Below, piece after piece: positions 1-64,000 of a DNA stretch of 64,000 bases. Location of the stretch: positions 3,424,001 through 3,488,000 of the forward strand of contig OY760074.1 of the NCBI GenBank assembly GCA_963663035.1. The letters are read 5' to 3'. Source of the DNA: Acidobacteriota bacterium (GTDB taxonomy: Bacteria; Acidobacteriota; UBA6911; RPQK01; JADFOI01). The notes beneath the pieces were generated by a model. The model did no database searches. It was not told the origin of the DNA and was given only the letters and a program-made list of their open reading frames with translations. Both the position numbers and the translations under genes were made by a program. Every line of letters begins with the position of its first letter. Position 1 is the stretch's first letter.

Positions 1-2
1 AC

Positions 3-1016
3 AAGTGCAACCGCTTCAATTTCCCAAACACTCATCCTCTGGATATTACAGAAGGGGAGCAGGAATTTCTGGAGAAGGCCGATGTCATTCTGGCACTCGA
101 TGTCCAGGATCTTTACGGCTCGCTAACAACTTCAAGCAAGACCACCCGCAAGACCGCGTACCAGGCGAATCCGGAAGCGAAAATTGTCCACATCTCTCTC
201 AACGATATGCTCGTTCACAGTTGGGCAGGAGATTATCAACGCTTGCCGGCCGTCGATGTTCCCATCAGCGCCGATACCTCGGTTGCTTTGCCTGAGCTGA
301 TTCGCCTGTGCCGACAAGAGCTGGAATCCAACCGGAAAAGCAAGGTAGACCGAGAGGCGCGATTCAATGAGGTGAAAAAAGTACATGAGAGCCTGAGGAG
401 AAAGTGGATTGAGCAGACCCAGGCGAGTACTCGCGGGGAGGAGATCTCCACGGCTTTTCTGGCCCATGAGCTCTGGGAAGTGATCAAGTCAGAAGACTGG
501 GTGCTGGTTAACGGCACCGCCAGAGGCTGGGCGCGGAGGCTTTGGGACTGGACAAGGCCGTACCAGTACCTGGGAGCAAGTGGGGGGGAAGGGGTTGGGT
601 ACGGCATCAGTGCCTCCCTGGGAGCCGCCTTAGCTCATCTCGGGACCGACAGGGTCTGTGTGGACATACAGGCGGATGGCGATCTGCTGATGTCGCCCAG
701 TGCACTCTGGACTGCTGCCCACCACCAGATCCCACTTCTCATCGTCGTCCACAATAACCGGTCGTTCTACAATTCTGAGGAGCACGCCCTGAAGATCGCA
801 AAGTTTCGCGGGCGACCGGTGGAGAATGCCGGGATTGGAACCCATCTGGATGACCCTCCTGTCAATTTTGCCGAGATGGCCAGATCTTTTGGTGTACATG
901 GAGAGGGTCCGATAAACAGGCACGAAGAACTACGCCCGGCTCTTGAAAGGGCTCTGCAACTGGTCAAGGAAAAGAGAGTCCCAGCGTTGGTTGATGTGAT
1001 TTCTGAACCCAGGTGA
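3..1016 (+). CDS. Thiamine pyrophosphate-dependent enzyme (acetolactate synthase/benzoylformate decarboxylase superfamily), 5'-truncated by the window edge
   Basis: Frame is open from position 3 (KCNRFNFPNTHPLD...) into ORF 207..1016. TPP-binding motif ADGDLLM...VVHNN; C-terminus PALVDVIS. Confidence 0.85.
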   Translation, partial: KCNRFNFPNTHPLDITEGEQEFLEKADVILALDVQDLYGSLTTSSKTTRKTAYQANPEAKIVHISLNDMLVHSWAGDYQRLPAVDVPISADTSVALPELIRLCRQELESNRKSKVDREARFNEVKKVHESLRRKWIEQTQASTRGEEISTAFLAHELWEVIKSEDWVLVNGTARGWARRLWDWTRPYQYLGASGGEGVGYGISASLGAALAHLGTDRVCVDIQADGDLLMSPSALWTAAHHQIPLLIVVHNNRSFYNSEEHALKIAKFRGRPVENAGIGTHLDDPPVNFAEMARSFGVHGEGPINRHEELRPALERALQLVKEKRVPALVDVISEPR

Positions 1017-1057
1017 GATTCAGGCTGTGTGCTTCACCCGAATTTCTCAGACCCGCG

Positions 1058-1087
1058 CTAGCCCGGATTATGCATAATCCGGGCTAG
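1058..1087. repeat. Perfect 30-bp palindrome CTAGCCCGGATTATGCATAATCCGGGCTAG (MITE-end-like repeat family)
   Basis: Exact self reverse-complement between convergent genes; related half copies at 12181, 33113 and 39669. Confidence 0.9.
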
Positions 1088-1116
1088 TGCATTGGCGCCA
1101 TGATCCTCGCCTACTG

Positions 1117-1737
1117 CTAGCGGGGTCCGAAATGCCGGGCCAGATACTCTGTGACGACCCGTTCCTCGTCCGCGGCTATCGTCGCGCCGAGTGTTCGCAT
1201 CCTTCGAATCGTTTCCACCCACAGCTCTTTTGATTGCCGGGGCTTTGTGGTGACCTCCACTGCATGGCAGGTGAGACACCGCTCCATGAGCACGCTGCGG
1301 CCGCTGCCCTCGGGGAGCACTTCTGCCGACATCGGTGAAACCGGTGAGCGGTCCTCCGTCTGGCCGGCTGGCGAAGCCTGTGTCGGTGATTGAGGACCAT
1401 ACGTTGCTGCCAGATAACTGACCATGGGCTCGATTTCGTCAGGCATCACTTGAGCGCCCCGACCGATCATGCTCTGGACCGTGTCGCGCCACCAATCGGC
1501 AGTCTTTCTCTGAAGCAAGACGGGCCGGAGTCCGTGGCACTGGACACACGCTTTGCCCATGGCCTCCATCCCTTTCGTCTGCTGTGCATCCGGTTCCTGA
1601 TTGGAGCCAAACGTGCCGACCGCAGCAGCCCGAGGGTCCTGGAGGTTCCAGAGCACGGTCAAGAGCACCACCACAACGGCCGCTCGGCATGTGAACACCT
1701 GCCGGCCAGACCTCGCAGCAATTCTCTTCTTAGTCAA
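1117..1737 (-). CDS. Exported dihaem c-type cytochrome
   Basis: Hydrophobic N-terminal signal. Two CxxCH motifs (CVQCH, CLTCH) in two similar small domains each followed by W..TV/TI..M...GA. TTG start with GAGGAG RBS. Confidence 0.85.
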   Translation of the reverse strand: MTKKRIAARSGRQVFTCRAAVVVVLLTVLWNLQDPRAAAVGTFGSNQEPDAQQTKGMEAMGKACVQCHGLRPVLLQRKTADWWRDTVQSMIGRGAQVMPDEIEPMVSYLAATYGPQSPTQASPAGQTEDRSPVSPMSAEVLPEGSGRSVLMERCLTCHAVEVTTKPRQSKELWVETIRRMRTLGATIAADEERVVTEYLARHFGPR

Positions 1738-1750
1738 GATGCTACTCCTC

Positions 1751-3628
1751 CTAGCTTTTTCGTCTCATTTCGGCGATGGACACTTGGGGATGCCAAGTGT
1801 TCTCATGGAGTATTCCGTCTCGCGCCACTTCAACATCGAGCACAAACGGCTTACCTCCCCGCATTTGCCTGATGGCCCTTTGCAGAGCCGGAGCGAGGTC
1901 TCCCGGATTCGCCACTTTCTCGCCCTGGATCCCGTAACCCGCGGCAATCTTCGTGAAGTCGACATCCGGGCTGCCCAGATAGCTGGTCATGTCTTTCTGC
2001 TCCTGGTACTGGGACCCCCCGTAGCCCAGGTTGCGATTCCGCGTTTCGTTGTAACTGTGGTTGTTGAGAACCACCACCAGAAGGGGTGCGCTGTAGCGGG
2101 ATATGCTCCAGAAGGTCTCCGTCTGACCGAACAGGATGCCCCCGTCGCCCTGCAGGGCCACGACCTGTCGGTCCGGCAACCCAAGCTGCACACCAAAAGC
2201 CGCGCCCACGCCCCAACCCAGCTGACCACTTTCCGTGCGTCCAAGCCGCAACTTGTTGTCAGGGCCGAAGTTCATGAGCCCTAACAGTTTTTGCTCCTGG
2301 CTCCCCAGTTCCGGGACGACCACAGCATCTTGGTCCAACGCCGTTTCGAGCTCGTACCCAAGTCGTTCCCAGGAAATGGGCGACTGATCGAAGCGACCCT
2401 TGAGACTGGCCTGTCGCGCCTGTCGCATCAACTGTGTGAACGAGTTGACCTCCTGAAAACGACGGGAGCGGATTGTCTCCAAGCGGGCGGAAGTCAACAG
2501 GCCATCGACAGCTTCCGACAGATCTTCAATCGTGGCACCGACGTCCGCCAGTATGGGGAGGTGAGTGCGAGCCTCCATTTGGAGCTGGCCGGGATCGGAG
2601 GACACGTGAGCCACTCTCGTTTCCGGGGAGGGAGGCCGGTTGTTAGGACGGGCCCCGAAGTTTATGAACAGGTCGATGTTTTCTGGGAAGCGCATGGGTG
2701 AGAGGTAGTTGCTGAGGAAGAGTGGATGCTGGGTGGGGAAGTCACATAACAAGGCGTTATTCCGACGCGATTGGCAAACAGGTACCGCCAACTTCTCAGC
2801 CAGCGCCTGAATCGCCCTGTTGGCGCCGGCCCGGCTCACTTCGCGTCCCACCACGAACAGCGGGTTGCGGGCTTCCACCAGCGACCGGGCAAGGCTGTCG
2901 ACGGTAGCAGAGGGGGCGCGAAAGACGGCGCGGCCTTTGAGCGAAGGATCCATTCGGTGGATGGCGGCCTTGACCTTCTGCCTTGCCACCCTGCCGGGAA
3001 AGATCAAGGTGACAGGCGCACCCGGAGGCCCCGCCGCAGTTTTCATGGCCCGGCGCAGGATGGCGGGCACCGTTTCAGCGTCCTCGCATTCCCAATCCCA
3101 TGCTGAGAAATGCGACACTGGATCCAGCGATTTGCCATCCTCGAAACTGATGATCAGAGGTGTACCATCGTCCCAGGCGTTGTGCAGGTTGCTAACAGCA
3201 TTGTCTATTCCGTTAGAACTCCCGATGAAAAACGCCATCTCACCTGTGGCCAGGGCGTAGCCTTCTGCCGTGGAGACCGCCTGCCCCTCGTGGGTGACCA
3301 TGATGACCTGCATGTCGGACGAATCGGCGACCGTGTCCATGATCGCGTCCACTCCCGAGGTGTTGGAGTGGATAATGTACTTCACTCCCGCGGCCTTCAA
3401 TTGCTCCACCAATAAGGAGCCAGCAGTACCTTCAGCCATCCGAACTGTTTCATCCCTGGCGGGTGCCTGGCTGGCTGCACGTTCCTGCTGCACAGAAGCC
3501 AGTAGAGACTCTGCGGCCGCGCTGCTCACTCCCAGAGCAGTCACGGCTTGAATGAAGTCTCTCCTGGAAGTTTTCATGGAAAGGTACTGGTCCAATTTTT
3601 GGTTTATTGACTTATTTATCTTGTTCAT
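1751..3628 (-). CDS. TPP-dependent enzyme (benzoylformate decarboxylase-like) with twin-arginine motif
   Basis: N-terminal SRRDFIQ plus hydrophobic stretch; THE catalytic Glu motif; QGDGG...LNN TPP motif. Confidence 0.85.
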   Translation of the reverse strand: MNKINKSINQKLDQYLSMKTSRRDFIQAVTALGVSSAAAESLLASVQQERAASQAPARDETVRMAEGTAGSLLVEQLKAAGVKYIIHSNTSGVDAIMDTVADSSDMQVIMVTHEGQAVSTAEGYALATGEMAFFIGSSNGIDNAVSNLHNAWDDGTPLIISFEDGKSLDPVSHFSAWDWECEDAETVPAILRRAMKTAAGPPGAPVTLIFPGRVARQKVKAAIHRMDPSLKGRAVFRAPSATVDSLARSLVEARNPLFVVGREVSRAGANRAIQALAEKLAVPVCQSRRNNALLCDFPTQHPLFLSNYLSPMRFPENIDLFINFGARPNNRPPSPETRVAHVSSDPGQLQMEARTHLPILADVGATIEDLSEAVDGLLTSARLETIRSRRFQEVNSFTQLMRQARQASLKGRFDQSPISWERLGYELETALDQDAVVVPELGSQEQKLLGLMNFGPDNKLRLGRTESGQLGWGVGAAFGVQLGLPDRQVVALQGDGGILFGQTETFWSISRYSAPLLVVVLNNHSYNETRNRNLGYGGSQYQEQKDMTSYLGSPDVDFTKIAAGYGIQGEKVANPGDLAPALQRAIRQMRGGKPFVLDVEVARDGILHENTWHPQVSIAEMRRKS

Positions 3629-3820
3629 CTTTCCTCCTCCTTTTCTTCCCTTCTGTGTCTTGATCCTATCCTAATATTGTGCAACCTATTAATATAGTGC
3701 AATCTCTAATTGAAAGGCTATTTGCCGACATTCGAATCGGGATAGCACATGGATCCATTCAATCACTTGCTTCAGTCAAGGGAAATGTGGTCTGTTCCCA
3801 CATTTCCATCGTGCGTGTCA

Positions 3821-4798
3821 CTAACCTTCGTAGTCCTGGGCGACGGCCAGAGGAGGCTGACCTTCCAAAACCCGTTTCATGTTTTGATAGGCGAACTCTC
3901 CGCGGCGGCACCAGGTATTCCAGGTCGTGCCCGCGCTGTGAGGAGTGACGATGACGTTTTCCATCTCGAGGAGGAGGTTGTCCCGTTCCACTGGCTCCTT
4001 TTCGAAGACGTCCAGACCGGCCCCGGCGATCCGGCCGTCTTTTAAGGCTTCAATGAGGGCCGCCTCGTCAATGACTGCTCCCCGGCTGGTGTTGATGAGG
4101 ACAGCAGTGGATTTCATCAGTGCCAGGCATTCCCGGTTGACCAGGTGATGGGTCTCAGGAGTCAGAGGTGTGTGGCAGGAGATAATGTCTGAGGAGCCCA
4201 ACAGTTCCTCCAGGGATACCCTCTCGACGTTGAGCTCTCGCTCACGTTCCGGTGTGAGTGGGTATTTGTCGTGGTATTGGACTTTAACCTGGAAGGCCTG
4301 AACCCGACGGGCCACCTTCAAGCCGATGTTGCCGATTCCCACCAGGCCAACCAGCTTGCCAGCCATTTCGAAGGTGTTGAACCCGTCAATGGGGGCTTTC
4401 CAACGGCCCTCTCGTGTGGCCCGGTCGCTCAGGATGAGACGTCTGTAGAGAGCAAGCATCAGCAGCACGGTGTGGTCGGCCACGGCCCAGGAGTTGGCGC
4501 CCCCGTTGTTGGCGCAGGGAATCCCCAGTTCGCCCATCAGCTCGAGGTTCATACGGTCGTATCCTGCCGCCAGCAGCTGAACCAGACGGACCTTGGAAGC
4601 CGCTCGCAGCAGGCCCTCCGTCAGCCCCGCCCGGTACACCATCAGGAAGTCAGCGTCTTTTACGGCTTCCATCTGTTCTTCCTCAGATTGCCCTCCCTCA
4701 AGGGCGATGGTGCTGAAACCATCGGGCGCGCAGGAAGTGATCAGATCCACGAGTGGTTGATTCAACCCGTGAATGAACACCACTTTTGCTTTTGTCAT
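3821..4798 (-). CDS. D-isomer-specific 2-hydroxyacid dehydrogenase
   Basis: GLVGIGNIG Rossmann motif, INTSRG, GLDVF, TPHSAG. Confidence 0.9.
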   Translation of the reverse strand: MTKAKVVFIHGLNQPLVDLITSCAPDGFSTIALEGGQSEEEQMEAVKDADFLMVYRAGLTEGLLRAASKVRLVQLLAAGYDRMNLELMGELGIPCANNGGANSWAVADHTVLLMLALYRRLILSDRATREGRWKAPIDGFNTFEMAGKLVGLVGIGNIGLKVARRVQAFQVKVQYHDKYPLTPERERELNVERVSLEELLGSSDIISCHTPLTPETHHLVNRECLALMKSTAVLINTSRGAVIDEAALIEALKDGRIAGAGLDVFEKEPVERDNLLLEMENVIVTPHSAGTTWNTWCRRGEFAYQNMKRVLEGQPPLAVAQDYEG

Positions 4799-4870
4799 GT
4801 GCCCAGTTTTCCTGCCCACTGTACCGTTTGTTTCCCTTACTCTACCATGAGAGAATGCCGCTTGAATATC

Positions 4871-7045
4871 ATGCGGTTGACCATACTGTTGATTCTTTTC
4901 CAGACGGGCTTAATGGCTCAGCAAGAGCAGCCTGCCGGGGGGCAGCACGGGAACAGATCGCTTCGCATCCACCAGATCACTGAAGCTCCCACCCTGGATG
5001 GAGTCCTGAATGAGCAGATGTGGAGAGATGCGCCTGTGACCGGTGATTTCCTGCAAAGGGATCCCAGCGAAGGACTGCCGGCAAGCGAGAAGACCGAGGT
5101 TCTAGCCCTTTACGACGACCAAAACCTTTACTTTGGAATCAGATGCTTTGACAGCCAGGCAGAGGGAATTCTGGCCACAGAGCTGAGGCGGGATAACGGC
5201 TTTGTCAATGATGACAGTTTTGCCATCATCCTGGACACCTTCCACGACCACCGAAACGCTTTTTTGTTCCGAATTAACCCCAGAGGGACCCAATACGATG
5301 CGCTGATCACCGAGGAAGGCCGGGTCGTTAACCAAAGCTGGGACGAAACGTGGGAAGTCGAGGCCAACATGGATGAGGAAGGCTGGTCGGCCGAAATCAA
5401 GATTCCGCTGAAATCTATCCGTTTTACCGCCTCCGGAGAGAACCCTATCTTTGGAATTGACTTTGAGCGAGTCATCCGGCGCAAGAACGAGTTCAGCAAC
5501 TGGAATAACTACAGGCGGGGTTTTAGCTTTCAGCAGATCTCTCAGGGAGGACATTTAACGGGAGTTGAAGTGGATGCGGGAGTCCAGCTTCGAGTCAAGC
5601 CCTTTCTCAATACCCGGGTGCTCACGCGGGGACAGGAAGAGCGAAGCACCATTGTGTTGGGAGACATCGGGCTGGAGGATTTGAAATACCCGCTGACGTC
5701 AAGTCTTACGGTGGAGCTGACGGCCAATACGGATTTTGCCCAGACCGAGGTGGATAACCAGGTCATCAACTTTGACCGCGTGTCGCTTTTCTTTCCGGAA
5801 AAGAGAGACTTCTTCCTGGAAGGAGCCGGCATCTTTGATTTCGGCACGGTGCGAAGCGAGTCATCGACGGAAATAAAACTTTACCACAGCAGGAGAATCG
5901 GGCTTTCCAGTGGTCAGGCCATCCCCATACTGGTGGGGGGTAAGGTGAGCGGCAAGCTGGGAGACAAATACACTGTAGGATTTTTGGAAGTTCAAACGGT
6001 TGATTTCCAGGGCAAACCCGGCGACAATTTTGCTGTTTTCCGGCTGAAGCGAGATCTTTTCTCTCGCTCTTCCATTGGAATGTCGCTCACCAATCGGCAA
6101 GCCGAAGGGGGAGACTTCAACCGTGTATTTGGGGTCGATCAAAACCTGGTCTTTTTTGAACACCTGAAGCTTACCGGGATGGTGTCCAAGTCCTTCACCG
6201 ATGGCGTGCAGGACAAGGAGTGGATTGGAGCGGTGGCCGGCGCCTGGCAGGATGATTTATTCGACATCGGCATGGACTACTGGGTCAAAGAGGAAAATTT
6301 CGAGGCCGATTTGGGTTTCCTGGCCAAAAAGGGGGGGATGCGTAAGTATGTTCCGCACTTTCTTTTTACGCCCCGCCCCAACAGTGAAACGATTCGTCAG
6401 TTCCGGTGGGGAGTCCGCTATGATAATTTTCGACGTCTGGGGGAGGACCGGCCTGAATCGGAGATGGTTCACATCCTGAACATCACAAGCTTTGAAAGTG
6501 GAAGTACTTTTCGAGGCTCCCCTCATTACCAGATCGAAGATGTCAAAGCCGACTTTTCTTTGCCGGGTGGACTGGTCGTCCCTCCCGGACACTACAGCTG
6601 GTGGCGTCTACCCCTGACCTATGTCTTCAATCCCGCCCGAAAGTTCAGCGGCAGCTTTGGATACCGGTTTGAACCGGACTTTTACGGAGAAGGCGGCAAA
6701 CGCCACAGATTCCAGATCAATCCTGTCCTGAAGCTGGGCAGCAACTTTTCAACTTCGATCAGTTATACCTTTTTTGACGTTCAGCTCTCGGGAGGCGAGG
6801 CGGTCAAATTTCACCAGGTAAACAACCGCTTCAATCTTTCCCTGAGCCGGAAATGGCTGACCAGCACGCTGGTCCAATACAACAGCACCAGTGATTTGAT
6901 CGGGATCAATTTCCGGCTGAACTACATCTATCGCCCGGGCGATGATCTGTTTATTGTTTTCAATGATTTTCGCAATCGCAGCGAGCCAGTGACGGAGCTC
7001 GATCGCTCCTTGACCGTGAAACTCACCCACTCCTTCGAATTTTGA
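4871..7045 (+). CDS. DUF5916 / CBM9-like domain protein, probable outer-membrane beta-barrel
   Basis: Signal peptide MRLTILLILFQTGLMA (ORF track start at 4271 overlaps the opposite gene). LDGVLNE..W CBM9-like start; NTDFAQ.E.D and FFPEKRDFFLEG motifs; terminal Phe. Confidence 0.85.
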   Translation: MRLTILLILFQTGLMAQQEQPAGGQHGNRSLRIHQITEAPTLDGVLNEQMWRDAPVTGDFLQRDPSEGLPASEKTEVLALYDDQNLYFGIRCFDSQAEGILATELRRDNGFVNDDSFAIILDTFHDHRNAFLFRINPRGTQYDALITEEGRVVNQSWDETWEVEANMDEEGWSAEIKIPLKSIRFTASGENPIFGIDFERVIRRKNEFSNWNNYRRGFSFQQISQGGHLTGVEVDAGVQLRVKPFLNTRVLTRGQEERSTIVLGDIGLEDLKYPLTSSLTVELTANTDFAQTEVDNQVINFDRVSLFFPEKRDFFLEGAGIFDFGTVRSESSTEIKLYHSRRIGLSSGQAIPILVGGKVSGKLGDKYTVGFLEVQTVDFQGKPGDNFAVFRLKRDLFSRSSIGMSLTNRQAEGGDFNRVFGVDQNLVFFEHLKLTGMVSKSFTDGVQDKEWIGAVAGAWQDDLFDIGMDYWVKEENFEADLGFLAKKGGMRKYVPHFLFTPRPNSETIRQFRWGVRYDNFRRLGEDRPESEMVHILNITSFESGSTFRGSPHYQIEDVKADFSLPGGLVVPPGHYSWWRLPLTYVFNPARKFSGSFGYRFEPDFYGEGGKRHRFQINPVLKLGSNFSTSISYTFFDVQLSGGEAVKFHQVNNRFNLSLSRKWLTSTLVQYNSTSDLIGINFRLNYIYRPGDDLFIVFNDFRNRSEPVTELDRSLTVKLTHSFEF

Positions 7046-7068
7046 AGGGTGGAAGCGAAATCTTGCTG

Positions 7069-7773
7069 TCACTCCAGTTTGGCGAGTTTTCCTGAATAGT
7101 ACCCAAAGAAGTGATCCAGGATGTGGTCGTCTGGATACTTCTCTCTATCAGTCATGCTCTCGGTGGGGATGGGGGTGGGTGTCCCCAGAATTGAGGCCAA
7201 TACCTGGGTCTTGGCAGCTTTCTCAAGAGTCAGGGTTGTAATCAGCGTCTCTTCGATGCTCTTGCCCACCACGAATGCTCCATGACCCTTATGCATAATG
7301 GCGCGCGCGTTTCCGAGTTGCTGGGCCATCCTCTCTCCCATCTCATTGGTTCCCACATAGAGGGGATACTCTTCGTAGATGGGAACTCCCTCAAAAAAAA
7401 GGCATCCATCACGGGCGATGGGTAATATGCTCTTTCCGGCAGCGGCCAGTACATTCGCGTAGGGAGGGTGACAGTGAGCCATACACTTGACATCTTTCCT
7501 GGAGCGGAACACGGCGGTATACACGTAGTACTCGCCCATTGGCTCTGGATGCTTGCCCTCCACAACGTTCCCGTCAAAATCCATGATGACGATGTCATCC
7601 TCTTGCACATCCGCAATGCCCTTCCCAGAATCGTGGATGTGTCCGGGTATGAGGACCTTGTCGCCGTCTGGATGCAGCCAGCACATGTGCCCAAGCCCTC
7701 TGTCAGTGGCCCCTTCCATGTCAATGATCCGGCAGCTTCTGGCCAGTTTTTCCTTCACTTCAGCCAAGTTCAT
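7069..7773 (-). CDS. Class II aldolase/adducin family protein
   Basis: HCHPPY and HKGHG metal-binding motifs. Confidence 0.85.
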   Translation of the reverse strand: MNLAEVKEKLARSCRIIDMEGATDRGLGHMCWLHPDGDKVLIPGHIHDSGKGIADVQEDDIVIMDFDGNVVEGKHPEPMGEYYVYTAVFRSRKDVKCMAHCHPPYANVLAAAGKSILPIARDGCLFFEGVPIYEEYPLYVGTNEMGERMAQQLGNARAIMHKGHGAFVVGKSIEETLITTLTLEKAAKTQVLASILGTPTPIPTESMTDREKYPDDHILDHFFGYYSGKLAKLE

Positions 7774-7820
7774 AAGCTCTCTCTTCCTTTCTTTTTCCCT
7801 CTATTTCCTGATCCGCGCTC

Positions 7821-7849
7821 ACCATAAGGCTATCCGCTGGCCTTGTCAA
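7821..7849 (-). promoter_or_regulatory. sigma70-type promoter for the aldolase gene
   Basis: TTGACA-N17-TATGGT on the minus strand. Confidence 0.6.
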
Positions 7850-7901
7850 CTCAAGCCCCGCTGCCCAGTGGCTAAGCGGGAGGTGGTAGATCAAGGTTCC
7901 C

Positions 7902-7930
7902 TTGACAGAATTGCCTGTCATCCCTAAACT
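7902..7930 (+). promoter_or_regulatory. sigma70-type promoter for the hydrolase/cohesin/amidohydrolase operon
   Basis: TTGACA-N17-TAAACT; the -35 overlaps the inverted repeat TGACAG-N6-CTGTCA. Confidence 0.65.
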
Positions 7931-8047
7931 GGACCCATTGAAATCTAGGCGCAGCCGACCTTTGGCTCTCAAACTCGGATGTCGAAGACACAGACAGAAG
8001 GATCGTCTCAATTCTTTAATACTCACTTGCAGGAAAGGACGACTGAT

Positions 8048-9853
8048 ATGCCAGGAATAAAGGATCGGTGGTTTGTTTTACTCTTATCCATGAGTGCATT
8101 GCTGGTCTTGACGACAGGGCTGACCAGTTTGCAGGCAGCGACTCCTCTGGATGCGGATTGCAGTGACTATATTGGTCCCGAATTGATGGTTCATGGTAAG
8201 AGCGTCGGGCCCAAAACATGCAACATTGCTGAGGAGAAGAGTATTCAGAATGTCCAGGGTGTGCCATATCGTCGACTGGAAGTCGAGGTCAGTGGCAATA
8301 TCGCGGGTTACACGGCCAAAGCGGCTCCTCGCGTCGAGATGCTGACCGATGTCCCTGAGTTTACGGCTCAGAGGGGCAACCTGGGACCCTTTTTCCACGG
8401 CATCGGTGTCTATTACGCAGAGAAAGGGTCCGGAATGACGATCTTTATGCCGGAGTCCTCTGACGACTGGAATGGGAAGCTCTTTGTCCTGGTTCATGGC
8501 TCTGGTTCCTATGGTACCGTTGGCGATCTTGTTCCCAGAAAACCCGATCAATACAACCCCTTGATGGGAGACAACTCCTACGCCGGCCTGATGATTGACA
8601 AGGGTTATGCGGTCGCCTACACCAGCCGTCCTGCCGCGGGGGCGAGTTCTGCAGATGAGCAGGTGACTCTGGATGGTGGTGAGGTGACCCTGGATGGGAA
8701 AAGTTTTGGGTATCACTTGGGCATCATTCGAGACTGGACACAGATCGCTAAGAATCTCCTCGAATCCCAGCTCGGCCAAAAGCCTTCTCGAACCTACCTC
8801 TACGGTCATTCAGCTGGGGCAAGTATAGGACGTCTCTTTAATTATTCTCCTGGTAAGAATCTCGACGCCGATGGTGAGAAAGTCTTTGATGGAATGCTGT
8901 TGGACGATGCGGGTGGCGGATGGTATTGGCCAGTCCAGTACTTCGTGCGCACCGAAGACACCGGAGAGCAGTTTCTCCTGAAGCGAGACGATCGAGATCA
9001 CCTGCAATTTGATGAGGCCCACAAGAAGAACTTTGCTCTCCAGATTGACATTGCACACCAGGCCTATGCCGGCGCAGGATTTGTCATTGGGGAGTATCTT
9101 TCCGTCAAGCGAGAAAATGAGCGCCTTCTCCGCGAGAAGGGGTTGGGCGCACTGAGCAGAACTTACGAAATCGTCGGGGTTAGCCACGCTGATTCCGGAA
9201 GCATCTGGCCCCGCGAAACCTACACCCAAAATCTGGACTTGAGCGGACTCTATGACGCGGTGATTGATGTTCTGGATCAGTGGGTGGAAGAGGGTGTCGA
9301 GCCTGGCCCGAGCCGATCCGATGACTACCTTTTGGGTGACGTCGACGGAGACGGACAGCTCGAGAATGCAGCTGTGGCCCTGCCTGAGATCGCTTGTCCC
9401 ACGGGAGTGTATTATGAGTTTCCAGAGGGTGTCCGCAGTCCTGGTCGCACCGGCTTTGCAGCCTATCTGAGTACTCCCCAGCGTCCTCTCAATGCTGACA
9501 CCACAACGATTCCGGACGACTTTGACGAGAACTGGCTTGAGCCACTGGACAGCCGGGGATACCTTCTCGACATGAACAATAACCATGTCCGCGATACCCG
9601 GCCCAGTATCACCCAGGCTTGGCAAAGACGGGCCAGAGAGGGCAAAGAGTCTGGGACCCTGGGATTCGATGAAGCACTGACTCATCACCGCTACGTGAGC
9701 TGCGTCTCCAGGGTTGCCTCCCAGCTCTTTGAGCAAAAGCTGCTGGGCAGTAGCGCTGTACTGCATTACATCCAAACGGCCATGGATTCCGATATCGGAC
9801 GAGGGACTTCCGCTCAGGCAGGCGGTCTCGTTATTGGACATGACCCTCGTTGA
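8048..9853 (+). CDS. Exported alpha/beta-hydrolase (tannase/feruloyl-esterase-like)
   Basis: Signal peptide, WNGKLFVLVHG, nucleophile elbow YGHSAG, VSH His motif; AGGAAAGGA RBS before ATG 8048. Confidence 0.75.
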   Translation: MPGIKDRWFVLLLSMSALLVLTTGLTSLQAATPLDADCSDYIGPELMVHGKSVGPKTCNIAEEKSIQNVQGVPYRRLEVEVSGNIAGYTAKAAPRVEMLTDVPEFTAQRGNLGPFFHGIGVYYAEKGSGMTIFMPESSDDWNGKLFVLVHGSGSYGTVGDLVPRKPDQYNPLMGDNSYAGLMIDKGYAVAYTSRPAAGASSADEQVTLDGGEVTLDGKSFGYHLGIIRDWTQIAKNLLESQLGQKPSRTYLYGHSAGASIGRLFNYSPGKNLDADGEKVFDGMLLDDAGGGWYWPVQYFVRTEDTGEQFLLKRDDRDHLQFDEAHKKNFALQIDIAHQAYAGAGFVIGEYLSVKRENERLLREKGLGALSRTYEIVGVSHADSGSIWPRETYTQNLDLSGLYDAVIDVLDQWVEEGVEPGPSRSDDYLLGDVDGDGQLENAAVALPEIACPTGVYYEFPEGVRSPGRTGFAAYLSTPQRPLNADTTTIPDDFDENWLEPLDSRGYLLDMNNNHVRDTRPSITQAWQRRAREGKESGTLGFDEALTHHRYVSCVSRVASQLFEQKLLGSSAVLHYIQTAMDSDIGRGTSAQAGGLVIGHDPR

Positions 9854-9875
9854 GACATGAAGGGAAAGTAACAGT

Positions 9876-10445
9876 ATGAAAAAGATCGTGATGGCCCTGT
9901 CACTACTAGGGCTGATGGTAGTTGTTCTCTTCTCACAGGGCCAGCCTGGCGTTAGTCTGGATCTGGGTGTGGTCATAGACTCCTTTTTCCCGGGTGATCA
10001 GGTGGGGCTACCCGTTACTCTGGTCAGCCGAAACGACGCTCAGGTTGGAGATGTCACCCTGGAGGTAGCCTTTCCGTCAAAGGTGATTTCTCTGGTTGAG
10101 GTGACCCTGGGTAGTGGGGCCACAGCGGCGGGAGCCGAGGTGAAAACAGAGGTCGTCGATGCTCCCGAAGAGGCCGCTGCCGAAGCGGAAGGGGAGGAGT
10201 CTGTGGATCTGGAACGAAAGATCCTGAGCGTGAATATCTCCGCATCCACTGCGCTGCCTGATGGTCTGTTGGCCACGCTTACCTTTGAGGTGACCGATGA
10301 GATATCAATTAACCACGAGATTCACATGGAAAATGTGAGTCAAACGGCTCTGTCCCTGGATGGACAGGAGGTACGAGCTCGCGGCATAGATGGCACCATA
10401 ACATCGATTGAGTTTATTCCTGCCTGTCTTTTCTATATGCATTGA
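9876..10445 (+). CDS. Exported cohesin-like beta-sandwich protein with C-terminal ACLFYMH
   Basis: Signal peptide; PG..V.LPVTL, LEVAFP, G.AA..AGA and LPDGLLATLTFEV pattern resembling cohesin domains; paralogue at 45062. Confidence 0.6.
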   Translation: MKKIVMALSLLGLMVVVLFSQGQPGVSLDLGVVIDSFFPGDQVGLPVTLVSRNDAQVGDVTLEVAFPSKVISLVEVTLGSGATAAGAEVKTEVVDAPEEAAAEAEGEESVDLERKILSVNISASTALPDGLLATLTFEVTDEISINHEIHMENVSQTALSLDGQEVRARGIDGTITSIEFIPACLFYMH

Positions 10446-10456
10446 GGAGATATCCA

Positions 10457-12184
10457 ATGAAGAGAAGTACTTGGTCTAATGGTTTGGCCCTGTTGGTCCT
10501 GGCACTTTTCTGCCTGGGCATGGGCTCCGCTTGGGCTCAGAGCCCGGCAAACTTACCCGCAGAGGTCGTTGCCTATGCGGATCTGGTTTTCCATAACGGC
10601 CAGATTCTGACCGGCGATGAGAGCTTTACGATTGTGGAAGCGGTGGCTATCCGGGACGGGAAGTTTCTGGCCCGTGGGAACAACGACAGAATCTTGTCCA
10701 TGGCCGGTCCCAGCACCCGCAGAATCGACCTGGAAGGGCAAAGTGTGGTCCCCGGCTTTATTGACACCCACTTGCATTCCGCTTTTGTCGGAAATATCGC
10801 AAAGCGTGGAACGGAGGGGAGGCTCGCATTCGAAGATGTGGCCAGTGGCTTGCAAGAGCTCCGAGAACTGGTGGCCAAGTATCCTGCCGGAAAAGACCTT
10901 TATCTGTCCGGTCCGAGCAACAGAGCCCTGCTGCTGGAAGTGACGCTGGCCCAACTGGATGCGGCGGCGCCCCGGAATGCTATCTCGATTAGCTGCCAGA
11001 ATAATCAGAACATAGTCAACAGCCTGATGTTGAAAAGGATTCCACCCGAGACCCCGGGTATCTTGAAAGACGAAAACGGTAACCCGACGGGTCAGATTCG
11101 GGGTGGGGCAGCCGGGATGGTGAAGTACGATTTCATGCCCTGGCCAGACGTGGAAGGGCTGGTCGAGCAGCAGAAGGTTGAGTTAGACCGGTATTTGGCC
11201 CAGGGACTGACCACGATCGAAGGGCGGGGTCAGGGTCTGACTATTACTATTTTCCGCGACCTGTGGAAACGTGGAGAACTGAAGCCGCGTATTCGGCTTG
11301 CTCATGAGTTCCTCCGGGAAAATGGGAGCCCGGAGGCCTACTTGAAGAGATTGGGCAACCTGACCGATTTTGGCGACGACATGCTCAGGTTCTTCGGGGC
11401 CACGGTCCAGGTGGTGGACGGCGCGGGTGGAGCAAACACAGCCGACTTTCCCAAGATCAACGTAGCTGAGAGCAGTCCTTACGACCGATACGGGCAAAAC
11501 AAGTGGGAAGAGACCGGAGATGTGGCCACCAGTGACCGCAGAAACATTATTCTGGCCAACCGCTACGGATGGACCATCACCTCCATGCACAGCGGGGGGG
11601 ACCACAGCAATGACCTGCTTCTGGAGGTCTATGAAGAAGCCCATCGGGAAAATCCCCTGACGGGCCGCCATTTTGGAATCGACCACGGAGCCATGATTCG
11701 GCCCCGACAATTGAGTCTGATGAAGGAGATGGATGTGATCCCCAGTGTCTACACGTTTCCCATCAGCCGATCCGAAGGGTACCTGGAGAGCTATGGAGCC
11801 GATGCGCTGCACCAGATGATGCCGGTCAAGAGCTTGATCGAAGCAGGTATTTACCCGGCGGCCGAGGCTGACACCCGGCCTCCCAATTCAGCACCCCTTT
11901 TCCAGATGAAAAACTTCATCACCCGCAAGGATGAAAGTGGGCGGGTGTGGAATCCGGATGAGAAGTTGAGTCGGAGGGAGGCCTTGTCTATGTATGGACT
12001 GTGGGCCGCCCGTTATACCGGGGAGGAAGACATTCTCGGTTCCATTGAAACCGGGAAGCTGGGTGACCTGGTGGTGTTGGGCGGAGATTTCATGACCTTT
12101 CCCGAAGATGAGCTGGACAAGCTTCGGGTGCTGATGACCGTCGTGGGCGGAAAAGTCGTTTACGAGGCGTCAGGAGCCTTCTAA
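10457..12184 (+). CDS. Exported amidohydrolase (Amidohydro_3/YtcJ-like), paralogue 1
   Basis: Signal peptide ending AWA; PGFIDTHLH; GSIETGKLGDLVVL; MTVVGGKVVY. Confidence 0.9.
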   Translation: MKRSTWSNGLALLVLALFCLGMGSAWAQSPANLPAEVVAYADLVFHNGQILTGDESFTIVEAVAIRDGKFLARGNNDRILSMAGPSTRRIDLEGQSVVPGFIDTHLHSAFVGNIAKRGTEGRLAFEDVASGLQELRELVAKYPAGKDLYLSGPSNRALLLEVTLAQLDAAAPRNAISISCQNNQNIVNSLMLKRIPPETPGILKDENGNPTGQIRGGAAGMVKYDFMPWPDVEGLVEQQKVELDRYLAQGLTTIEGRGQGLTITIFRDLWKRGELKPRIRLAHEFLRENGSPEAYLKRLGNLTDFGDDMLRFFGATVQVVDGAGGANTADFPKINVAESSPYDRYGQNKWEETGDVATSDRRNIILANRYGWTITSMHSGGDHSNDLLLEVYEEAHRENPLTGRHFGIDHGAMIRPRQLSLMKEMDVIPSVYTFPISRSEGYLESYGADALHQMMPVKSLIEAGIYPAAEADTRPPNSAPLFQMKNFITRKDESGRVWNPDEKLSRREALSMYGLWAARYTGEEDILGSIETGKLGDLVVLGGDFMTFPEDELDKLRVLMTVVGGKVVYEASGAF

Positions 12185-12216
12185 TCCGGATTATGCCTAG
12201 AAAGGAAAGGATGACT

Positions 12217-13947
12217 ATGAATACCCCTAATTTCAGCTCCGTGAGTCGTGTCTTCTTCTTGTTGCTATTTTGCTTGGCGGGTTTCACTGCGGCTTGGGCT
12301 CAGAGCCCGGCAAACTTACCGGCAGAGGTCGTTGCCTATGCGGATCTGGTTTTCCATAACGGCCAGATTCTGACCGGCGATGAGAGCTTTACGATTGTGG
12401 AAGCGGTGGCTATCCGGGACGGGAAGTTTTTGGCCCGTGGGAACAACGACAGGATTTTGTCCATGGCCGGTCCCGACACCCGCAGAATCGACCTGGAAGG
12501 GCAAAGTGTGGTCCCCGGCTTTATTGATACCCACTTGCATTCCGCTTTTCTGGGAAATATCGCCAAACGTGGGACCGATGGCCGGGTTGAATTCGAAGAT
12601 GTGACCAGCGGCCTGGAAGAGCTGCGAGAACTGGTTTCGCAGTATCCAGCCGGGAAACAGCTTTATCTGGCCGGGCCGAGCAACAGAGCCCTGCTGCTGG
12701 AAGTGACGCTGGCCCAACTGGATGCGGCCGCGCCCAACAATCCCATCTCGATTAGCTGTCCCAACAATCAAAACGTGGTCAACAGCCTGCTGTTGGCAAG
12801 GATTCCAGCTGACACGCCAGGTATCTTGAAAGACGAAAACGGTAACCCGACCGGTCAACTTCGGGGTGGAGCAGCGGGTATCGTGAAGTATGAGATGATG
12901 CCCTGGCCGGATGTGGACGAGATGGTGGAGGCCCAGAAACTCGAGTTAGAGCGGTATGTGGTGCAGGGACTGACCACCATTGAAGGTCGAGGTCAGGGTC
13001 TGACCATCAGCGTTTTCCGAGACCTGAGGACGCGTGGTGAACTGGTGCCCCGGATTCGGCTTTCCTTTGAGTTTCTACGGGAAAATGGGAGCCCGGAGGC
13101 CTATTTGAAGAGACTGGGCAACCTGACGGATTTTGGCGACAACATGCTCAAATTCTTCGGGGCCACGGTTCAGGTGGTGGATGGATCAGGCGGTGCGAAC
13201 ACTGCTGACTTTCCCAAAATCAGAGTCGCGGAGAGCTCACCTTACGACCGATTTGGGCAAAACAAATGGGAAGAAACGGGTGACGTCGCCACCAGCGACC
13301 GCAGAAACATCCTGCTGGCCAACCGCTACGGCTGGACCATCACCTCCATGCACAGCCAGGGCGACCAAAGCAATGACGAGCTCCTGAAAGTGTACCAGGA
13401 AGCCCATCAGGAGAACCCCCTGAATGGTCGCCATTTTGCCATCGATCACGGGGACATGTGGCGTCCCCGCCACCTGGCCTTGCTCAAGGAAATGGAAGTG
13501 ATTCCCAGTGTTTTCACATTTCCCATCAGCCGCTCTGAAGGCTACCTGGAAACCTATGGGGCCGATGCCCTGCATCAGATGCTGCCGGTCAAAAGCCTGA
13601 TCGAAGCAGGTATCTACCCGGCTGCCGAGGCTGACACCCGGCCTCCCAATTCAGCACCCCTCTACCAGATGAAGAACTTTATTACCCGCAAGGATCCCAA
13701 TGGACGGGTGTGGAATCCGGACGAAAAGCTGTCTCGTCAGCAGGCCCTGCACATGTATGGACTGTGGGCTGCTCGCTACACCGGGGAAGAAGACATTCTC
13801 GGTTCCATTGAAAACGGGAAGCTGGCCGACCTGGTGGTACTGGGCGGAGACTTCCTGACGTTTCCCGAAGATGAGTTGGACAAGCTTCGAGTGCTGATGA
13901 CTGTCATTGACGGGAAAGTTGCCTACGAGGCGCCCGGCGCCTTCTAG
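12217..13947 (+). CDS. Exported amidohydrolase (Amidohydro_3/YtcJ-like), paralogue 2
   Basis: Same motifs; close paralogue of 10457..12184. Confidence 0.9.
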   Translation: MNTPNFSSVSRVFFLLLFCLAGFTAAWAQSPANLPAEVVAYADLVFHNGQILTGDESFTIVEAVAIRDGKFLARGNNDRILSMAGPDTRRIDLEGQSVVPGFIDTHLHSAFLGNIAKRGTDGRVEFEDVTSGLEELRELVSQYPAGKQLYLAGPSNRALLLEVTLAQLDAAAPNNPISISCPNNQNVVNSLLLARIPADTPGILKDENGNPTGQLRGGAAGIVKYEMMPWPDVDEMVEAQKLELERYVVQGLTTIEGRGQGLTISVFRDLRTRGELVPRIRLSFEFLRENGSPEAYLKRLGNLTDFGDNMLKFFGATVQVVDGSGGANTADFPKIRVAESSPYDRFGQNKWEETGDVATSDRRNILLANRYGWTITSMHSQGDQSNDELLKVYQEAHQENPLNGRHFAIDHGDMWRPRHLALLKEMEVIPSVFTFPISRSEGYLETYGADALHQMLPVKSLIEAGIYPAAEADTRPPNSAPLYQMKNFITRKDPNGRVWNPDEKLSRQQALHMYGLWAARYTGEEDILGSIENGKLADLVVLGGDFLTFPEDELDKLRVLMTVIDGKVAYEAPGAF

Positions 13948-13973
13948 GGCTTAGACAAGCCACAGAGATATCA

Positions 13974-14015
13974 AGGACGGGCTGCTCTGGAGGAGAGGTC
14001 CGTCCTGTGTTTTTT
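13974..14015 (+). terminator. Possible intrinsic terminator/attenuator hairpin
   Basis: AGGACGGGCT...GGTCCGTCCT stem followed by GTGTTTTTT, between paralogues 2 and 3. Confidence 0.4.
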
Positions 14016-14044
14016 GGGGCAAAAAGAGAGAGGAAAGGATGATC

Positions 14045-15796
14045 ATGCATAAGTCCCATTTCAGCTCTGCGAGTCGCGTTTTCTTCTTCTTGTTGCTGTT
14101 TGGCTGGTCGGCCCTGACTGCGGGTTGGGCACAGAGTCCGGCTAACTTACCGGCCGAGGTCATTGCCTATGCAGATATGGTGTTTTATAACGGCAAGGTT
14201 CTGACCGCCGATGAGAGCTTCACGGTTGTGGAAGCGGTAGCTGTGCGGGACGGGAAATTTCTGGCCCGTGGAAACAACGACAGGATTTTGGCCATGGCCG
14301 GTCCCGGCACCCGCAGAATCGACCTGGACGGGCGCAGCCTGGTCCCTGGCTTTATCGACACCCACCAGCACTCCTCTTTTGTGAACAGCCCGCCTTTCGG
14401 AGAGAGTAGTGAGCCTCCTGTCCAGATCAACTATGACACGCTGGAAAGCGCTTTGGAGGGACTGTTGGCAAGGGTTCAACAGGCCCAGCCCGGAGAATTC
14501 ATTGCGCTGGGTGCAACCAGTAACAGGGTTGTCACGGAAGAGTTAAACGCTGCTCTTCTGGATCAGGTTGCTCCCCAAAATCCTCTCTACATCAGAGGCC
14601 TCAATAACCAGGTCGTGGCCAACAGCCTGATCATGAAGGAAATTCCACCAGATACTCCGGGCGTTCTGAAAGACGACAAGGGGCTACCCACCGGTCAGCT
14701 CAGAGGCGGTGCAGGCGGGATTGTCGTCTACGAGCTAAGACCATGGCCCGCTGTGGAGGCTTTGTTGGAGCCTCAGAAGCTCAGATTTCTCCGACACAAT
14801 GAGCAGGGATTGACCACTATCATGGGACGTGCCAACGGCCTGTCGATCTCGGTCTTCCGTGACCTGGTGCTGCGGGACGAGTTGACGCTGAGAGTTCGTG
14901 TGGCCCATGAGTTTCTGCGTCAAAATTCATCCCCTGAAGCCTATTTGAAAAGACTGGGTAATCTGACCGATTTTGGAAACGACATGTTCAAAATCATCGC
15001 GGCCACCGTCCAGGTGGTGGATGGCGCCTCCTTGACCGGCTCAGCTCGGACCTCCAAGGCGAAGCTGACTCCTCCCTCAGGAGATCCCTATGGCCCCTTT
15101 GGTCAAAACAAATGGGAAGAAACAGGGGATTTGGCCACCAGCGACCGCAGGAACATCATCCTGGGCAATCGTTACGGCTGGTCCATATCGGGCTTACACA
15201 GCAGCGGCGACATGAGCAACACCATATTGCTGGAAGTCTTTGAAGAGGCCCACAGAGAAAGATCTCTGGTAGGCCGGCACTTTGGAATCGATCACGGCTT
15301 GATGTGGAAACCGGAGCATTTCGATCTGCTCAAGGAGATGGATATCGTTCCCAGTATTTTTTCCAAAGCGCTTTACGACAATGATGCGTTGGTATCCATC
15401 TACGGAATGGATGAGGTGTATACCATGCAGCCGGTCAAGTCCCTGATCGAAGCTGGGATCCGCCCAGCCGCAGAAGCTGACGCTTTTGATTCTCGCACCC
15501 AGGCGGCCCTGTTCAATATGCAGAAGTGGATCACCAGGCTGGACGACCAAGGTCGCCTGGTGAATCCGGACGAGAAGATCGATCGCCGCGAAGCCCTCTA
15601 CATGTATACCCTTTGGGCCGCTCGTTACAGCGGAGAGCAGGATCTTCTGGGTTCCATTGAGCCCGGCAAGTTGGCCGATCTCGTGGTGCTGGGAGGGGAC
15701 TTTATGACCTTCCCCGAAAACGATCTGGACAAACTTCGGGTGTTGATGACCGTGGTGGGAGGCCGGGTGGTCCACGAAGCCTCGGGAGCTTTTTGA
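14045..15796 (+). CDS. Exported amidohydrolase (Amidohydro_3/YtcJ-like), paralogue 3
   Basis: Signal peptide, PGFIDTHQH, GSIEPGKLADLVVL. Confidence 0.9.
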   Translation: MHKSHFSSASRVFFFLLLFGWSALTAGWAQSPANLPAEVIAYADMVFYNGKVLTADESFTVVEAVAVRDGKFLARGNNDRILAMAGPGTRRIDLDGRSLVPGFIDTHQHSSFVNSPPFGESSEPPVQINYDTLESALEGLLARVQQAQPGEFIALGATSNRVVTEELNAALLDQVAPQNPLYIRGLNNQVVANSLIMKEIPPDTPGVLKDDKGLPTGQLRGGAGGIVVYELRPWPAVEALLEPQKLRFLRHNEQGLTTIMGRANGLSISVFRDLVLRDELTLRVRVAHEFLRQNSSPEAYLKRLGNLTDFGNDMFKIIAATVQVVDGASLTGSARTSKAKLTPPSGDPYGPFGQNKWEETGDLATSDRRNIILGNRYGWSISGLHSSGDMSNTILLEVFEEAHRERSLVGRHFGIDHGLMWKPEHFDLLKEMDIVPSIFSKALYDNDALVSIYGMDEVYTMQPVKSLIEAGIRPAAEADAFDSRTQAALFNMQKWITRLDDQGRLVNPDEKIDRREALYMYTLWAARYSGEQDLLGSIEPGKLADLVVLGGDFMTFPENDLDKLRVLMTVVGGRVVHEASGAF

Positions 15797-15845
15797 GATT
15801 TGCCGAGAGGCCAACCCGCGCTATGTCTTGAAGACCGTGAGTTGG

Positions 15846-18008
15846 ATGAGAATATATCTCCTGTCGGGTTTGATTGTACTGGCTCTCTGTCCGGGATTGT
15901 GGCCTGGAGCGCTGGGAGCTGATCGCATTCTGCAAGCCCGCTGGACGGAGGAAACCATCGTTCTGGATGGAGTTCTCAACGAACCTCCCTGGCTTTTGGC
16001 CCAACCGGCCTCGGATTTCATCCAGGCTGGACCCAGACAAGGAGAACCCTCAAGTCAACGGACAGAGGTCCGCGTGCTTTTTGATTCGGGCAATCTCTAT
16101 TTCGGTGTCACCTGTTTTGACAGCGACCCGGAAGGGATCGTCGCCAACAGCCTCAGGCGCGATTTTGCTCCTGGAAATGAGGACACATTTGAGATCTTGC
16201 TGGATACTTTCGCCAGCTCCCGCGACGGCTTTCTGTTTGTGACCAACCCCAACGGCGCCAAGAGGGATGTCCAGGTGAACAATGAGGGGAGGGGATCCAA
16301 CGTCAGCTGGGACGCCATCTGGGAAGTCAAGACGCACATCGATGAGACCGGGTGGACCGCTGAGATTCTGATCCCCATCAAAACGCTTCGTTACGGGAGT
16401 TCCCCTCAGGGTTCCTGGAAGGTCAACTTTGGGAGGCAAATTCGCCGCAACAACGAAATCACCTACTGGTCTGAGATTCCCCGCCGCTACAACATCACTC
16501 GAGTCAGTCTGGCTGGAGAACTGGCCGGGGTGAACCAGAACGAAATCCATCCCGGCCGGAACTTCTTTGTCACTCCGTATCTCGCCACGAACCTCTCTGA
16601 GCGCGACTCCGAAACAAGTTCCGACCTTGATGTTGGCCTGGGCCTCAAGTATGGAGTGACATCCGGTCTCACCCTGGATGCGACCTACAACACCGATTTC
16701 TCACACGTGGAAGTCGATCAGCAACAGGTCAACCTGGAGCGGTTTCGCCTCTCTTTCCCGGAGAAAAGGGACTTCTTTTTGGAGAACGAGGGGATCTTTG
16801 CAATAGGAAGCATTCTGAGACGAGGCGGGACACCGAATGAGGAGGACCCCAGCATCTTTTACAGCCGCACCATCGGCCTGTCGGAGGCGAGGCAGCCGAT
16901 TCCGATTATGGGGGGAGCCCGGCTTACCGGCAGGGCAGGCGCCTATGAGCTTGGATTGATGAGCATCCAGACGGAGGAGGAGGCGGCGGCAGGCGTGGGA
17001 GAGGAAAATTCCTCGGTCCTGCGGATAAAACGGGATATCCTCGCTCGCTCCTGGCTGGGCGGTTTTTTTCTCAATCGCCAGGGCCCCGATCGCGTCACCA
17101 ATCGAACCTATGGTATTGACAGTCTCTATCGACCGCGCACCGATCTGACCTTTAACTCCCTTTTTGCTCAGACCGACACTCCCGGGGCCCAGGGGGATGA
17201 CTGGGTCCTGCGGGTGGAAGGTCAATATAGCCCACGTTGGCTCGCGCTGAGTCTAATCCACGCCGACATCCAGCCGGAATATCGAAATGATCTGGGCTTT
17301 CATACACGGGAGGGTGTCCGTGTTGAACGTATTACCATTCACCCGCGCATTCGTCCCTGGGAAGGCCGGGCGATCCGCGAGATCCAGCCCATACTCAACA
17401 CGCGCTACATTACCGACCCGGACAACCGGCTCCTGACGCGCAAACACAGCTTTGGAGTTGATTTCTTTTTCCAAAACGGTGCTTTTCTGCGTTTACGAAG
17501 GCGCACTTTTTTTGAGCGGTTGGATCAGGGCTTCGACATTCGAACCGGTATCCTCGTCCCCTCTGGTGACCACGAGTATGAGGAACAGGGGCTTGAGTTT
17601 AATACCGACCGCAGTCGGATCCTCTCGGGAAATGTCAACTTCTATGACGGGGAGTTTTGGGATGGAGAAAAGACGAGTCTTCGGGTAGGAGGCCAATTTC
17701 GGCCCAATGGTCATCTCAGCGCCTCATTCAACTTTTCTCGCGATGATGTCACTTTGCCGGGGGGGGCGTTCCTGTCCCATCTGCTGAGTTTCCGCCTCAG
17801 ATATGCTTTCAATACCCAGACATTTCTGGATACCTTTATTCAGTACAACAGTGAGAGAAACAAGATCACCTCCAATGTGCGTTTCAATTTGATCCACCAC
17901 TCTCTGAGTGATCTTTTCGTGGTCTATACCGAGGAGAATCCCACCATCGCCCAGGAGAGCACGGATCGGGTCATCTCCGTCAAGTACACTCATCTATTGG
18001 GTTTTTAA
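15846..18008 (+). CDS. DUF5916 / CBM9-like domain protein, probable outer-membrane beta-barrel
   Basis: Signal peptide; YNTDFSHVEVD and FPEKRDFFLEN motifs; ends KYTHLLGF. Confidence 0.85.
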   Translation: MRIYLLSGLIVLALCPGLWPGALGADRILQARWTEETIVLDGVLNEPPWLLAQPASDFIQAGPRQGEPSSQRTEVRVLFDSGNLYFGVTCFDSDPEGIVANSLRRDFAPGNEDTFEILLDTFASSRDGFLFVTNPNGAKRDVQVNNEGRGSNVSWDAIWEVKTHIDETGWTAEILIPIKTLRYGSSPQGSWKVNFGRQIRRNNEITYWSEIPRRYNITRVSLAGELAGVNQNEIHPGRNFFVTPYLATNLSERDSETSSDLDVGLGLKYGVTSGLTLDATYNTDFSHVEVDQQQVNLERFRLSFPEKRDFFLENEGIFAIGSILRRGGTPNEEDPSIFYSRTIGLSEARQPIPIMGGARLTGRAGAYELGLMSIQTEEEAAAGVGEENSSVLRIKRDILARSWLGGFFLNRQGPDRVTNRTYGIDSLYRPRTDLTFNSLFAQTDTPGAQGDDWVLRVEGQYSPRWLALSLIHADIQPEYRNDLGFHTREGVRVERITIHPRIRPWEGRAIREIQPILNTRYITDPDNRLLTRKHSFGVDFFFQNGAFLRLRRRTFFERLDQGFDIRTGILVPSGDHEYEEQGLEFNTDRSRILSGNVNFYDGEFWDGEKTSLRVGGQFRPNGHLSASFNFSRDDVTLPGGAFLSHLLSFRLRYAFNTQTFLDTFIQYNSERNKITSNVRFNLIHHSLSDLFVVYTEENPTIAQESTDRVISVKYTHLLGF

Positions 18009-20164
18009 TGAGAGCCAATTTTCTGTCGGGGTTGATTATTCTGTTCCTCTGGCCGGGGCTATGGCCTGGCGCGCTGGGGGCTGATCGAACTCTACAGGCC
18101 CGCTGGACGGAGGAGACCATCGTCCTGGATGGAGTTCTAGACGAACCCCCCTGGCTTCTGGCCCAACCGGCTGCCGACTTCGTCCAGGCTGAACCCAGGC
18201 AAGGAGAACCCTCCACCCAACGGACAGAGGTCCGCCTGCTTTTTGACTCGGACAATCTCTATTTTGGTGTGATGTGCTTTGACAGCGACCCGGAAGGGAT
18301 CGTGGCCAACAGCCTCAGTCGCGACTTTAGCTCTGGAGACGAGGACTCATTTGAAATTTTGCTGGATACTTTTGCCAGCTCCCGCGACGGCTTTCTCTTC
18401 GTGACCAACCCCAACGGCGCCAAGAGGGACGTGCAGGTGAGCAATGAAGGGAGAGAGCTGAACGTCAGTTGGGACGCCATCTGGGAAGTCAAGACACACA
18501 TCGATGAGACCGGGTGGAGCGCTGAGATTCTGATCCCCATCAAAACGCTTCGTTACGGGAGCACACCTCAAGGTGCCTGGAAGGTCAATTTTGGCAGGCA
18601 AATCCGCCGCAACAACGAAATCACCTACTGGTCTGAAATTCCTCGCCGCTACAACATCACTCGAGTCTCTCTGGCCGGGGAGCTTGTGGGGGTGAACCGC
18701 GATGACATCCATCCGGGCCGGAATCTGTCTGTCATCCCCTATGTCACGACCAGCCTGGCTGACCGTGGGTCCGACACAAGCTCCACTTCTGACATCGGCG
18801 TGGACCTCAAGTATGGAGTGACATCCGGTCTCACTCTGGACTTGACCTACAACACCGATTTCTCGCACGTGGAAGTTGATCAGCAGCAGGTCAACCTGGA
18901 TCGATTCCGTCTCACTTTTCCGGAGAAACGGGATTTTTTCCTGGAGAACTCGGGGATCTTTGAGATTGGAAGCGTTCGCTTACAAAGGGGAACGCCGGAT
19001 GTCGAAGATCCCAGTGTCTTTTACAGTCGTAACATCGGACTTTCTTTGGATAGACGGCAGATTCCGATTCTTGGGGGGGGGCGGTTGACCGGAAGGGTGG
19101 GTCCCTATGAGCTTGCACTCCTGAGCATTCAGACAGAGGAGGCCCAAGGCCAGGGACCGGAAAATGCCTCGGTGCTGCGTGTCAAGAGGGACCTTCTTGC
19201 TCGGTCCTGGCTGGGAGGGTTCCTTGTCAGTCGCCAGGGTTCCGATCGTCCCACCAATCGAGTCTTCGGATTTGATGGGCTGTACCGGCCGCGCGATGAT
19301 CTGACCTTTAACACCCTTTTTTCTCAGAGCGACACCCCGGGCGTTGAGGGGGATGACTGGGCTCTGCGACTGGAGGGACAATATGACTCACGTTGGCTTC
19401 AGCTGGGGGTCATTCACTCCGATATCCAGGAGGATTATCGAGATGATCTCGGTTTTACGGTACGTACTGGTGTTCGTGTCCAACGTATTGAAATTCACCC
19501 GCGCATCCGTCCCTGGGAAGACGAGATGATTCGGGAGATCCAACCCATCGTCAACGTGCGCTACCTGACCGATCAGGACAACCGGCTTCTCACGCGTAAA
19601 CACAGCCTTGGAATTGACTTCTTTTTCCAGAACGGTGCCTTTCTGCGCCTGAGACGGCGCAATATGTTCGAACGGTTGGATGAGAACTTCGATATTCGAA
19701 CCGGTATCACGGTCCCTTTTGGGGACCACCACTATAACGAGTACGGTTTCGAGTTTAACACCGACCGCAGCCGTGTTCTCTCGGGAAACCTGAGGTTCTA
19801 TGACGGGGACTTTTGGGATGGCGAAAAGAGGAGCTTTCAGGTGGGGGCGCAATTTCGGCCCAGTGGTCATCTCAGCACCGAATTCAACTTTGGTCGTGAT
19901 GATGTCACTTTGCCCGGGGGAGCGTTCCAGGTCGATCTTTTTCGTTTCCGGCTCAGGTATGCTTTCAACACCCGGACTTTTCTGGATACCTTTATTCAAT
20001 ACAATAGTGAGCGACAGGAGATCACCTCCAATGTGCGTTTCAACTTGATCCACCACTCTCTGAGCGATCTCTTTATCGTTTACACCGAGGAAAACCCCAC
20101 CATCGACCAGGCGAGCACGGATCGGGTCATCTCCATCAAGTACACACATCTACTGCCCTTCTAA
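18008..20164 (+). CDS. DUF5916 / CBM9-like domain protein (tandem paralogue)
   Basis: TAATG overlap with the upstream paralogue; same motifs; ends KYTHLLPF. Confidence 0.85.
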   Translation: MRANFLSGLIILFLWPGLWPGALGADRTLQARWTEETIVLDGVLDEPPWLLAQPAADFVQAEPRQGEPSTQRTEVRLLFDSDNLYFGVMCFDSDPEGIVANSLSRDFSSGDEDSFEILLDTFASSRDGFLFVTNPNGAKRDVQVSNEGRELNVSWDAIWEVKTHIDETGWSAEILIPIKTLRYGSTPQGAWKVNFGRQIRRNNEITYWSEIPRRYNITRVSLAGELVGVNRDDIHPGRNLSVIPYVTTSLADRGSDTSSTSDIGVDLKYGVTSGLTLDLTYNTDFSHVEVDQQQVNLDRFRLTFPEKRDFFLENSGIFEIGSVRLQRGTPDVEDPSVFYSRNIGLSLDRRQIPILGGGRLTGRVGPYELALLSIQTEEAQGQGPENASVLRVKRDLLARSWLGGFLVSRQGSDRPTNRVFGFDGLYRPRDDLTFNTLFSQSDTPGVEGDDWALRLEGQYDSRWLQLGVIHSDIQEDYRDDLGFTVRTGVRVQRIEIHPRIRPWEDEMIREIQPIVNVRYLTDQDNRLLTRKHSLGIDFFFQNGAFLRLRRRNMFERLDENFDIRTGITVPFGDHHYNEYGFEFNTDRSRVLSGNLRFYDGDFWDGEKRSFQVGAQFRPSGHLSTEFNFGRDDVTLPGGAFQVDLFRFRLRYAFNTRTFLDTFIQYNSERQEITSNVRFNLIHHSLSDLFIVYTEENPTIDQASTDRVISIKYTHLLPF

Positions 20165-20187
20165 GCCGTCAACAAGTTACGGTTCTC

Positions 20188-20216
20188 TTGACAGTGTCAC
20201 TGCGCACTTCTACACT
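20188..20216 (+). promoter_or_regulatory. sigma70-type promoter
   Basis: TTGACA-N17-TACACT; the -35 lies within the palindrome TGACA-G-TGTCA. Confidence 0.6.
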
Positions 20217-20304
20217 CAAGTCAGTCGTGGCTCAGCCGCACAACAAGGTTTCACAGAAAGGAGGAGGTGCACCCGAAGGTCGGTCTTTGAGTGTGTCCAC
20301 CATC

Positions 20305-22335
20305 ATGGAGTTCAAGCTTCAGGCAGGTTCTTTGAGTAGGTATGGGGGAAAGTTGTGGGCGGTGGCGTGGATCATTCTTTTTCTGGGTCCTCTCTCTTAC
20401 GCTCAGCAGCTTCCACTCGAGGTGGAAGACATGGGCTATGCGGATACCATCTTCATTAACGGGAAGATCGTGAGCATGGATGACGCATCCACCTCGACCG
20501 AGGTGGGGAACAGCTACCAGGCCCTGGCAGTCAAAAGGGACATCATCATGAAGCTGGGGACGACCCTGGAAGTTCGGGCCATGGCCGGGCGCAAGACCCG
20601 GATTCTGGATCTGAATGGACGAACCATGATCCCTGGTATTATCGAATCCCATCAACATATCTACGGTGCCTCCCTTCGTTGGCTGGACCGCTTCGGCTAC
20701 CAAAGTCCTGCCCGCGAGATTACTGTGCAGGCTGAGCTGGATCTGGAAAGGACGCAGGGAGTTATGCGGGATGCCATTCAAGAGGCGGTGTCCCAGATGG
20801 AACCGGGTCAATGGCTGATGGTCGACTTGACTGACCATCCTGCGGCACCCAGGCAGGGTTTCATCTGGGGAGCCACTCGACGCCTCACCGATCGCCAGGC
20901 CCTGGACCAATGGGCACCTGAAAATCCTGTACTGGTGCGGCCTGGCAATCGAGGAAGTGTCAACTCAAAGGCGCTGGAACTCATCAACGAATTCCTGCCC
21001 GGTTACTCTGCCTCCATCCAGGAGACCATGCACGGAGATGAGATCGGTGAGGACATCGCGGATATTGGATGGGTGGGAAGCGTGGAAATGGGCGTGATCA
21101 CCTGGGAGCTGTTTTTGGAGAATCTGGAGCCCAATACACTGGCTCAGATGCTCAAACTGGAATCCGAGGCCTGGGCCTCTCTGGGTGTGACCACCTTTAG
21201 CAGCCGGATTCAGTTTCCCAAGATCATGACCGGATACGCCAAGCTGGCCGAGTTGGGACAAATGCCCATTCGCTTCAATGCCCACTATGAGGTCCACCGG
21301 ATGCCTACCGATCCTCAGGAAACCCGCCAGTTGTACCGGCGCACGGGTGTGCTGCAAGGGATAGGCAACGATTACTTCTGGTTTGATGGAGTGGCTTCAG
21401 AGCGCTGGGACTCCCATTTTCCGGAGTCGTGCTTGGGACCCGATAGCAATGCCCCCGCTCATCTGAAGGCGCGTGAAACCTGCCCCAAACCGGGAGATCT
21501 GCACTGGGACACCTTGAAAAATGCCATCAAGGCGGGCTGGAGAATCAAGGGAGTGCACAGCTGCGGCAGCGAAGGTTTTCGACGCTTCATCCAGATGGTG
21601 GATGAGGCCCGGGTGGAGGCCGGGTTGACGGTCGAACAGATCCACGATCAGCACTTCGCTCTGGAACACTGTGATTTGATCGGGAAACAACCCGATGTGA
21701 TCGATAAGCTTCTGAGGTATGGGATTATTATCAGCTGCGGACCCGACTATGTGAGTGTGATGCGTTCCTGGATCAACGAATATGGACCCTACATGGATAA
21801 CATCGAGGATTTTTTTATCCCCTTCAGGACCTGGATAGAATCAGGAGTCAACGTGGTGGGACAACACTATGGTGGAGGTGCCTTTCGAGGCGCCGGTGGA
21901 GAAGGCAGTGTGAGAAGAGGACAGCGGCAACCGCCCTTTTTCATGCTGTGGCAGGCCATCACCCGGAAGTATGACGGGAAGGTCTGGCAGCCCGAGGAGC
22001 GCATTGACCGGGTGCATGCACTGAAGCTTTGGACTCGTTGGGCCTCCCGTTACGTCATGAAAGAAGACAAGCTGGGCTCGCTGGAAGAGGGGAAATGGGC
22101 CGATCTTCTGGTGATTGATCGGGATTACTTTACCATTCCCATAGACGACCTCCTCAAGATCCGACCTCTGATGACCATGGTGGGAGGTGACATCAAGGCA
22201 CTCAACGCCTCCTTGGCCAGAGAATGGAGAACGGTGCCCGTGGGACAGCAATACAACTTCGAGGACAGCGAGATGGAGTGGATTGGTCAAGCTTTCACTG
22301 AAGAGGGGAGAAGGGAAGCGGGCCTGATCCAGTAA
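20305..22335 (+). CDS. Exported long-type amidohydrolase (Amidohydro_3-like), paralogue 4
   Basis: Signal-like segment ending SYA; PGIIESHQH; GSLEEGKWADLLVIDRD. Start codon uncertain. Confidence 0.85.
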   Translation: MEFKLQAGSLSRYGGKLWAVAWIILFLGPLSYAQQLPLEVEDMGYADTIFINGKIVSMDDASTSTEVGNSYQALAVKRDIIMKLGTTLEVRAMAGRKTRILDLNGRTMIPGIIESHQHIYGASLRWLDRFGYQSPAREITVQAELDLERTQGVMRDAIQEAVSQMEPGQWLMVDLTDHPAAPRQGFIWGATRRLTDRQALDQWAPENPVLVRPGNRGSVNSKALELINEFLPGYSASIQETMHGDEIGEDIADIGWVGSVEMGVITWELFLENLEPNTLAQMLKLESEAWASLGVTTFSSRIQFPKIMTGYAKLAELGQMPIRFNAHYEVHRMPTDPQETRQLYRRTGVLQGIGNDYFWFDGVASERWDSHFPESCLGPDSNAPAHLKARETCPKPGDLHWDTLKNAIKAGWRIKGVHSCGSEGFRRFIQMVDEARVEAGLTVEQIHDQHFALEHCDLIGKQPDVIDKLLRYGIIISCGPDYVSVMRSWINEYGPYMDNIEDFFIPFRTWIESGVNVVGQHYGGGAFRGAGGEGSVRRGQRQPPFFMLWQAITRKYDGKVWQPEERIDRVHALKLWTRWASRYVMKEDKLGSLEEGKWADLLVIDRDYFTIPIDDLLKIRPLMTMVGGDIKALNASLAREWRTVPVGQQYNFEDSEMEWIGQAFTEEGRREAGLIQ

Positions 22336-22623
22336 GTGCCGGGCGGCTGTCCAGGTAGGTCAAGATCGAGGCCGCACAAGCCCTTCGACCGCAGGCGTAG
22401 CTTGGTACTCACTTTCATAAATACGATAACGTTTGCGGATGGGGCTTGCGAGGCGAGGTCGCGAAGGGAGGAGGAGGCGATGTCAGGGACATCGACGACG
22501 ACGAGTGACAAAGAGATCGCCCGCAACCCCCATCCGCCCGAAGGGTTGGGGCGGGACTGACCTTGCCCCCTAAAACGAGTCCAGTTTGAATGTTAGGATT
22601 TCCGGTTTAGGAAGGAGGCAAGG

Positions 22624-22902
22624 ATGGCAGGGAAGCGGTTTAGGGCAGAACAGATCATCATGAAGCTGCGTGAGGCAGAGGTGGGTCTGGCCCAAGGACA
22701 GAGGGTGGGACAGGTGTCGAAGCAGATGGGGGTGAGCGAGCAGACCTACTACCGGTGGCGCAAAGAGTACGGAGGGCTCCGGTTGGACCAGGCCAAGAGG
22801 TTGAAGGTGTTGGAGAAGGAGAATACCCGGTTGAAGAAGCTGGTGGCGGATCTGTCTTTGGACAAGCAGATCCTGAAGGAAGTGTCCTCGGGAAACTTCT
22901 AG
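22624..22902 (+). CDS. IS3 transposase OrfA (HTH)
   Basis: [14 protein letters not shown]...[18 protein letters not shown]. Confidence 0.95.
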
Positions 22903-23795
22903 GCCCGGCGAACAGGAGACGAGCGGTGATGTGGGTACGAGAGCGATTAGGAGCAGAGCGAGTCTCCGAACGTCGGGCCTGCCAAGTGCTGGGACAGGTT
23001 CGATCGACCCAGCGAAGGGAAAGGCAAATTCCCGATGATGAGGCCCGATTGGTGGCCCGGATGGTGGAGTTGGCTACGCAATACGGGCGTTATGGCTACC
23101 GGCGGGTCACGGCGATACTTCATGGGGAAGGGTGGAAGGTGAATCCTAAGCGGGTGGAGAGGCTGTGGAGACAAGAAGGGCTGAAAGTCCCGTCCAGACA
23201 GCCGAAACGAAGGAGGCTGTGGCTTAATGACGGTTCCTGTGTTCGGTTACGAGCGGCTCGCAAGAACCACGTCTGGAGCTATGATTTCGTGCATGAACGG
23301 ACCCATGATGGGCGAGCCTTTCGGCTATTGACGATCCTGGATGAGTACACCAGAGAGTGCCTCGCCATTGATGTGAAACGGCAGATGAATCACCAAGACG
23401 TGTTGGACCGGCTGGCGGAGTTATTCGTTGATCGGGGAGTGCCTGAGTTTATCCGGTCCGATAACGGATCGGAGTTTACGGCACAGGCGGTCCGGGACTG
23501 GCTGCAGGCTGTTGGGGTAAGGACCTTGTACATCGAGCCGGGCAGCCCCTGGGAGAATGGGTACATTGAGAGTTTCAACGGGAAACTACGGGATGAGCTG
23601 CTGAACATGGAGATCTTCGACACGCTGGGGGAAGCCAAGGTGTTGGTAGAACGCTGGCGGAGGGATTACAATCAGATCCGGCCTCACAGCGCCTTGGCCT
23701 ATCGGCCGCCGGCGCCAGAGGCCAAACTACCTAGGTCGCAGGCACTGGATCCAATCCCTTGGAGTGGACTTCAAATGGTCCCGGGTCTAGCATAG
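22890..23795 (+). CDS. IS3 transposase OrfB (DDE), reached by -1 frameshift
   Basis: Slippery G GGA AAC at 22890-22896 in the OrfA frame; WSYDF, IRSDNG and [11 protein letters not shown] motifs. Confidence 0.9.
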
Positions 23796-24010
23796 AGGGT
23801 GGACTCGTTCGTGGGGGCAGGTCAGGACGGGCCCATTTCTTTGTTGCTTCTCCTCGCCGATGTCCCTGACATCGACTCGTCGTCGCGCCTCGATCTGGGC
23901 TCCGTCGCGCTCCCAACAAACGCTATCGTATTTATCTAAGTGAGTACTAGGCTACGTCGAGGATCGAAGGGCGCGGAGAACGAAGATATTGAGCTCCCTG
24001 GACAGCCGCC

Positions 24011-25483
24011 CTAGAGGATTGGGGCGAAGAGTATGTGCACGACTGTAACAAGCACCATGATCAGTATCGTGGCCACCGATCCCACCTTGATCATCTCTTT
24101 CATGTCAAGATAGCCGGAGGCGAAGGCCGTACCCGCAGATGCTCCTGCCCAGGGGAATAATACCCCCACGGCTGCATTGGGGATAAGGATGGCCATACTG
24201 GCAGGATTGAAGCCAATCTCTGCGGCCGTGGGGATAAAGATACTGCAAAAGAGAGTCGAGGCAGCTGTTCCTGAAAAGAGATTGGTCCCCACCACCGTAA
24301 CCCCGGCAGCCAGGAAGGGCAATCCCGTTATCCCGATGCCCAACCCCCCGATCACGCCATCTGTAAACTCCAGGAATCCAAATTGGCTGAGAGCGTCGGT
24401 CATGGCCACCGCACCCGTACACAGAAAGATGATGTTCCAGGGTGCGTGCTCGACAACGTCACGCCAGATCAAAGTTCCTTCCCCCTTTTGAACATTCACG
24501 GGAAGAAGGAAAAGCAGGAACAGAACTGCCGGCGGTACCAACCAGGTGGGCACAGCGCTGCGCACGTAAGTGGCCGTAGGATGATCCGCCCCCAGAGCCA
24601 GAGAGAGCAGTGAGGGTCCTGTGAACAACAGTACCATGGTCACGAAACTCACAAGCACATTGATTTCTCCGACCGTCATCTTTCCCAGTTTCTTGACTTC
24701 ACCCTCAACAAAGTCCCGCCCTCCTGGAATCGTGGAAATTTCCGGAGGGAAAAAATAGCGGAGCAGAAAATAAAAGCTGACCAGCAAGACCACGAAGAGC
24801 GGTACTCCCACCTTCATCCACCGGAACCACCCGATATAGGTGTCAGCCAGACTCTCAGCCAGAGAGACACCGATAGCGTTATGAGGGAGACCGGCTATGG
24901 TCGCCACCCCCCCGGCCACGGCTCCATAAAGCGTCCCTAAGGCCAGAAACGAAGCCAGTCGACTTTTCTGGCCAGCCTCCGGAGCAATACCAGTGACTCC
25001 GCTGATGTAGGCAAAGAGTGACATTCCGATTGGCATCATCATCCCCACCACCCCAACATCGGCAATGAACATGGAGAGGAGAGCGACCACCAACATATAC
25101 ATAAACGTCAGCATAGCTGTGCTGTTGGCTACGCCTTTCAGTGTCAGGAATCTGAGGGCCACTCGCTTGGCTAGCCCGTGCTTTTCAAGGGCATAGCCGA
25201 GCATGGTGATTCCCAGGATCCAAAAGAAGATCCTTTGGCCATAAAGAGCAGTCGTCGCACGGATAGACATCACACCCAGAACCGGGAACACCACAAGAGG
25301 GAGCAGGGAAGAGATACCCCAGGGGATGGGTCGTGCCATCCACCAGGCAACACACCAAACGAAGGTGGCGAAGGCGACCCGGCCATTGTAGGGCAGTCCC
25401 TCTAAAGGTGCAGCGTAAATCAGAAGAAACGCTGCTGGCCCAACTGCCAGTTTGGCGAAGAAATTCATGTGCCTGGGTGTCAT
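24011..25483 (-). CDS. SLC13/DASS family anion:sodium symporter
   Basis: 490-aa polytopic membrane protein; GGVATIAGLPHN, PWNIIFL and AFASGYL motifs. Confidence 0.85.
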   Translation of the reverse strand: MTPRHMNFFAKLAVGPAAFLLIYAAPLEGLPYNGRVAFATFVWCVAWWMARPIPWGISSLLPLVVFPVLGVMSIRATTALYGQRIFFWILGITMLGYALEKHGLAKRVALRFLTLKGVANSTAMLTFMYMLVVALLSMFIADVGVVGMMMPIGMSLFAYISGVTGIAPEAGQKSRLASFLALGTLYGAVAGGVATIAGLPHNAIGVSLAESLADTYIGWFRWMKVGVPLFVVLLVSFYFLLRYFFPPEISTIPGGRDFVEGEVKKLGKMTVGEINVLVSFVTMVLLFTGPSLLSLALGADHPTATYVRSAVPTWLVPPAVLFLLFLLPVNVQKGEGTLIWRDVVEHAPWNIIFLCTGAVAMTDALSQFGFLEFTDGVIGGLGIGITGLPFLAAGVTVVGTNLFSGTAASTLFCSIFIPTAAEIGFNPASMAILIPNAAVGVLFPWAGASAGTAFASGYLDMKEMIKVGSVATILIMVLVTVVHILFAPIL

Positions 25484-25531
25484 CGGGATCGGTCCCGAGC
25501 CCGGATGTTACGTAACCCGGGCTTGGCGGGA

Positions 25532-25560
25532 ATGGTATTGGAGTCTGCCCAAGGTGTCAA
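25532..25560 (-). promoter_or_regulatory. sigma70-type promoter for the SLC13 gene
   Basis: TTGACA-N17-TACCAT on the minus strand. Confidence 0.6.
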
Positions 25561-25591
25561 GCAGACGAAAGGCCTCATCCATGACTTTCCC

Positions 25592-25620
25592 TTGACAGAG
25601 ACTGACCCACAGGATAGGTT
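25592..25620 (+). promoter_or_regulatory. sigma70-type promoter for amidohydrolase paralogue 5
   Basis: TTGACA-N17-TAGGTT. Confidence 0.55.
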
Positions 25621-25710
25621 AGCGGCATTCTATCAACTATTCTCGAAGACGCCTCAGGAGCGTAAGGACAGGGAAAGTCCGATACTTTGGCACCAAAAAA
25701 GGGAGGAATG

Positions 25711-27468
25711 ATGAAACAGCAAACTTGGAATGACCTTCACCGCTTGTTTTTATTGTTGTGTCTTGGCGCAACGGTGGGCAGTGGCTGGGCTCAAAGCGCC
25801 CAGAGCCTGCCGCCTGAAGTCGTTGCCTATGCGGATATAGTCTTTTACAACGGCAAGATCCTCACCGCAGATGAGCAGTTCACAATTGTAGAGGCGGTGG
25901 CCATTCGAGGCGACAAATTCCTGGCGGTGGGAGATAACCAGAGAATTCTGGCCATGGCCGGGCCCCAAACCCGACGAGTGGACCTGGAGCAGCGAAGCGT
26001 GGTCCCGGGCTTTATGGATACCCACCTGCATTCCGCCTGGGTGACCCGTGTGCGCCGGGCGACGGGAGACGCGGCCACACCCTTTACTGGACCGGAGTTG
26101 AATTTCGACACCCTGGAGAGCGCCCTGGAGAGCCTACGGGCCCGGGTTGAAGCGACCCCTCCGGGAGAGGTTATTTCGCTGAGCGGACCCAGCAACCCAG
26201 TGGTGAATCACCAGCTCAACGTCACTCTTCTGGATGAGATTGCTCCCGACAATATGCTCTGGATCGAGGCCATGAATGACCAGATTGTGGCCAATAGCCT
26301 GGTCCTGGAGAAGGTTCCTACCGATATTCCGGGCATCGTCAGAGACGAGCAGGGTCGGATGACAGGCCACCTCAGAGGAGCAGCTGCCGGCGTTCCCACC
26401 TATGAGCTGCAGCCGTGGGCGAAGGTCGAGGACTTACTGGAACCTCAAAAAGAGGAATTTCTCCGCCACAATGCGATGGGACTCACGACCTTGATGGGGC
26501 GTGCCGGCGGTCTGTCGGTTACGGTCTTCCGGGATCTGATGGTGAAAGATGAACTGACCATGAGAGTTCGTATCCACCACCACTTCCTGCGCCAGAATGG
26601 GTATGCGGAGGCTTACCTGAAGAGGTTGGGTAATCTGACCGACCTGGGAAACGACATGTTCAAGATCATCGGGACGTCGGTCCAGGTGGTGGATGGCACC
26701 TCCAACAACGGGTCGGCTAACACCAGTCAAGCCAAAATAAAGATCCTCGACATAGATCCGTACGGACCTTTCGGCATGAACAAGTGGGAAGAGAGCGGTG
26801 ATCTGGCTACCAGTGACCGGCAAAGCATCATCCTGGCCAATCGTTACGGCTGGTCGATCGGTTCTCTGCACAGCAGCGGCGACATGAGCAACACCATACT
26901 GCTGGAAGTTTTTGAAGAGGCCCATCGTGAGAGGTCTCTGGTGGGCCGTCACTTTGGGATAGACCACGGCATGATGTGGAGGCCGGAGCATTATGCCCTG
27001 GTCAAGGAGATGGACGTGATCCCCAGTGTCTATGCCAAGGCCATGTACGGCAATGATAACTTGGTTGAAATGTACGGAATGGACGCCGTTTACAATATGC
27101 AGCCGGTCAAATCCATGATCGAGGCAGGAATCAGGCCGGCGGCGGAAGCCGACGCTTTTGATGCTCGCACCAGGCCACCTCTCTTTAACATCATGAAATG
27201 GGTGACCCGGATAGACGACAGGGGCCGGCAGCTGAATCCGGCTGAGAAAGTGAGTCGGGAGGAGGCCCTTTACATGTACACTCTGTGGGCTGCCGCCTAC
27301 AGTGGGGAAGAGGACATCCTGGGTTCCATCGAGCCCGGAAAGCTGGCCGATCTGGTAGTGCTGGCTGGAGACTACCTGACCTTTCCCGAGACTGAGTTGG
27401 ACAAACTTCGGGTCTTGATGACCGTTATGGGAGGCCAGGTCGTCCACGAGGCCTCCGGCGCCTTCTAG
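25711..27468 (+). CDS. Exported amidohydrolase (Amidohydro_3/YtcJ-like), paralogue 5
   Basis: Signal peptide ending GWA; PGFMDTHLH; closest to paralogue 3. Confidence 0.9.
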   Translation: MKQQTWNDLHRLFLLLCLGATVGSGWAQSAQSLPPEVVAYADIVFYNGKILTADEQFTIVEAVAIRGDKFLAVGDNQRILAMAGPQTRRVDLEQRSVVPGFMDTHLHSAWVTRVRRATGDAATPFTGPELNFDTLESALESLRARVEATPPGEVISLSGPSNPVVNHQLNVTLLDEIAPDNMLWIEAMNDQIVANSLVLEKVPTDIPGIVRDEQGRMTGHLRGAAAGVPTYELQPWAKVEDLLEPQKEEFLRHNAMGLTTLMGRAGGLSVTVFRDLMVKDELTMRVRIHHHFLRQNGYAEAYLKRLGNLTDLGNDMFKIIGTSVQVVDGTSNNGSANTSQAKIKILDIDPYGPFGMNKWEESGDLATSDRQSIILANRYGWSIGSLHSSGDMSNTILLEVFEEAHRERSLVGRHFGIDHGMMWRPEHYALVKEMDVIPSVYAKAMYGNDNLVEMYGMDAVYNMQPVKSMIEAGIRPAAEADAFDARTRPPLFNIMKWVTRIDDRGRQLNPAEKVSREEALYMYTLWAAAYSGEEDILGSIEPGKLADLVVLAGDYLTFPETELDKLRVLMTVMGGQVVHEASGAF

Positions 27469-27477
27469 ATCAGGCAA

Positions 27478-27553
27478 GTAGGGGCGCACAGCCGTGCGCC
27501 CTTTAACCCGTTGACAAACCGAGATTTGTGGGCGCACGTCTGTGCGCCCCTAC
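27478..27553. repeat. GTAG-type REP pair (REPIN-like)
   Basis: GTAGGGGCGCACAGCCGTGCGCCC ... GGGCGCACGTCTGTGCGCCCCTAC in inverted orientation between convergent genes. Confidence 0.8.
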
Positions 27554-27564
27554 GCAAGGACCCC

Positions 27565-29037
27565 CTAGAGAATGGGAGCCATCAGCAGGTGGACCCCGAG
27601 AATGATCACAAGGATGAGTAGCGTGGCGACCGCTCCGACCTTCATCATTACCTTCAGGTCCAGATAGCCGGAAGCAAAGGCCGTACCTGCGGATGCCCCG
27701 GCCCAGGGAAACATTATTCCCACGGCACCGTTGGGAATGAGTATGGCTATGCTGGCGGGGTTGTAACCAAACTCCACGGCGGCGGGAATGAAGATACTGC
27801 AAAAGAGAGTCGTGGCAGCCGTACCCGAGAAGAGGTTGGTACCCACGATGATCGCTGGAGCGGCAATGAAGGGCAGCCCTGTCGCACTGATGCCTATACT
27901 CTGAATGATGCCCGAGGTGTAGTCCAGGAACCCGAACTGGGTGAGAGCATCGGTCATGCCCACCGCCCCCGTACACAGGAAGATGATGTTCCAGGGTGCG
28001 TGATGGGAAACGTCACGCCAGATCAAGGTGCCTTCGCCCTTCTTCACATCTACGGGCAGGAGGAAAAGCAGGATAAGGACTGCTGGAGGGACTACCCAGG
28101 TCGGTAGAGCATTGCGCAGGTACTCGGCCACAGGATGTCCTTCCCCCAGAATCAGAGACATGATGGAGGGACCCGTGAACATCAGCACCATGCAGACGAA
28201 GGTCACCAGCACATTGATCTCTCCGGTCGTCATCTTGCCCAGTTTCTGGAGTTCCTTCCCGATAAACTCCCGGCCCCCCGGGATACGAGAAACTTCGGGA
28301 GGAAAGAAAAATCGGAGTAAAAGATAAAAGCTGATGAGCAAGATAACAAAGAGCGGCATCCCCACTTTCATCCAGCGGAACCAGCTGATATAGGTTCCAG
28401 CCAGACTATCGGCCAGGGCCACTCCGATGGCGTTGTGGGGCAGACCCGCAATGGTCCCCACTCCCCCTGCCACCGCTCCGTAAAGTGTCCCCATGGCCAG
28501 AAAAGAAGCCAGTCGGCTGTTCTTGCCCTCCTCCCCACCGAGATCGGTGACACTGCTGATGTAGGCCACCAGAGACATCCCGATCGGCATCATCATGGCC
28601 ACCACCCCGGCATCGGTGACGAACATGGATATGATTGCGGCCACCAACATATACATGAAGATCAGGCGAGACGTGCTGTCGGCCACTCCTTTGATTTTCA
28701 GGAATCTCAGGGCAACCCGCTTGGCCAGTCCATGCTTCTCAATGGCATAGCCGAGCATGGTAATTCCCAGAAGCCAAAAGAAAATTCTTTGGCCATAAAG
28801 AGCAGTGGTGGCACGGATCGACATCACGCCCAGGACGGGAAACACCACAAGCGGCAGCATCGAAGACATGGCCCAGGGGATGGGCCGGGTCATCCACCAG
28901 ACAACAGCCCAAACAAGGGTGGCCAGGGCTACTCGACAGTTATAGGAAACCCCTTCCAGGGGTAAGAGATAGGTGATCAGGAAGGCTGCGGGCCCGGACG
29001 CCAGTTTTGCCAGCGCGTTTAAGCGAGTTGTCGGCAT
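27565..29037 (-). CDS. SLC13/DASS family anion:sodium symporter (paralogue of 24011..25483)
   Basis: 490 aa, colinear with the first copy. Confidence 0.85.
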   Translation of the reverse strand: MPTTRLNALAKLASGPAAFLITYLLPLEGVSYNCRVALATLVWAVVWWMTRPIPWAMSSMLPLVVFPVLGVMSIRATTALYGQRIFFWLLGITMLGYAIEKHGLAKRVALRFLKIKGVADSTSRLIFMYMLVAAIISMFVTDAGVVAMMMPIGMSLVAYISSVTDLGGEEGKNSRLASFLAMGTLYGAVAGGVGTIAGLPHNAIGVALADSLAGTYISWFRWMKVGMPLFVILLISFYLLLRFFFPPEVSRIPGGREFIGKELQKLGKMTTGEINVLVTFVCMVLMFTGPSIMSLILGEGHPVAEYLRNALPTWVVPPAVLILLFLLPVDVKKGEGTLIWRDVSHHAPWNIIFLCTGAVGMTDALTQFGFLDYTSGIIQSIGISATGLPFIAAPAIIVGTNLFSGTAATTLFCSIFIPAAVEFGYNPASIAILIPNGAVGIMFPWAGASAGTAFASGYLDLKVMMKVGAVATLLILVIILGVHLLMAPIL

Positions 29038-29078
29038 TAGTTTGATTTATAACTTAAGCTGCCAGGTGGCAGAGAAAT

Positions 29079-31025
29079 TTAATTGCCGCTTTCTCCCAGG
29101 TATTGAGCTGCCACTTCCTCATCTGAAAAATCGTAGGCAGGTCCCACCGCTTCCATGCCAAACTCGTTTGCCAGGGATTCCTGCAGCTGGATAATCTTGC
29201 CGCCTACCATGGTCATGGGAGTGCGGACCTTCAAGATGTCATTCACGGGAACGGTAAAGTAGTCACGATCCAGGATGACCAGATCTGCGAACTTGCCCTC
29301 TTCCAGCGTGCCGAGCTCGTCTTCCTTCAGGACGTATTCAGCTGGCCAGGATGTCCACATTTTCATGGCATGCACCCGGTCAATACGTTCTTCGGGCTGC
29401 CAGACGACCCCATCATGTAGGCGAGTTACTGCCTGCCACAGTGTCCTCATGGGTGGTGTTCGCCCATAATGCTGGCCCACCAGCTTCACACCGGAGTCAA
29501 GCCAGGTCTTGAAGGGCAGGATAAAGGACTGGATTTGATCGCCGTAGTCGCGAACCCAGGCAGGTGATTCTGAGACGATGTCGGGTCCGCAGCTCAAGAT
29601 GATTCCATAATCCTTCAATCCCTGTATGATATCCGGGAGTTTTCCGATCAGACCGCAGTGCTCGCCTGTCAGCCTCATGTCACGCACCTGCTGCATCGTC
29701 CAGCCGTTGACTTCGCGGGCCTCATCGATCATCCGCATGAAGGCTCGCGCGCTTTCGCTGCCGCACATGTGCACTCCCGCCAGCCGCCAGCCGGCGGCGG
29801 CTGCGTTTTCAAGTGTGTCCCAAGGCAGTTCCCCGGGTACCGGGCAGACTTCTCGAGACTTGATATTGGCTGGAGCGATGGTATCCGGTCCGGTGCACGA
29901 TTCCGGGTAAAACGAGTCCCAACGCTCTGAGGCCACGCCGTCAATCCACAGGTAATCGTCTCCAATTCCCTGCAGCACACCGGTACGGCGATAGATCTGA
30001 CGGGTTTGCTGGGGATCGGTGGGCATACGGTGGATCTCGTAGTGGGCAGATAACCGAATGGGCATTTGACCCAGACCGGCCAGGGTGGCATACCCGCTCA
30101 TGATCTTGGGGAACTGAATACGGCTGGAAAAGGTGGTGATTCCCTTGGTGGCGGCATCTTCCGACACCAGTTTGATGGCCTGGGCCAGAGTGGGCAGAGG
30201 GACTTTTTCCAGAAAAAGCTGCCAGGTGATCACGGACATTTCCTGGCTTCCCACCCATCCGATTTCGGCAATGTCCTCACCGATGACGTCCCCGTGCATG
30301 GTTTCGTGGATGGAGGCGGAATATCCAGGGAAAAAGTCATCCAGGATCTCCAAGGCCTTGGAATTGACGTTGCCTCTCAACCCGGGCCTCATCAGGACCG
30401 GGTTGTCGGGGGCCCACTGATCGAGAGTTCTGCGGTTTGTCAGGCGTCGAGTCATGCTCCAGAGGGCGAGTTGGCGGGGATTTTCATCAGGATGACTCTG
30501 CATACTGAGGACTATCCAGTCACCCGGGTTGACCTCCTTGACCGCATCCTGGAGGGCATCGCGCAGAAGGCCCTGGGTTTGTTCCAGGTCGGTGGGGTGC
30601 GCCTGAGCTGACGTAAAGTAAACTCCCTCGGGCGGGTACTTGAAGCCCAATCGATCCAGATGCTGTACGGCACTGCCGTACATGTGGCTGTGGCTCTCAA
30701 TAATGCCGGGAATCAGGGTTTTTCCTCTCAAGTCGAAAATCACGGTGTCGGGACCTGCCACGGCCCTCACCTGAGCGGTGGTGCCCAGCTTCATGATCTT
30801 GTGGCCCTTGACCGCAATGGCCTGATAGATGGTCCCCACGCTGGTTGAGCGGGAGATATCGTCCATGCTCACCACCTTCCCGTTGACAAAGATGCTGTCA
30901 GCGTAACCCTGTTGGGCCACCTCGGGAGCCAGCTGAGCCAACGAGTTGGTAGCCTGGAAGAGAAAAAGTATGCTCAGGCTCAGGGAAAGAGCAAAGAACC
31001 TGAGAGCCCATTGATCGATTCTCAT
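29079..31025 (-). CDS. Exported long-type amidohydrolase (Amidohydro_3-like), paralogue 6
   Basis: Signal peptide; PGIIESHSH; close to paralogue 4 (FSSRIQFPKIM, SERWDS). Confidence 0.85.
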   Translation of the reverse strand: MRIDQWALRFFALSLSLSILFLFQATNSLAQLAPEVAQQGYADSIFVNGKVVSMDDISRSTSVGTIYQAIAVKGHKIMKLGTTAQVRAVAGPDTVIFDLRGKTLIPGIIESHSHMYGSAVQHLDRLGFKYPPEGVYFTSAQAHPTDLEQTQGLLRDALQDAVKEVNPGDWIVLSMQSHPDENPRQLALWSMTRRLTNRRTLDQWAPDNPVLMRPGLRGNVNSKALEILDDFFPGYSASIHETMHGDVIGEDIAEIGWVGSQEMSVITWQLFLEKVPLPTLAQAIKLVSEDAATKGITTFSSRIQFPKIMSGYATLAGLGQMPIRLSAHYEIHRMPTDPQQTRQIYRRTGVLQGIGDDYLWIDGVASERWDSFYPESCTGPDTIAPANIKSREVCPVPGELPWDTLENAAAAGWRLAGVHMCGSESARAFMRMIDEAREVNGWTMQQVRDMRLTGEHCGLIGKLPDIIQGLKDYGIILSCGPDIVSESPAWVRDYGDQIQSFILPFKTWLDSGVKLVGQHYGRTPPMRTLWQAVTRLHDGVVWQPEERIDRVHAMKMWTSWPAEYVLKEDELGTLEEGKFADLVILDRDYFTVPVNDILKVRTPMTMVGGKIIQLQESLANEFGMEAVGPAYDFSDEEVAAQYLGESGN

Positions 31026-31247
31026 AAAGACCTCCCTGTTACTTCAACGGTTGCTGAGAACGGTCACGAGAAAACCGGCAGATGTTACCTCCTTGTGCCG
31101 CAGTTCGGAATTGTAAGATCCTTACCATCATGAAGTCAATTGAAAATTGCACCGAGTCAAGAAAGGCTTGACTCGGTGCCTCAGTTGCGATTGGATAGTG
31201 GCTGCAACATCTTTGCAACTAGGCAACAAGAGGAGGTGATGGAAGAG

Positions 31248-31682
31248 ATGATTACCGTAAAAAGGCTTTCCATAGATGATGCCAAGCTCCTGGTAGAGGG
31301 TGCTGAACAGAAATCCCGCGAGATCGGGGTGCCCATGTGTATTGCTGTAGCCGACGAATCAGGAAATCTACTTGCCTTTCTCCGTATGGAGGGAGCGAAA
31401 GTGTCAAGCATCGATATTGCAATCAACAAGGCATTTACTTGCGCTGCTGCCAGGAAGGGAACCCACGAGTACAACAAGCTTGCTGTGCCGGGCAAACCGA
31501 CTTTCGGAATCCACGCCACAAATCAAGGGCGCTTTTCGATAATCGGCGGAGGTCTTCCCTTGGTCATCGATGAGGACGTGGTAGGGGGTATCGGGATCAG
31601 TGCTGGTACCGCAGAGGAAGACCAAGTCGTGGCCCAGGGGGCCATAGATTACTCCCTGGACAAGATTACAGCTGGCAGCTAG
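31248..31682 (+). CDS. GlcG/HbpS family haem-binding protein
   Basis: IAVADESGNL..F.RM, IAINKAFT, GGLPL, GGIGISAG..EED; AGGAGG RBS. Confidence 0.85.
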   Translation: MITVKRLSIDDAKLLVEGAEQKSREIGVPMCIAVADESGNLLAFLRMEGAKVSSIDIAINKAFTCAAARKGTHEYNKLAVPGKPTFGIHATNQGRFSIIGGGLPLVIDEDVVGGIGISAGTAEEDQVVAQGAIDYSLDKITAGS

Positions 31683-31719
31683 TTGGCACCCAGGGTGAGA
31701 GTAATGAACGGGTGGAACA

Positions 31720-32613
31720 ATGTATCCTCAAGCTTTTGAGTATTTTTCTCCAGAAACCTTGGAGAGCGCCATTGAGCTCTTGTCCAAGTATGGCGAGGAT
31801 GCCAAGGTGTTGGCTGGTGGGCAGAGCCTCATTCCGCTCATGAAGTTGAGGTTGGCGAGTCCGAAATACCTGGTCAATCTGGACGGAATTGAGGGGATGT
31901 CCGGAATCGAAGAGCAGGAGGGGATCATCTCGTTTGGAGCCTTGACGCGTCACGCCGAGATCGAAGAATCGACGGTAGTCAAATCGAAGCTCCCCATGAT
32001 GCACGATGCTGTCAGCGTTATTGGCGATGTCCAGATTCGCAACCTGGGCACGATCGGGGGGAGTTTGGCTCATGCCGATCCGGCTGGAGACCTGGCTCCT
32101 GTTCTGCTCGCATTGGGCGCCTCAGTGAACACCCTCAGCTCTAGCGGAGAGCGAACCCTGAAGCTCGATGAGCTTATTGTGGATGCTTATTCGACAGACC
32201 TGGGCAGTGATGAGGTGATCACCCAGGTGCTGGTACCGGTCCCCCAGGCTGGCAGTGGCGGGGCCTATCTGAAGTTCGAACGTCGGGCCGGAGACTTTGC
32301 TGTGGCCAGCGTTGGGATACAGGTCAGTGTGAAGGAGGATGGTACCTGCGGCGACATCTCTGTTGCACTGGGAGCCGTGGGAGTCACAGCGATTCGTGCC
32401 AGGAAGGCAGAGGCATTGTTGCGGGAAAAGCAGGTGGACGAGGCTCTCCTGAAGGAGGCAGCGGCCCAGGCTTCTGGGGAAGCCGATCCCTTCTCCGATA
32501 TCCGGGGATCGGATGAGTACAAGCGTCATTTAGTCGGTGTGCTTTTTCAGAGAGCTTTTGCCATGGCTTTGAGGCGGGCCCGAGGGGAAGAGGTGAACAC
32601 GGCTCATGGCTGA
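31720..32613 (+). CDS. coxM: FAD-binding medium subunit of a CO dehydrogenase/xanthine dehydrogenase-family molybdoenzyme
   Basis: AGGQSLIP, QIRNLGTIGGSLAHADP, RRAGDFA. Confidence 0.85.
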   Translation: MYPQAFEYFSPETLESAIELLSKYGEDAKVLAGGQSLIPLMKLRLASPKYLVNLDGIEGMSGIEEQEGIISFGALTRHAEIEESTVVKSKLPMMHDAVSVIGDVQIRNLGTIGGSLAHADPAGDLAPVLLALGASVNTLSSSGERTLKLDELIVDAYSTDLGSDEVITQVLVPVPQAGSGGAYLKFERRAGDFAVASVGIQVSVKEDGTCGDISVALGAVGVTAIRARKAEALLREKQVDEALLKEAAAQASGEADPFSDIRGSDEYKRHLVGVLFQRAFAMALRRARGEEVNTAHG

Positions 32614-32644
32614 GAAAAAAAAGTGATAAAAGGAGAAAAGTAAG

Positions 32645-33094
32645 ATGCAATTGGAAGGAGAATTTACCGTTCAGGCCGATCAAGAGACGGCCTATAAGTT
32701 CCTTGTCGATCCTGACCTGGTCACCCGCAGCATGCCGGATGTACAGGAAGTGGAAATAGAGGATGAGAATAACTTCACCGTAAAAGCCAAGGTGGGCATT
32801 TCCCACATTAGAGGGACAATGGTCATGAAAATGCGCATCGCCGAGAAGAAAGAACCGGTGAGTGCCAAGGTGGTTGGGCAAGGAGCAGGAATGGCAAGTG
32901 TCGTGGATATGACCACCATCTTCACCCTGGAGAAGGCAGGAGAGGGGGAGACTCGAATTACCTGGAGTGGCGAGATGAAGGTTGGAGGTAAACTGGCCTC
33001 CTTTGGAGCCGGGGGGCTTATGGAACGTGTTGCCAAAAAGAATCTCGAGAAGTTCGTCGCTGGCATCCAGGAGGGTATACAAGCAAGCACTTAG
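32645..33094 (+). CDS. coxG: Carbon monoxide dehydrogenase subunit G (SRPBCC fold)
   Basis: 149 aa; DP...RSMP, KVGIS, VGGKLASFG. Confidence 0.8.
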   Translation: MQLEGEFTVQADQETAYKFLVDPDLVTRSMPDVQEVEIEDENNFTVKAKVGISHIRGTMVMKMRIAEKKEPVSAKVVGQGAGMASVVDMTTIFTLEKAGEGETRITWSGEMKVGGKLASFGAGGLMERVAKKNLEKFVAGIQEGIQAST

Positions 33095-33112
33095 GGGCAG
33101 TTGCTCGAAATT

Positions 33113-33138
33113 TAGCCGGGATTATGCATAGATTTTCT
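33113..33138 (+). repeat. Solo end of the GCCGGGATTATGCATAG MITE-like family
   Basis: TAGCCGGGATTATGCATAGATTTTCT matches the left end of the element at 39669. Confidence 0.7.
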
Positions 33139-33152
33139 CCTGTTGCAAGGCT

Positions 33153-35321
33153 ATGAATTTCCCAAAGCTGAAATGGATTTTGCCTCTTTTGGTCCTGCTG
33201 ATCGCTGAATCGGCCCTCTTCGCTTCCCCACAGAAGGCAGTCTCAGCCCATTGGCGGGAGACCCCCATCACAATAGATGGTCAACTGGACGAGCCTGCCT
33301 GGGCTGTGGCCGAGCCCGTCTCGGATTTCGTTCAAGTGGAGCCAGTTGAGGGTGACCCTCCGACTGAACGTACGGAAGTGCGTGTTCTGTTTGATGACGA
33401 GAGGCTATACATTGGAGTCTACCTCTACGACTCAGCACCCGATCAGATACTGACCAATGACCTTCAGCGCGACTTCGACACTCATGAGAGCGATATCTTT
33501 GGAGTCATCATCGATGCCTTTAACAGCGATCGTGCCAGCGTTTCCTTCTTCACCAATTCGGGAGGCGCCAAACAGGACACCCAGGCGCTGAGCGACGGAC
33601 GCTACCTCAATCCATCTTGGGATGGCATTTGGTACACCGCTTCCATGGTTCAAGAGGACGGCTGGAGTAGTGAGATTGTCATTCCCTTTACAACCCTGCG
33701 CTTTGAAGCCCAAGAAAAGCAAACCATGGGGATTAATTTCAAGCGGAGGATCCGTCGCAAGAATGAGGATCTCTACTGGAGTCTCGTGCCTCGTCAATAC
33801 AACAGTCACCACGTTTCTGAGATTGGAGACCTGCTGTTTGACAGGGAGATCAGTCCCGGCCGCAACCTCCAACTGAAGCCTTTTCTTACCGCAGATCTGA
33901 CACAGGTGGACGTGGGCAGCGGAACATCCAACGACTTTTCTTCCGAAGGGGGACTGGATGTGAAGTACAGTCTCACCTCTGGGCTCACACTGGACGGGAC
34001 CTATAATACGGACTTCTCACAAGTCGAGGTCGATACGGCTCAAATCAATCTGACCCGTTTCAACTCATTTTTCCCGGAGAAAAGGGAATTCTTCCTGGAG
34101 AATGCCAATCTCTTTCAATTTGGTGAGATTCCAGGAGAACGGGGCCCTCGTCGCACCGAAGAGACCCAGCTCTTTTTCAGTCGCCGCATCGGTCTCTCAT
34201 CGTCGGGCCAGCCGCTCCCCTTACTGGGTGGGGCCAGACTATCGGGGCGAGTGGGCCGCTTTGGCCTGGGTTTGTTGAATATTCAACAGGAGGAATCCGA
34301 TGAAGGGACGCCCTCCAATAACTTCACAGTGATGCGCTTGCGCTATGATGTTCTTGGGAATTCAGACGTTGGAGCCATTTTCGTTGACCGCGAGGGGGGA
34401 GACCCGGGCGACTACAATCGCTCCTATGGAGTCGACGCGAATTTCCAATTTTTCCAAAATCTCACCCTGAACTCCTACCTGGCCAGGACACAGACTCCCG
34501 GTGCCAGCGGGGAAGATTTCGTGGGCAAGATCTCCGGCCAATGGAGTGACGGGTTTCTGCTGGTGAGAGGACTCTTTACGGAGATCGGTGAAAACTTCAA
34601 TCCGGAAGTCGGACTGTCTCCTCGCCGCGGCGTCCGGGTTTACCAATACCACTTCGATCTCAAACCACGCCCGGCGGGCGGTTTTATCCGGGAGTTTCAT
34701 CCTCACTCCAATACCAAGTACTATACGGATCGCGACAACATCACCTTAACGAAAGATGCTCACCATGCACTCTCGATCATCTTTGCCGATGGCGGTACCT
34801 TTGAAGTGAGCCATAACCCGCAGTTTGAGCGGCTGAGAGTTCCCTTTAGGTTGCGGGAGAATATCACCATCCCACCGGGAGACTACCGTTTCAACGAATT
34901 CAAGACCCAGTACACCTCCGATCGCAGCCAACTTTTGTCGGGTTCCATCAATCTGGAGAAGGCCGGCTTTTTCGGTGGGGATCGAACCAGTGTTGCCCTC
35001 TCGGGTACCCTTTTGGTCAAGCCTCGTCTCTCAACCCAAGTGGACTATAAATATAACTTTGTGGACGTGGAAGCGGGAAGTTTCCGGGCCGACCTCTATG
35101 GTTTTCGGCTGCACTATTCCTTTAGCTCTCGCATGTTCGCCGATCTCTTCCTACAGTACAACACGGACAGTGGGAAGATTCTGACCAACGCGCGCTTCAA
35201 TTTGATTCACCGTCCCTTGAGCGACATCACCCTGGTTTTTACCGAAGAGCGTTTCACCGGGGGCGTCACGGACATTACCCATGCCGTTATTTTCAAGTAC
35301 ACTCATTTACTGCAGTTTTAG
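33153..35321 (+). CDS. DUF5916 / CBM9-like domain protein, probable outer-membrane beta-barrel
   Basis: Signal peptide; YNTDFSQVEVD, FFPEKREFFLEN; ends KYTHLLQF. Confidence 0.85.
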   Translation: MNFPKLKWILPLLVLLIAESALFASPQKAVSAHWRETPITIDGQLDEPAWAVAEPVSDFVQVEPVEGDPPTERTEVRVLFDDERLYIGVYLYDSAPDQILTNDLQRDFDTHESDIFGVIIDAFNSDRASVSFFTNSGGAKQDTQALSDGRYLNPSWDGIWYTASMVQEDGWSSEIVIPFTTLRFEAQEKQTMGINFKRRIRRKNEDLYWSLVPRQYNSHHVSEIGDLLFDREISPGRNLQLKPFLTADLTQVDVGSGTSNDFSSEGGLDVKYSLTSGLTLDGTYNTDFSQVEVDTAQINLTRFNSFFPEKREFFLENANLFQFGEIPGERGPRRTEETQLFFSRRIGLSSSGQPLPLLGGARLSGRVGRFGLGLLNIQQEESDEGTPSNNFTVMRLRYDVLGNSDVGAIFVDREGGDPGDYNRSYGVDANFQFFQNLTLNSYLARTQTPGASGEDFVGKISGQWSDGFLLVRGLFTEIGENFNPEVGLSPRRGVRVYQYHFDLKPRPAGGFIREFHPHSNTKYYTDRDNITLTKDAHHALSIIFADGGTFEVSHNPQFERLRVPFRLRENITIPPGDYRFNEFKTQYTSDRSQLLSGSINLEKAGFFGGDRTSVALSGTLLVKPRLSTQVDYKYNFVDVEAGSFRADLYGFRLHYSFSSRMFADLFLQYNTDSGKILTNARFNLIHRPLSDITLVFTEERFTGGVTDITHAVIFKYTHLLQF

Positions 35322-35488
35322 AAGAAGGTACTCAGACGCCCGTGAAGTTCCGGCAACCGAGTCATCCCCTGTCATGCCTGCACCGGGACCCCAAGGGTTG
35401 CGGCGGCCCCTTTGGTTGAATCGACCCCTGCGCCCGGTCCCAGAGGCGTTCTATTTAAACGAGGAATTCTAAAGAAGGAGGAGCAAGA

Positions 35489-37273
35489 ATGTTGGCATTA
35501 GGCACCAAACGAAGAGTATTTCTGCTTGCGGCGTTTACGGTTGCCCTTACTGTGGCATGGACTGAAGCCCAGGAGATTCCTTCCGTTCTGGTTCGATATC
35601 CGGAGGTGGTTGTCCACAATGGAAAGATTGTCACCATGGATGACGATTCCCTGACGCTTCCCGGTTCTCCCGGTACCGTGGTTCAGGCGATGGCCGTGCG
35701 AGATGGCAGGGTTTTGGCGCTGGGGAGTGATGAGGAGGTACTGAGGCTGGTGGGTCCGGAGACACGCACTTTTGACGTCGGGGGCAGGACTGTGATCCCG
35801 GGACTGATCGAAAAACACAGTCACATCCACAACTATGCCATCGCTAACCACAACGAAGGGCTGGTTCTCCCTTTTTATGGCACTTCTGTGGGAGGGGATA
35901 ATGTCGAGGAGGTACTCAAAAACGTCCGCGATCATCTCAGCGAACTGAAAGACCAGGTGCAACCCGGATTGCCCATTTGGATGGCCATTCCCCGCCGAGT
36001 GGGTCCTTTAGCCATAGCCCGGGGTGTGCTGAATAAAAGGCTTCTGGATGAACTGGCTCCCAGACACCCGGTCTTTGTTCGCGCTCCCGTAAGCAGTTAT
36101 ATTTTCAATTCGGCGGGACGCAAGCTGTTGGATGAGTATGCTCCCAAGTATGCGGGGAAACCGGATGAAGCTGTTGTAGGTGGGCGCGTTGCGGAGATTT
36201 TTCTTAATGGTGCTGTCATGGTAGGACACGAAGAAGTGCTGGCTGCAGCGCTGGAGCGGGAAATGAGTCATTTTGCTTCCTTTGGAGTTACCACTATTGG
36301 AAGCCGGGTGCATACACCTGCCATCTTCAAGGCCTATCGCATCTTAGACAGCCTGGAGAGAATGCCTGCCCGTTTTGCCATTTACATGCACGCAGAACTC
36401 TCAGGACAAGCCGAATACTTCAAGTTCTATGGAGATCATACCGGGATGGGAAGCAGTGATTACCTGTGGGAAGCGGGTGTGAGCTTGGAGGGATTTGACA
36501 CTTTCAGCGGGGACGTCTGGTGTACGGATGTTCCTCCCATCGATCCCGTGGTGGCGGAGATGTTGGGGCGAGTGGAACCCTGCCGGGGCGCCCACGGCCA
36601 CTTGGAACGAGAACAGATCCAGGGGATGCTGGACGCCGAGTTGAGAACGGTGCAGATTCATGGGGGGGCCGATAAGACCATTGATTATTTCTTTGAGGCC
36701 CTCGAAGAGGCCATGGAAAAAACGGGAATGACGATTGAGGAGGTGCGCGCAAAACAGCATACCCTGGAACATCTTAGATTCGTCAGGCCCGACCAGATTG
36801 CCAAATTCAGGCATTATGGAATAATTGCCGGACCGGATAATGCTAGCTGCGCTAGGACTGCCGTCAATTGGTATGGAGAAAAGTATGCTACATGGGTCAA
36901 GCCGATTCGAAGTTTTGTGGAAGCGGGTGTCTACGTTGCCCATGCAGCTGACACTCACTTGAGAGAGGATGGGAACACTCCCTGGTCCAATATGTGGTGG
37001 GAAGTGACTCGCCAATGCGAAGATGGAAAGATCTACGGCGATGCATCAGAAGCGGTGGATCGGGTAACGGCTTTAAAAACCCATACCACCTGGGCAAGGA
37101 AGTATCTGGCAAGGGAGGACATTGGTTTTCTGAAAGCCGGGAATCTTGCAGACTTGGTGGTCCTGGACAAGGATTATTTCACGGTCCCAGTCGATGATAT
37201 TCCGTCGATTAAGGCGGTGTTGACGATAGTGGGGGGCAAGGTGAGCCATCAGAGTCGCGATGTCTCCTTTTGA
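35489..37273 (+). CDS. Exported amidohydrolase (Amidohydro_3-like), paralogue 7
   Basis: Signal peptide ending TEA; PGLIEKHSH; GFLKAGNLADLVVLDKD. Confidence 0.85.
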   Translation: MLALGTKRRVFLLAAFTVALTVAWTEAQEIPSVLVRYPEVVVHNGKIVTMDDDSLTLPGSPGTVVQAMAVRDGRVLALGSDEEVLRLVGPETRTFDVGGRTVIPGLIEKHSHIHNYAIANHNEGLVLPFYGTSVGGDNVEEVLKNVRDHLSELKDQVQPGLPIWMAIPRRVGPLAIARGVLNKRLLDELAPRHPVFVRAPVSSYIFNSAGRKLLDEYAPKYAGKPDEAVVGGRVAEIFLNGAVMVGHEEVLAAALEREMSHFASFGVTTIGSRVHTPAIFKAYRILDSLERMPARFAIYMHAELSGQAEYFKFYGDHTGMGSSDYLWEAGVSLEGFDTFSGDVWCTDVPPIDPVVAEMLGRVEPCRGAHGHLEREQIQGMLDAELRTVQIHGGADKTIDYFFEALEEAMEKTGMTIEEVRAKQHTLEHLRFVRPDQIAKFRHYGIIAGPDNASCARTAVNWYGEKYATWVKPIRSFVEAGVYVAHAADTHLREDGNTPWSNMWWEVTRQCEDGKIYGDASEAVDRVTALKTHTTWARKYLAREDIGFLKAGNLADLVVLDKDYFTVPVDDIPSIKAVLTIVGGKVSHQSRDVSF

Positions 37274-37326
37274 AGATTCGCGAAATTCAGGTTCTTGTTG
37301 ATGTGGGAAGATAAGGGGACTCACGA

Positions 37327-39669
37327 TTGACATTCCCGATGGCGATGACCCTGGCCATCCTTCTGCTGGCCGTTGTGCTGTTCGTGACCGAGCGGCTGCG
37401 GGTCGATGTGGTGGCCATGGTGGTTTTAGTCAGCCTGGTTCTGACCGGCTTGGTCACTTCGGAGAAGGCACTATCCGGATTCAGTAACCCAGCGGTGGTG
37501 ACCGTCTGGGCAGTTTTCATTCTCAGTGGCGGCCTCTCTCGGACGGGTGTGGCCAACCTGGTGGGCCGATATCTCCTACGCCTGGCCAACCACGGCGAAG
37601 TCCGACTTTCAGTGATGATCATGCTGACGGCTGGTATCCTGTCGGCTTTCATGAACAACGTGGGTGTGGTCGCGCTGCTTTTGCCCGTGGTCATGGATAT
37701 TTCCCGCCGCACCGGCACTTTGCCCTCAAAGTTGTTGATCCCTCTATCTTTTAGCGGACTCCTGGGTGGGCTCACCACCCTCATCGGTACGCCACCGAAT
37801 ATTCTCATCAGTAACCTGGCGGATGACTTCGGTATGAGCCCCTTTCGGTTTTTCGATTTCACGCCGGTCGGCCTGCCCGTTATGTTAGCTGGGATTGCCT
37901 TTCTGGCCCTGATTGGGCCTCGCCTCCTGCCCACAAGAGACTTGAGCAAAGTGGCTACGCGCGGCGAAACAGATCTGAAAAAGTTCTTCACCTTGGATGA
38001 GCAAATGTTCATTGTAGGCTTGGGGCCGGACTCCTTTTTGGCCGGCAAGACCCTGGCTCAAAGCCGCCTGGGCTCAGCTCTGGGGTTGATCGTCATTGGC
38101 ATTATCCGCGATGGGCGAACCAAATTGGCGCCTCATCCCAACACCACTCTTAAAGCTGGGGACAGATTACTAGTTGAGGGACAGCCGACTCAGTTCACCG
38201 AACTCCGTGGGCAACAGCTTGTGGTGGAAGACGATGACGTGAGCGTCGAGAGACTGATTACATCTGAAATCAATATGGCCGAGGTCAGGCTCTCCCTCGA
38301 TTCCGCACTTCTGGGCCAGACAGTGAAGGAAATAGATTTCCGCCGGCTTATGGGGATTAACGTACTGACCCTTTGGCGCCAGGGCGTCCCTCAAAAGAGT
38401 AACCTGCAGGATACTCCGCTGCAGACTGGAGACATCTTGCTGGTACAGGCAGCACGTGCACAGCTGGATGCGCTGAGGGATGATCCCAACATTATCGTCT
38501 CCAGAGTCGACCAGGCCAGAGTCTATCAACTGAACGAAAGGCTTCTCCTGGTGGGGGTCCCGCCGGAATCACTCCTGGTCGGGAAGACCTTGGCCGAGAG
38601 CCGGCTGGGGGATGCCTTCGGTGTGACGGTGTTAGGTATCGTCCGCGAGGGGACGACCCATCTGATGCCCAAGCCTTCAGAAGAACTGAAGGCTGGTGAC
38701 AGTTTGCTGGTTGAAGGACAGCTGGACGACCTGGTGACGATGCGTGGCCTCCAGACCCTGGAAGTGGAGTCCCAGGCCCCGCCAGACCTCAGCGAGCTGG
38801 AGTCGGAAAGCATCGGCCTGACAGAGGTGGTGCTAACCCCTCACACCACCCTGGTAGGGAAAACACTGGGCCAGCTTCACTTCCGCGAAAAATACGGGTT
38901 AAGTGTGCTGGCTATATGGCGCGAGGGTGAGGTCTATCGCTCCGACCTGCGTGACATGGAACTGCGCTTCGGCGATGCTCTTTTGTTTCACGGTCCTCGA
39001 GAGAAGTTGAAGATACTGAGCGATGAACCGGATTTTCTGGTGCTAACCGGGAAAGTGCAGGCAGTGCCACTGCTGCACAAAGCGCCCATCGCTACTCTGG
39101 TGATGGTTTTTGTGGTGCTGTCGGTCATGCTTGGGTGGCTTCCGATTTCCATGGCCACCGTGGCAGGAGCGACCGTGATGATCCTGACGGGCTGCCTGAC
39201 GATGGACGAGGCTTACCGCTTTATCGACTGGCGCGCCGTCTTTCTCATCGCCGGCATGCTGTCCTTGGGGGTTGCCATCCAGGAAAGCGGCACTTCACAG
39301 TTCATCTCCCAGGCTATCCTCTCACCGATCGGTGGGTTTGGGCCACTGGCCGTGCTGACCGGTGTCTTTGTCATAACCGCCCTGGCTGCCCAGGTCATGC
39401 CCACTCCCGCTGTGGCAGTGCTGATGGCTCCCATTGCCTTGAACACCGCTTCCACGTTCGGCATGTCCCCGCAAGCCCTCCTGATGACGGTGGCGATGGC
39501 TGCCTCTGCCAGCTTTATGAGCCCGGTGGCTCACCCGGCCAACATGCTTGTGATGGGCCCCGGCGGCTATCGCTTTACCGACTACACCAAGATAGGCTTG
39601 CCCCTCACGCTGGTGATCCTGGTGGTGGTCTTGCTGGTGCTGCCCATCTTCTGGCCCCTCTATCCTTAG
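37327..39669 (+). CDS. SLC13 family permease with four TrkA-C (RCK_C) domains
   Basis: FMNN, TTLIGTPPN and PGGYRFTDY motifs; four repeats of ..P.S.L.GKTL... Confidence 0.9.
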   Translation: MTFPMAMTLAILLLAVVLFVTERLRVDVVAMVVLVSLVLTGLVTSEKALSGFSNPAVVTVWAVFILSGGLSRTGVANLVGRYLLRLANHGEVRLSVMIMLTAGILSAFMNNVGVVALLLPVVMDISRRTGTLPSKLLIPLSFSGLLGGLTTLIGTPPNILISNLADDFGMSPFRFFDFTPVGLPVMLAGIAFLALIGPRLLPTRDLSKVATRGETDLKKFFTLDEQMFIVGLGPDSFLAGKTLAQSRLGSALGLIVIGIIRDGRTKLAPHPNTTLKAGDRLLVEGQPTQFTELRGQQLVVEDDDVSVERLITSEINMAEVRLSLDSALLGQTVKEIDFRRLMGINVLTLWRQGVPQKSNLQDTPLQTGDILLVQAARAQLDALRDDPNIIVSRVDQARVYQLNERLLLVGVPPESLLVGKTLAESRLGDAFGVTVLGIVREGTTHLMPKPSEELKAGDSLLVEGQLDDLVTMRGLQTLEVESQAPPDLSELESESIGLTEVVLTPHTTLVGKTLGQLHFREKYGLSVLAIWREGEVYRSDLRDMELRFGDALLFHGPREKLKILSDEPDFLVLTGKVQAVPLLHKAPIATLVMVFVVLSVMLGWLPISMATVAGATVMILTGCLTMDEAYRFIDWRAVFLIAGMLSLGVAIQESGTSQFISQAILSPIGGFGPLAVLTGVFVITALAAQVMPTPAVAVLMAPIALNTASTFGMSPQALLMTVAMAASASFMSPVAHPANMLVMGPGGYRFTDYTKIGLPLTLVILVVVLLVLPIFWPLYP

Positions 39670-39866
39670 CCGGGAGAATGCATAGATTTTCTACTGCAGT
39701 GCCGCAATCATCCGCGCTGACTGCGTTATGCGACCCGCAAGCGGGTACCCCTCGTCCGCCAGTCGGAGCCGCAGGCTTTAGCCTGCGGGCCCGTGGGCTA
39801 AAGCCCACGGCTCTGTTTTCCGGCGCCTGCGGCACTTCGTCACGAAAACCTATGCATTCTCCCGGC
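39669..39866. mobile_element. MITE-like non-autonomous element with an internal REP-like hairpin
   Basis: IRs GCCGGGAGAATGCATAGATTTTC / GAAAACCTATGCATTCTCCCGGC (one mismatch); TTA on both flanks; internal GGAGCCGCAGGCTTTAGCCTGCG...GGGCTAAAGCCCACGGCTC. Confidence 0.75.
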
Positions 39867-39880
39867 TTAGCCGAATTCCT

Positions 39881-41296
39881 CTAGAAGAAACGCCAGAGCC
39901 ACCATTTTTCAAAGCCAACCTTCGCCCAGTAGATCAGCTGGGAAGGTCCCCAGGCACGACTCTCAGCCGCACCAAAGGGAGGCCAGCCAGCCGGATAGAC
40001 GGTGCGATTTGCAGCGGCGCGACCCGCGCCGAAAGCCAGCAGTCATAGGGTGTGCAGGCGGAAGTTTGTGGGTTCTCCATTACCTGTTATTTCCACCGTC
40101 AGGTTGTGAGCTACCACTTCAGCTTGTTGATGAGCGACGCCGCCCGCGCAGTCACCGATGCAGTACACATTGCCCCAACGAGTCATCGATTTGGAGACCG
40201 GCATGTTCGCGCAGTCGTAGTACACATTGCCCCAACGAGTCATCAGGGTATCGTAGTCCACCCCCGCTTGTGTCTCGACCAGGCTGCTGTCCAGCAGCAC
40301 CTGAGCCGGTTGATGGGGTGGAACCAGAAAAAGCAGATCGTATGGGAGTTCGTAGCCGTAAAGGGCCTTGACGACTTTGCGCTGGGAATCGATGGACTGA
40401 ACCGAAAATGAGTAATGTTGCTGGACTCCTCTCTTCTTGCTCTGCGCGTCCATCCACACCGCCGGAGTGCGATCTTCTCCTGCCGGCTCCGGGTTGGGAG
40501 TAAAAAATTCGATCTGTACCTTTTCGCGCAGCCCTCGGTCTTGGAAGTAACTGTCCAGCATCCACTGGGCTTCGTAGGGTGCAGGAGGGCACCGGTAGGG
40601 CCCGGGTGGAACTCCTACTAGAATCCGACCCTCTTGAAAGGATTCAAGAGTCTTTCGCAAGCGCAGCGTGGCCTCCAGCTCCCAGCTGTGTTGAGCCGCC
40701 TCGGTAAAGCCCGGAAGCAGCTCCGGTGCCGTACGCAGGCCCAGTGAGATGATCAGGTAGTCATAGGAGATGGGCCCGCTGTCCAGCAGGACCTCCTGGC
40801 GCTTGGGGTCGATCCCCTCAATTTCGGCCTGGATCACTTGGACATTGCGTTGCTCAAGCTTTTTTAGCTTGCGCACGATATCGTTCGGTTGTCTCTGCCC
40901 CACCATCAAGAAAAGGAAGCCCGGCATGAAGATGTGTTCGGTCCGTCGATCGATCAATATCACGTCGTGATCCTTGCCCAGATTGATCCCCAGCTGTGTC
41001 GCGGCTACCAGGCCTCCACTTCCACCTCCCAGCACCAGGATCTTGCGGCGCTTGGTTGTGGGCGGCTTCGGTGTCATGAGATGGAGATCGTTGAGCCGAC
41101 GCTGGCGCCACAACCGTTGGTCTTCCACGCCCTCCTGGGTCATTTCGCTGGCGAACTCCGAGGTGGAACTCAGGAGAAAGGAGACAAAGGAATCTGACAT
41201 CTGCCTGATTGGCTCCAGCAGATGATTCGACCTGAGCGCGAATAAAAAGATTGCCACTGCAAAGAACAGACCGATCGCCAAAATCGAAGTTAGCAC
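39881..41296 (-). CDS. Sulfide:quinone oxidoreductase-like FAD flavoprotein, putative selenoprotein (in-frame TGA at 40043-40045)
   Basis: GGGSGG FAD motif, YRCPPAPYE, IGDCA. Reading through the TGA gives a further 53 aa ending YWAKVGFEKWWLWRFF before TAG at 39881-39883. Confidence 0.75.
40015..40031 (-). promoter_or_regulatory. Candidate bacterial SECIS hairpin
   Basis: CGGCGCG-GGT-CGCGCCG starts 11 nt after the TGA; G at the first loop position. Confidence 0.6.
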
Positions 41297-41343
41297 AAGT
41301 CCTCCAGGTAATTGTCCATTCGGCAGCGACGAAGTGAGCCCGG

Positions 41344-42324
41344 CTAGCGGATGAAAGTGTCTTCTTTTCCGAGATTAGCGACAACTTCGCTCAAGGAAAC
41401 CTCCGCTGGGTCCCCCTTCTCGAGCAAGCCAATCTGACGCAAGAATTCTCCGATCTGAGCGTGATCTCTAGGTGTAACCGGTTTGAAAGGAGGGACTGGG
41501 TCTCCGAGATCCAGGCCGAAGTGCTTCATGGCTGATTTCATGATGGGCGGCAGACCATAGGCTGCCCACTTGGCCGGGAACATGGAGTAGAATCGTTGCC
41601 AGTACTGCGCCCGTTCGTGATCTCCCTCGCGGAAGGCCTTAACCACCTGAGCACCGATTCGAGTCCCGGGGGGTGGCATGGTGGCACCGGAGCCGCCCAT
41701 CACCAGCGTCATCAAAAGCGGCTGCATGGTGGTGAAATAAAGAGCGTTCCCGCTTAACTGTATTTCTTCGATCATCCGGGTGATCTTAATGATGTCGCGT
41801 GAACTCTCCTTAAAAGCGGAGACGTTGAAAATGGTACTCAGCTGAATGGTATTTTCCATGTTTGGATCAGCGCCGGGACCTGGATTATGGTAGGCGACGA
41901 TCGGCAAGGGGCTGGCCAGGGCCACCTCGCTAAAGTAATCGACCAACTCCTGCATGGCAGGCTGACCTCCCCAGGGCCGCAGCGGCATCAGGACCTGTAC
42001 CATGTCAGCGTCCAGGCTGGCACAGTATTCGGCCAGCTCAATCACCTTTCCGTGGGCAGGGTGGGAGGCGCCAAGGATCACCGGGATGCGTTTGCCAACC
42101 ATCTCGGTTGCCCGACGCATCAACTCTTTCCGCTCTTCCAGAGACAGGACCGTGTACTCCGCGGCCTCGACTGCGGCGATGGAAATCGCATCGGCGTCCT
42201 CCACGATGAAGTCGATTTCTTTCTCCAGGGCGTGGTAGTCAATGTTTCCCTCCTGGTCAAACGGGGTCAAGCAGGCACCGATGATGCCGTTTATCGAAGG
42301 AAGTGATGGCGGCTGAGTTTTCAT
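41344..42324 (-). CDS. Dihydrodipicolinate synthase/N-acetylneuraminate lyase family aldolase (divergent)
   Basis: LTPFDQEG.ID, LSLEERK, AYHNP, FKESS Schiff-base Lys. Confidence 0.8.
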   Translation of the reverse strand: MKTQPPSLPSINGIIGACLTPFDQEGNIDYHALEKEIDFIVEDADAISIAAVEAAEYTVLSLEERKELMRRATEMVGKRIPVILGASHPAHGKVIELAEYCASLDADMVQVLMPLRPWGGQPAMQELVDYFSEVALASPLPIVAYHNPGPGADPNMENTIQLSTIFNVSAFKESSRDIIKITRMIEEIQLSGNALYFTTMQPLLMTLVMGGSGATMPPPGTRIGAQVVKAFREGDHERAQYWQRFYSMFPAKWAAYGLPPIMKSAMKHFGLDLGDPVPPFKPVTPRDHAQIGEFLRQIGLLEKGDPAEVSLSEVVANLGKEDTFIR

Positions 42325-42336
42325 GATTCCTCAAGA

Positions 42337-42365
42337 ACTCTAGAAACCCAGATCCGGTTTGTCAA
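42337..42365 (-). promoter_or_regulatory. sigma70-type promoter
   Basis: TTGACA-N17-TAGAGT on the minus strand. Confidence 0.5.
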
Positions 42366-42431
42366 GGGTCCCCCAATAAGGGTCCCAGCTTCCAGTTCCA
42401 AGTTTAGAATCTGACTTCTGGATTCTTCTTC

Positions 42432-42456
42432 TGTCAGTTGTCAGTTGTCAGTTGTC
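42432..42456. repeat. Heptamer tandem repeat (TGTCAGT)x3.5
   Basis: Read directly from the sequence; same family as 55266..55304. Confidence 0.8.
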
Positions 42457-42496
42457 TATTGCCTGTGGTATTTCTTACCGTGAGGTATAACCTACA

Positions 42497-43501
42497 ATGA
42501 TGAAAATCGATGTCTTTAACCACATTTTAACCCCCAAGTTTAATGAAGAGCGCCTCAAGCACGCGCCCCCTGAGTTGAGTTCGATCCTGGCAGCACGTAT
42601 CAAAAACATCCCTGCCTTGTGGGATCTCGATACGAGATTCAAGATCATGGATATGTTTGAGGATTATGTGCAGGTGCTGACACTGGCCAATCCTCCGCTG
42701 GAGGTGCTTGCGGGGCCGGAGGAGGCCTTGGAACTTGCCCGCATCGGCAACGATGAGATGGCTGAGCTTGTGGCCAAATATCCTGATCGTTTCGTGGCCG
42801 CAGTGGCCTCGATTCCCATGAACAATGTGGATGGGGCTCTGCAAGAGATGGACCGGGCGATCAATGATCTGGGGTTGAAAGGTGTGCAGATTTTTTCGCC
42901 CATGAAGGGGCGTGCCCTCGATCATCCTGACTTCTTACCGGTCTTTGAGAAAATCGCAGGATACGACCTGCCGATTTTGCTTCATCCGGCAAGGAATTTC
43001 CGATTCGCCGATTATCCTGCTGAGGATGAGTCCCAAGTTGCAATCTGGCATATCTTTGGCTGGCCCTACGACACAGCCGCAGCCATGACCCGGCTGGTGC
43101 TTTGGGGAATATTCGACAAGTTTCCGAATCTAAAAATCATTACCCATCATTTGGGTGGTCTCGTACCCTTTACGGAGGGAAGAATCCTGTCGGGATATGA
43201 CAAGCTGGCCAAAACCCCGAAGGGGAAGAGCTTGCTGGATCGACTTGAAAAGCATCCCCATGAGTACTTCCGAATGTTCTATGCAGACACGGTAACCAAT
43301 GGATCACTTGCAGCCCTGGAGTGTGGAGTGGATTTTTTTGGCGCGGATCAGGTCGTGTTTGCTACGGACCATCCTTTTGACTCGGAAGGCGGCGCCGGGT
43401 ATGTTCGCGACACCATCAGTGCTCTAAGCGGGCTGACGGCTTCGGACGAAGACAAGAAGAAGATCTACCAAGAAAATGCGAAGCGCTTGTTCAAGCTGTA
43501 G
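42497..43501 (+). CDS. Amidohydrolase_2 family protein (ACMSD/LigW-like decarboxylase or hydratase)
   Basis: IDVFNH, LHP, HHLGG, FATDHPF, NAKRLF. Confidence 0.85.
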   Translation: MMKIDVFNHILTPKFNEERLKHAPPELSSILAARIKNIPALWDLDTRFKIMDMFEDYVQVLTLANPPLEVLAGPEEALELARIGNDEMAELVAKYPDRFVAAVASIPMNNVDGALQEMDRAINDLGLKGVQIFSPMKGRALDHPDFLPVFEKIAGYDLPILLHPARNFRFADYPAEDESQVAIWHIFGWPYDTAAAMTRLVLWGIFDKFPNLKIITHHLGGLVPFTEGRILSGYDKLAKTPKGKSLLDRLEKHPHEYFRMFYADTVTNGSLAALECGVDFFGADQVVFATDHPFDSEGGAGYVRDTISALSGLTASDEDKKKIYQENAKRLFKL

Positions 43502-43531
43502 CCCGAATTTCTCAACCCGAAAGGAAAGCTC

Positions 43532-44971
43532 ATGAGTCCTTCATTGGAATGCGGCGAAGCACAGCTGTTTATTGGAGGGCGCTGGGTAGGCGGAGGGTCC
43601 CCGCTAGAGGTTCGCAACAAGTACAACGGAGAGGTTATCGCCAGCTTGCCGACGGCCCGGGAAGAGGAGGTGGAGGCTTCCATTGCAGCGGCCTGTAAAT
43701 GCGCTCCTGTAATGGCAGCGATGCCGGCCCACAAGAGAAGCGAAGTTCTGGAGCGCACGGCCTTGCTGATTCGAGAGCAGCGTGAGGAGATCGCCCGGAC
43801 CATTGCACTGGAAGCCGGAAAAGCTTTGAAGTTCGCACGCGTTGAGGTGGACCGAGCTGTGAGTACCTTCTCGATTGCCGCACAAGAGGCGGGACGCATT
43901 CACGGAGAAACAGTACCCTTGGACGCTGTGCCAGCCGGAGAGGGTTTCTTTGGTTTTTATGTTCGCCGCCCGGTGGGAGTGGTGGTTGCCATTGGTCCCT
44001 TTAACTTTCCCCTCAACCTGGTAGCCCACAAAGTGGCACCGGCCATTGCGGCTGGCAACAGCGTCGTGCTGAAACCGGCCAGTAGCACGCCAATGACCTC
44101 CGTGATGCTGTGCCGAATTCTGGAAAAGGCGGGACTGCCTGCGGGCGGCATCAATCTGGTGGTTGGATCGGGGAGCACGGTGGGAGAGTGGCTGGTGCGT
44201 GATCCCCGGGTGGCAAAGGTGACATTCACGGGCAGCCCGGAAGTGGGAGAACGGATCACACAGATAGCAGGGATCAAGAAAATCACTCTTGAACTGGGCA
44301 ACACCTCGCCCGTGATTGTGGCTTCTGATGCTGATCTGGACTTAGTGGCAAAGCGCTGTGCCGTGGGCGCCTATTATAATTCAGGTCAGGTGTGCCTGTC
44401 GGTACAACGGATTTACGGCGACCGGGCGATTTTTGAGCCTTTCACGGAAAAATTCGTGGAATCCAGCCAGGCGATGGTGGTCGGTGATCCCCTGGATGAG
44501 GCGGTCGACGTGGGACCCATGATCGACCAAGGCGAGGCTGAGCGAATCGAGGGTTGGGTTGCTGAGGCCACCGAAGGTGGCGCGGAGGTCTTGACGGGGG
44601 GACGGCGCGAAGGGTCCGTTTACTGGCCCACGGTCCTGACGAATGTGAAGCCGGAAATGAAGGTGGTCAAGGAAGAAACGTTTGCTCCAGTCGCCAGCTT
44701 GATCCCTTACGATGACTTCGAGGAAGCGCTTCGCCAGGCGGATGCCACCGAATACGGGCTGCAGGCCGCAGTCTTTACCCAGGATGTCGGCCGCGTGTTC
44801 CAGGCTATCCGAAGCCTGAACTTCGGTGGGGTGATTATCAACGACACGCCCACCTTTCGCGCCGATCATATGCCCTACGGAGGCCTTGGCCGAAGTGGAA
44901 TCGGCCGAGAGGGATTGCGCTATGCTGTGGAAGAGATGACCAACATTCAGATGGTGGCAATTCGCTGTTGA
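43532..44971 (+). CDS. Aldehyde dehydrogenase family protein
   Basis: PFNFP, FTGS, LELG, GQVC catalytic Cys, EETFAP, SGIGREG. Confidence 0.95.
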   Translation: MSPSLECGEAQLFIGGRWVGGGSPLEVRNKYNGEVIASLPTAREEEVEASIAAACKCAPVMAAMPAHKRSEVLERTALLIREQREEIARTIALEAGKALKFARVEVDRAVSTFSIAAQEAGRIHGETVPLDAVPAGEGFFGFYVRRPVGVVVAIGPFNFPLNLVAHKVAPAIAAGNSVVLKPASSTPMTSVMLCRILEKAGLPAGGINLVVGSGSTVGEWLVRDPRVAKVTFTGSPEVGERITQIAGIKKITLELGNTSPVIVASDADLDLVAKRCAVGAYYNSGQVCLSVQRIYGDRAIFEPFTEKFVESSQAMVVGDPLDEAVDVGPMIDQGEAERIEGWVAEATEGGAEVLTGGRREGSVYWPTVLTNVKPEMKVVKEETFAPVASLIPYDDFEEALRQADATEYGLQAAVFTQDVGRVFQAIRSLNFGGVIINDTPTFRADHMPYGGLGRSGIGREGLRYAVEEMTNIQMVAIRC

Positions 44972-45061
44972 GGTGTGAAGACAGGGAAACTATGCTATCC
45001 TTGGGCCCAACAATGACCGTTGATTCCGAGATGGTGTGTGGTAGTAGGAGGAGGGGGTCCG

Positions 45062-45778
45062 ATGTATAAGACTCTATTTAAAGCTTTTCTGATGCTGAGC
45101 TTGGCAACGGTTCATGTGGTTCAAGGCTATGCCCAGGACCAGATGACGACCGTAACCTTAGCTTCTCCCCAGGCCATGCCGGGAAATAGAACCTACGTGA
45201 CCTCCCTGCTCACCAATTCAGCAGAAATCTCAGTCTATCACCTCCAGCATCGGCTTGAGTTTCCGCAAGATAAACTGACCCTTGTCAGCACGCGACTCGG
45301 CATCGCTGCGAATCTCGCCAATGCGGTTCTGACGGTGGAGCTCCAGGAAGAGGCAGGATCCGATGAGGGCATGCCGGAAGCAAGATCGGGGGATGAGGCC
45401 CTCTCAGAGGGTGAAAGATCAGAGGGTGAAGGAATGATCGCTGAAGGTGAAGCGATGGTCGCGGAAGGTGAGGCGCTGATCGCAGCGGGTAAGGCGATTT
45501 TAGGGGTACCGGCGGAAGCGAGTGATGGTGAGACCGCGGTCCTTATCCTGACGATAAAAGGGGACCAGGCCTTTCCCGACGGTCCGATTGTGGAGGTCAC
45601 TTTTGATGTGGCACATATCGTGCCTCAGACCATTGTCTTGCCCCACCAGCTGGAAGCCTTCGATGAGCAGGGGGAGAAGATTTCAGATGTCGTCTTTTCC
45701 GACGCAGAACTGCACGTCTCTGCTGATCAGCCTGACCTGCCTCCCGCCATTTTCGCCTGCCTTTTCTATATGCACTAG
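45062..45778 (+). CDS. Exported cohesin-like protein with an acidic repeat insertion and C-terminal ACLFYMH
   Basis: Signal peptide ending GYA; LEFP, GIAANLANA, FPDGPIVEVTFDV; paralogue of 9876..10445. Confidence 0.6.
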   Translation: MYKTLFKAFLMLSLATVHVVQGYAQDQMTTVTLASPQAMPGNRTYVTSLLTNSAEISVYHLQHRLEFPQDKLTLVSTRLGIAANLANAVLTVELQEEAGSDEGMPEARSGDEALSEGERSEGEGMIAEGEAMVAEGEALIAAGKAILGVPAEASDGETAVLILTIKGDQAFPDGPIVEVTFDVAHIVPQTIVLPHQLEAFDEQGEKISDVVFSDAELHVSADQPDLPPAIFACLFYMH

Positions 45779-45783
45779 GCTCT

Positions 45784-46776
45784 TTAGATCTTAAATGAGT
45801 CCAGGGTGTTGGGTGCAAAAAGAGTGTCAAAGGGAGGAGCTTCTTCAATCATTCCCTGCTCGACAGCATAGCGGGATAGGATCTCGACCGTTTCCCGGTT
45901 GTGATCGACTCCATTGGCCCAGGCTTGAGCTCCCAGAAGTGCCCGTTCCTCCTCCAGGTATTGCTGCAGCCAGGCCAGCTGGTAGCGCACTGCCGGAGCG
46001 CCGTAAACCCCAGCCAATGAGAGCTCTTGAGCCTCATTGAAAGCTTTATAAAGGCTCCCCGCCAGCCAGGGATGCGCATCGTAAAGCGCTTGGCGGATAG
46101 CCACCGTGTGCATGATGGGAAAAATGCCTGTGCGTCGAAAGTAATCTTTCTCGACTTCCATAGGATTTTCGAATAGACGCTTCACCTGCGGCGAGCGCCG
46201 TAAGAAGGGTGACGGTGTCCTGGCTGCAATGACGGCATCCAGTTCTCCCTCTTCCAGCATAGAGCTCAAGGTTTTGTCACTGGGAATCCGCTCCACCTGA
46301 ATCTCGGGGGGAAGCTGGAGAGGTATTCGCTCCTCACGTCCGGGCCTTTCCTGGCCCCCAGTGTACCAATGTACATCAGAAGCTCTTACCCCATGGTCAT
46401 CGGAGAGAATGCCTTTGACCCAAACAATGGCCGTCATCTGGTACTCCCCGACTCCCACGCGACGTCCTTTCAGATCCTCTGGCTTTTCAATGTCGGCAGC
46501 GCTGTTGACATAGAGAGCGGAATGTCGAAACATTCGTGAGGGAAAAACCGGAATGGCTATAAAGTCCTCTCTGCCCTGGGCTCGGCTGGTGATATAGGAG
46601 GCAAGTGACAGCTCAGAGACGTCGAACTCTTGATGGCGCACCATGCGAAAGAAGAGCTCCTCGGGTTCCAGTGGCACAAAGGTCAAGTTCACACCTTCAG
46701 GCTGGACACGACCGTCCTTGAGTGCCGCCACCCGGTCGTAATCTCCACAGGCCAGTGTTACTCTAAGTCTGCCCAT
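45784..46776 (-). CDS. 4,5-dihydroxyphthalate decarboxylase family protein (periplasmic-binding-protein fold)
   Basis: LACGDYDR, FDVSELS, PVFPSRMFRHS, TGIFPIMH. Confidence 0.85.
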   Translation of the reverse strand: MGRLRVTLACGDYDRVAALKDGRVQPEGVNLTFVPLEPEELFFRMVRHQEFDVSELSLASYITSRAQGREDFIAIPVFPSRMFRHSALYVNSAADIEKPEDLKGRRVGVGEYQMTAIVWVKGILSDDHGVRASDVHWYTGGQERPGREERIPLQLPPEIQVERIPSDKTLSSMLEEGELDAVIAARTPSPFLRRSPQVKRLFENPMEVEKDYFRRTGIFPIMHTVAIRQALYDAHPWLAGSLYKAFNEAQELSLAGVYGAPAVRYQLAWLQQYLEEERALLGAQAWANGVDHNRETVEILSRYAVEQGMIEEAPPFDTLFAPNTLDSFKI

Positions 46777-46829
46777 CGACCGCTCCTTTGCTCTTGAGCT
46801 CCTCAGATAGATTCTCGGGAAGAAGCAAG

Positions 46830-46858
46830 ATCATAGAATCGGGCCTGTGAATTGTCAA
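46830..46858 (-). promoter_or_regulatory. sigma70-type promoter
   Basis: TTGACA-N17-TATGAT on the minus strand. Confidence 0.65.
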
Positions 46859-46871
46859 CTTGAAGGAAAGA

Positions 46872-46919
46872 GCCAAGGGCTTGTTCGTCAGTCTGGCCAA
46901 GGGCTTGTTCGTCAGTCTG
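46872..46919. repeat. Perfect 24-bp tandem duplication
   Basis: GCCAAGGGCTTGTTCGTCAGTCTG x2. Confidence 0.9.
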
Positions 46920-46954
46920 ATAGTGATATACTGTAAGTCTGATGAGGGTTGTAG

Positions 46955-48583
46955 ATGCAAAATAGACTGGGCACTTTTTTGACTATTACCGTTCTTACAG
47001 CTGCACTGCTGGGAGGGTGGTTAGGTGGACCACTGGGTGCCAGTCCACCTTCGGAAGCTGACACCGATCGGTTGCTCAAGATGTTCTCAGAGGCACTGGC
47101 GGTGATTCGAGAGCACTATGTGGAGCCGATTCCCACCGAAGAACTGGTGGAAAGCGCCGTGCGAGGCATGCTGCGAACTCTGGATCCCCATAGCTCTTTT
47201 TTCAGCACTTCTGACTACAATAAGCTTCAAGAGGAACAACGAGGAAGATATTACGGCTTGGGGATCAGTATCCGTGCAGAGTCTCCGGGAAGCGGCAGGG
47301 TAGTGGTCACGGAACCTCCTGCTCTTGGAACTCCAGCCTATAAGGTTGGATTAAGAGCTGGGGATACTATCTCCAAGATCGAAGGTGAGCCAATCGGTGA
47401 CTGGGATCTCAATGACGAGGTTATCCCCCATTTGAAAGGTCCCAAGGGGACAGAAGTCAATATCACGGTTGAACGTCCCGGAGAAACAGAACCGCTCGAA
47501 CTCACCGTGGTACGTGACGAGATCCCCATGTATACCATCAAATACGTCTTCCGTATTGGCGATGACATTGGCTACGTCAGAATCGAGAGATTTTCGGAAA
47601 CAACCGGGAAGGAGCTGACCGAGTCTCTGGAGAAGTTGGACGAGAAAAGCTTAAAGGGGTTGATCCTGGATCTGCGTAACAATCCAGGTGGTGCCCTGAA
47701 CCAGGCTTTGGCCGTTTCGGATCGCTTTTTGGGCAACGGCCAGGTCATTGTGGTGACCAAGGACAGGCATGGCGAAGGACGGGAGTTTCGTACTCAACAG
47801 GGAACTGAGTACGATTATCCAATGGTCGTCTTGATCAACGAAAGTAGTGCCAGCGCAAGCGAGATCGTATCCGGAGCCTTGCAGGATCACGATCGAGCCC
47901 TTATCGTTGGTGAAACGAGTTTTGGCAAAGCCCTGGTGCAGACCATCTACCCCTTGGAAGGCAATAGGGGGCTGGCGTTGACGACTGGGCGATACTACAC
48001 ACCGAGTAACCGGTTGATCCAACGCGATTACTCCAGTAGTTTCTACGACTATTTATATAGCCGTCAAGATACAACTCAAACCGGAACTGAGGCCCATTTC
48101 ACCGACAGTGGGCGAACCGTGTTCGCAGGCGGAGGAATCACGCCTGACGAGAAAGTTGGCCTGGGAAGCTCCACTAAGCTGGTGACAGTGATTGAGCGAG
48201 AGAGATTGTTTTCTGAGTTTGTGGATGAACTGATACAAGGGAAGATCCAATCCGACATCCGTTATCAGTTCAGCTCTGAAGAACGCATTAATTTGACGGC
48301 TGAAGAGCGGGAACAGCTCATACCGCAGCTGGTGATATCGGATGAAACCCTTCGGCTCTTTAAGAATTTCTTGCACAGCCACCAGGTGGACTTGACTGAC
48401 CAGAGTTTTGAAGAGAGCAGCCGCTTGATTGAAAATAGACTGAAGCAGCAGCTGTTTCTAGTCCTGTTGGGTCTTGAAGAGAGCGAAAGGGTTTCTCTCG
48501 AGGTCGATCAACAGGTGCTCAAAGCCATCGAGCTTCTCCCCGAGGCTACCGCCTTGATTCAGAATAACCTTGTGAAACACTAA
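46955..48583 (+). CDS. S41A carboxyl-terminal processing protease (PDZ)
   Basis: LDPHS, DLRNNPGG, SASASEIVSGALQD, SFGKALVQ. Confidence 0.95.
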   Translation: MQNRLGTFLTITVLTAALLGGWLGGPLGASPPSEADTDRLLKMFSEALAVIREHYVEPIPTEELVESAVRGMLRTLDPHSSFFSTSDYNKLQEEQRGRYYGLGISIRAESPGSGRVVVTEPPALGTPAYKVGLRAGDTISKIEGEPIGDWDLNDEVIPHLKGPKGTEVNITVERPGETEPLELTVVRDEIPMYTIKYVFRIGDDIGYVRIERFSETTGKELTESLEKLDEKSLKGLILDLRNNPGGALNQALAVSDRFLGNGQVIVVTKDRHGEGREFRTQQGTEYDYPMVVLINESSASASEIVSGALQDHDRALIVGETSFGKALVQTIYPLEGNRGLALTTGRYYTPSNRLIQRDYSSSFYDYLYSRQDTTQTGTEAHFTDSGRTVFAGGGITPDEKVGLGSSTKLVTVIERERLFSEFVDELIQGKIQSDIRYQFSSEERINLTAEEREQLIPQLVISDETLRLFKNFLHSHQVDLTDQSFEESSRLIENRLKQQLFLVLLGLEESERVSLEVDQQVLKAIELLPEATALIQNNLVKH

Positions 48584-48621
48584 TCTGAACCCGTGAATTC
48601 CATTATTTAACGTGGGGTAGT

Positions 48622-50352
48622 GTGCATCTGTACAGGCGAAGGCTAATACAAGTACTGGGTGTTTGTGGGTTGTTCCTGCTTCCGGCTTGTGCTTCGAAGC
48701 GGAATGTCCCAACTCAGGTGATGAACCGAGAGGCTGACCAGCTGAGTCCACCGGTTGCTCCGATACCGCCGCCGGACTCGTGGACAGTTGAGGTTTCACC
48801 TGTTCCCGTTGTAGAGCCGGAAGATCCCATCGATCTGCTGATGGAAAGGGCAAGAGGCTTCCTTGAGAGGGGAGAAAGACTTTTTGGTGAGGGAGCGGTC
48901 GAAGAGGCCCGTCTGCTCTTTCAGCAAGCTCTAGACACCCTCAAGCATTCAGGCTTCGAATTCTTTCTGAATCCTCATCTGGAAAGCGCCTACTATGATT
49001 TATTAGGGGATATCCAGGAGCTGGAGCTTCAAGCCTTGGTCGATCCGGCAGAGATACAGCTTCTGAGTCTTGTGTCAACTCCCTCAGACGAGATTACCGA
49101 CCTCAATTTCTTTACCATCCAAGTTGATCCTCACTTGAAAGAACTGGTTAGCCAGGACCTTCTCGAGACTCGCTTTGATATCCCTGTGGTGTTGAATGAC
49201 GATGTGGTCAGATTGCTGAATTTCTATCAGAACCGTGGCCGCGACATTATGGAAGAGGGCTTGAAGCGCGCGGGGAAATATGTGCCGCTTTTTCGTGAGA
49301 TCTTTCAAAGGGAAGGAGTCCCGCTCGATTTGGTTTACATGGCTCATGTGGAGAGCCACTTTAAACCCAACGCCTACTCTCGAGCCAAGGCCAGGGGAAG
49401 TTGGCAGTTCATGCTGGGAACGGCGAAAGTGTACGGTCTCCGACAGGATTGGTGGATTGACGAACGCTCCGATCTCATTAAGTCCACCGAAGCAGCTGCC
49501 CGCCATCTCACCGATCTGTATGAGCGCTTCGGGGACTGGAATCTGGCCATGGCAGCTTACAATGTGGGTTCCAGTCGAATTGACAGGATCAAAAGGCGCT
49601 ATGGGAATATTGACTATTGGACCATGATCAGGAGGAGAATGCTTCCCCGAGAGACCAGACTTTTCGTTCCCTCAATTCTTGCCACTATTATCATATTTAG
49701 AAATCCGGAACGGTACGGTTTTTGGATCGAGCCAGATAGTCCGCTGCAGTTTGAAACAGTGAGTCTTGAAGAACAAGTCGCTGTGCAGACTGCAGCCGAA
49801 GAACTCGGTGTTCCGGTAGCTACCTTGTTCGAATTAAACCCCGAGTTGAGGCGGGGGATCACCCCATTTGCTTATAGAGATTACCAGTTCAAGGTACCCT
49901 TGGGGACAGGTAACCTTCTCAACGAGCGCTTGGCGGCTATGCCCGAGGAGAGAAAGCTGCAATTCCGACATCACAGGGTTCTACGTGGGGAAACGCTCGG
50001 TCTGATCTCCCAAGCATACTCTTCCTCGATTCAAGCGATTGCCCAGGTGAATCAGATCCGAAACATTCACAGGCTCCAGGAAGGTCAAGATTTACTCATT
50101 CCCTTGCCCACTTCCGTTTCGGGAGGCAGGGGGACTGTGCCCGCGTCCCCGCTGCCGGACACTTACACTGTGCGACGGGGAGATTCACTCTCGAGAATCG
50201 CTCTCCTGTACCGGGTCACCGTCGCAAATCTCTTGCTCTGGAATAATCTCAGGCCAAATGAACTGATCTATCCCGGGCAGAGAATTCGACTCCTGGCTCC
50301 GCCAGATTCGGTCGCTCAGGGCTCCCCTCAGGAAACATCTGGAGATCGGTGA
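48622..50352 (+). CDS. mltD: Membrane-bound lytic murein transglycosylase D with LysM domains (lipoprotein)
   Basis: LPAC lipobox, VES, G.WQFM, AAYNVG, two LysM repeats. Confidence 0.9.
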   Translation: MHLYRRRLIQVLGVCGLFLLPACASKRNVPTQVMNREADQLSPPVAPIPPPDSWTVEVSPVPVVEPEDPIDLLMERARGFLERGERLFGEGAVEEARLLFQQALDTLKHSGFEFFLNPHLESAYYDLLGDIQELELQALVDPAEIQLLSLVSTPSDEITDLNFFTIQVDPHLKELVSQDLLETRFDIPVVLNDDVVRLLNFYQNRGRDIMEEGLKRAGKYVPLFREIFQREGVPLDLVYMAHVESHFKPNAYSRAKARGSWQFMLGTAKVYGLRQDWWIDERSDLIKSTEAAARHLTDLYERFGDWNLAMAAYNVGSSRIDRIKRRYGNIDYWTMIRRRMLPRETRLFVPSILATIIIFRNPERYGFWIEPDSPLQFETVSLEEQVAVQTAAEELGVPVATLFELNPELRRGITPFAYRDYQFKVPLGTGNLLNERLAAMPEERKLQFRHHRVLRGETLGLISQAYSSSIQAIAQVNQIRNIHRLQEGQDLLIPLPTSVSGGRGTVPASPLPDTYTVRRGDSLSRIALLYRVTVANLLLWNNLRPNELIYPGQRIRLLAPPDSVAQGSPQETSGDR

Positions 50353-51269
50353 GATTCTGCAGCTTTTCCCATGAGAGTAAGACCCGTTTTGGGTTTGAAC
50401 TCCAGCAGGGAAAGATTGTGGATCTGCTCGAGGCTGGAAGAGCGCTTGCAGCCAGAGGAGAGTTTTCCTCGCCCGAGAATGAGCTCTTTGACTCCCCAGA
50501 TCTGAAGGCCTGGCTGGCGCCTGGAAGAATCGCTCTGGAAGTTGCACAGAGGATTCGTGAACTGCTCAGGGAAGGCTCAGAAGTTGCGAAACTGGCTGTC
50601 TACGATAGAGAGGAAATCCGGTTCCTGCCGCCCATCCCGAATCCCCAGAAAATCATTGCCATTGGTCTGAACTACCGGGATCACGCTCAGGAACAGAACC
50701 TTCCTCTTCCCCCCAATCCTCTGATATTTGCCAAGTTTCCCAGCAGTCTGATCGGTGCCGAGGATGAGATCAGACTTCCGACCATCAGTCAAAAAGTGGA
50801 TCCGGAAGCTGAGCTGTGCGTGGTGATGTTGGAGAGTGGGAAAGAACTCTCCCCCAAGAGAGCGCGTCAGGGCATAGCTGGTTATACCATTGGAAATGAC
50901 GTCAGTGCCCGGGATCTCCAATTCTCCGACAAGCAGTGGGTTCGGGGGAAGTCATGTGACACCTTTGCTCCTTGCGGTCCTTTTCTTGTCACGGAAGATG
51001 AAATCGGAGATCCTCATCAGCTGGACATTGAGCTCCGTGTGAATGGAAAGGTACAACAGTCCTCTAACACGGGAAATCTGATCTTCGATTGCTACACGTT
51101 GGTTTCTTATATTTCACAGACCATCACCTTGAATACGGGTGATCTGATTTTTACGGGTACACCAGGGGGAGTCGGTGTGTTTCGCAAGCCGCCGGTGTTT
51201 CTCAAGGCGGGAGATGTGGTGGAAGTATCGATCGAAAACATTGGAACGTTGAGGAACCCGGTTAGATAG
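50349..51269 (+). CDS. Fumarylacetoacetate hydrolase family protein
   Basis: GLNYRDH, DPEAEL, NDVSARD, GKSCDTF, TGTPGG. Confidence 0.95.
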   Translation: MRFCSFSHESKTRFGFELQQGKIVDLLEAGRALAARGEFSSPENELFDSPDLKAWLAPGRIALEVAQRIRELLREGSEVAKLAVYDREEIRFLPPIPNPQKIIAIGLNYRDHAQEQNLPLPPNPLIFAKFPSSLIGAEDEIRLPTISQKVDPEAELCVVMLESGKELSPKRARQGIAGYTIGNDVSARDLQFSDKQWVRGKSCDTFAPCGPFLVTEDEIGDPHQLDIELRVNGKVQQSSNTGNLIFDCYTLVSYISQTITLNTGDLIFTGTPGGVGVFRKPPVFLKAGDVVEVSIENIGTLRNPVR

Positions 51270-52200
51270 TGCCTCGAACAAAGGCATGAAAGTCCTTTGT
51301 CTTCCGAAAACCCAGGCGCAAATAGAGCTGGAAAGCTCGGTGATTGGCTTCGGACACCGACAGGGTGATTCGCTCCAAACCAGATTGGCTGGCCTCTCTG
51401 AAGTAGGTCCGTAAAAGAAAAGATCCAAGCCCTTTTCCCTGACAATCATTTCTGACTGAGATTTGTGGGATCATGCCCGTATCGGGACTGATCTTTGAAG
51501 TGAGTAAAACACCACAGACTCGTTCCTCGGCATCCAATGCAACGTAACTGATCCGTGGGCTAAAAATGCCGCATCCGGGATGATGCACCAGGTTGCGCAA
51601 GAATCGGATACATCCCTCACTTGACTGGTAATCGTGGCAAAGCTCGTAATCAGGAGAGGCGTCGTAACTGTTGTAGATCACCTCAGCTGCCGGAAAGAAA
51701 AACCTGTTCTCCCACTTCGAGATCTGGAAGTCGGGATGCAGCTCAGATTCTTCCTCTTCCACGAGGTGATCCAGAGGTAAGGAGAGAAAATGACGTTTGA
51801 TAGCAGTGAATTCATGCTCCTCAAAGAGAGGCACCAAATCGCAATTGAAGGCAAAGATTTGGCTTTCGATCCGTCGGATCTCTTGCCCTGATCTGAGGGA
51901 ACGAAGAATCCTCTCAAGGAGCTCAGAGTAACCTGCCGGAGAGGCACGTTCGGAACGGACGTAGAGATTGCCAATGTAGGCGACCGGATGATTGATAACG
52001 TAGTAAGAATATCCTGAAAGACTACCTGCATCGGTCTTGAGAGCCCAACCGGACAGGCTTCGCGAGGCGATAAACTTCTTTATCAAAGAAACGGCTGGCT
52101 GATAGTCCCAGAAGAGCTCATCCTGCCACCATTGGATCTCCTGCTGAAAGGTCCTCTCAAGCTCCTGAGAATCAACCTGTGAAAGTGCGACAGTCTGCAT
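51262..52200 (-). CDS. Tandem GNAT N-acetyltransferase
   Basis: QGKGLG, N..AFQLY.RLGF. Confidence 0.8.
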   Translation of the reverse strand: MQTVALSQVDSQELERTFQQEIQWWQDELFWDYQPAVSLIKKFIASRSLSGWALKTDAGSLSGYSYYVINHPVAYIGNLYVRSERASPAGYSELLERILRSLRSGQEIRRIESQIFAFNCDLVPLFEEHEFTAIKRHFLSLPLDHLVEEEESELHPDFQISKWENRFFFPAAEVIYNSYDASPDYELCHDYQSSEGCIRFLRNLVHHPGCGIFSPRISYVALDAEERVCGVLLTSKISPDTGMIPQISVRNDCQGKGLGSFLLRTYFREASQSGLERITLSVSEANHRAFQLYLRLGFRKTKDFHAFVRGTI

Positions 52201-52288
52201 TGTTCCCTTCTAAAGGACAGCTCTCAGCGGCCAATTGTCGGCGTTTCCCCCCTGTCAGTCTTGAGTGCTATCTTCCTCTTGTCAAGCC

Positions 52289-53284
52289 ATGAAGTTCATC
52301 AAGCACCTGCAAGAGAACGAGTCGGTTACCTCCTTCTGTCAAGTTCGCAGCAAGCAAGCTAAATTAAAGAAGAACGGGGAGCCCTATTTGAGACTGGTGC
52401 TGGGGGACCGTAGCGGTCGAATTGAAAGCAAGATCTGGGAAAACATTGAAGAAATTCAAGAGGGCATCCAGGCAGGAGATTTTGTCAAATATCAGGGAGT
52501 CGTTCAGGTCTACAATGGAAGTAAACAGCTGATCCTGAAGCAGATTCGAAAGGCGCTTCCGGAGAGGGATTCTGAGAGCGGCTTCGATGTGGGAGATCTG
52601 ATTCCTTGCACCGAGTATGATATTGAGGAGATGTGGCAGAAGCTCCGATCCCTGGTCCTTGGACAGACCTCACGTTCCTGTATTGTGCAGTTGCTGAGCA
52701 ATGTCCTGGATGCCAATGAGGAGCAGATGAAGAGCTACCCGGCTGGTGTTGAGATCCATCACGACTATTGGGGTGGATTTCTCGAACATGTCTTGTCTGT
52801 TCTGGAAAGTGCCCTTTTTTTTGCCGACAAATACCCGGATTTGGATAAAGATCTGTTGATCGCCGGCGCTGTTTTGCACGACATCGGAAAACTGGAGGAA
52901 TTGAGTGGTGCCCAAAATCCTTCCTATACTGCCCGAGGTCGCCTGATTGGCCACGTTGTGTTGGGTCGCGATCTGCTGCGAAAAGAAGCAGCTCGCATTC
53001 CTGATTTTCCCGAAAGGCTGTTAGTGCTGCTCGAGCACCTGATTCTGAGCCATCAGGGACAACTGGAGTGGGGTTCTCCCCGACGGCCCAAACTGCCAGA
53101 GGCTTTAATTCTTCATTATATTGACGATCTGGATGCGAAGTTGAATCGGCTCTGTCGGGTCCGCAAGGAAGATCCGGGAGATTCGGACTTCACTGCATTT
53201 GACCGCTTTCTCGGCAGAGTGATTTTCAAAGGCGAATATGATGAGCCTTCCGAGCACCCGCTGCTTGCCTCGATTTCCCAATAA
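52289..53284 (+). CDS. yhaM: OB-fold/HD-domain 3'-5' exoribonuclease, YhaM family
   Basis: N-terminal OB fold, HH, LHDIGK, SHQG, DDLDA. Confidence 0.85.
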   Translation: MKFIKHLQENESVTSFCQVRSKQAKLKKNGEPYLRLVLGDRSGRIESKIWENIEEIQEGIQAGDFVKYQGVVQVYNGSKQLILKQIRKALPERDSESGFDVGDLIPCTEYDIEEMWQKLRSLVLGQTSRSCIVQLLSNVLDANEEQMKSYPAGVEIHHDYWGGFLEHVLSVLESALFFADKYPDLDKDLLIAGAVLHDIGKLEELSGAQNPSYTARGRLIGHVVLGRDLLRKEAARIPDFPERLLVLLEHLILSHQGQLEWGSPRRPKLPEALILHYIDDLDAKLNRLCRVRKEDPGDSDFTAFDRFLGRVIFKGEYDEPSEHPLLASISQ

Positions 53285-53331
53285 GCCCTATAATTTCTGA
53301 GCTGGAGACAGCGGATAGAGGAGAATTTACA

Positions 53332-54534
53332 GTGATGAAGTTTGCCAAAAGGATGGCCAGCATCTCCCCATCGCCAACCATGGCGGTAATGCAGGAGGCG
53401 CAACGGCTGAGGCAGAAAGGTGTCGATGTCATCGATCTTGGGGTGGGTGAGCCTGACTTTCCGACACCACAGTCCATCAAACAAGCAGGCATCGAAGCCA
53501 TTGAGGGAGATTTCACCAAATATACGGCTGCGGCTGGCATTCAGGAGCTGCGCCAGACCGTAGCAGACAAATACAATCGGCGCTGGGGCACCGACTTTTC
53601 GGCGGCGAATGTCGTTATTTCATGTGGCTCCAAGCATTCCATCTACAACGTCTGTATGGCCCTCTTTGAGGAAGGTGATGAGGTTCTGCTGCCAACCCCC
53701 TACTGGGTCACATTTCCTGAAGTCATTAAGATGACAGGTGCCGTGCCGCGGGAAGTTGTGACTTCAGAAGAAAATGGATTCATCCTCCGGGCAGAGGACC
53801 TGGAAGGGAAGATCAGCCCTGAGACCCGAGGGATTATTGTGAATTCCCCCAGTAATCCCACTGGAGCGGTGATACCTGGCCCCAACATTGAAGAACTGGT
53901 TGAACTGGCTCGCAGCAAGGGACTCTTCTTGCTTTGCGATGAAGCCTATGACTGCTTCACCTACGGTGAAGCTTCCCACGTCTCAGTGGCTTCGTTTGTG
54001 AAATCTTCAGACGATTTCTTCGCCATACTGGGTTCAGTATCCAAAACCTATTCAATGACTGGCTGGAGAATCGGCTTTTGCGTGAGTCACACAGAACTGG
54101 TTAAAAAGATCACTGCCTTTCAAAGCCATCAGACCGGGAATCCCACCTCCATTTCACAGAAGGCCGCCCTATTCGCTTTCCAGAGTGATCCTGAGGAGGT
54201 GCGGGCGATGAAGGAAGAATATCAGGCTCGGAGAGATTTTGCGCTGAGCTGCCTGAAGGAGCTTCCCGGTTTTTCCTGTGAGCCTCCCCAGGGAGCATTC
54301 TACTTGTTTCCCAATGTTAAAAAATGCATGCGAGAGATGGGCATCTCGACCTCTGTAGAGTTTGCCAAATTCCTGATTCAAGAGGCGACAGTTGCCACCG
54401 TTCCCGGCTCGGCTTTTGGCATGGAGGGCTATATTCGCATTTCCTATGCTGCCTCTATGGATCATCTCAGGGAAGCCTTCTCACGAATAAAGGCAGCTGT
54501 GAGCTCAAGCCTGAAGAAAGCAGATGCAAAGTGA
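53332..54534 (+). CDS. PLP-dependent class I/II (aspartate-type) aminotransferase
   Basis: GEPDF, NSPSNPTG, DEAY, SKTYSMTGWRIG. Confidence 0.95.
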   Translation: MMKFAKRMASISPSPTMAVMQEAQRLRQKGVDVIDLGVGEPDFPTPQSIKQAGIEAIEGDFTKYTAAAGIQELRQTVADKYNRRWGTDFSAANVVISCGSKHSIYNVCMALFEEGDEVLLPTPYWVTFPEVIKMTGAVPREVVTSEENGFILRAEDLEGKISPETRGIIVNSPSNPTGAVIPGPNIEELVELARSKGLFLLCDEAYDCFTYGEASHVSVASFVKSSDDFFAILGSVSKTYSMTGWRIGFCVSHTELVKKITAFQSHQTGNPTSISQKAALFAFQSDPEEVRAMKEEYQARRDFALSCLKELPGFSCEPPQGAFYLFPNVKKCMREMGISTSVEFAKFLIQEATVATVPGSAFGMEGYIRISYAASMDHLREAFSRIKAAVSSSLKKADAK

Positions 54535-54543
54535 GCACTTCCG

Positions 54544-55287
54544 TTGAACAATATCTCCGTCGTGCTGGTTGAGACCCAGAAGGGTGGAAACATCGGTTCA
54601 GCTGCTCGTGCCATGAAAAACATGGGCTTGCAGCACCTGAAGCTGGTGAGTCCCCGTGAAGGGATGAACGAGCAGTGCCAGAGGCGGGCAGGAAAGGCCA
54701 TCGATCTGGTCACTTCAGCCAAAATCTATGCCACCTTGGATGAGGCTGTCGAAGATGAAAATATCGTGATCGGGACCACATCGGCACGAAAGCGGAAGGG
54801 AAAGCAGAAGACTCACACTCCACGCGAAATAGCGCCCCGGCTCTGCGAATACGGAAAATCCCAGAGAGTGGCGCTGGTCTTTGGTCCTGAACGCAGTGGT
54901 TTGACTGATGCACATTTGGCCAGATGTCAGTACCTGGTCTCCATCCCGGCCAGCCCTGACTCTCCTGTCTTGAACCTGGCCCAGGCGGTCCAGGTGCTTT
55001 CTTACGAAATCTTTACTGCTCAGCCACCGGAATCTGATTCCAGCTTCCAGCTCGCTTCTGATGGGGAACGTGAGGAGATGTTTGCTGACATGCAGCGGGT
55101 CTTGGTTGATATTGGATTTCTGAATTCCCAAAATCCTGACCATATCATGCGTTCAATCCGTCGATTCTTGGGTCGTGCCGATCTGACCTCACGTGATGTC
55201 CGGATCCTCCGAGGGATGATGAGCCAGATGGAGTGGTATGTGGACGGTCAGTCCGCTGACCGTCCACAGCTGACACCTGACAGCTGA
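54544..55287 (+). CDS. trmJ: SPOUT RNA methyltransferase, TrmJ/LasT family
   Basis: GNIGSAARAMKNMG, FGPERSGL, LNLAQAV. Confidence 0.85.
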   Translation: MNNISVVLVETQKGGNIGSAARAMKNMGLQHLKLVSPREGMNEQCQRRAGKAIDLVTSAKIYATLDEAVEDENIVIGTTSARKRKGKQKTHTPREIAPRLCEYGKSQRVALVFGPERSGLTDAHLARCQYLVSIPASPDSPVLNLAQAVQVLSYEIFTAQPPESDSSFQLASDGEREEMFADMQRVLVDIGFLNSQNPDHIMRSIRRFLGRADLTSRDVRILRGMMSQMEWYVDGQSADRPQLTPDS

Positions 55288-55359
55288 CAACTGACACCTG
55301 ACAAGAGACTGGCCGAGCTCCTACCTCCTGCCTCCTACCTCCTGCCTCCTACCTCCTGC
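55266..55359. repeat. Two heptamer tandem arrays, (ACANCTG)n and (CTCCTRC)x6, at the ends of convergent genes
   Basis: Arrays at 55266..55304 and 55318..55359; they encode QLTPDS and [11 protein letters not shown] tails. Confidence 0.8.
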
Positions 55360-56634
55360 CTTTTCAATTTCCATTTTCATGAAAGTCAGGCCCGTCAGGA
55401 GCTTGGGATAAAAGTCGGTGGATTTTTGGGGCATCTTTTCACCCTGTTCTGAGATCTCATGAACCTGTTGCAAGCTGGTGGGATTGAGGATGAATGCCAG
55501 CTGGTAGTGCCCTTCGCCCAAGCGACTGATGAGCTCACCACGGTCTCGGAAGTAGTCGACATGTTTCTCACTGGCTAATTCTTGAGCGCCGATTCCAAGA
55601 TTGGGCCCGAGAATACCTTCATGGAGCACATTGACATCCAGTTCGCGGGCAGGTCCGGTAATGCCCGGCATGAAGGTGGAATCACTCTTCATCTCTTCTC
55701 GGAGGTGCAACACATAGTAGGTCGGATTTTTCTCGGCAACCAATCCAATCTGGGCGCCATTTTCCTGAAGGGTTAGTTCGAGTTCGGGGAGGTCGACCAC
55801 TTTTTGAACCTCAAAGGAGGGGTCCAGCCTGGAAAGAAATCTGCTCAGGTCAAAATCGGTGAGATTGCGAATGCCCCGATGGGTGGGCAAAATCTTCACT
55901 GCGGGACTCTCCATGTTAAAAAGAGCGACCATCCGTTTGTCAAAGCTCTCTCTGGCTGCTGTCTTCCAGCCTTTCTCCCGACACTCTTGAAAATAAAGGA
56001 GAGAGCTCTGGAAGCGATGATGCCCATCAGCGATGTATAAGCGAGGGCTGTCCAAGGTCTCAGTTATGATTTCTTGAAGATTTGTCTCAACCAGCTGCCA
56101 GAGACGGTGCGAGACCTGATTGTTGTCGACGATTTGAGCGATTGGGGTGTGCCGCTGTTGGAATTCGGTAAGAACCTGGTCAACCACTGTGCTGGAGTCA
56201 CGGTAGAGCATAAAAATAAGGCCCTTGTTGGATTCCGTGGAACGAAGCAGATTCAAGCGGTCCTCCAAGTGCTCATCCAGGACTCGCTCATGTCCCTTGA
56301 CCGAGACAGCCCCGCCTTCCAGTGAGACCAATCCGATCAATCCCATGCGCGAGAAGGATTGACCATCAAACTCAAATTCCTGCTCGTAGGGGTAGAAACA
56401 GGATACGTCGTCTTGTTTCAAAACGCCCTCCTGCATCCACTGTTTCAAGTGCTGTCCGGCATCCTGGTGGTTGCGGTTCTTAATGACGCGAGCAATGTTG
56501 CAGGGGTGGCGCCCGAGATAGTCTTTTAACATGGCGGGAGAGATCTTGTCGTAGGGTTGGGTGAGCACATCACCGATCTCATCAATCCGCTCTGGACTAT
56601 AGCGGTAGGCGCGAAAAGGAAACACTTGAGCCAT
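55321..56634 (-). CDS. DUF1015 family protein
   Basis: [26 protein letters not shown]. Confidence 0.9.
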
Positions 56635-56730
56635 AAAGCCCATTCTATGAGAGTGACAAACGATTTGCTATACTCCGGCGGAAGTCGCGGATCATACCCC
56701 CAAAACCGTTTTCTGGTTCCGAGGAAAGCA

Positions 56731-57822
56731 TTGAGCGAATTTCTGTCAGGAAAGAAAATCGGTCCCGGACCTATTCAGCCTGAAACGACCATCACGGAAC
56801 TCATTGATTCGATGTTCGAGGCTTATAACGCGGCACGACTGCGGGAGGCGTGCCATTTGTTTGCCAGAAAGATGCTGGCTGATGATGTCACGGTGGGAGT
56901 CAGTTTGACTGGTGCTCTGACTCCGGCAGGACTGGGTATGTCGTGTCTTGTCCCTTTAATCGAGTGCGGCTTCATCGATTGGATTGTCTCGACTGGTGCC
57001 AATCTGTATCACGATGCGCATTTTGGTCTTGGGCTCTCCATGCACCGGGGAAACCCTCAGGTAAGCGACCTGCTCCTTCGCCGCGAGGGTGTGGTTCGAA
57101 TCTACGATATCTTCTTTGACTATGAGGTCTTACTCTCTACAGACCGGTTCTTCAGAGAAGTGATTCGAGCGCCGGAATTTCAGAAAAGAATGAGTAGTGC
57201 GGAGTTTCACCACCAGATTGGTAGGTACCTGGCCCAGAGAGAGCAGATAGGGAAAACAACGGGTAAGTCCCTGCTGGCTGCCGCTGCTCAGTACCAAGTG
57301 CCCGTTTACACTCCTTCACCGGGGGACAGTTCCATCGGGATGAACATCGCTGCTGAAGCTCTTGAAGGAAACCAACTGTTTCTGGATGTTTCACGCGACG
57401 TCAATGAGACGGCAGCCATCGTTCTGGATGCCAAGAGGCGGGGAGGAAAAAGTGCAGTGTTTATCCTGGGAGGGGGTTCCCCCAAGAATTTTCTCCTGCA
57501 GACGGAGCCCCACTTACAAGAAGTCCTGGGAATCAAGGGAAGAGGTCATGATTACTATTTACAGGTGACGGATGCACGGCCCGATAGCGGCGGACTATCG
57601 GGTGCGACGCCTGAAGAGGCCGTGACCTGGGGAAAGGTGGATGTCGATGGCTTGCCCGATGCTGTCGTGTGCTATATGGATTCTACGGTGGCGCTTCCTC
57701 TCATTACTGCATACTCCATGGCAAACCACCCTCCGCGTCAAACCAGGAACCTGTATGAACGTTTGCCCGAGATGATGAAAGACTTGAAAGGAGATACTGA
57801 AGCAGATGAACCTGGAAGGTAA
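56731..57822 (+). CDS. Deoxyhypusine synthase family protein (probable homospermidine synthase)
   Basis: [38 protein letters not shown]; TTG start inferred from GAGGA RBS. Confidence 0.85.
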
Positions 57823-58522
57823 AAAAGCCGTTGTCACTGGAAGCACCAAAGGAATTGGATTGGCCATCGCTCAGTCTCTTGTTGAGGAGGGGGCAGAGGT
57901 GGTGATCAGCTCTCGCCACCAGGACGATATCCAGCAAACCCTCGAGAGTCTCAATCAGTTGGGGAAGGGCAAGGTCAGCGGAAAGGCCTGCGATGTGCGG
58001 GATGGAAACCAGGTTCGTGACCTGATTCAGCATTGTGTTGAACAATTCGGCGCAATCGATATCCTGGTCAATAACGCGGGAATCGGCATCTTCAGGACCG
58101 TTGAGGAGATGTCGCCTCAGGAGTGGCGGGATCTGCTGGCCACAAATCTGGACGGAGTTTTCTTTGGCTGCCACTTCGCTATCCCTGAGTTGAAAAAAAA
58201 TGGAGGGGGCTTCATTATCAATATTGGCAGTTTGGCTGGGACAAATGCCTTCCCCCAGGGAGCTGCATACAATGCTTCCAAGTTTGGTCTGGTGGGTTTC
58301 AGCGAGGCGCTTATGCAGGAGACTCGATACGACGATATCCGTGTCGCCCACCTCATGCCAGGCAGCGTGGAGACTGACTTCAGCCATCCCACAACAGGCG
58401 AGAGTTCCTGGAAGCTCTCTCCTTCAGATGTGGCTGAGGTCGTTATTGAGACTCTCAAGCGTCATCCTCGGTGTCTCACCAGCCGGATCGAGATGAGACC
58501 CTCCAAGCCGTTGAAGAAATGA
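57806..58522 (+). CDS. Short-chain dehydrogenase/reductase
   Basis: [17 protein letters not shown]. Confidence 0.95.
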
Positions 58523-59832
58523 ACCATTCAAGGGAGATATGGGGCTGGGCGTTCTACGATTTCGCCAACTCTGCTTACTCCACAGCTATAGTCGTCATCT
58601 TCAATGTTTACTTCGTACAGGTCGTGGTGGGGCCTGACGGTTTCTCCTTCCTGGGCATGCAGGTCAGCGGCTCGGCAATCTGGGGCTATGCCGCCTCCAC
58701 CTCGATGCTTCTGGTGGCGCTGAGTGCACCCGTCTTAGGTGCTATCGCCGATTTCAAAGGGTCTAAAAAGAGATTTCTTTTCTTCTTTTGCTATGCGGGT
58801 GTCTTTGCTACTGCCCTTCTCTCTCTGGCGGGCCCCGGAGAGATCTGGCTGGCCGTCGCCTTCTACATTCTATCCAACATGGGCATGGAAGCCAGCCTGA
58901 CCTTTTACAACGGCTTTCTTCCGGAGATCACGACTTCCGAGAGGATGGGGAGAGTCAGCGGCTTTGGCTGGGCACTTGGGTATGTGGGAGGATTGTTGTG
59001 TCTGATCCTTTGTCTGGGCTTGATCAGAAGGCCGGATTGGTTTGGACTTGCGGGCTCCGATTACATTCCGATTCGTGTCTCCTTGGTGCTGGTCGCTGCC
59101 TGGTGGGGGATCTTTTCCATCCCCACCTTTCTGTGGCTCCGCGAGCGTGCCCAGGGCCAAGAACTTCCTCCGGGAACCAGTTATCTGAAAGTCGGCTTCC
59201 AGCGCCTCTTGAAAACCTTTCGAAAGATCCATCAGTTTCGGGAACTGGTCAAATTTCTGGTGGCCTTCCTGATCTACAACGATGGCGTTCAGACGGTCAT
59301 TCTCATTGCAGCTGTGTTTGGAGCCGAGGTGCTGGGTATGTCTCAGAATGAGCTGATTCTGAGTTTTATTCTCATCCAGTTCGTTGCCTTTTTCGGAGCG
59401 CTGCTTTTCGGATACCTGGGAGATCGAATGATGACCAAGAGCGCAATCCACATCACACTGTTGATCTGGACGGGAGCGATTCTTTACGCCCTCGTGATCG
59501 ATCAGAGTTGGCAGTTCTGGGTCCTGGCAGTGATCATCGGTTTCGCGCTGGGGGGAATTCAGGCCTGTTCACGCTCGCTGCTTGCTCAGTTCACTCCCTC
59601 TGAGCACAGTGGCGAGTTCTTTGGCTTTTTCGCAGCTGGCGGAAAGTTTGCTGCGATCTTCGGACCGGCACTCTTTGGCCTGATCACCGATCTGACCGGT
59701 TCGCCTCGCTATGGAGTCGGCTCTGTTCTTTGCTTCTTGATCCTTGGGTGGGTTCTTTTGTACTTTGTGGACGAGAAAAAGGGCATCCTGGAGAGTCAAC
59801 AAACAATATCCCCAGGAAGCCCTGCAGGCTAG
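58519..59832 (+). CDS. MFS transporter, UMF1/Atg22-like
   Basis: WAFYDFANS, YNDG, RSL, EFFGF. Confidence 0.9.
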   Translation: MNHSREIWGWAFYDFANSAYSTAIVVIFNVYFVQVVVGPDGFSFLGMQVSGSAIWGYAASTSMLLVALSAPVLGAIADFKGSKKRFLFFFCYAGVFATALLSLAGPGEIWLAVAFYILSNMGMEASLTFYNGFLPEITTSERMGRVSGFGWALGYVGGLLCLILCLGLIRRPDWFGLAGSDYIPIRVSLVLVAAWWGIFSIPTFLWLRERAQGQELPPGTSYLKVGFQRLLKTFRKIHQFRELVKFLVAFLIYNDGVQTVILIAAVFGAEVLGMSQNELILSFILIQFVAFFGALLFGYLGDRMMTKSAIHITLLIWTGAILYALVIDQSWQFWVLAVIIGFALGGIQACSRSLLAQFTPSEHSGEFFGFFAAGGKFAAIFGPALFGLITDLTGSPRYGVGSVLCFLILGWVLLYFVDEKKGILESQQTISPGSPAG

Positions 59833-60803
59833 GGATCCACTGGGTAGGTCACCTGAGTAGTTTTGGGGAAGAAGCGTGCCAGGAACTGTTCGCTGCACTT
59901 CTGACACCGGCAGGATATCTCGATAAACTGGTCCTCACCGGACTTGCGTGGCCTGGAAAAATCGAGTTGCTCGATGTCCTTGGCCGTGCACTTGGGGCAG
60001 CTCATAAGGCCTTTGGGAGCAGTGACTTGGGTTCCTCTGGTTTGCTCCTCGAAGTCCAGCCCAGCCTTGTGAATTTCAGTGCGGGCATCCGGACCGTCAA
60101 TTTCGATGATTTCACACATTTCCATGATTCGAGAAAAGAGGCGTTTCCCGATTCTTTCAACCAGAGTGTTTTGCATGGGGTCTGAAGCGACTCTCGACTT
60201 CGGCGATTTGCTTTTCTGAGGTTTCAACGGCCAGTTGGTCGAAAGAATGGTCTGTTTGTTATAGGTGTAGCGGTGATTGATCACCGTTCGAATGGTTTCA
60301 CGAACCCATTCAGTCGGTCGTCCCGTACCCAAGTCGTCCCAGACCAGCAGGGGCACCTCTGAGAGCGGGAGCATGACCTCTCTTTCAGTTTCTGGAGAAT
60401 TGGGGCCGTAGGAATATTGAAGCCGTCTGAGCAGTTCTGCCTCGTCTACGAATCGGGCGCTAACGTTCTTTTCCTGAATCAAGGTCTTGAGAATCGCCAC
60501 CGAGAGGTGCGTTTTTCCCACCCCACACGGTCCGGAAAACAAAAGGCCTCGAGGGACCTTGGGAAAGGCATTGACGTATTCAATGGCACGCAGCTGGGCT
60601 CTTTCCTGCCGCTTGCTGTGCCAGGAGTACTCTTCAAAACCCCGATCAAAGTATCGGGGCGGGATCGCGGCCCTCTCGAAGAGTTTTTTTAGCCCTTCTT
60701 TAGGACGGCAGTCCGGACACGGCACCACTGCCTCCACTGAGTCCTCGGTCCTCACCATCCAGCCCGAGCCGCGACAGCTCGAACAGCTCTCCCTTGCTTT
60801 CAA
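59829..60803 (-). CDS. DnaC/IstB-like AAA+ ATPase (helicase-loader-like) with Zn-ribbon motifs
   Basis: GPCGVGKTHL Walker A, WDDLG Walker B, SRIMEM; CxxC pairs at both termini. Confidence 0.8.
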   Translation of the reverse strand: MKARESCSSCRGSGWMVRTEDSVEAVVPCPDCRPKEGLKKLFERAAIPPRYFDRGFEEYSWHSKRQERAQLRAIEYVNAFPKVPRGLLFSGPCGVGKTHLSVAILKTLIQEKNVSARFVDEAELLRRLQYSYGPNSPETEREVMLPLSEVPLLVWDDLGTGRPTEWVRETIRTVINHRYTYNKQTILSTNWPLKPQKSKSPKSRVASDPMQNTLVERIGKRLFSRIMEMCEIIEIDGPDARTEIHKAGLDFEEQTRGTQVTAPKGLMSCPKCTAKDIEQLDFSRPRKSGEDQFIEISCRCQKCSEQFLARFFPKTTQVTYPVDP

Positions 60804-61348
60804 TCCTGCTTTTGCCAGATTTCCTCCTTGCCTCCTTCAAGAATGTTCTCATATCGGGCCATGACAAACAGAAGATCGGACAATCGGTTCAGATAGATCA
60901 ACAGTTCAGAGTTCACATCCTGATCGAGCTTCATCAGAGCCACCAATTCGCGTTCAGCTCGTCGGCAGATCACCCGCCCAAGGTGGATCAGAGCTGCACC
61001 AGAAGATCCGCCCGGGAGAATGAAATTTTTCAGGGAGGGGATCTCGCCTTGAAGCTCATCGATGATGGTCTCCAGCTGGCGCCAGTCGGTCTCCTCTATG
61101 CGATAGATCCGACGTTTCTGACTGGAAGTGGTTGCGAGATCGGCTCCCGCTTCGAAAAGCTTATGCTGAAGGGATAAGAGAATCTTCCTGACCTTTTTAT
61201 TTTGAGAAAAAGAGAGGGCACTTCCCAACACGGAATTCAATTCGTCGAGGGTGCCGTAGGCGGCCACCCGGGGCAAGTCCTTTTCCACCCGTTCCCCGCT
61301 GAAAAGCGAAGTGTGGCCCTGGTCTCCCTTCCGGGTATAAATTTTCAT
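60800..61348 (-). CDS. ATP:cob(I)alamin adenosyltransferase, PduO type
   Basis: KIYTRKGDQG, GTLDELNS, RRAER, LNRLSD. Confidence 0.95.
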   Translation of the reverse strand: MKIYTRKGDQGHTSLFSGERVEKDLPRVAAYGTLDELNSVLGSALSFSQNKKVRKILLSLQHKLFEAGADLATTSSQKRRIYRIEETDWRQLETIIDELQGEIPSLKNFILPGGSSGAALIHLGRVICRRAERELVALMKLDQDVNSELLIYLNRLSDLLFVMARYENILEGGKEEIWQKQD

Positions 61349-61503
61349 GATGGTGTCGTGAATCAATACCATAGCATGAGAACATCTCATGGTGAAATCG
61401 GACGCGGGCTAGTCACCAGGCCCTTACGGCAGGGGAGAAATCAGCTGCCCTGCCGGCGCTTGCCTACTTGAAACCTGCAGGGTTTCTGGCTAAAATGAGG
61501 CTC

Positions 61504-62013
61504 ATGAAACTTCTAACCGTGCTCTTTTCAACTCTTTTACTTTCCCCGTTCGCCTGGTCTCAGTCGACCAACTTGAAAGTCGGAGACAAGGCGCCCGACT
61601 TCGAATTGCAAGATCAAAACGGCAATGCGGTGAGCTTGAGTGCTTTCTCCGGCCAAAAGAATGTGGCACTCGCCTTTTATGTTCTTGCTTTTACCGGAGG
61701 CTGAAGGACCGAGTTGCAACGATATCAGTCTGATATCGACTTCTTTGAAGCGGAAGATACGGAAATCCTTGCACTGAGTGTTGATGCTCGGCCCAGTCAG
61801 AAAAAGTTTGCTGAGGAGATGGGCGTTGAATTCACAATGTTGAGTGACTTTAAGAGAGAGGTGAGCAGCCTGTACGGAGTCCTGGACGAAGAGAGAGGGA
61901 CTTCTCGCAGGACCACCTTCGTCATTGACAAAGAGGGCATTATTCGCCACATCGATTCGGGACGGGATGCCATTGACATCGCCGGGGTAAAAGCGGCATG
62001 CGCACAGCTTTAA
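61504..62013 (+). CDS. Exported peroxiredoxin (AhpC/TSA/BCP-like), putative selenoprotein with a TxxU motif
   Basis: ORFs 61468..61704 and 61714..62013 are in the same frame, joined across TGA 61702-61704 as [15 protein letters not shown]; signal peptide; [10 protein letters not shown]. Confidence 0.85.
61720..61738 (+). promoter_or_regulatory. Candidate bacterial SECIS hairpin
   Basis: CGATATCA-GTC-TGATATCG, 15 nt after the TGA; G first in the loop. Confidence 0.6.
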
Positions 62014-62044
62014 TAACAGCTGCTTTGCATTATCGACCATCATA

Positions 62045-62071
62045 AAAAGAGAGAACGCGCTTTCCTCTTTT
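62045..62071 (+). terminator. Possible intrinsic terminator
   Basis: AAAAGAG...CTCTTTT stem after the peroxiredoxin gene. Confidence 0.35.
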
Positions 62072-62102
62072 CACGGGTCACCCCTCCTCATGCAGTGAGA
62101 AC

Positions 62103-62525
62103 ATGGCTCAAAAGTATCGGCAGCGAGGGTATAAGGACAGCGATGGCGGCGGGCAGGAAAACCGGCACTCGCAACCGAAGCCCTCACGTGAGGGACCTCG
62201 GTCGCCTCGTATGCCTGGCTTTCATGAAGTCAGACGGTGTGCCATCTGTGGAGTCCAACTCTCCCAGAGTTTCACCGAAATCGAGCCCTCCAGCCAATGT
62301 CCAAAGTGCAGTGCCGACCTGTACACCTGCAAAAACTGCGTCTATTTAGATCCGGCCCGCCGCTTTGAATGCTCCCAGCCGATTCCTGAAAGGATTCCCC
62401 GCAAGAATGTCAGAAATGATTGCCAGTTTTTCCAAGCCCGGATCACAGTAGAAAAGATCACCACATCCGGATCAGAAAAGCCGAAGGATGCCCGAGATGC
62501 ATTTGAAGACCTTTTTAAGAAATGA
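62103..62525 (+). CDS. Conserved hypothetical Cys-rich (Zn-binding) protein
   Basis: CAIC, CPKC and CKNC motifs plus further Cys; stop overlaps the etfB start. Confidence 0.7.
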   Translation: MAQKYRQRGYKDSDGGGQENRHSQPKPSREGPRSPRMPGFHEVRRCAICGVQLSQSFTEIEPSSQCPKCSADLYTCKNCVYLDPARRFECSQPIPERIPRKNVRNDCQFFQARITVEKITTSGSEKPKDARDAFEDLFKK

Positions 62526-63304
62526 AGCTCGTTACCTGTTTAAAAGAAGTCCCCGCTCGAGACACCCGCTACGAAATCAATGCCCAGGGCACTGGAATCC
62601 GGGATTCCGATCTCACCTTCGAAATCAGTGAGTGTGACGAGTACTCGCTGGAAGAGTCCCTAAGACTCCGGGAGAAACACGGCGGAGAGGTGATCATCCT
62701 CACACTGGGTCCGCAAAGGGCCGAGAAATCCATAAGGAAAGGCTTGGCCATGGGAGCCGATCGTGGAATTCTGGTCAAGGACGAGGAGGGAAAACTCACG
62801 ACTCCACATGCGGTGGCCAAGGTTTTGGCCGAAGTCCTCAAGCAGGAGGAGTATGACCTGATTCTGACGGGGACACAGTCGGACGATTGGAGCTATGCGC
62901 AGACCGGTGTTCTATTGGCCGAATTCCTGGGGCTCCCTCACGCCACTATCGTGATGGAGATTGGGGTAGACCCCGCCCAAAAGACAGTCAAGGCGCTGCG
63001 AGAGATGGAGAGTGGCTGGTTCCAGCGGGTGGAACTGCCAATGCCGGCAGTGTTGACCATTCAGGCGGGAATCTCCCAGATCCGCTATGCCTCTTTGAAA
63101 GGCATTATGCAGGCTAAGAAAAAAGAACTGCGAAACATCGAGTTGAGCGAGCTCAAGGTAGACCTGAGCTCTCTCCCCGAGATTGAGGTGCTCAAAGTCT
63201 ATTTTCCCGAAGCCGAGAAGAAGGCCGAAATTCTGCAAGGGGCTCCTGAAACAGTGGTTGAAGAATTGGTGGAGAGGCTGCGAAAAGAAGCCAAGGTGCT
63301 GTGA
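62522..63304 (+). CDS. etfB: Electron transfer flavoprotein beta subunit
   Basis: KEVP, LAMGADRG, G.QSDD, RYASLKGIMQAKKK. Confidence 0.95.
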   Translation: MKLVTCLKEVPARDTRYEINAQGTGIRDSDLTFEISECDEYSLEESLRLREKHGGEVIILTLGPQRAEKSIRKGLAMGADRGILVKDEEGKLTTPHAVAKVLAEVLKQEEYDLILTGTQSDDWSYAQTGVLLAEFLGLPHATIVMEIGVDPAQKTVKALREMESGWFQRVELPMPAVLTIQAGISQIRYASLKGIMQAKKKELRNIELSELKVDLSSLPEIEVLKVYFPEAEKKAEILQGAPETVVEELVERLRKEAKVL

Positions 63305-64000
63305 AAATCTACGTCTTGATCGATCACGGAAATGGTGAGATCCGTGTCCCTTCACTGGAGAGCCTGACTCTTGGCCAGAGGATGGCTGAGGAGGCCGGTT
63401 GCTCACTCCATGCTCTACTCCTCGGCCATAAAATCCAGCCTCTGGCTGAACGGATTGCCAGTCAGAAGGTCGAGTCTGTTTTGCTGGTCGAGGACCAGAA
63501 GTTAGCAGACTATGATCCGGATGTTTATTGCCAAGCCCTCAGCCAGATCCTCACTGAAGACCAGCCCTATCTTTTGCTCATGGCGCATATTTACCAGAAC
63601 ATTGATTTGGCGCCTAAATTGGCGGCAGTCATCAGTAAAGGATTGGTGACCGATTGTATCGGTTACCGCAAGGAAGCGGACAGCTTCATCTTCGTTCGTC
63701 AGATGTTCAGGAATAGGCTCAACGCGGAGGTGCAGATCCGATCCGAGCATCCATGGATTGTGACCATGCAGGTGGGAGCGACAAGTGTGGATGATCTAAC
63801 GGAGGGAAGCGCCCAAGTTGTAGAGCGCTCTGTAGATCTGTCGGCTGTGGAGCTTCGTCGCAAGCCCCTGGAGGCTTTCGAAGCCACCAAGGGAAAAGTG
63901 GATCTTTCCCAGGCAGAATTGATCGTGGCGGTGGGGCGCGGCATCAAGAAAGCGGAAAATCTGAAAATCATTGAGGAACTGGCAGAGGTGCTGGGGGCGG
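63301..64000 (+). CDS. etfA: Electron transfer flavoprotein alpha subunit, 3'-truncated by the window edge
   Basis: GTG start overlapping the etfB stop; LAPKLAA, DLSQAELIVAVGRGI. Confidence 0.9.
   Translation, partial: MKIYVLIDHGNGEIRVPSLESLTLGQRMAEEAGCSLHALLLGHKIQPLAERIASQKVESVLLVEDQKLADYDPDVYCQALSQILTEDQPYLLLMAHIYQNIDLAPKLAAVISKGLVTDCIGYRKEADSFIFVRQMFRNRLNAEVQIRSEHPWIVTMQVGATSVDDLTEGSAQVVERSVDLSAVELRRKPLEAFEATKGKVDLSQAELIVAVGRGIKKAENLKIIEELAEVLGA

Follow-up and report, generated by a model that had tools for sequence, protein, structure and literature searches.

The apparent stop codon inside an SQR-like gene of an Acidobacteriota bacterium almost certainly encodes selenocysteine (Sec) at a catalytic position. 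The gene is located at positions 39881-41296 on the minus strand of the window, i.e., the whole stretch of 64,000 nucleotides from contig OY760074.1 that was analyzed. Taken as a whole, the data are best explained by a true selenoprotein gene, in which a Sec-decoded UGA would place Sec at the position of the second redox Cys of an SQR/FCSD-type flavoprotein (SQR, sulfide:quinone oxidoreductase). We put the probability of this reading, judged from sequence comparisons, at about 0.88.

As assembled, the gene starts with a GTG at 41296 and comprises 471 sense codons, including the TGA, followed by a TAG stop at 39881-39883; its sense part is 41296-39884. The open reading frame from the GTG halts after 417 codons, ending ...NFRLHTL, at an in-frame TGA at 40043-40045, and the frame stays open for 53 more codons (39884-40042, minus strand) up to the TAG, as the sequence-only reading of this DNA had described. 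The TGA corresponds to residue 418 as assembled and to residue 408 in the canonical form of the gene (see below). The protein matched the Pfam families Pyr_redox_2 (PF07992, 4e-14) and FCSD_central (PF21706, 5e-10), both above the cut-offs, and has the two dinucleotide-binding domains, the FAD motif, and the FCSD central domain of the SQR/FCSD superfamily fold. The dinucleotide-binding (FAD) motif GGGSGG, residues 90-95 (41012-41029, minus strand), is covered by the Pyr_redox_2 match, and its glycines were invariant in the alignments. The codon for the first redox cysteine, Cys236 in the motif GPYRCPPAPYE (40589-40591, minus strand), was invariant in alignments A1 and A3. The tail after the Sec codon ends in an aromatic amphipathic helix that is likely a membrane-binding segment; this helix and the CP.APYE motif of the first redox Cys, both pointed out earlier, were found in the window protein. 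All members seen of the clade to which the gene belongs come from metagenome-assembled genomes, and no cultured member is known. One RNA run (X20) gave four short contigs, one of which (162 nt) was identical within the gene; this is too little to claim expression.

A search for related loci gave 150 relatives, of which 80 were kept. One of these (L018) was cut, which left 79 loci that could be aligned at the TGA column. All 79 carried a TGA at the same codon, and these loci bear the labels of several phyla. A separate BLAST-based sample of one class comprised 151 genomes; 18 of them had the gene, and each of the 18 matches had exactly one TGA. Within the phylum of the window genome the gene was found in 2 of 401 sampled genomes, the window genome counted, and among the 401 genomes searched the only one from the phylum of genome G405 to carry the clade gene was G405 itself. 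An open frame of 53 codons is weak evidence on its own, and it is the conservation across loci that makes it non-random. In all complete loci (78 of 78) the tail had exactly 53 codons and a strongly conserved sequence, and it is, to judge from these alignments, under strong purifying selection.

The sequence-only reading had placed the TGA at the second catalytic Cys position of short SQR/FCSD-type flavoproteins, and this assignment held. Among more distant full-length homologues that share the tail, the second redox column was a Cys in 18 of 19, the remaining one (P0162) having a Phe. Two features by which selenoprotein genes are recognized, an in-frame UGA followed by a conserved frame and Cys homologues at the UGA column (a Sec/Cys pair), were both found. 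One protein from within the clade, P0022, reads through with an Asn at the Sec column, as seen in its protein record only. A protein search with the tail alone (residues 410-471) gave 69 candidates, none with E <= 0.001, and thereby no close full-length Cys form. The same search also missed P0022, so it must be regarded as insensitive.

A SECIS-like hairpin is located downstream of the Sec codon at 40015-40031 (minus strand), with the 5' arm at 40031-40025, the loop at 40024-40022 and the 3' arm at 40021-40015. The 7-bp stem, the loop opening with G and the distance of 11 nt from the TGA were all as read earlier from the sequence; the spacer is 40042-40032, the loop has 3 nt, and the folding energy is -11.9 kcal/mol. 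A hairpin with a G-loop behind an 11-nt spacer is the geometry of the E. coli fdhF SECIS. Six stem pairs were kept in 78-80 of the 80 sequences, and all changes were wobble changes. A covariation test of the hairpin in the 80 sequences gave no support, with one double change and a score reached by 191 of 500 shuffles; the entropy of synonymous sites was used instead. The three four-fold sites of the stem had an entropy of 0.10-0.29 bit compared to 1.13-1.97 bit at 28 other four-fold sites, and the synonymous sites in the stem thus appear frozen. The stem is made from codons of a conserved G-A-G-R-A peptide.

The bSECIS model allows a loop of 3-9 nt, a stem of 4-16 bp, a G in the first two loop positions, a distance of 16-37 nt from the UGA and an MFE of -7.5 kcal/mol or lower (PMC13188914, section 5). 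The window hairpin fits all four constraints of the model, 80 of 80 sequences fell within these limits, and the MFE, which was at or below -7.5 kcal/mol in every one, ranged from -8.3 to -11.9 kcal/mol. The clade hairpins resemble the bacterial SECIS consensus in having a loop of 3-5 nt opened by G (GG), a stem of 6-7 bp and a UGA-to-loop distance of 17-18 nt, but differ from it in that compensatory changes proving the pairing are absent. An Rfam scan of 39700-40200 (E <= 10) returned no SECIS family, the only match being a sub-threshold Acido-Lenti-1 in an intergenic repeat. The sequence-only reading had suggested looking for relatives with both a TGA and a hairpin, and these were found among the close homologues, in 79/79 loci and in 18/18 matches of the separate sample.

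The machinery for Sec insertion was likewise present in the genome, where selA, selB, selD and the gene for tRNA-Sec (selC) were all found, and selD itself holds one in-frame TGA. SelA was found in five of five other genomes carrying the gene. From the conservation described above, SelB together with Sec-tRNA(Sec) would decode the UGA at 40043-40045 as selenocysteine, and the conserved GC hairpin, located inside the coding sequence 11 nt past the UGA, would recruit SelB. Three outcomes had been named in advance as speaking against Sec, i.e., a non-Cys column at the TGA, a private mutation and a genome devoid of Sec machinery. All three were examined, and each came out in favor of the Sec reading.

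The structure-database matches included 17 solved SQR/FCSD sequences, with human SQOR and bacterial SQR/FCSD as the best solved relatives. In the profile alignment human SQOR ranked first among these (E 8e-46), and the TGA column fell on the SQOR Cys 178 residues after the Cys201 equivalent, i.e., Cys379, while Cys236 paired with SQOR chain position 161, equivalent to Cys201. The tail was paired with the C-terminal end of Acidianus SQR (3h8l). A pairwise phmmer alignment to SQOR ends at residue 371 of the window protein and so falls short of the TGA column; the correspondence of Cys236 and U418 to the SQOR pair 178 residues apart is one of alignment, with the second position paired by the profile alignment only. 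In the account of SQOR given in PMC11039317, Cys201 is proximal to FAD, and the flavin adduct is resolved by Cys379, which also bears the outgoing persulfide. By homology, the product of the window gene would be a monotopic membrane flavoprotein that binds FAD and belongs to the SQR/FCSD superfamily, in which Cys236 matches SQOR Cys201 and Sec418 (canonical 408) replaces SQOR Cys379. Such an enzyme would most likely cycle through a Cys-S-(S)-Se-Sec bridge and pass two electrons to FAD and from there to a membrane quinone, and the selenolate would be expected to speed up the resolving and sulfur-transfer step. The clade would then represent a natural experiment with Sec in place of the resolving, sulfur-carrying cysteine of SQR. 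The lack of Cys-containing close relatives suggests a chemistry that needs selenium.

The gene is preceded by conserved partners. An extra N-terminal membrane anchor had been read from the sequence; a hydrophobic helix (approximately residues 3-21) is indeed present, but it belongs to an N-terminal module of residues 1-83 (41048-41296, minus strand), which also contains a conserved segment of approximately 50 residues and which is a conserved small partner ORF fused to the flavoprotein only in the acidobacterial subclade. In most other lineages the small partner is a separate ORF between a DHDPS-family gene and the flavoprotein gene, and 76 of 79 loci showed homology to the module ahead of the core. 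The module matched no Pfam or NCBIfam family. Gene fusion and adjacency suggest that the small partner may bind the flavoprotein. In the window the DHDPS-family gene (class I aldolase/lyase-like; 41344-42324, minus strand; Pfam DHDPS 1e-31) is located 47 nt upstream. A divergent Amidohydro_2 gene (42497-43501, plus strand; Pfam Amidohydro_2 3e-32) was found in 9 of 80 loci, these being acidobacterial and some from Chloroflexota.

The sulfide:quinone activity, with sulfide as the substrate, is suggested by homology, and there are about even odds between sulfide or persulfide on the one hand and another sulfur or selenium compound that the invariably linked operon makes or uses on the other. An alternative that we rate only a little below an even chance is that the enzyme is not a physiological SQR but a Sec-dependent thiol, persulfide or selenide oxidoreductase in a small-molecule pathway of its operon. 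In 75 of 80 loci the flavoprotein gene had a DHDPS-family homologue as its same-strand neighbor (71 upstream and 4 downstream), the remaining five having 779 nt or less of upstream sequence. A CADD/PqqC-like di-iron oxidase was present in 55/80 loci, an arylformamidase-like cyclase in 57/80 and the small partner ORF in 76/79, and all partners, including the DHDPS-family gene, scored below every curated NCBIfam cut-off. Linkage to a DHDPS-family gene is not a known feature of SQRs, and partners of this kind were absent beside 7 Cys-type homologues and 12 loci of the NCBIfam family NF049943. All this would fit the alternative. On the other side, the enzyme retains the two redox positions of SQRs as well as their type of C-terminal helix, and a persulfide-dioxygenase-like MBL+rhodanese gene, typical of sulfide oxidation, was adjacent in 12/80 loci. 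It also counts against the alternative that we know of no pathway joining DHDPS-like, di-iron oxidase, arylformamidase-like and SQR-like families.

A more specific proposal, which we put forward tentatively and with less than even confidence, is that these genes form a second clade of SQR-like quinone reductases, one that evolved independently, depends obligately on Sec and has so far come to light only in uncultured bacteria such as Binatia, Acidobacteriota, and Chloroflexota. The enzyme would be a two-component membrane enzyme made of flavoprotein and small partner, fused in the window genome. It would be encoded in a conserved four- to five-gene operon with the di-iron oxidase, the arylformamidase-like hydrolase and the DHDPS-like lyase, and would serve a sulfur/selenium small-molecule pathway rather than general sulfide detoxification.

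The window copy of the gene carries a locally aberrant stretch at 40144-40262 (minus strand). It contains an exact direct repeat of 25 nt (40219-40243 and 40162-40186) and lacks two codons (IR). Through the repeat, part of the NVY-GDCA FAD motif is present twice, and as assembled the invariant GD...P.SK FAD motif is disrupted. Contigs from runs X1, X2, and X4, which are from three studies and make up 3/3 DNA runs, had no other differences from the window and showed the canonical arrangement; they skip 40145-40186 and are longer than the window by 6 nt at each of two places, 40215-40218 and behind 40262. A length of 471 aa with Sec at residue 418, as read from the sequence, is correct for the assembly, but the canonical protein has 461 aa with U408 and the rearrangement is absent from the contigs of X1, X2, and X4. 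The 471-aa form probably represents either an assembly artefact or a rare variant. We consider it unlikely, though by no means negligible, that the selenoprotein family is real while the window genome truly carries the rearrangement. The enzyme of this genome would then be impaired, since the NVY.IGDCA..P.SK motif is incomplete in both copies of the repeat. In agreement with a true rearrangement, none of the three indels breaks the frame (net +36 nt and -6 nt), the genome consists of one contig of 3.59 Mb, and the 6-nt insertion at 40262 accounts for only part of the summed contig depth (8.27 of 81.2 in X2 and 18.9 of 210.8 in X4). Against this, the otherwise identical contigs of X1, X2, and X4 are all canonical, as are the homologues, 18 of 18 in one alignment and 25 of 25 in another.

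It is very improbable that the TGA is a genuine stop, giving a shorter flavoprotein (417 aa here and approximately 331 aa elsewhere) followed by a small gene or regulatory element. Gene callers do read the TGA in this way, and the terminal stop of the same gene is itself a TGA in 23 of 78 loci, the others being TAG (34) or TAA (21). The internal codon was, however, always TGA (79/79), unlike the terminal stop, and the tail, which lacks its own start codon, abuts it in frame with identical spacing in 78/78 loci. Cys-type homologues run on through the TGA point, and the short product would have neither the membrane helix nor the second redox residue. The frozen synonymous sites of the hairpin also argue against a genuine stop. 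A private nonsense mutation or a decaying pseudogene in the window genome, to which the odd arrangement of the assembled copy around the FAD motif, with its duplication and deletion, might point, can be dismissed, since a TGA common to 79/79 loci with labels of several phyla and to 18/18 class-sample matches refutes it for the TGA, the tail is strongly conserved by purifying selection and the rearrangement is missing from otherwise identical contigs in 3/3 DNA runs.

A Sec-decoded UGA has consequences for annotation. Automated annotation had been expected to call the gene truncated, and 16 of 18 aligned homologues do end exactly at the Sec codon; 98 among the 120 matches listed were 329-359 aa long. 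The truncated entries are named "NAD(P)/FAD-dependent oxidoreductase" or "sulfide:quinone oxidoreductase." Hundreds of database entries for the clade would thus be cut at the Sec codon and lack the catalytic residue and the membrane helix, so that a broken enzyme passes as whole when the metabolism of abundant soil, sediment, and sponge bacteria is reconstructed. The only curated Sec-SQR model, NF049943, misses the clade, and correcting the annotation would take a new model. Invariant partners in the operon point to a pathway not described so far, and expression could now be used to test it.

Of the known systems, the solved relative closest to the clade enzyme is human SQOR, which we take to be a type II SQR. 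The two share the FAD motif, the pairs Cys236/Cys201 and Sec418/Cys379, and the context C/U-x-x-x-x-G, and the human structures (PDB 6oi5, 6mo6, 8dhk) include a Cys201-S-S-S-Cys379 trisulfide. They differ in that SQOR has a Cys where the clade enzyme would have Sec, and the window gene is bacterial, encodes another C-terminal tail, and comes with a small partner module inside an operon. Six types of SQR, I-VI, are described in the classification of PMC9666304; relative to these, the type III Sec subtype is the curated model that came closest, at a score below its cut-off, and the best solved match is human SQOR.

Cys-type metagenomic homologues (P0123, P0125, P0127, and others; approximately 380-390 aa) resemble the clade in length and architecture, in the C-x-x-x-x-G-x-G-[KR]-A context and in the ...K..FEK.WL.RWF C-terminus. 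They have Cys rather than Sec, are 30-36% identical, and score at most 291 bits on the clade profile compared to 506 for the clade. Seven Cys-type loci (31-37% identity; other than those of the P-proteins themselves) had no DHDPS, cyclase, oxidase or small-ORF neighbors.

SQR was not thought to be a recognized selenoprotein family when the window was first read, but the NCBIfam model NF049943, "type III SQR, selenoprotein subtype" (SQR_III_seleno), does exist. A 2026 review (PMC13188914) lists it in a table and gives its origin as deep-Sep (Xiao and Zhang, 2025; PMC12013277), which names an NAD(P)/FAD-dependent oxidoreductase of Desulfosediminicola. Our literature search found no paper on a bacterial selenoprotein SQR with UGA or on a Binatota selenoprotein, and for SQR and selenocysteine it found only work on mammalian SQOR and on selenide. 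NF049943 was the best NCBIfam match of the window protein, but the clade is not a member of this model; with a cut-off of 525 bits, the window protein scored 215.8, L014 249.5, and L019 251.6, compared to 596-680 for true members. Both families belong to the same superfamily, both are computational predictions only, and the Sec column is the same in both, with a His three residues ahead of it. This HxxU motif, which is listed in PMC13188914, reads LHT[IL]U in the clade and GHATU or GH[SA]TC in true members of NF049943. The two are approximately 30% identical and have unlike C-terminal tails, and in a quick tree the clade formed a branch of its own, set apart from NF049943 by Cys-type proteins. 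Sec and Cys forms occur side by side in NF049943 (TGA in 9/25 matches), whereas the clade had a TGA in every locus inspected. The DHDPS gene, the small ORF and the other partners were absent beside the 12 NF049943 loci, for which the flanks covered only 1.5 kb. Altogether, a Sec-containing SQR subtype has been on record since 2025, and the DHDPS-linked clade is a separate branch with its own conserved operon.

The flavoprotein gene is located on the minus strand, where a GTG start at 41296 is followed by 417 codons and a TGA at 40043-40045. The frame past the TGA is open for 53 further codons and ends with a TAG at 39881-39883. The reading frame, the TGA, the 53-codon extension and a downstream hairpin were thus all found where the sequence-only reading had placed them. 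The read-through product matched the Pfam families Pyr_redox_2 and FCSD_central, and its best solved relatives were human SQOR, bacterial and archaeal SQRs and flavocytochrome c sulfide dehydrogenases. It carries the FAD motif GGGSGG and a first redox Cys, Cys236 within GPYRCPPAPYE, that was invariant among the aligned homologues. The reading of the TGA as selenocysteine (Sec) is strongly supported, and we assign it a probability of about 0.9.

A total of 893 public predicted proteins matched the window protein with E <= 1e-10. Of the best 120 of these, 98 were only 329-359 aa long with a query coverage of just 68-73%. Sixteen of 18 aligned homologues stop at the residue directly preceding the TGA column, in agreement with the expectation that automated calls would be cut there. 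Of the other two, one is partial and ends earlier, while P0022 is continuous with an Asn at the column. Scanning 185,579 species genomes revealed 150 loci encoding relatives, of which the best 80 were kept. Within this set the codon was TGA in all 79 alignable loci (L018 is cut by a contig end), the peptide 3' of it was strongly conserved, and the tail was exactly 53 codons in all 78 complete loci. The terminal stops were mixed (TAG 34, TGA 23, TAA 21), the internal codon being invariably TGA. An independent BLAST-based sample from the class of one Binatia-labelled carrier contained the gene in 18 of 151 genomes, and every match held exactly one TGA. A private nonsense mutation, named earlier as one of the cases that would refute a Sec reading, is ruled out by the 79 loci and the 18 sample matches; the TGA is a family character. 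P0022 is the sole in-clade protein that is read through. It is nested within the Sec clade in a quick tree, retains both the tail and the first redox Cys, and may represent a secondary loss of Sec.

A profile search covering 1.84 billion representatives returned the clade's own truncated entries at 506 and 454 bits, after which matches fell to 291 bits or less and were full-length proteins of about 380-390 aa. At the TGA column, 18 of 19 such full-length distant homologues in the alignment carry Cys, in the context C-x-x-x-x-G-x-G-[KR]-A, and they share the C-terminus ...K..FEK.WL.RWF with the window clade. In a profile alignment with human SQOR the TGA column corresponds to the Cys at chain position 339 and Cys236 to chain position 161, a spacing of 178 that is the same as from Cys201 to Cys379. 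The proposal that the TGA occupies the position of the second redox Cys is supported by these alignments. According to passages of PMC11039317, SQOR Cys201 forms a charge-transfer complex or C4a adduct with FAD, while Cys379 bears the persulfide destined for the acceptor and resolves the adduct through its thiolate. With these roles, Sec would replace the resolving, sulfur-carrying residue. By homology, a Cys-S-(S)-Se-Sec bridge might be formed and resolution might be quicker with Sec.

The 7-bp GC hairpin (40031-40015) begins 11 nt past the TGA and has a 3-nt loop with G first and a free energy of -11.9 kcal/mol. Six stem pairs were formed in 78-80 of the 80 aligned sequences, all changes being wobble, and the seventh was formed in 29. 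Compensatory covariation was not found in these 80 sequences (one double change; the observed score was reached by 191 of 500 shuffles), and the support for the hairpin is therefore its conservation. At three four-fold-degenerate stem sites the entropy was 0.10-0.29 bit, compared to 1.13-1.97 bit at the other 28 four-fold sites from codon -36 to +53, two loop sites included. The bacterial SECIS model in section 5 of a 2026 review (PMC13188914) has a loop of 3-9 nt, a stem of 4-16 bp, a G within the first two loop positions, a distance of 16-37 nt from the UGA and an MFE of -7.5 or lower. The hairpin agrees with all four constraints of that section: the loop opens with an invariant GG, the UGA distance is 17-18 nt, and the MFE is -7.5 or lower in all 80 sequences.

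The window genome, a single contig of 3.59 Mb, was found to contain the Sec machinery whose presence had been set as a check: SelA, SelB (scoring over the curated cut-off), tRNA-SeC and SelD, the last encoded outside the window (G000:C1:3111136-3112059). Since selD has one in-frame TGA, SelD is probably itself a selenoprotein. SelA was also encoded in all five other carrier genomes examined.

Relative to all of its homologues, the window protein carries additional residues built on two identical direct copies of a 25-nt sequence (40219-40243 and 40162-40186) and is two codons short in the same region. As assembled, neither repeat copy has an intact NVY.IGDCA..P.SK motif, which is otherwise invariant. 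This local rearrangement on the minus strand (40144-40262; a duplicated 42-nt block plus two 6-nt gaps) was absent from the Logan contigs of X1, X2 and X4, three public DNA runs from three studies, in which no other letter differed from the window. In these contigs the 42 nt of 40145-40186 are missing, and 6 nucleotides are added at 40215-40218 and another 6 behind 40262. At 40262 the insertion was present in just part of the summed depth of X2 and X4, because other high-depth contigs also cover the site. The rearrangement is probably an assembly or consensus error. The earlier count of 471 aa with Sec at 418 thus holds for the assembled sequence, but the canonical arrangement of the three runs gives 461 aa with Sec at 408.

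Residues 1-83 of the window protein (41048-41296, minus strand; equivalent to L023:3001-3189) constitute a conserved small-protein module of no known family, consisting of a hydrophobic helix and a conserved segment. The predicted N-terminal anchor falls in this module, which in most other loci is a separate ORF of 58-145 residues ending a few codons ahead of the flavoprotein start. Stops of all three kinds are found between the two, and they are therefore genuine. In 76 of 79 loci, sequence homologous to the module was found 5' of the core; two of the other three have <300 nt upstream. Several free-standing versions also start with a hydrophobic helix. That the two are fused in the acidobacterial lineage points to the small protein as a putative partner of the flavoenzyme.

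The Sec gene is surrounded by a conserved operon whose enzymes are uncharacterised (41344-43501 in the window; loci L014-L093). A DHDPS-family gene of the same orientation adjoins it in 75 of 80 loci (71 upstream, 4 downstream), and in the five loci without one the upstream sequence is at most 779 nt long. Further neighbours were an arylformamidase-like cyclase (57/80), a CADD/PqqC-like di-iron oxidase (55/80), an MBL+rhodanese, persulfide-dioxygenase-like protein (12/80) and Amidohydro_2 (9/80). All partners fall under every curated NCBIfam cut-off, and they were not found beside seven Cys-type homologues or 12 NF049943 loci. Because such constant operon company is unusual for SQRs, it is only about as likely as not that the enzyme's physiological substrate is sulfide itself.

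All 80 loci are from MAGs, none from isolates, labelled Acidobacteriota, Candidatus Binatia, Chloroflexota, Verrucomicrobiia, Eisenbacteria and 'delta proteobacterium'/Thermodesulfobacteriota/Syntrophobacter-type bacteria. The gene occurs patchily: it was present in 2 of 401 genomes sampled from the window's phylum, the window genome included, and in the 18 of 151 already given for the Binatia-type class. Directly 3' of the gene's stop is an intergenic element of about 200 nt with terminal inverted repeats (39670-39868), which gave 341 BLAST HSPs within the window genome, with as many as about 200 covering one position, and contig depths reaching the thousands in three metagenome runs. The element resembles a MITE/REP-like repeat and overlaps a sub-threshold match to Rfam Acido-Lenti-1 (39791-39836, plus strand; 24.2 bits, the gathering score being 37). 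The convergent neighbour (37327-39669, plus strand) encodes an ordinary 780-aa CitMHS/SLC13-type transporter with four TrkA-C domains, and is not kept beside the gene in other loci.

The suggestion that a Sec-containing SQR is an unrecognised kind of selenoprotein did not hold. The idea is already in print, in deep-Sep (Xiao & Zhang 2025, PMC12013277), which lists an NAD(P)/FAD-dependent oxidoreductase of Desulfosediminicola and is cited in table passages of PMC13188914, and is curated as NF049943, the selenoprotein subtype of type III SQR. The window protein scored 215.8 bits and canonical clade members 249.5 and 251.6 bits against the 525-bit NF049943 cut-off, whereas 596-680 bits were reached by true members, which occurred in 22 of the 401 genomes sampled from one phylum; nine of these matches had a TGA and 16 did not. 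Three sampled Thermodesulfobacteriota-type genomes (G275, G303 and G376) each have two NF049943 paralogues, one with and one without TGA, so that Sec and Cys versions coexist. The window clade was not found in the literature searched; the deep-Sep supplements and Haft & Tolstoy 2025, outside that search, may bear on it. Sec occupies the same column in both groups, NF049943 members reading GHATU in the Sec form and GH[SA]TC in the Cys form; their identity to the window clade is about 30%. A quick maximum-likelihood tree (58 rows) placed the window clade on one branch (SH-aLRT 92) and NF049943 on another (100), and Cys-type proteins grouped with NF049943 and not with the window clade. The window clade is thus distinct from NF049943, and the separate branches with Cys-type proteins beside NF049943 suggest, without proving, two separate Cys-to-Sec replacements. 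Altogether, the window gene stands apart as an obligate Sec form within a kind that was catalogued only recently; its operon setting is new, its partner module is fused to it, its substrate may be sulfide, and this particular copy probably contains an assembly artefact.
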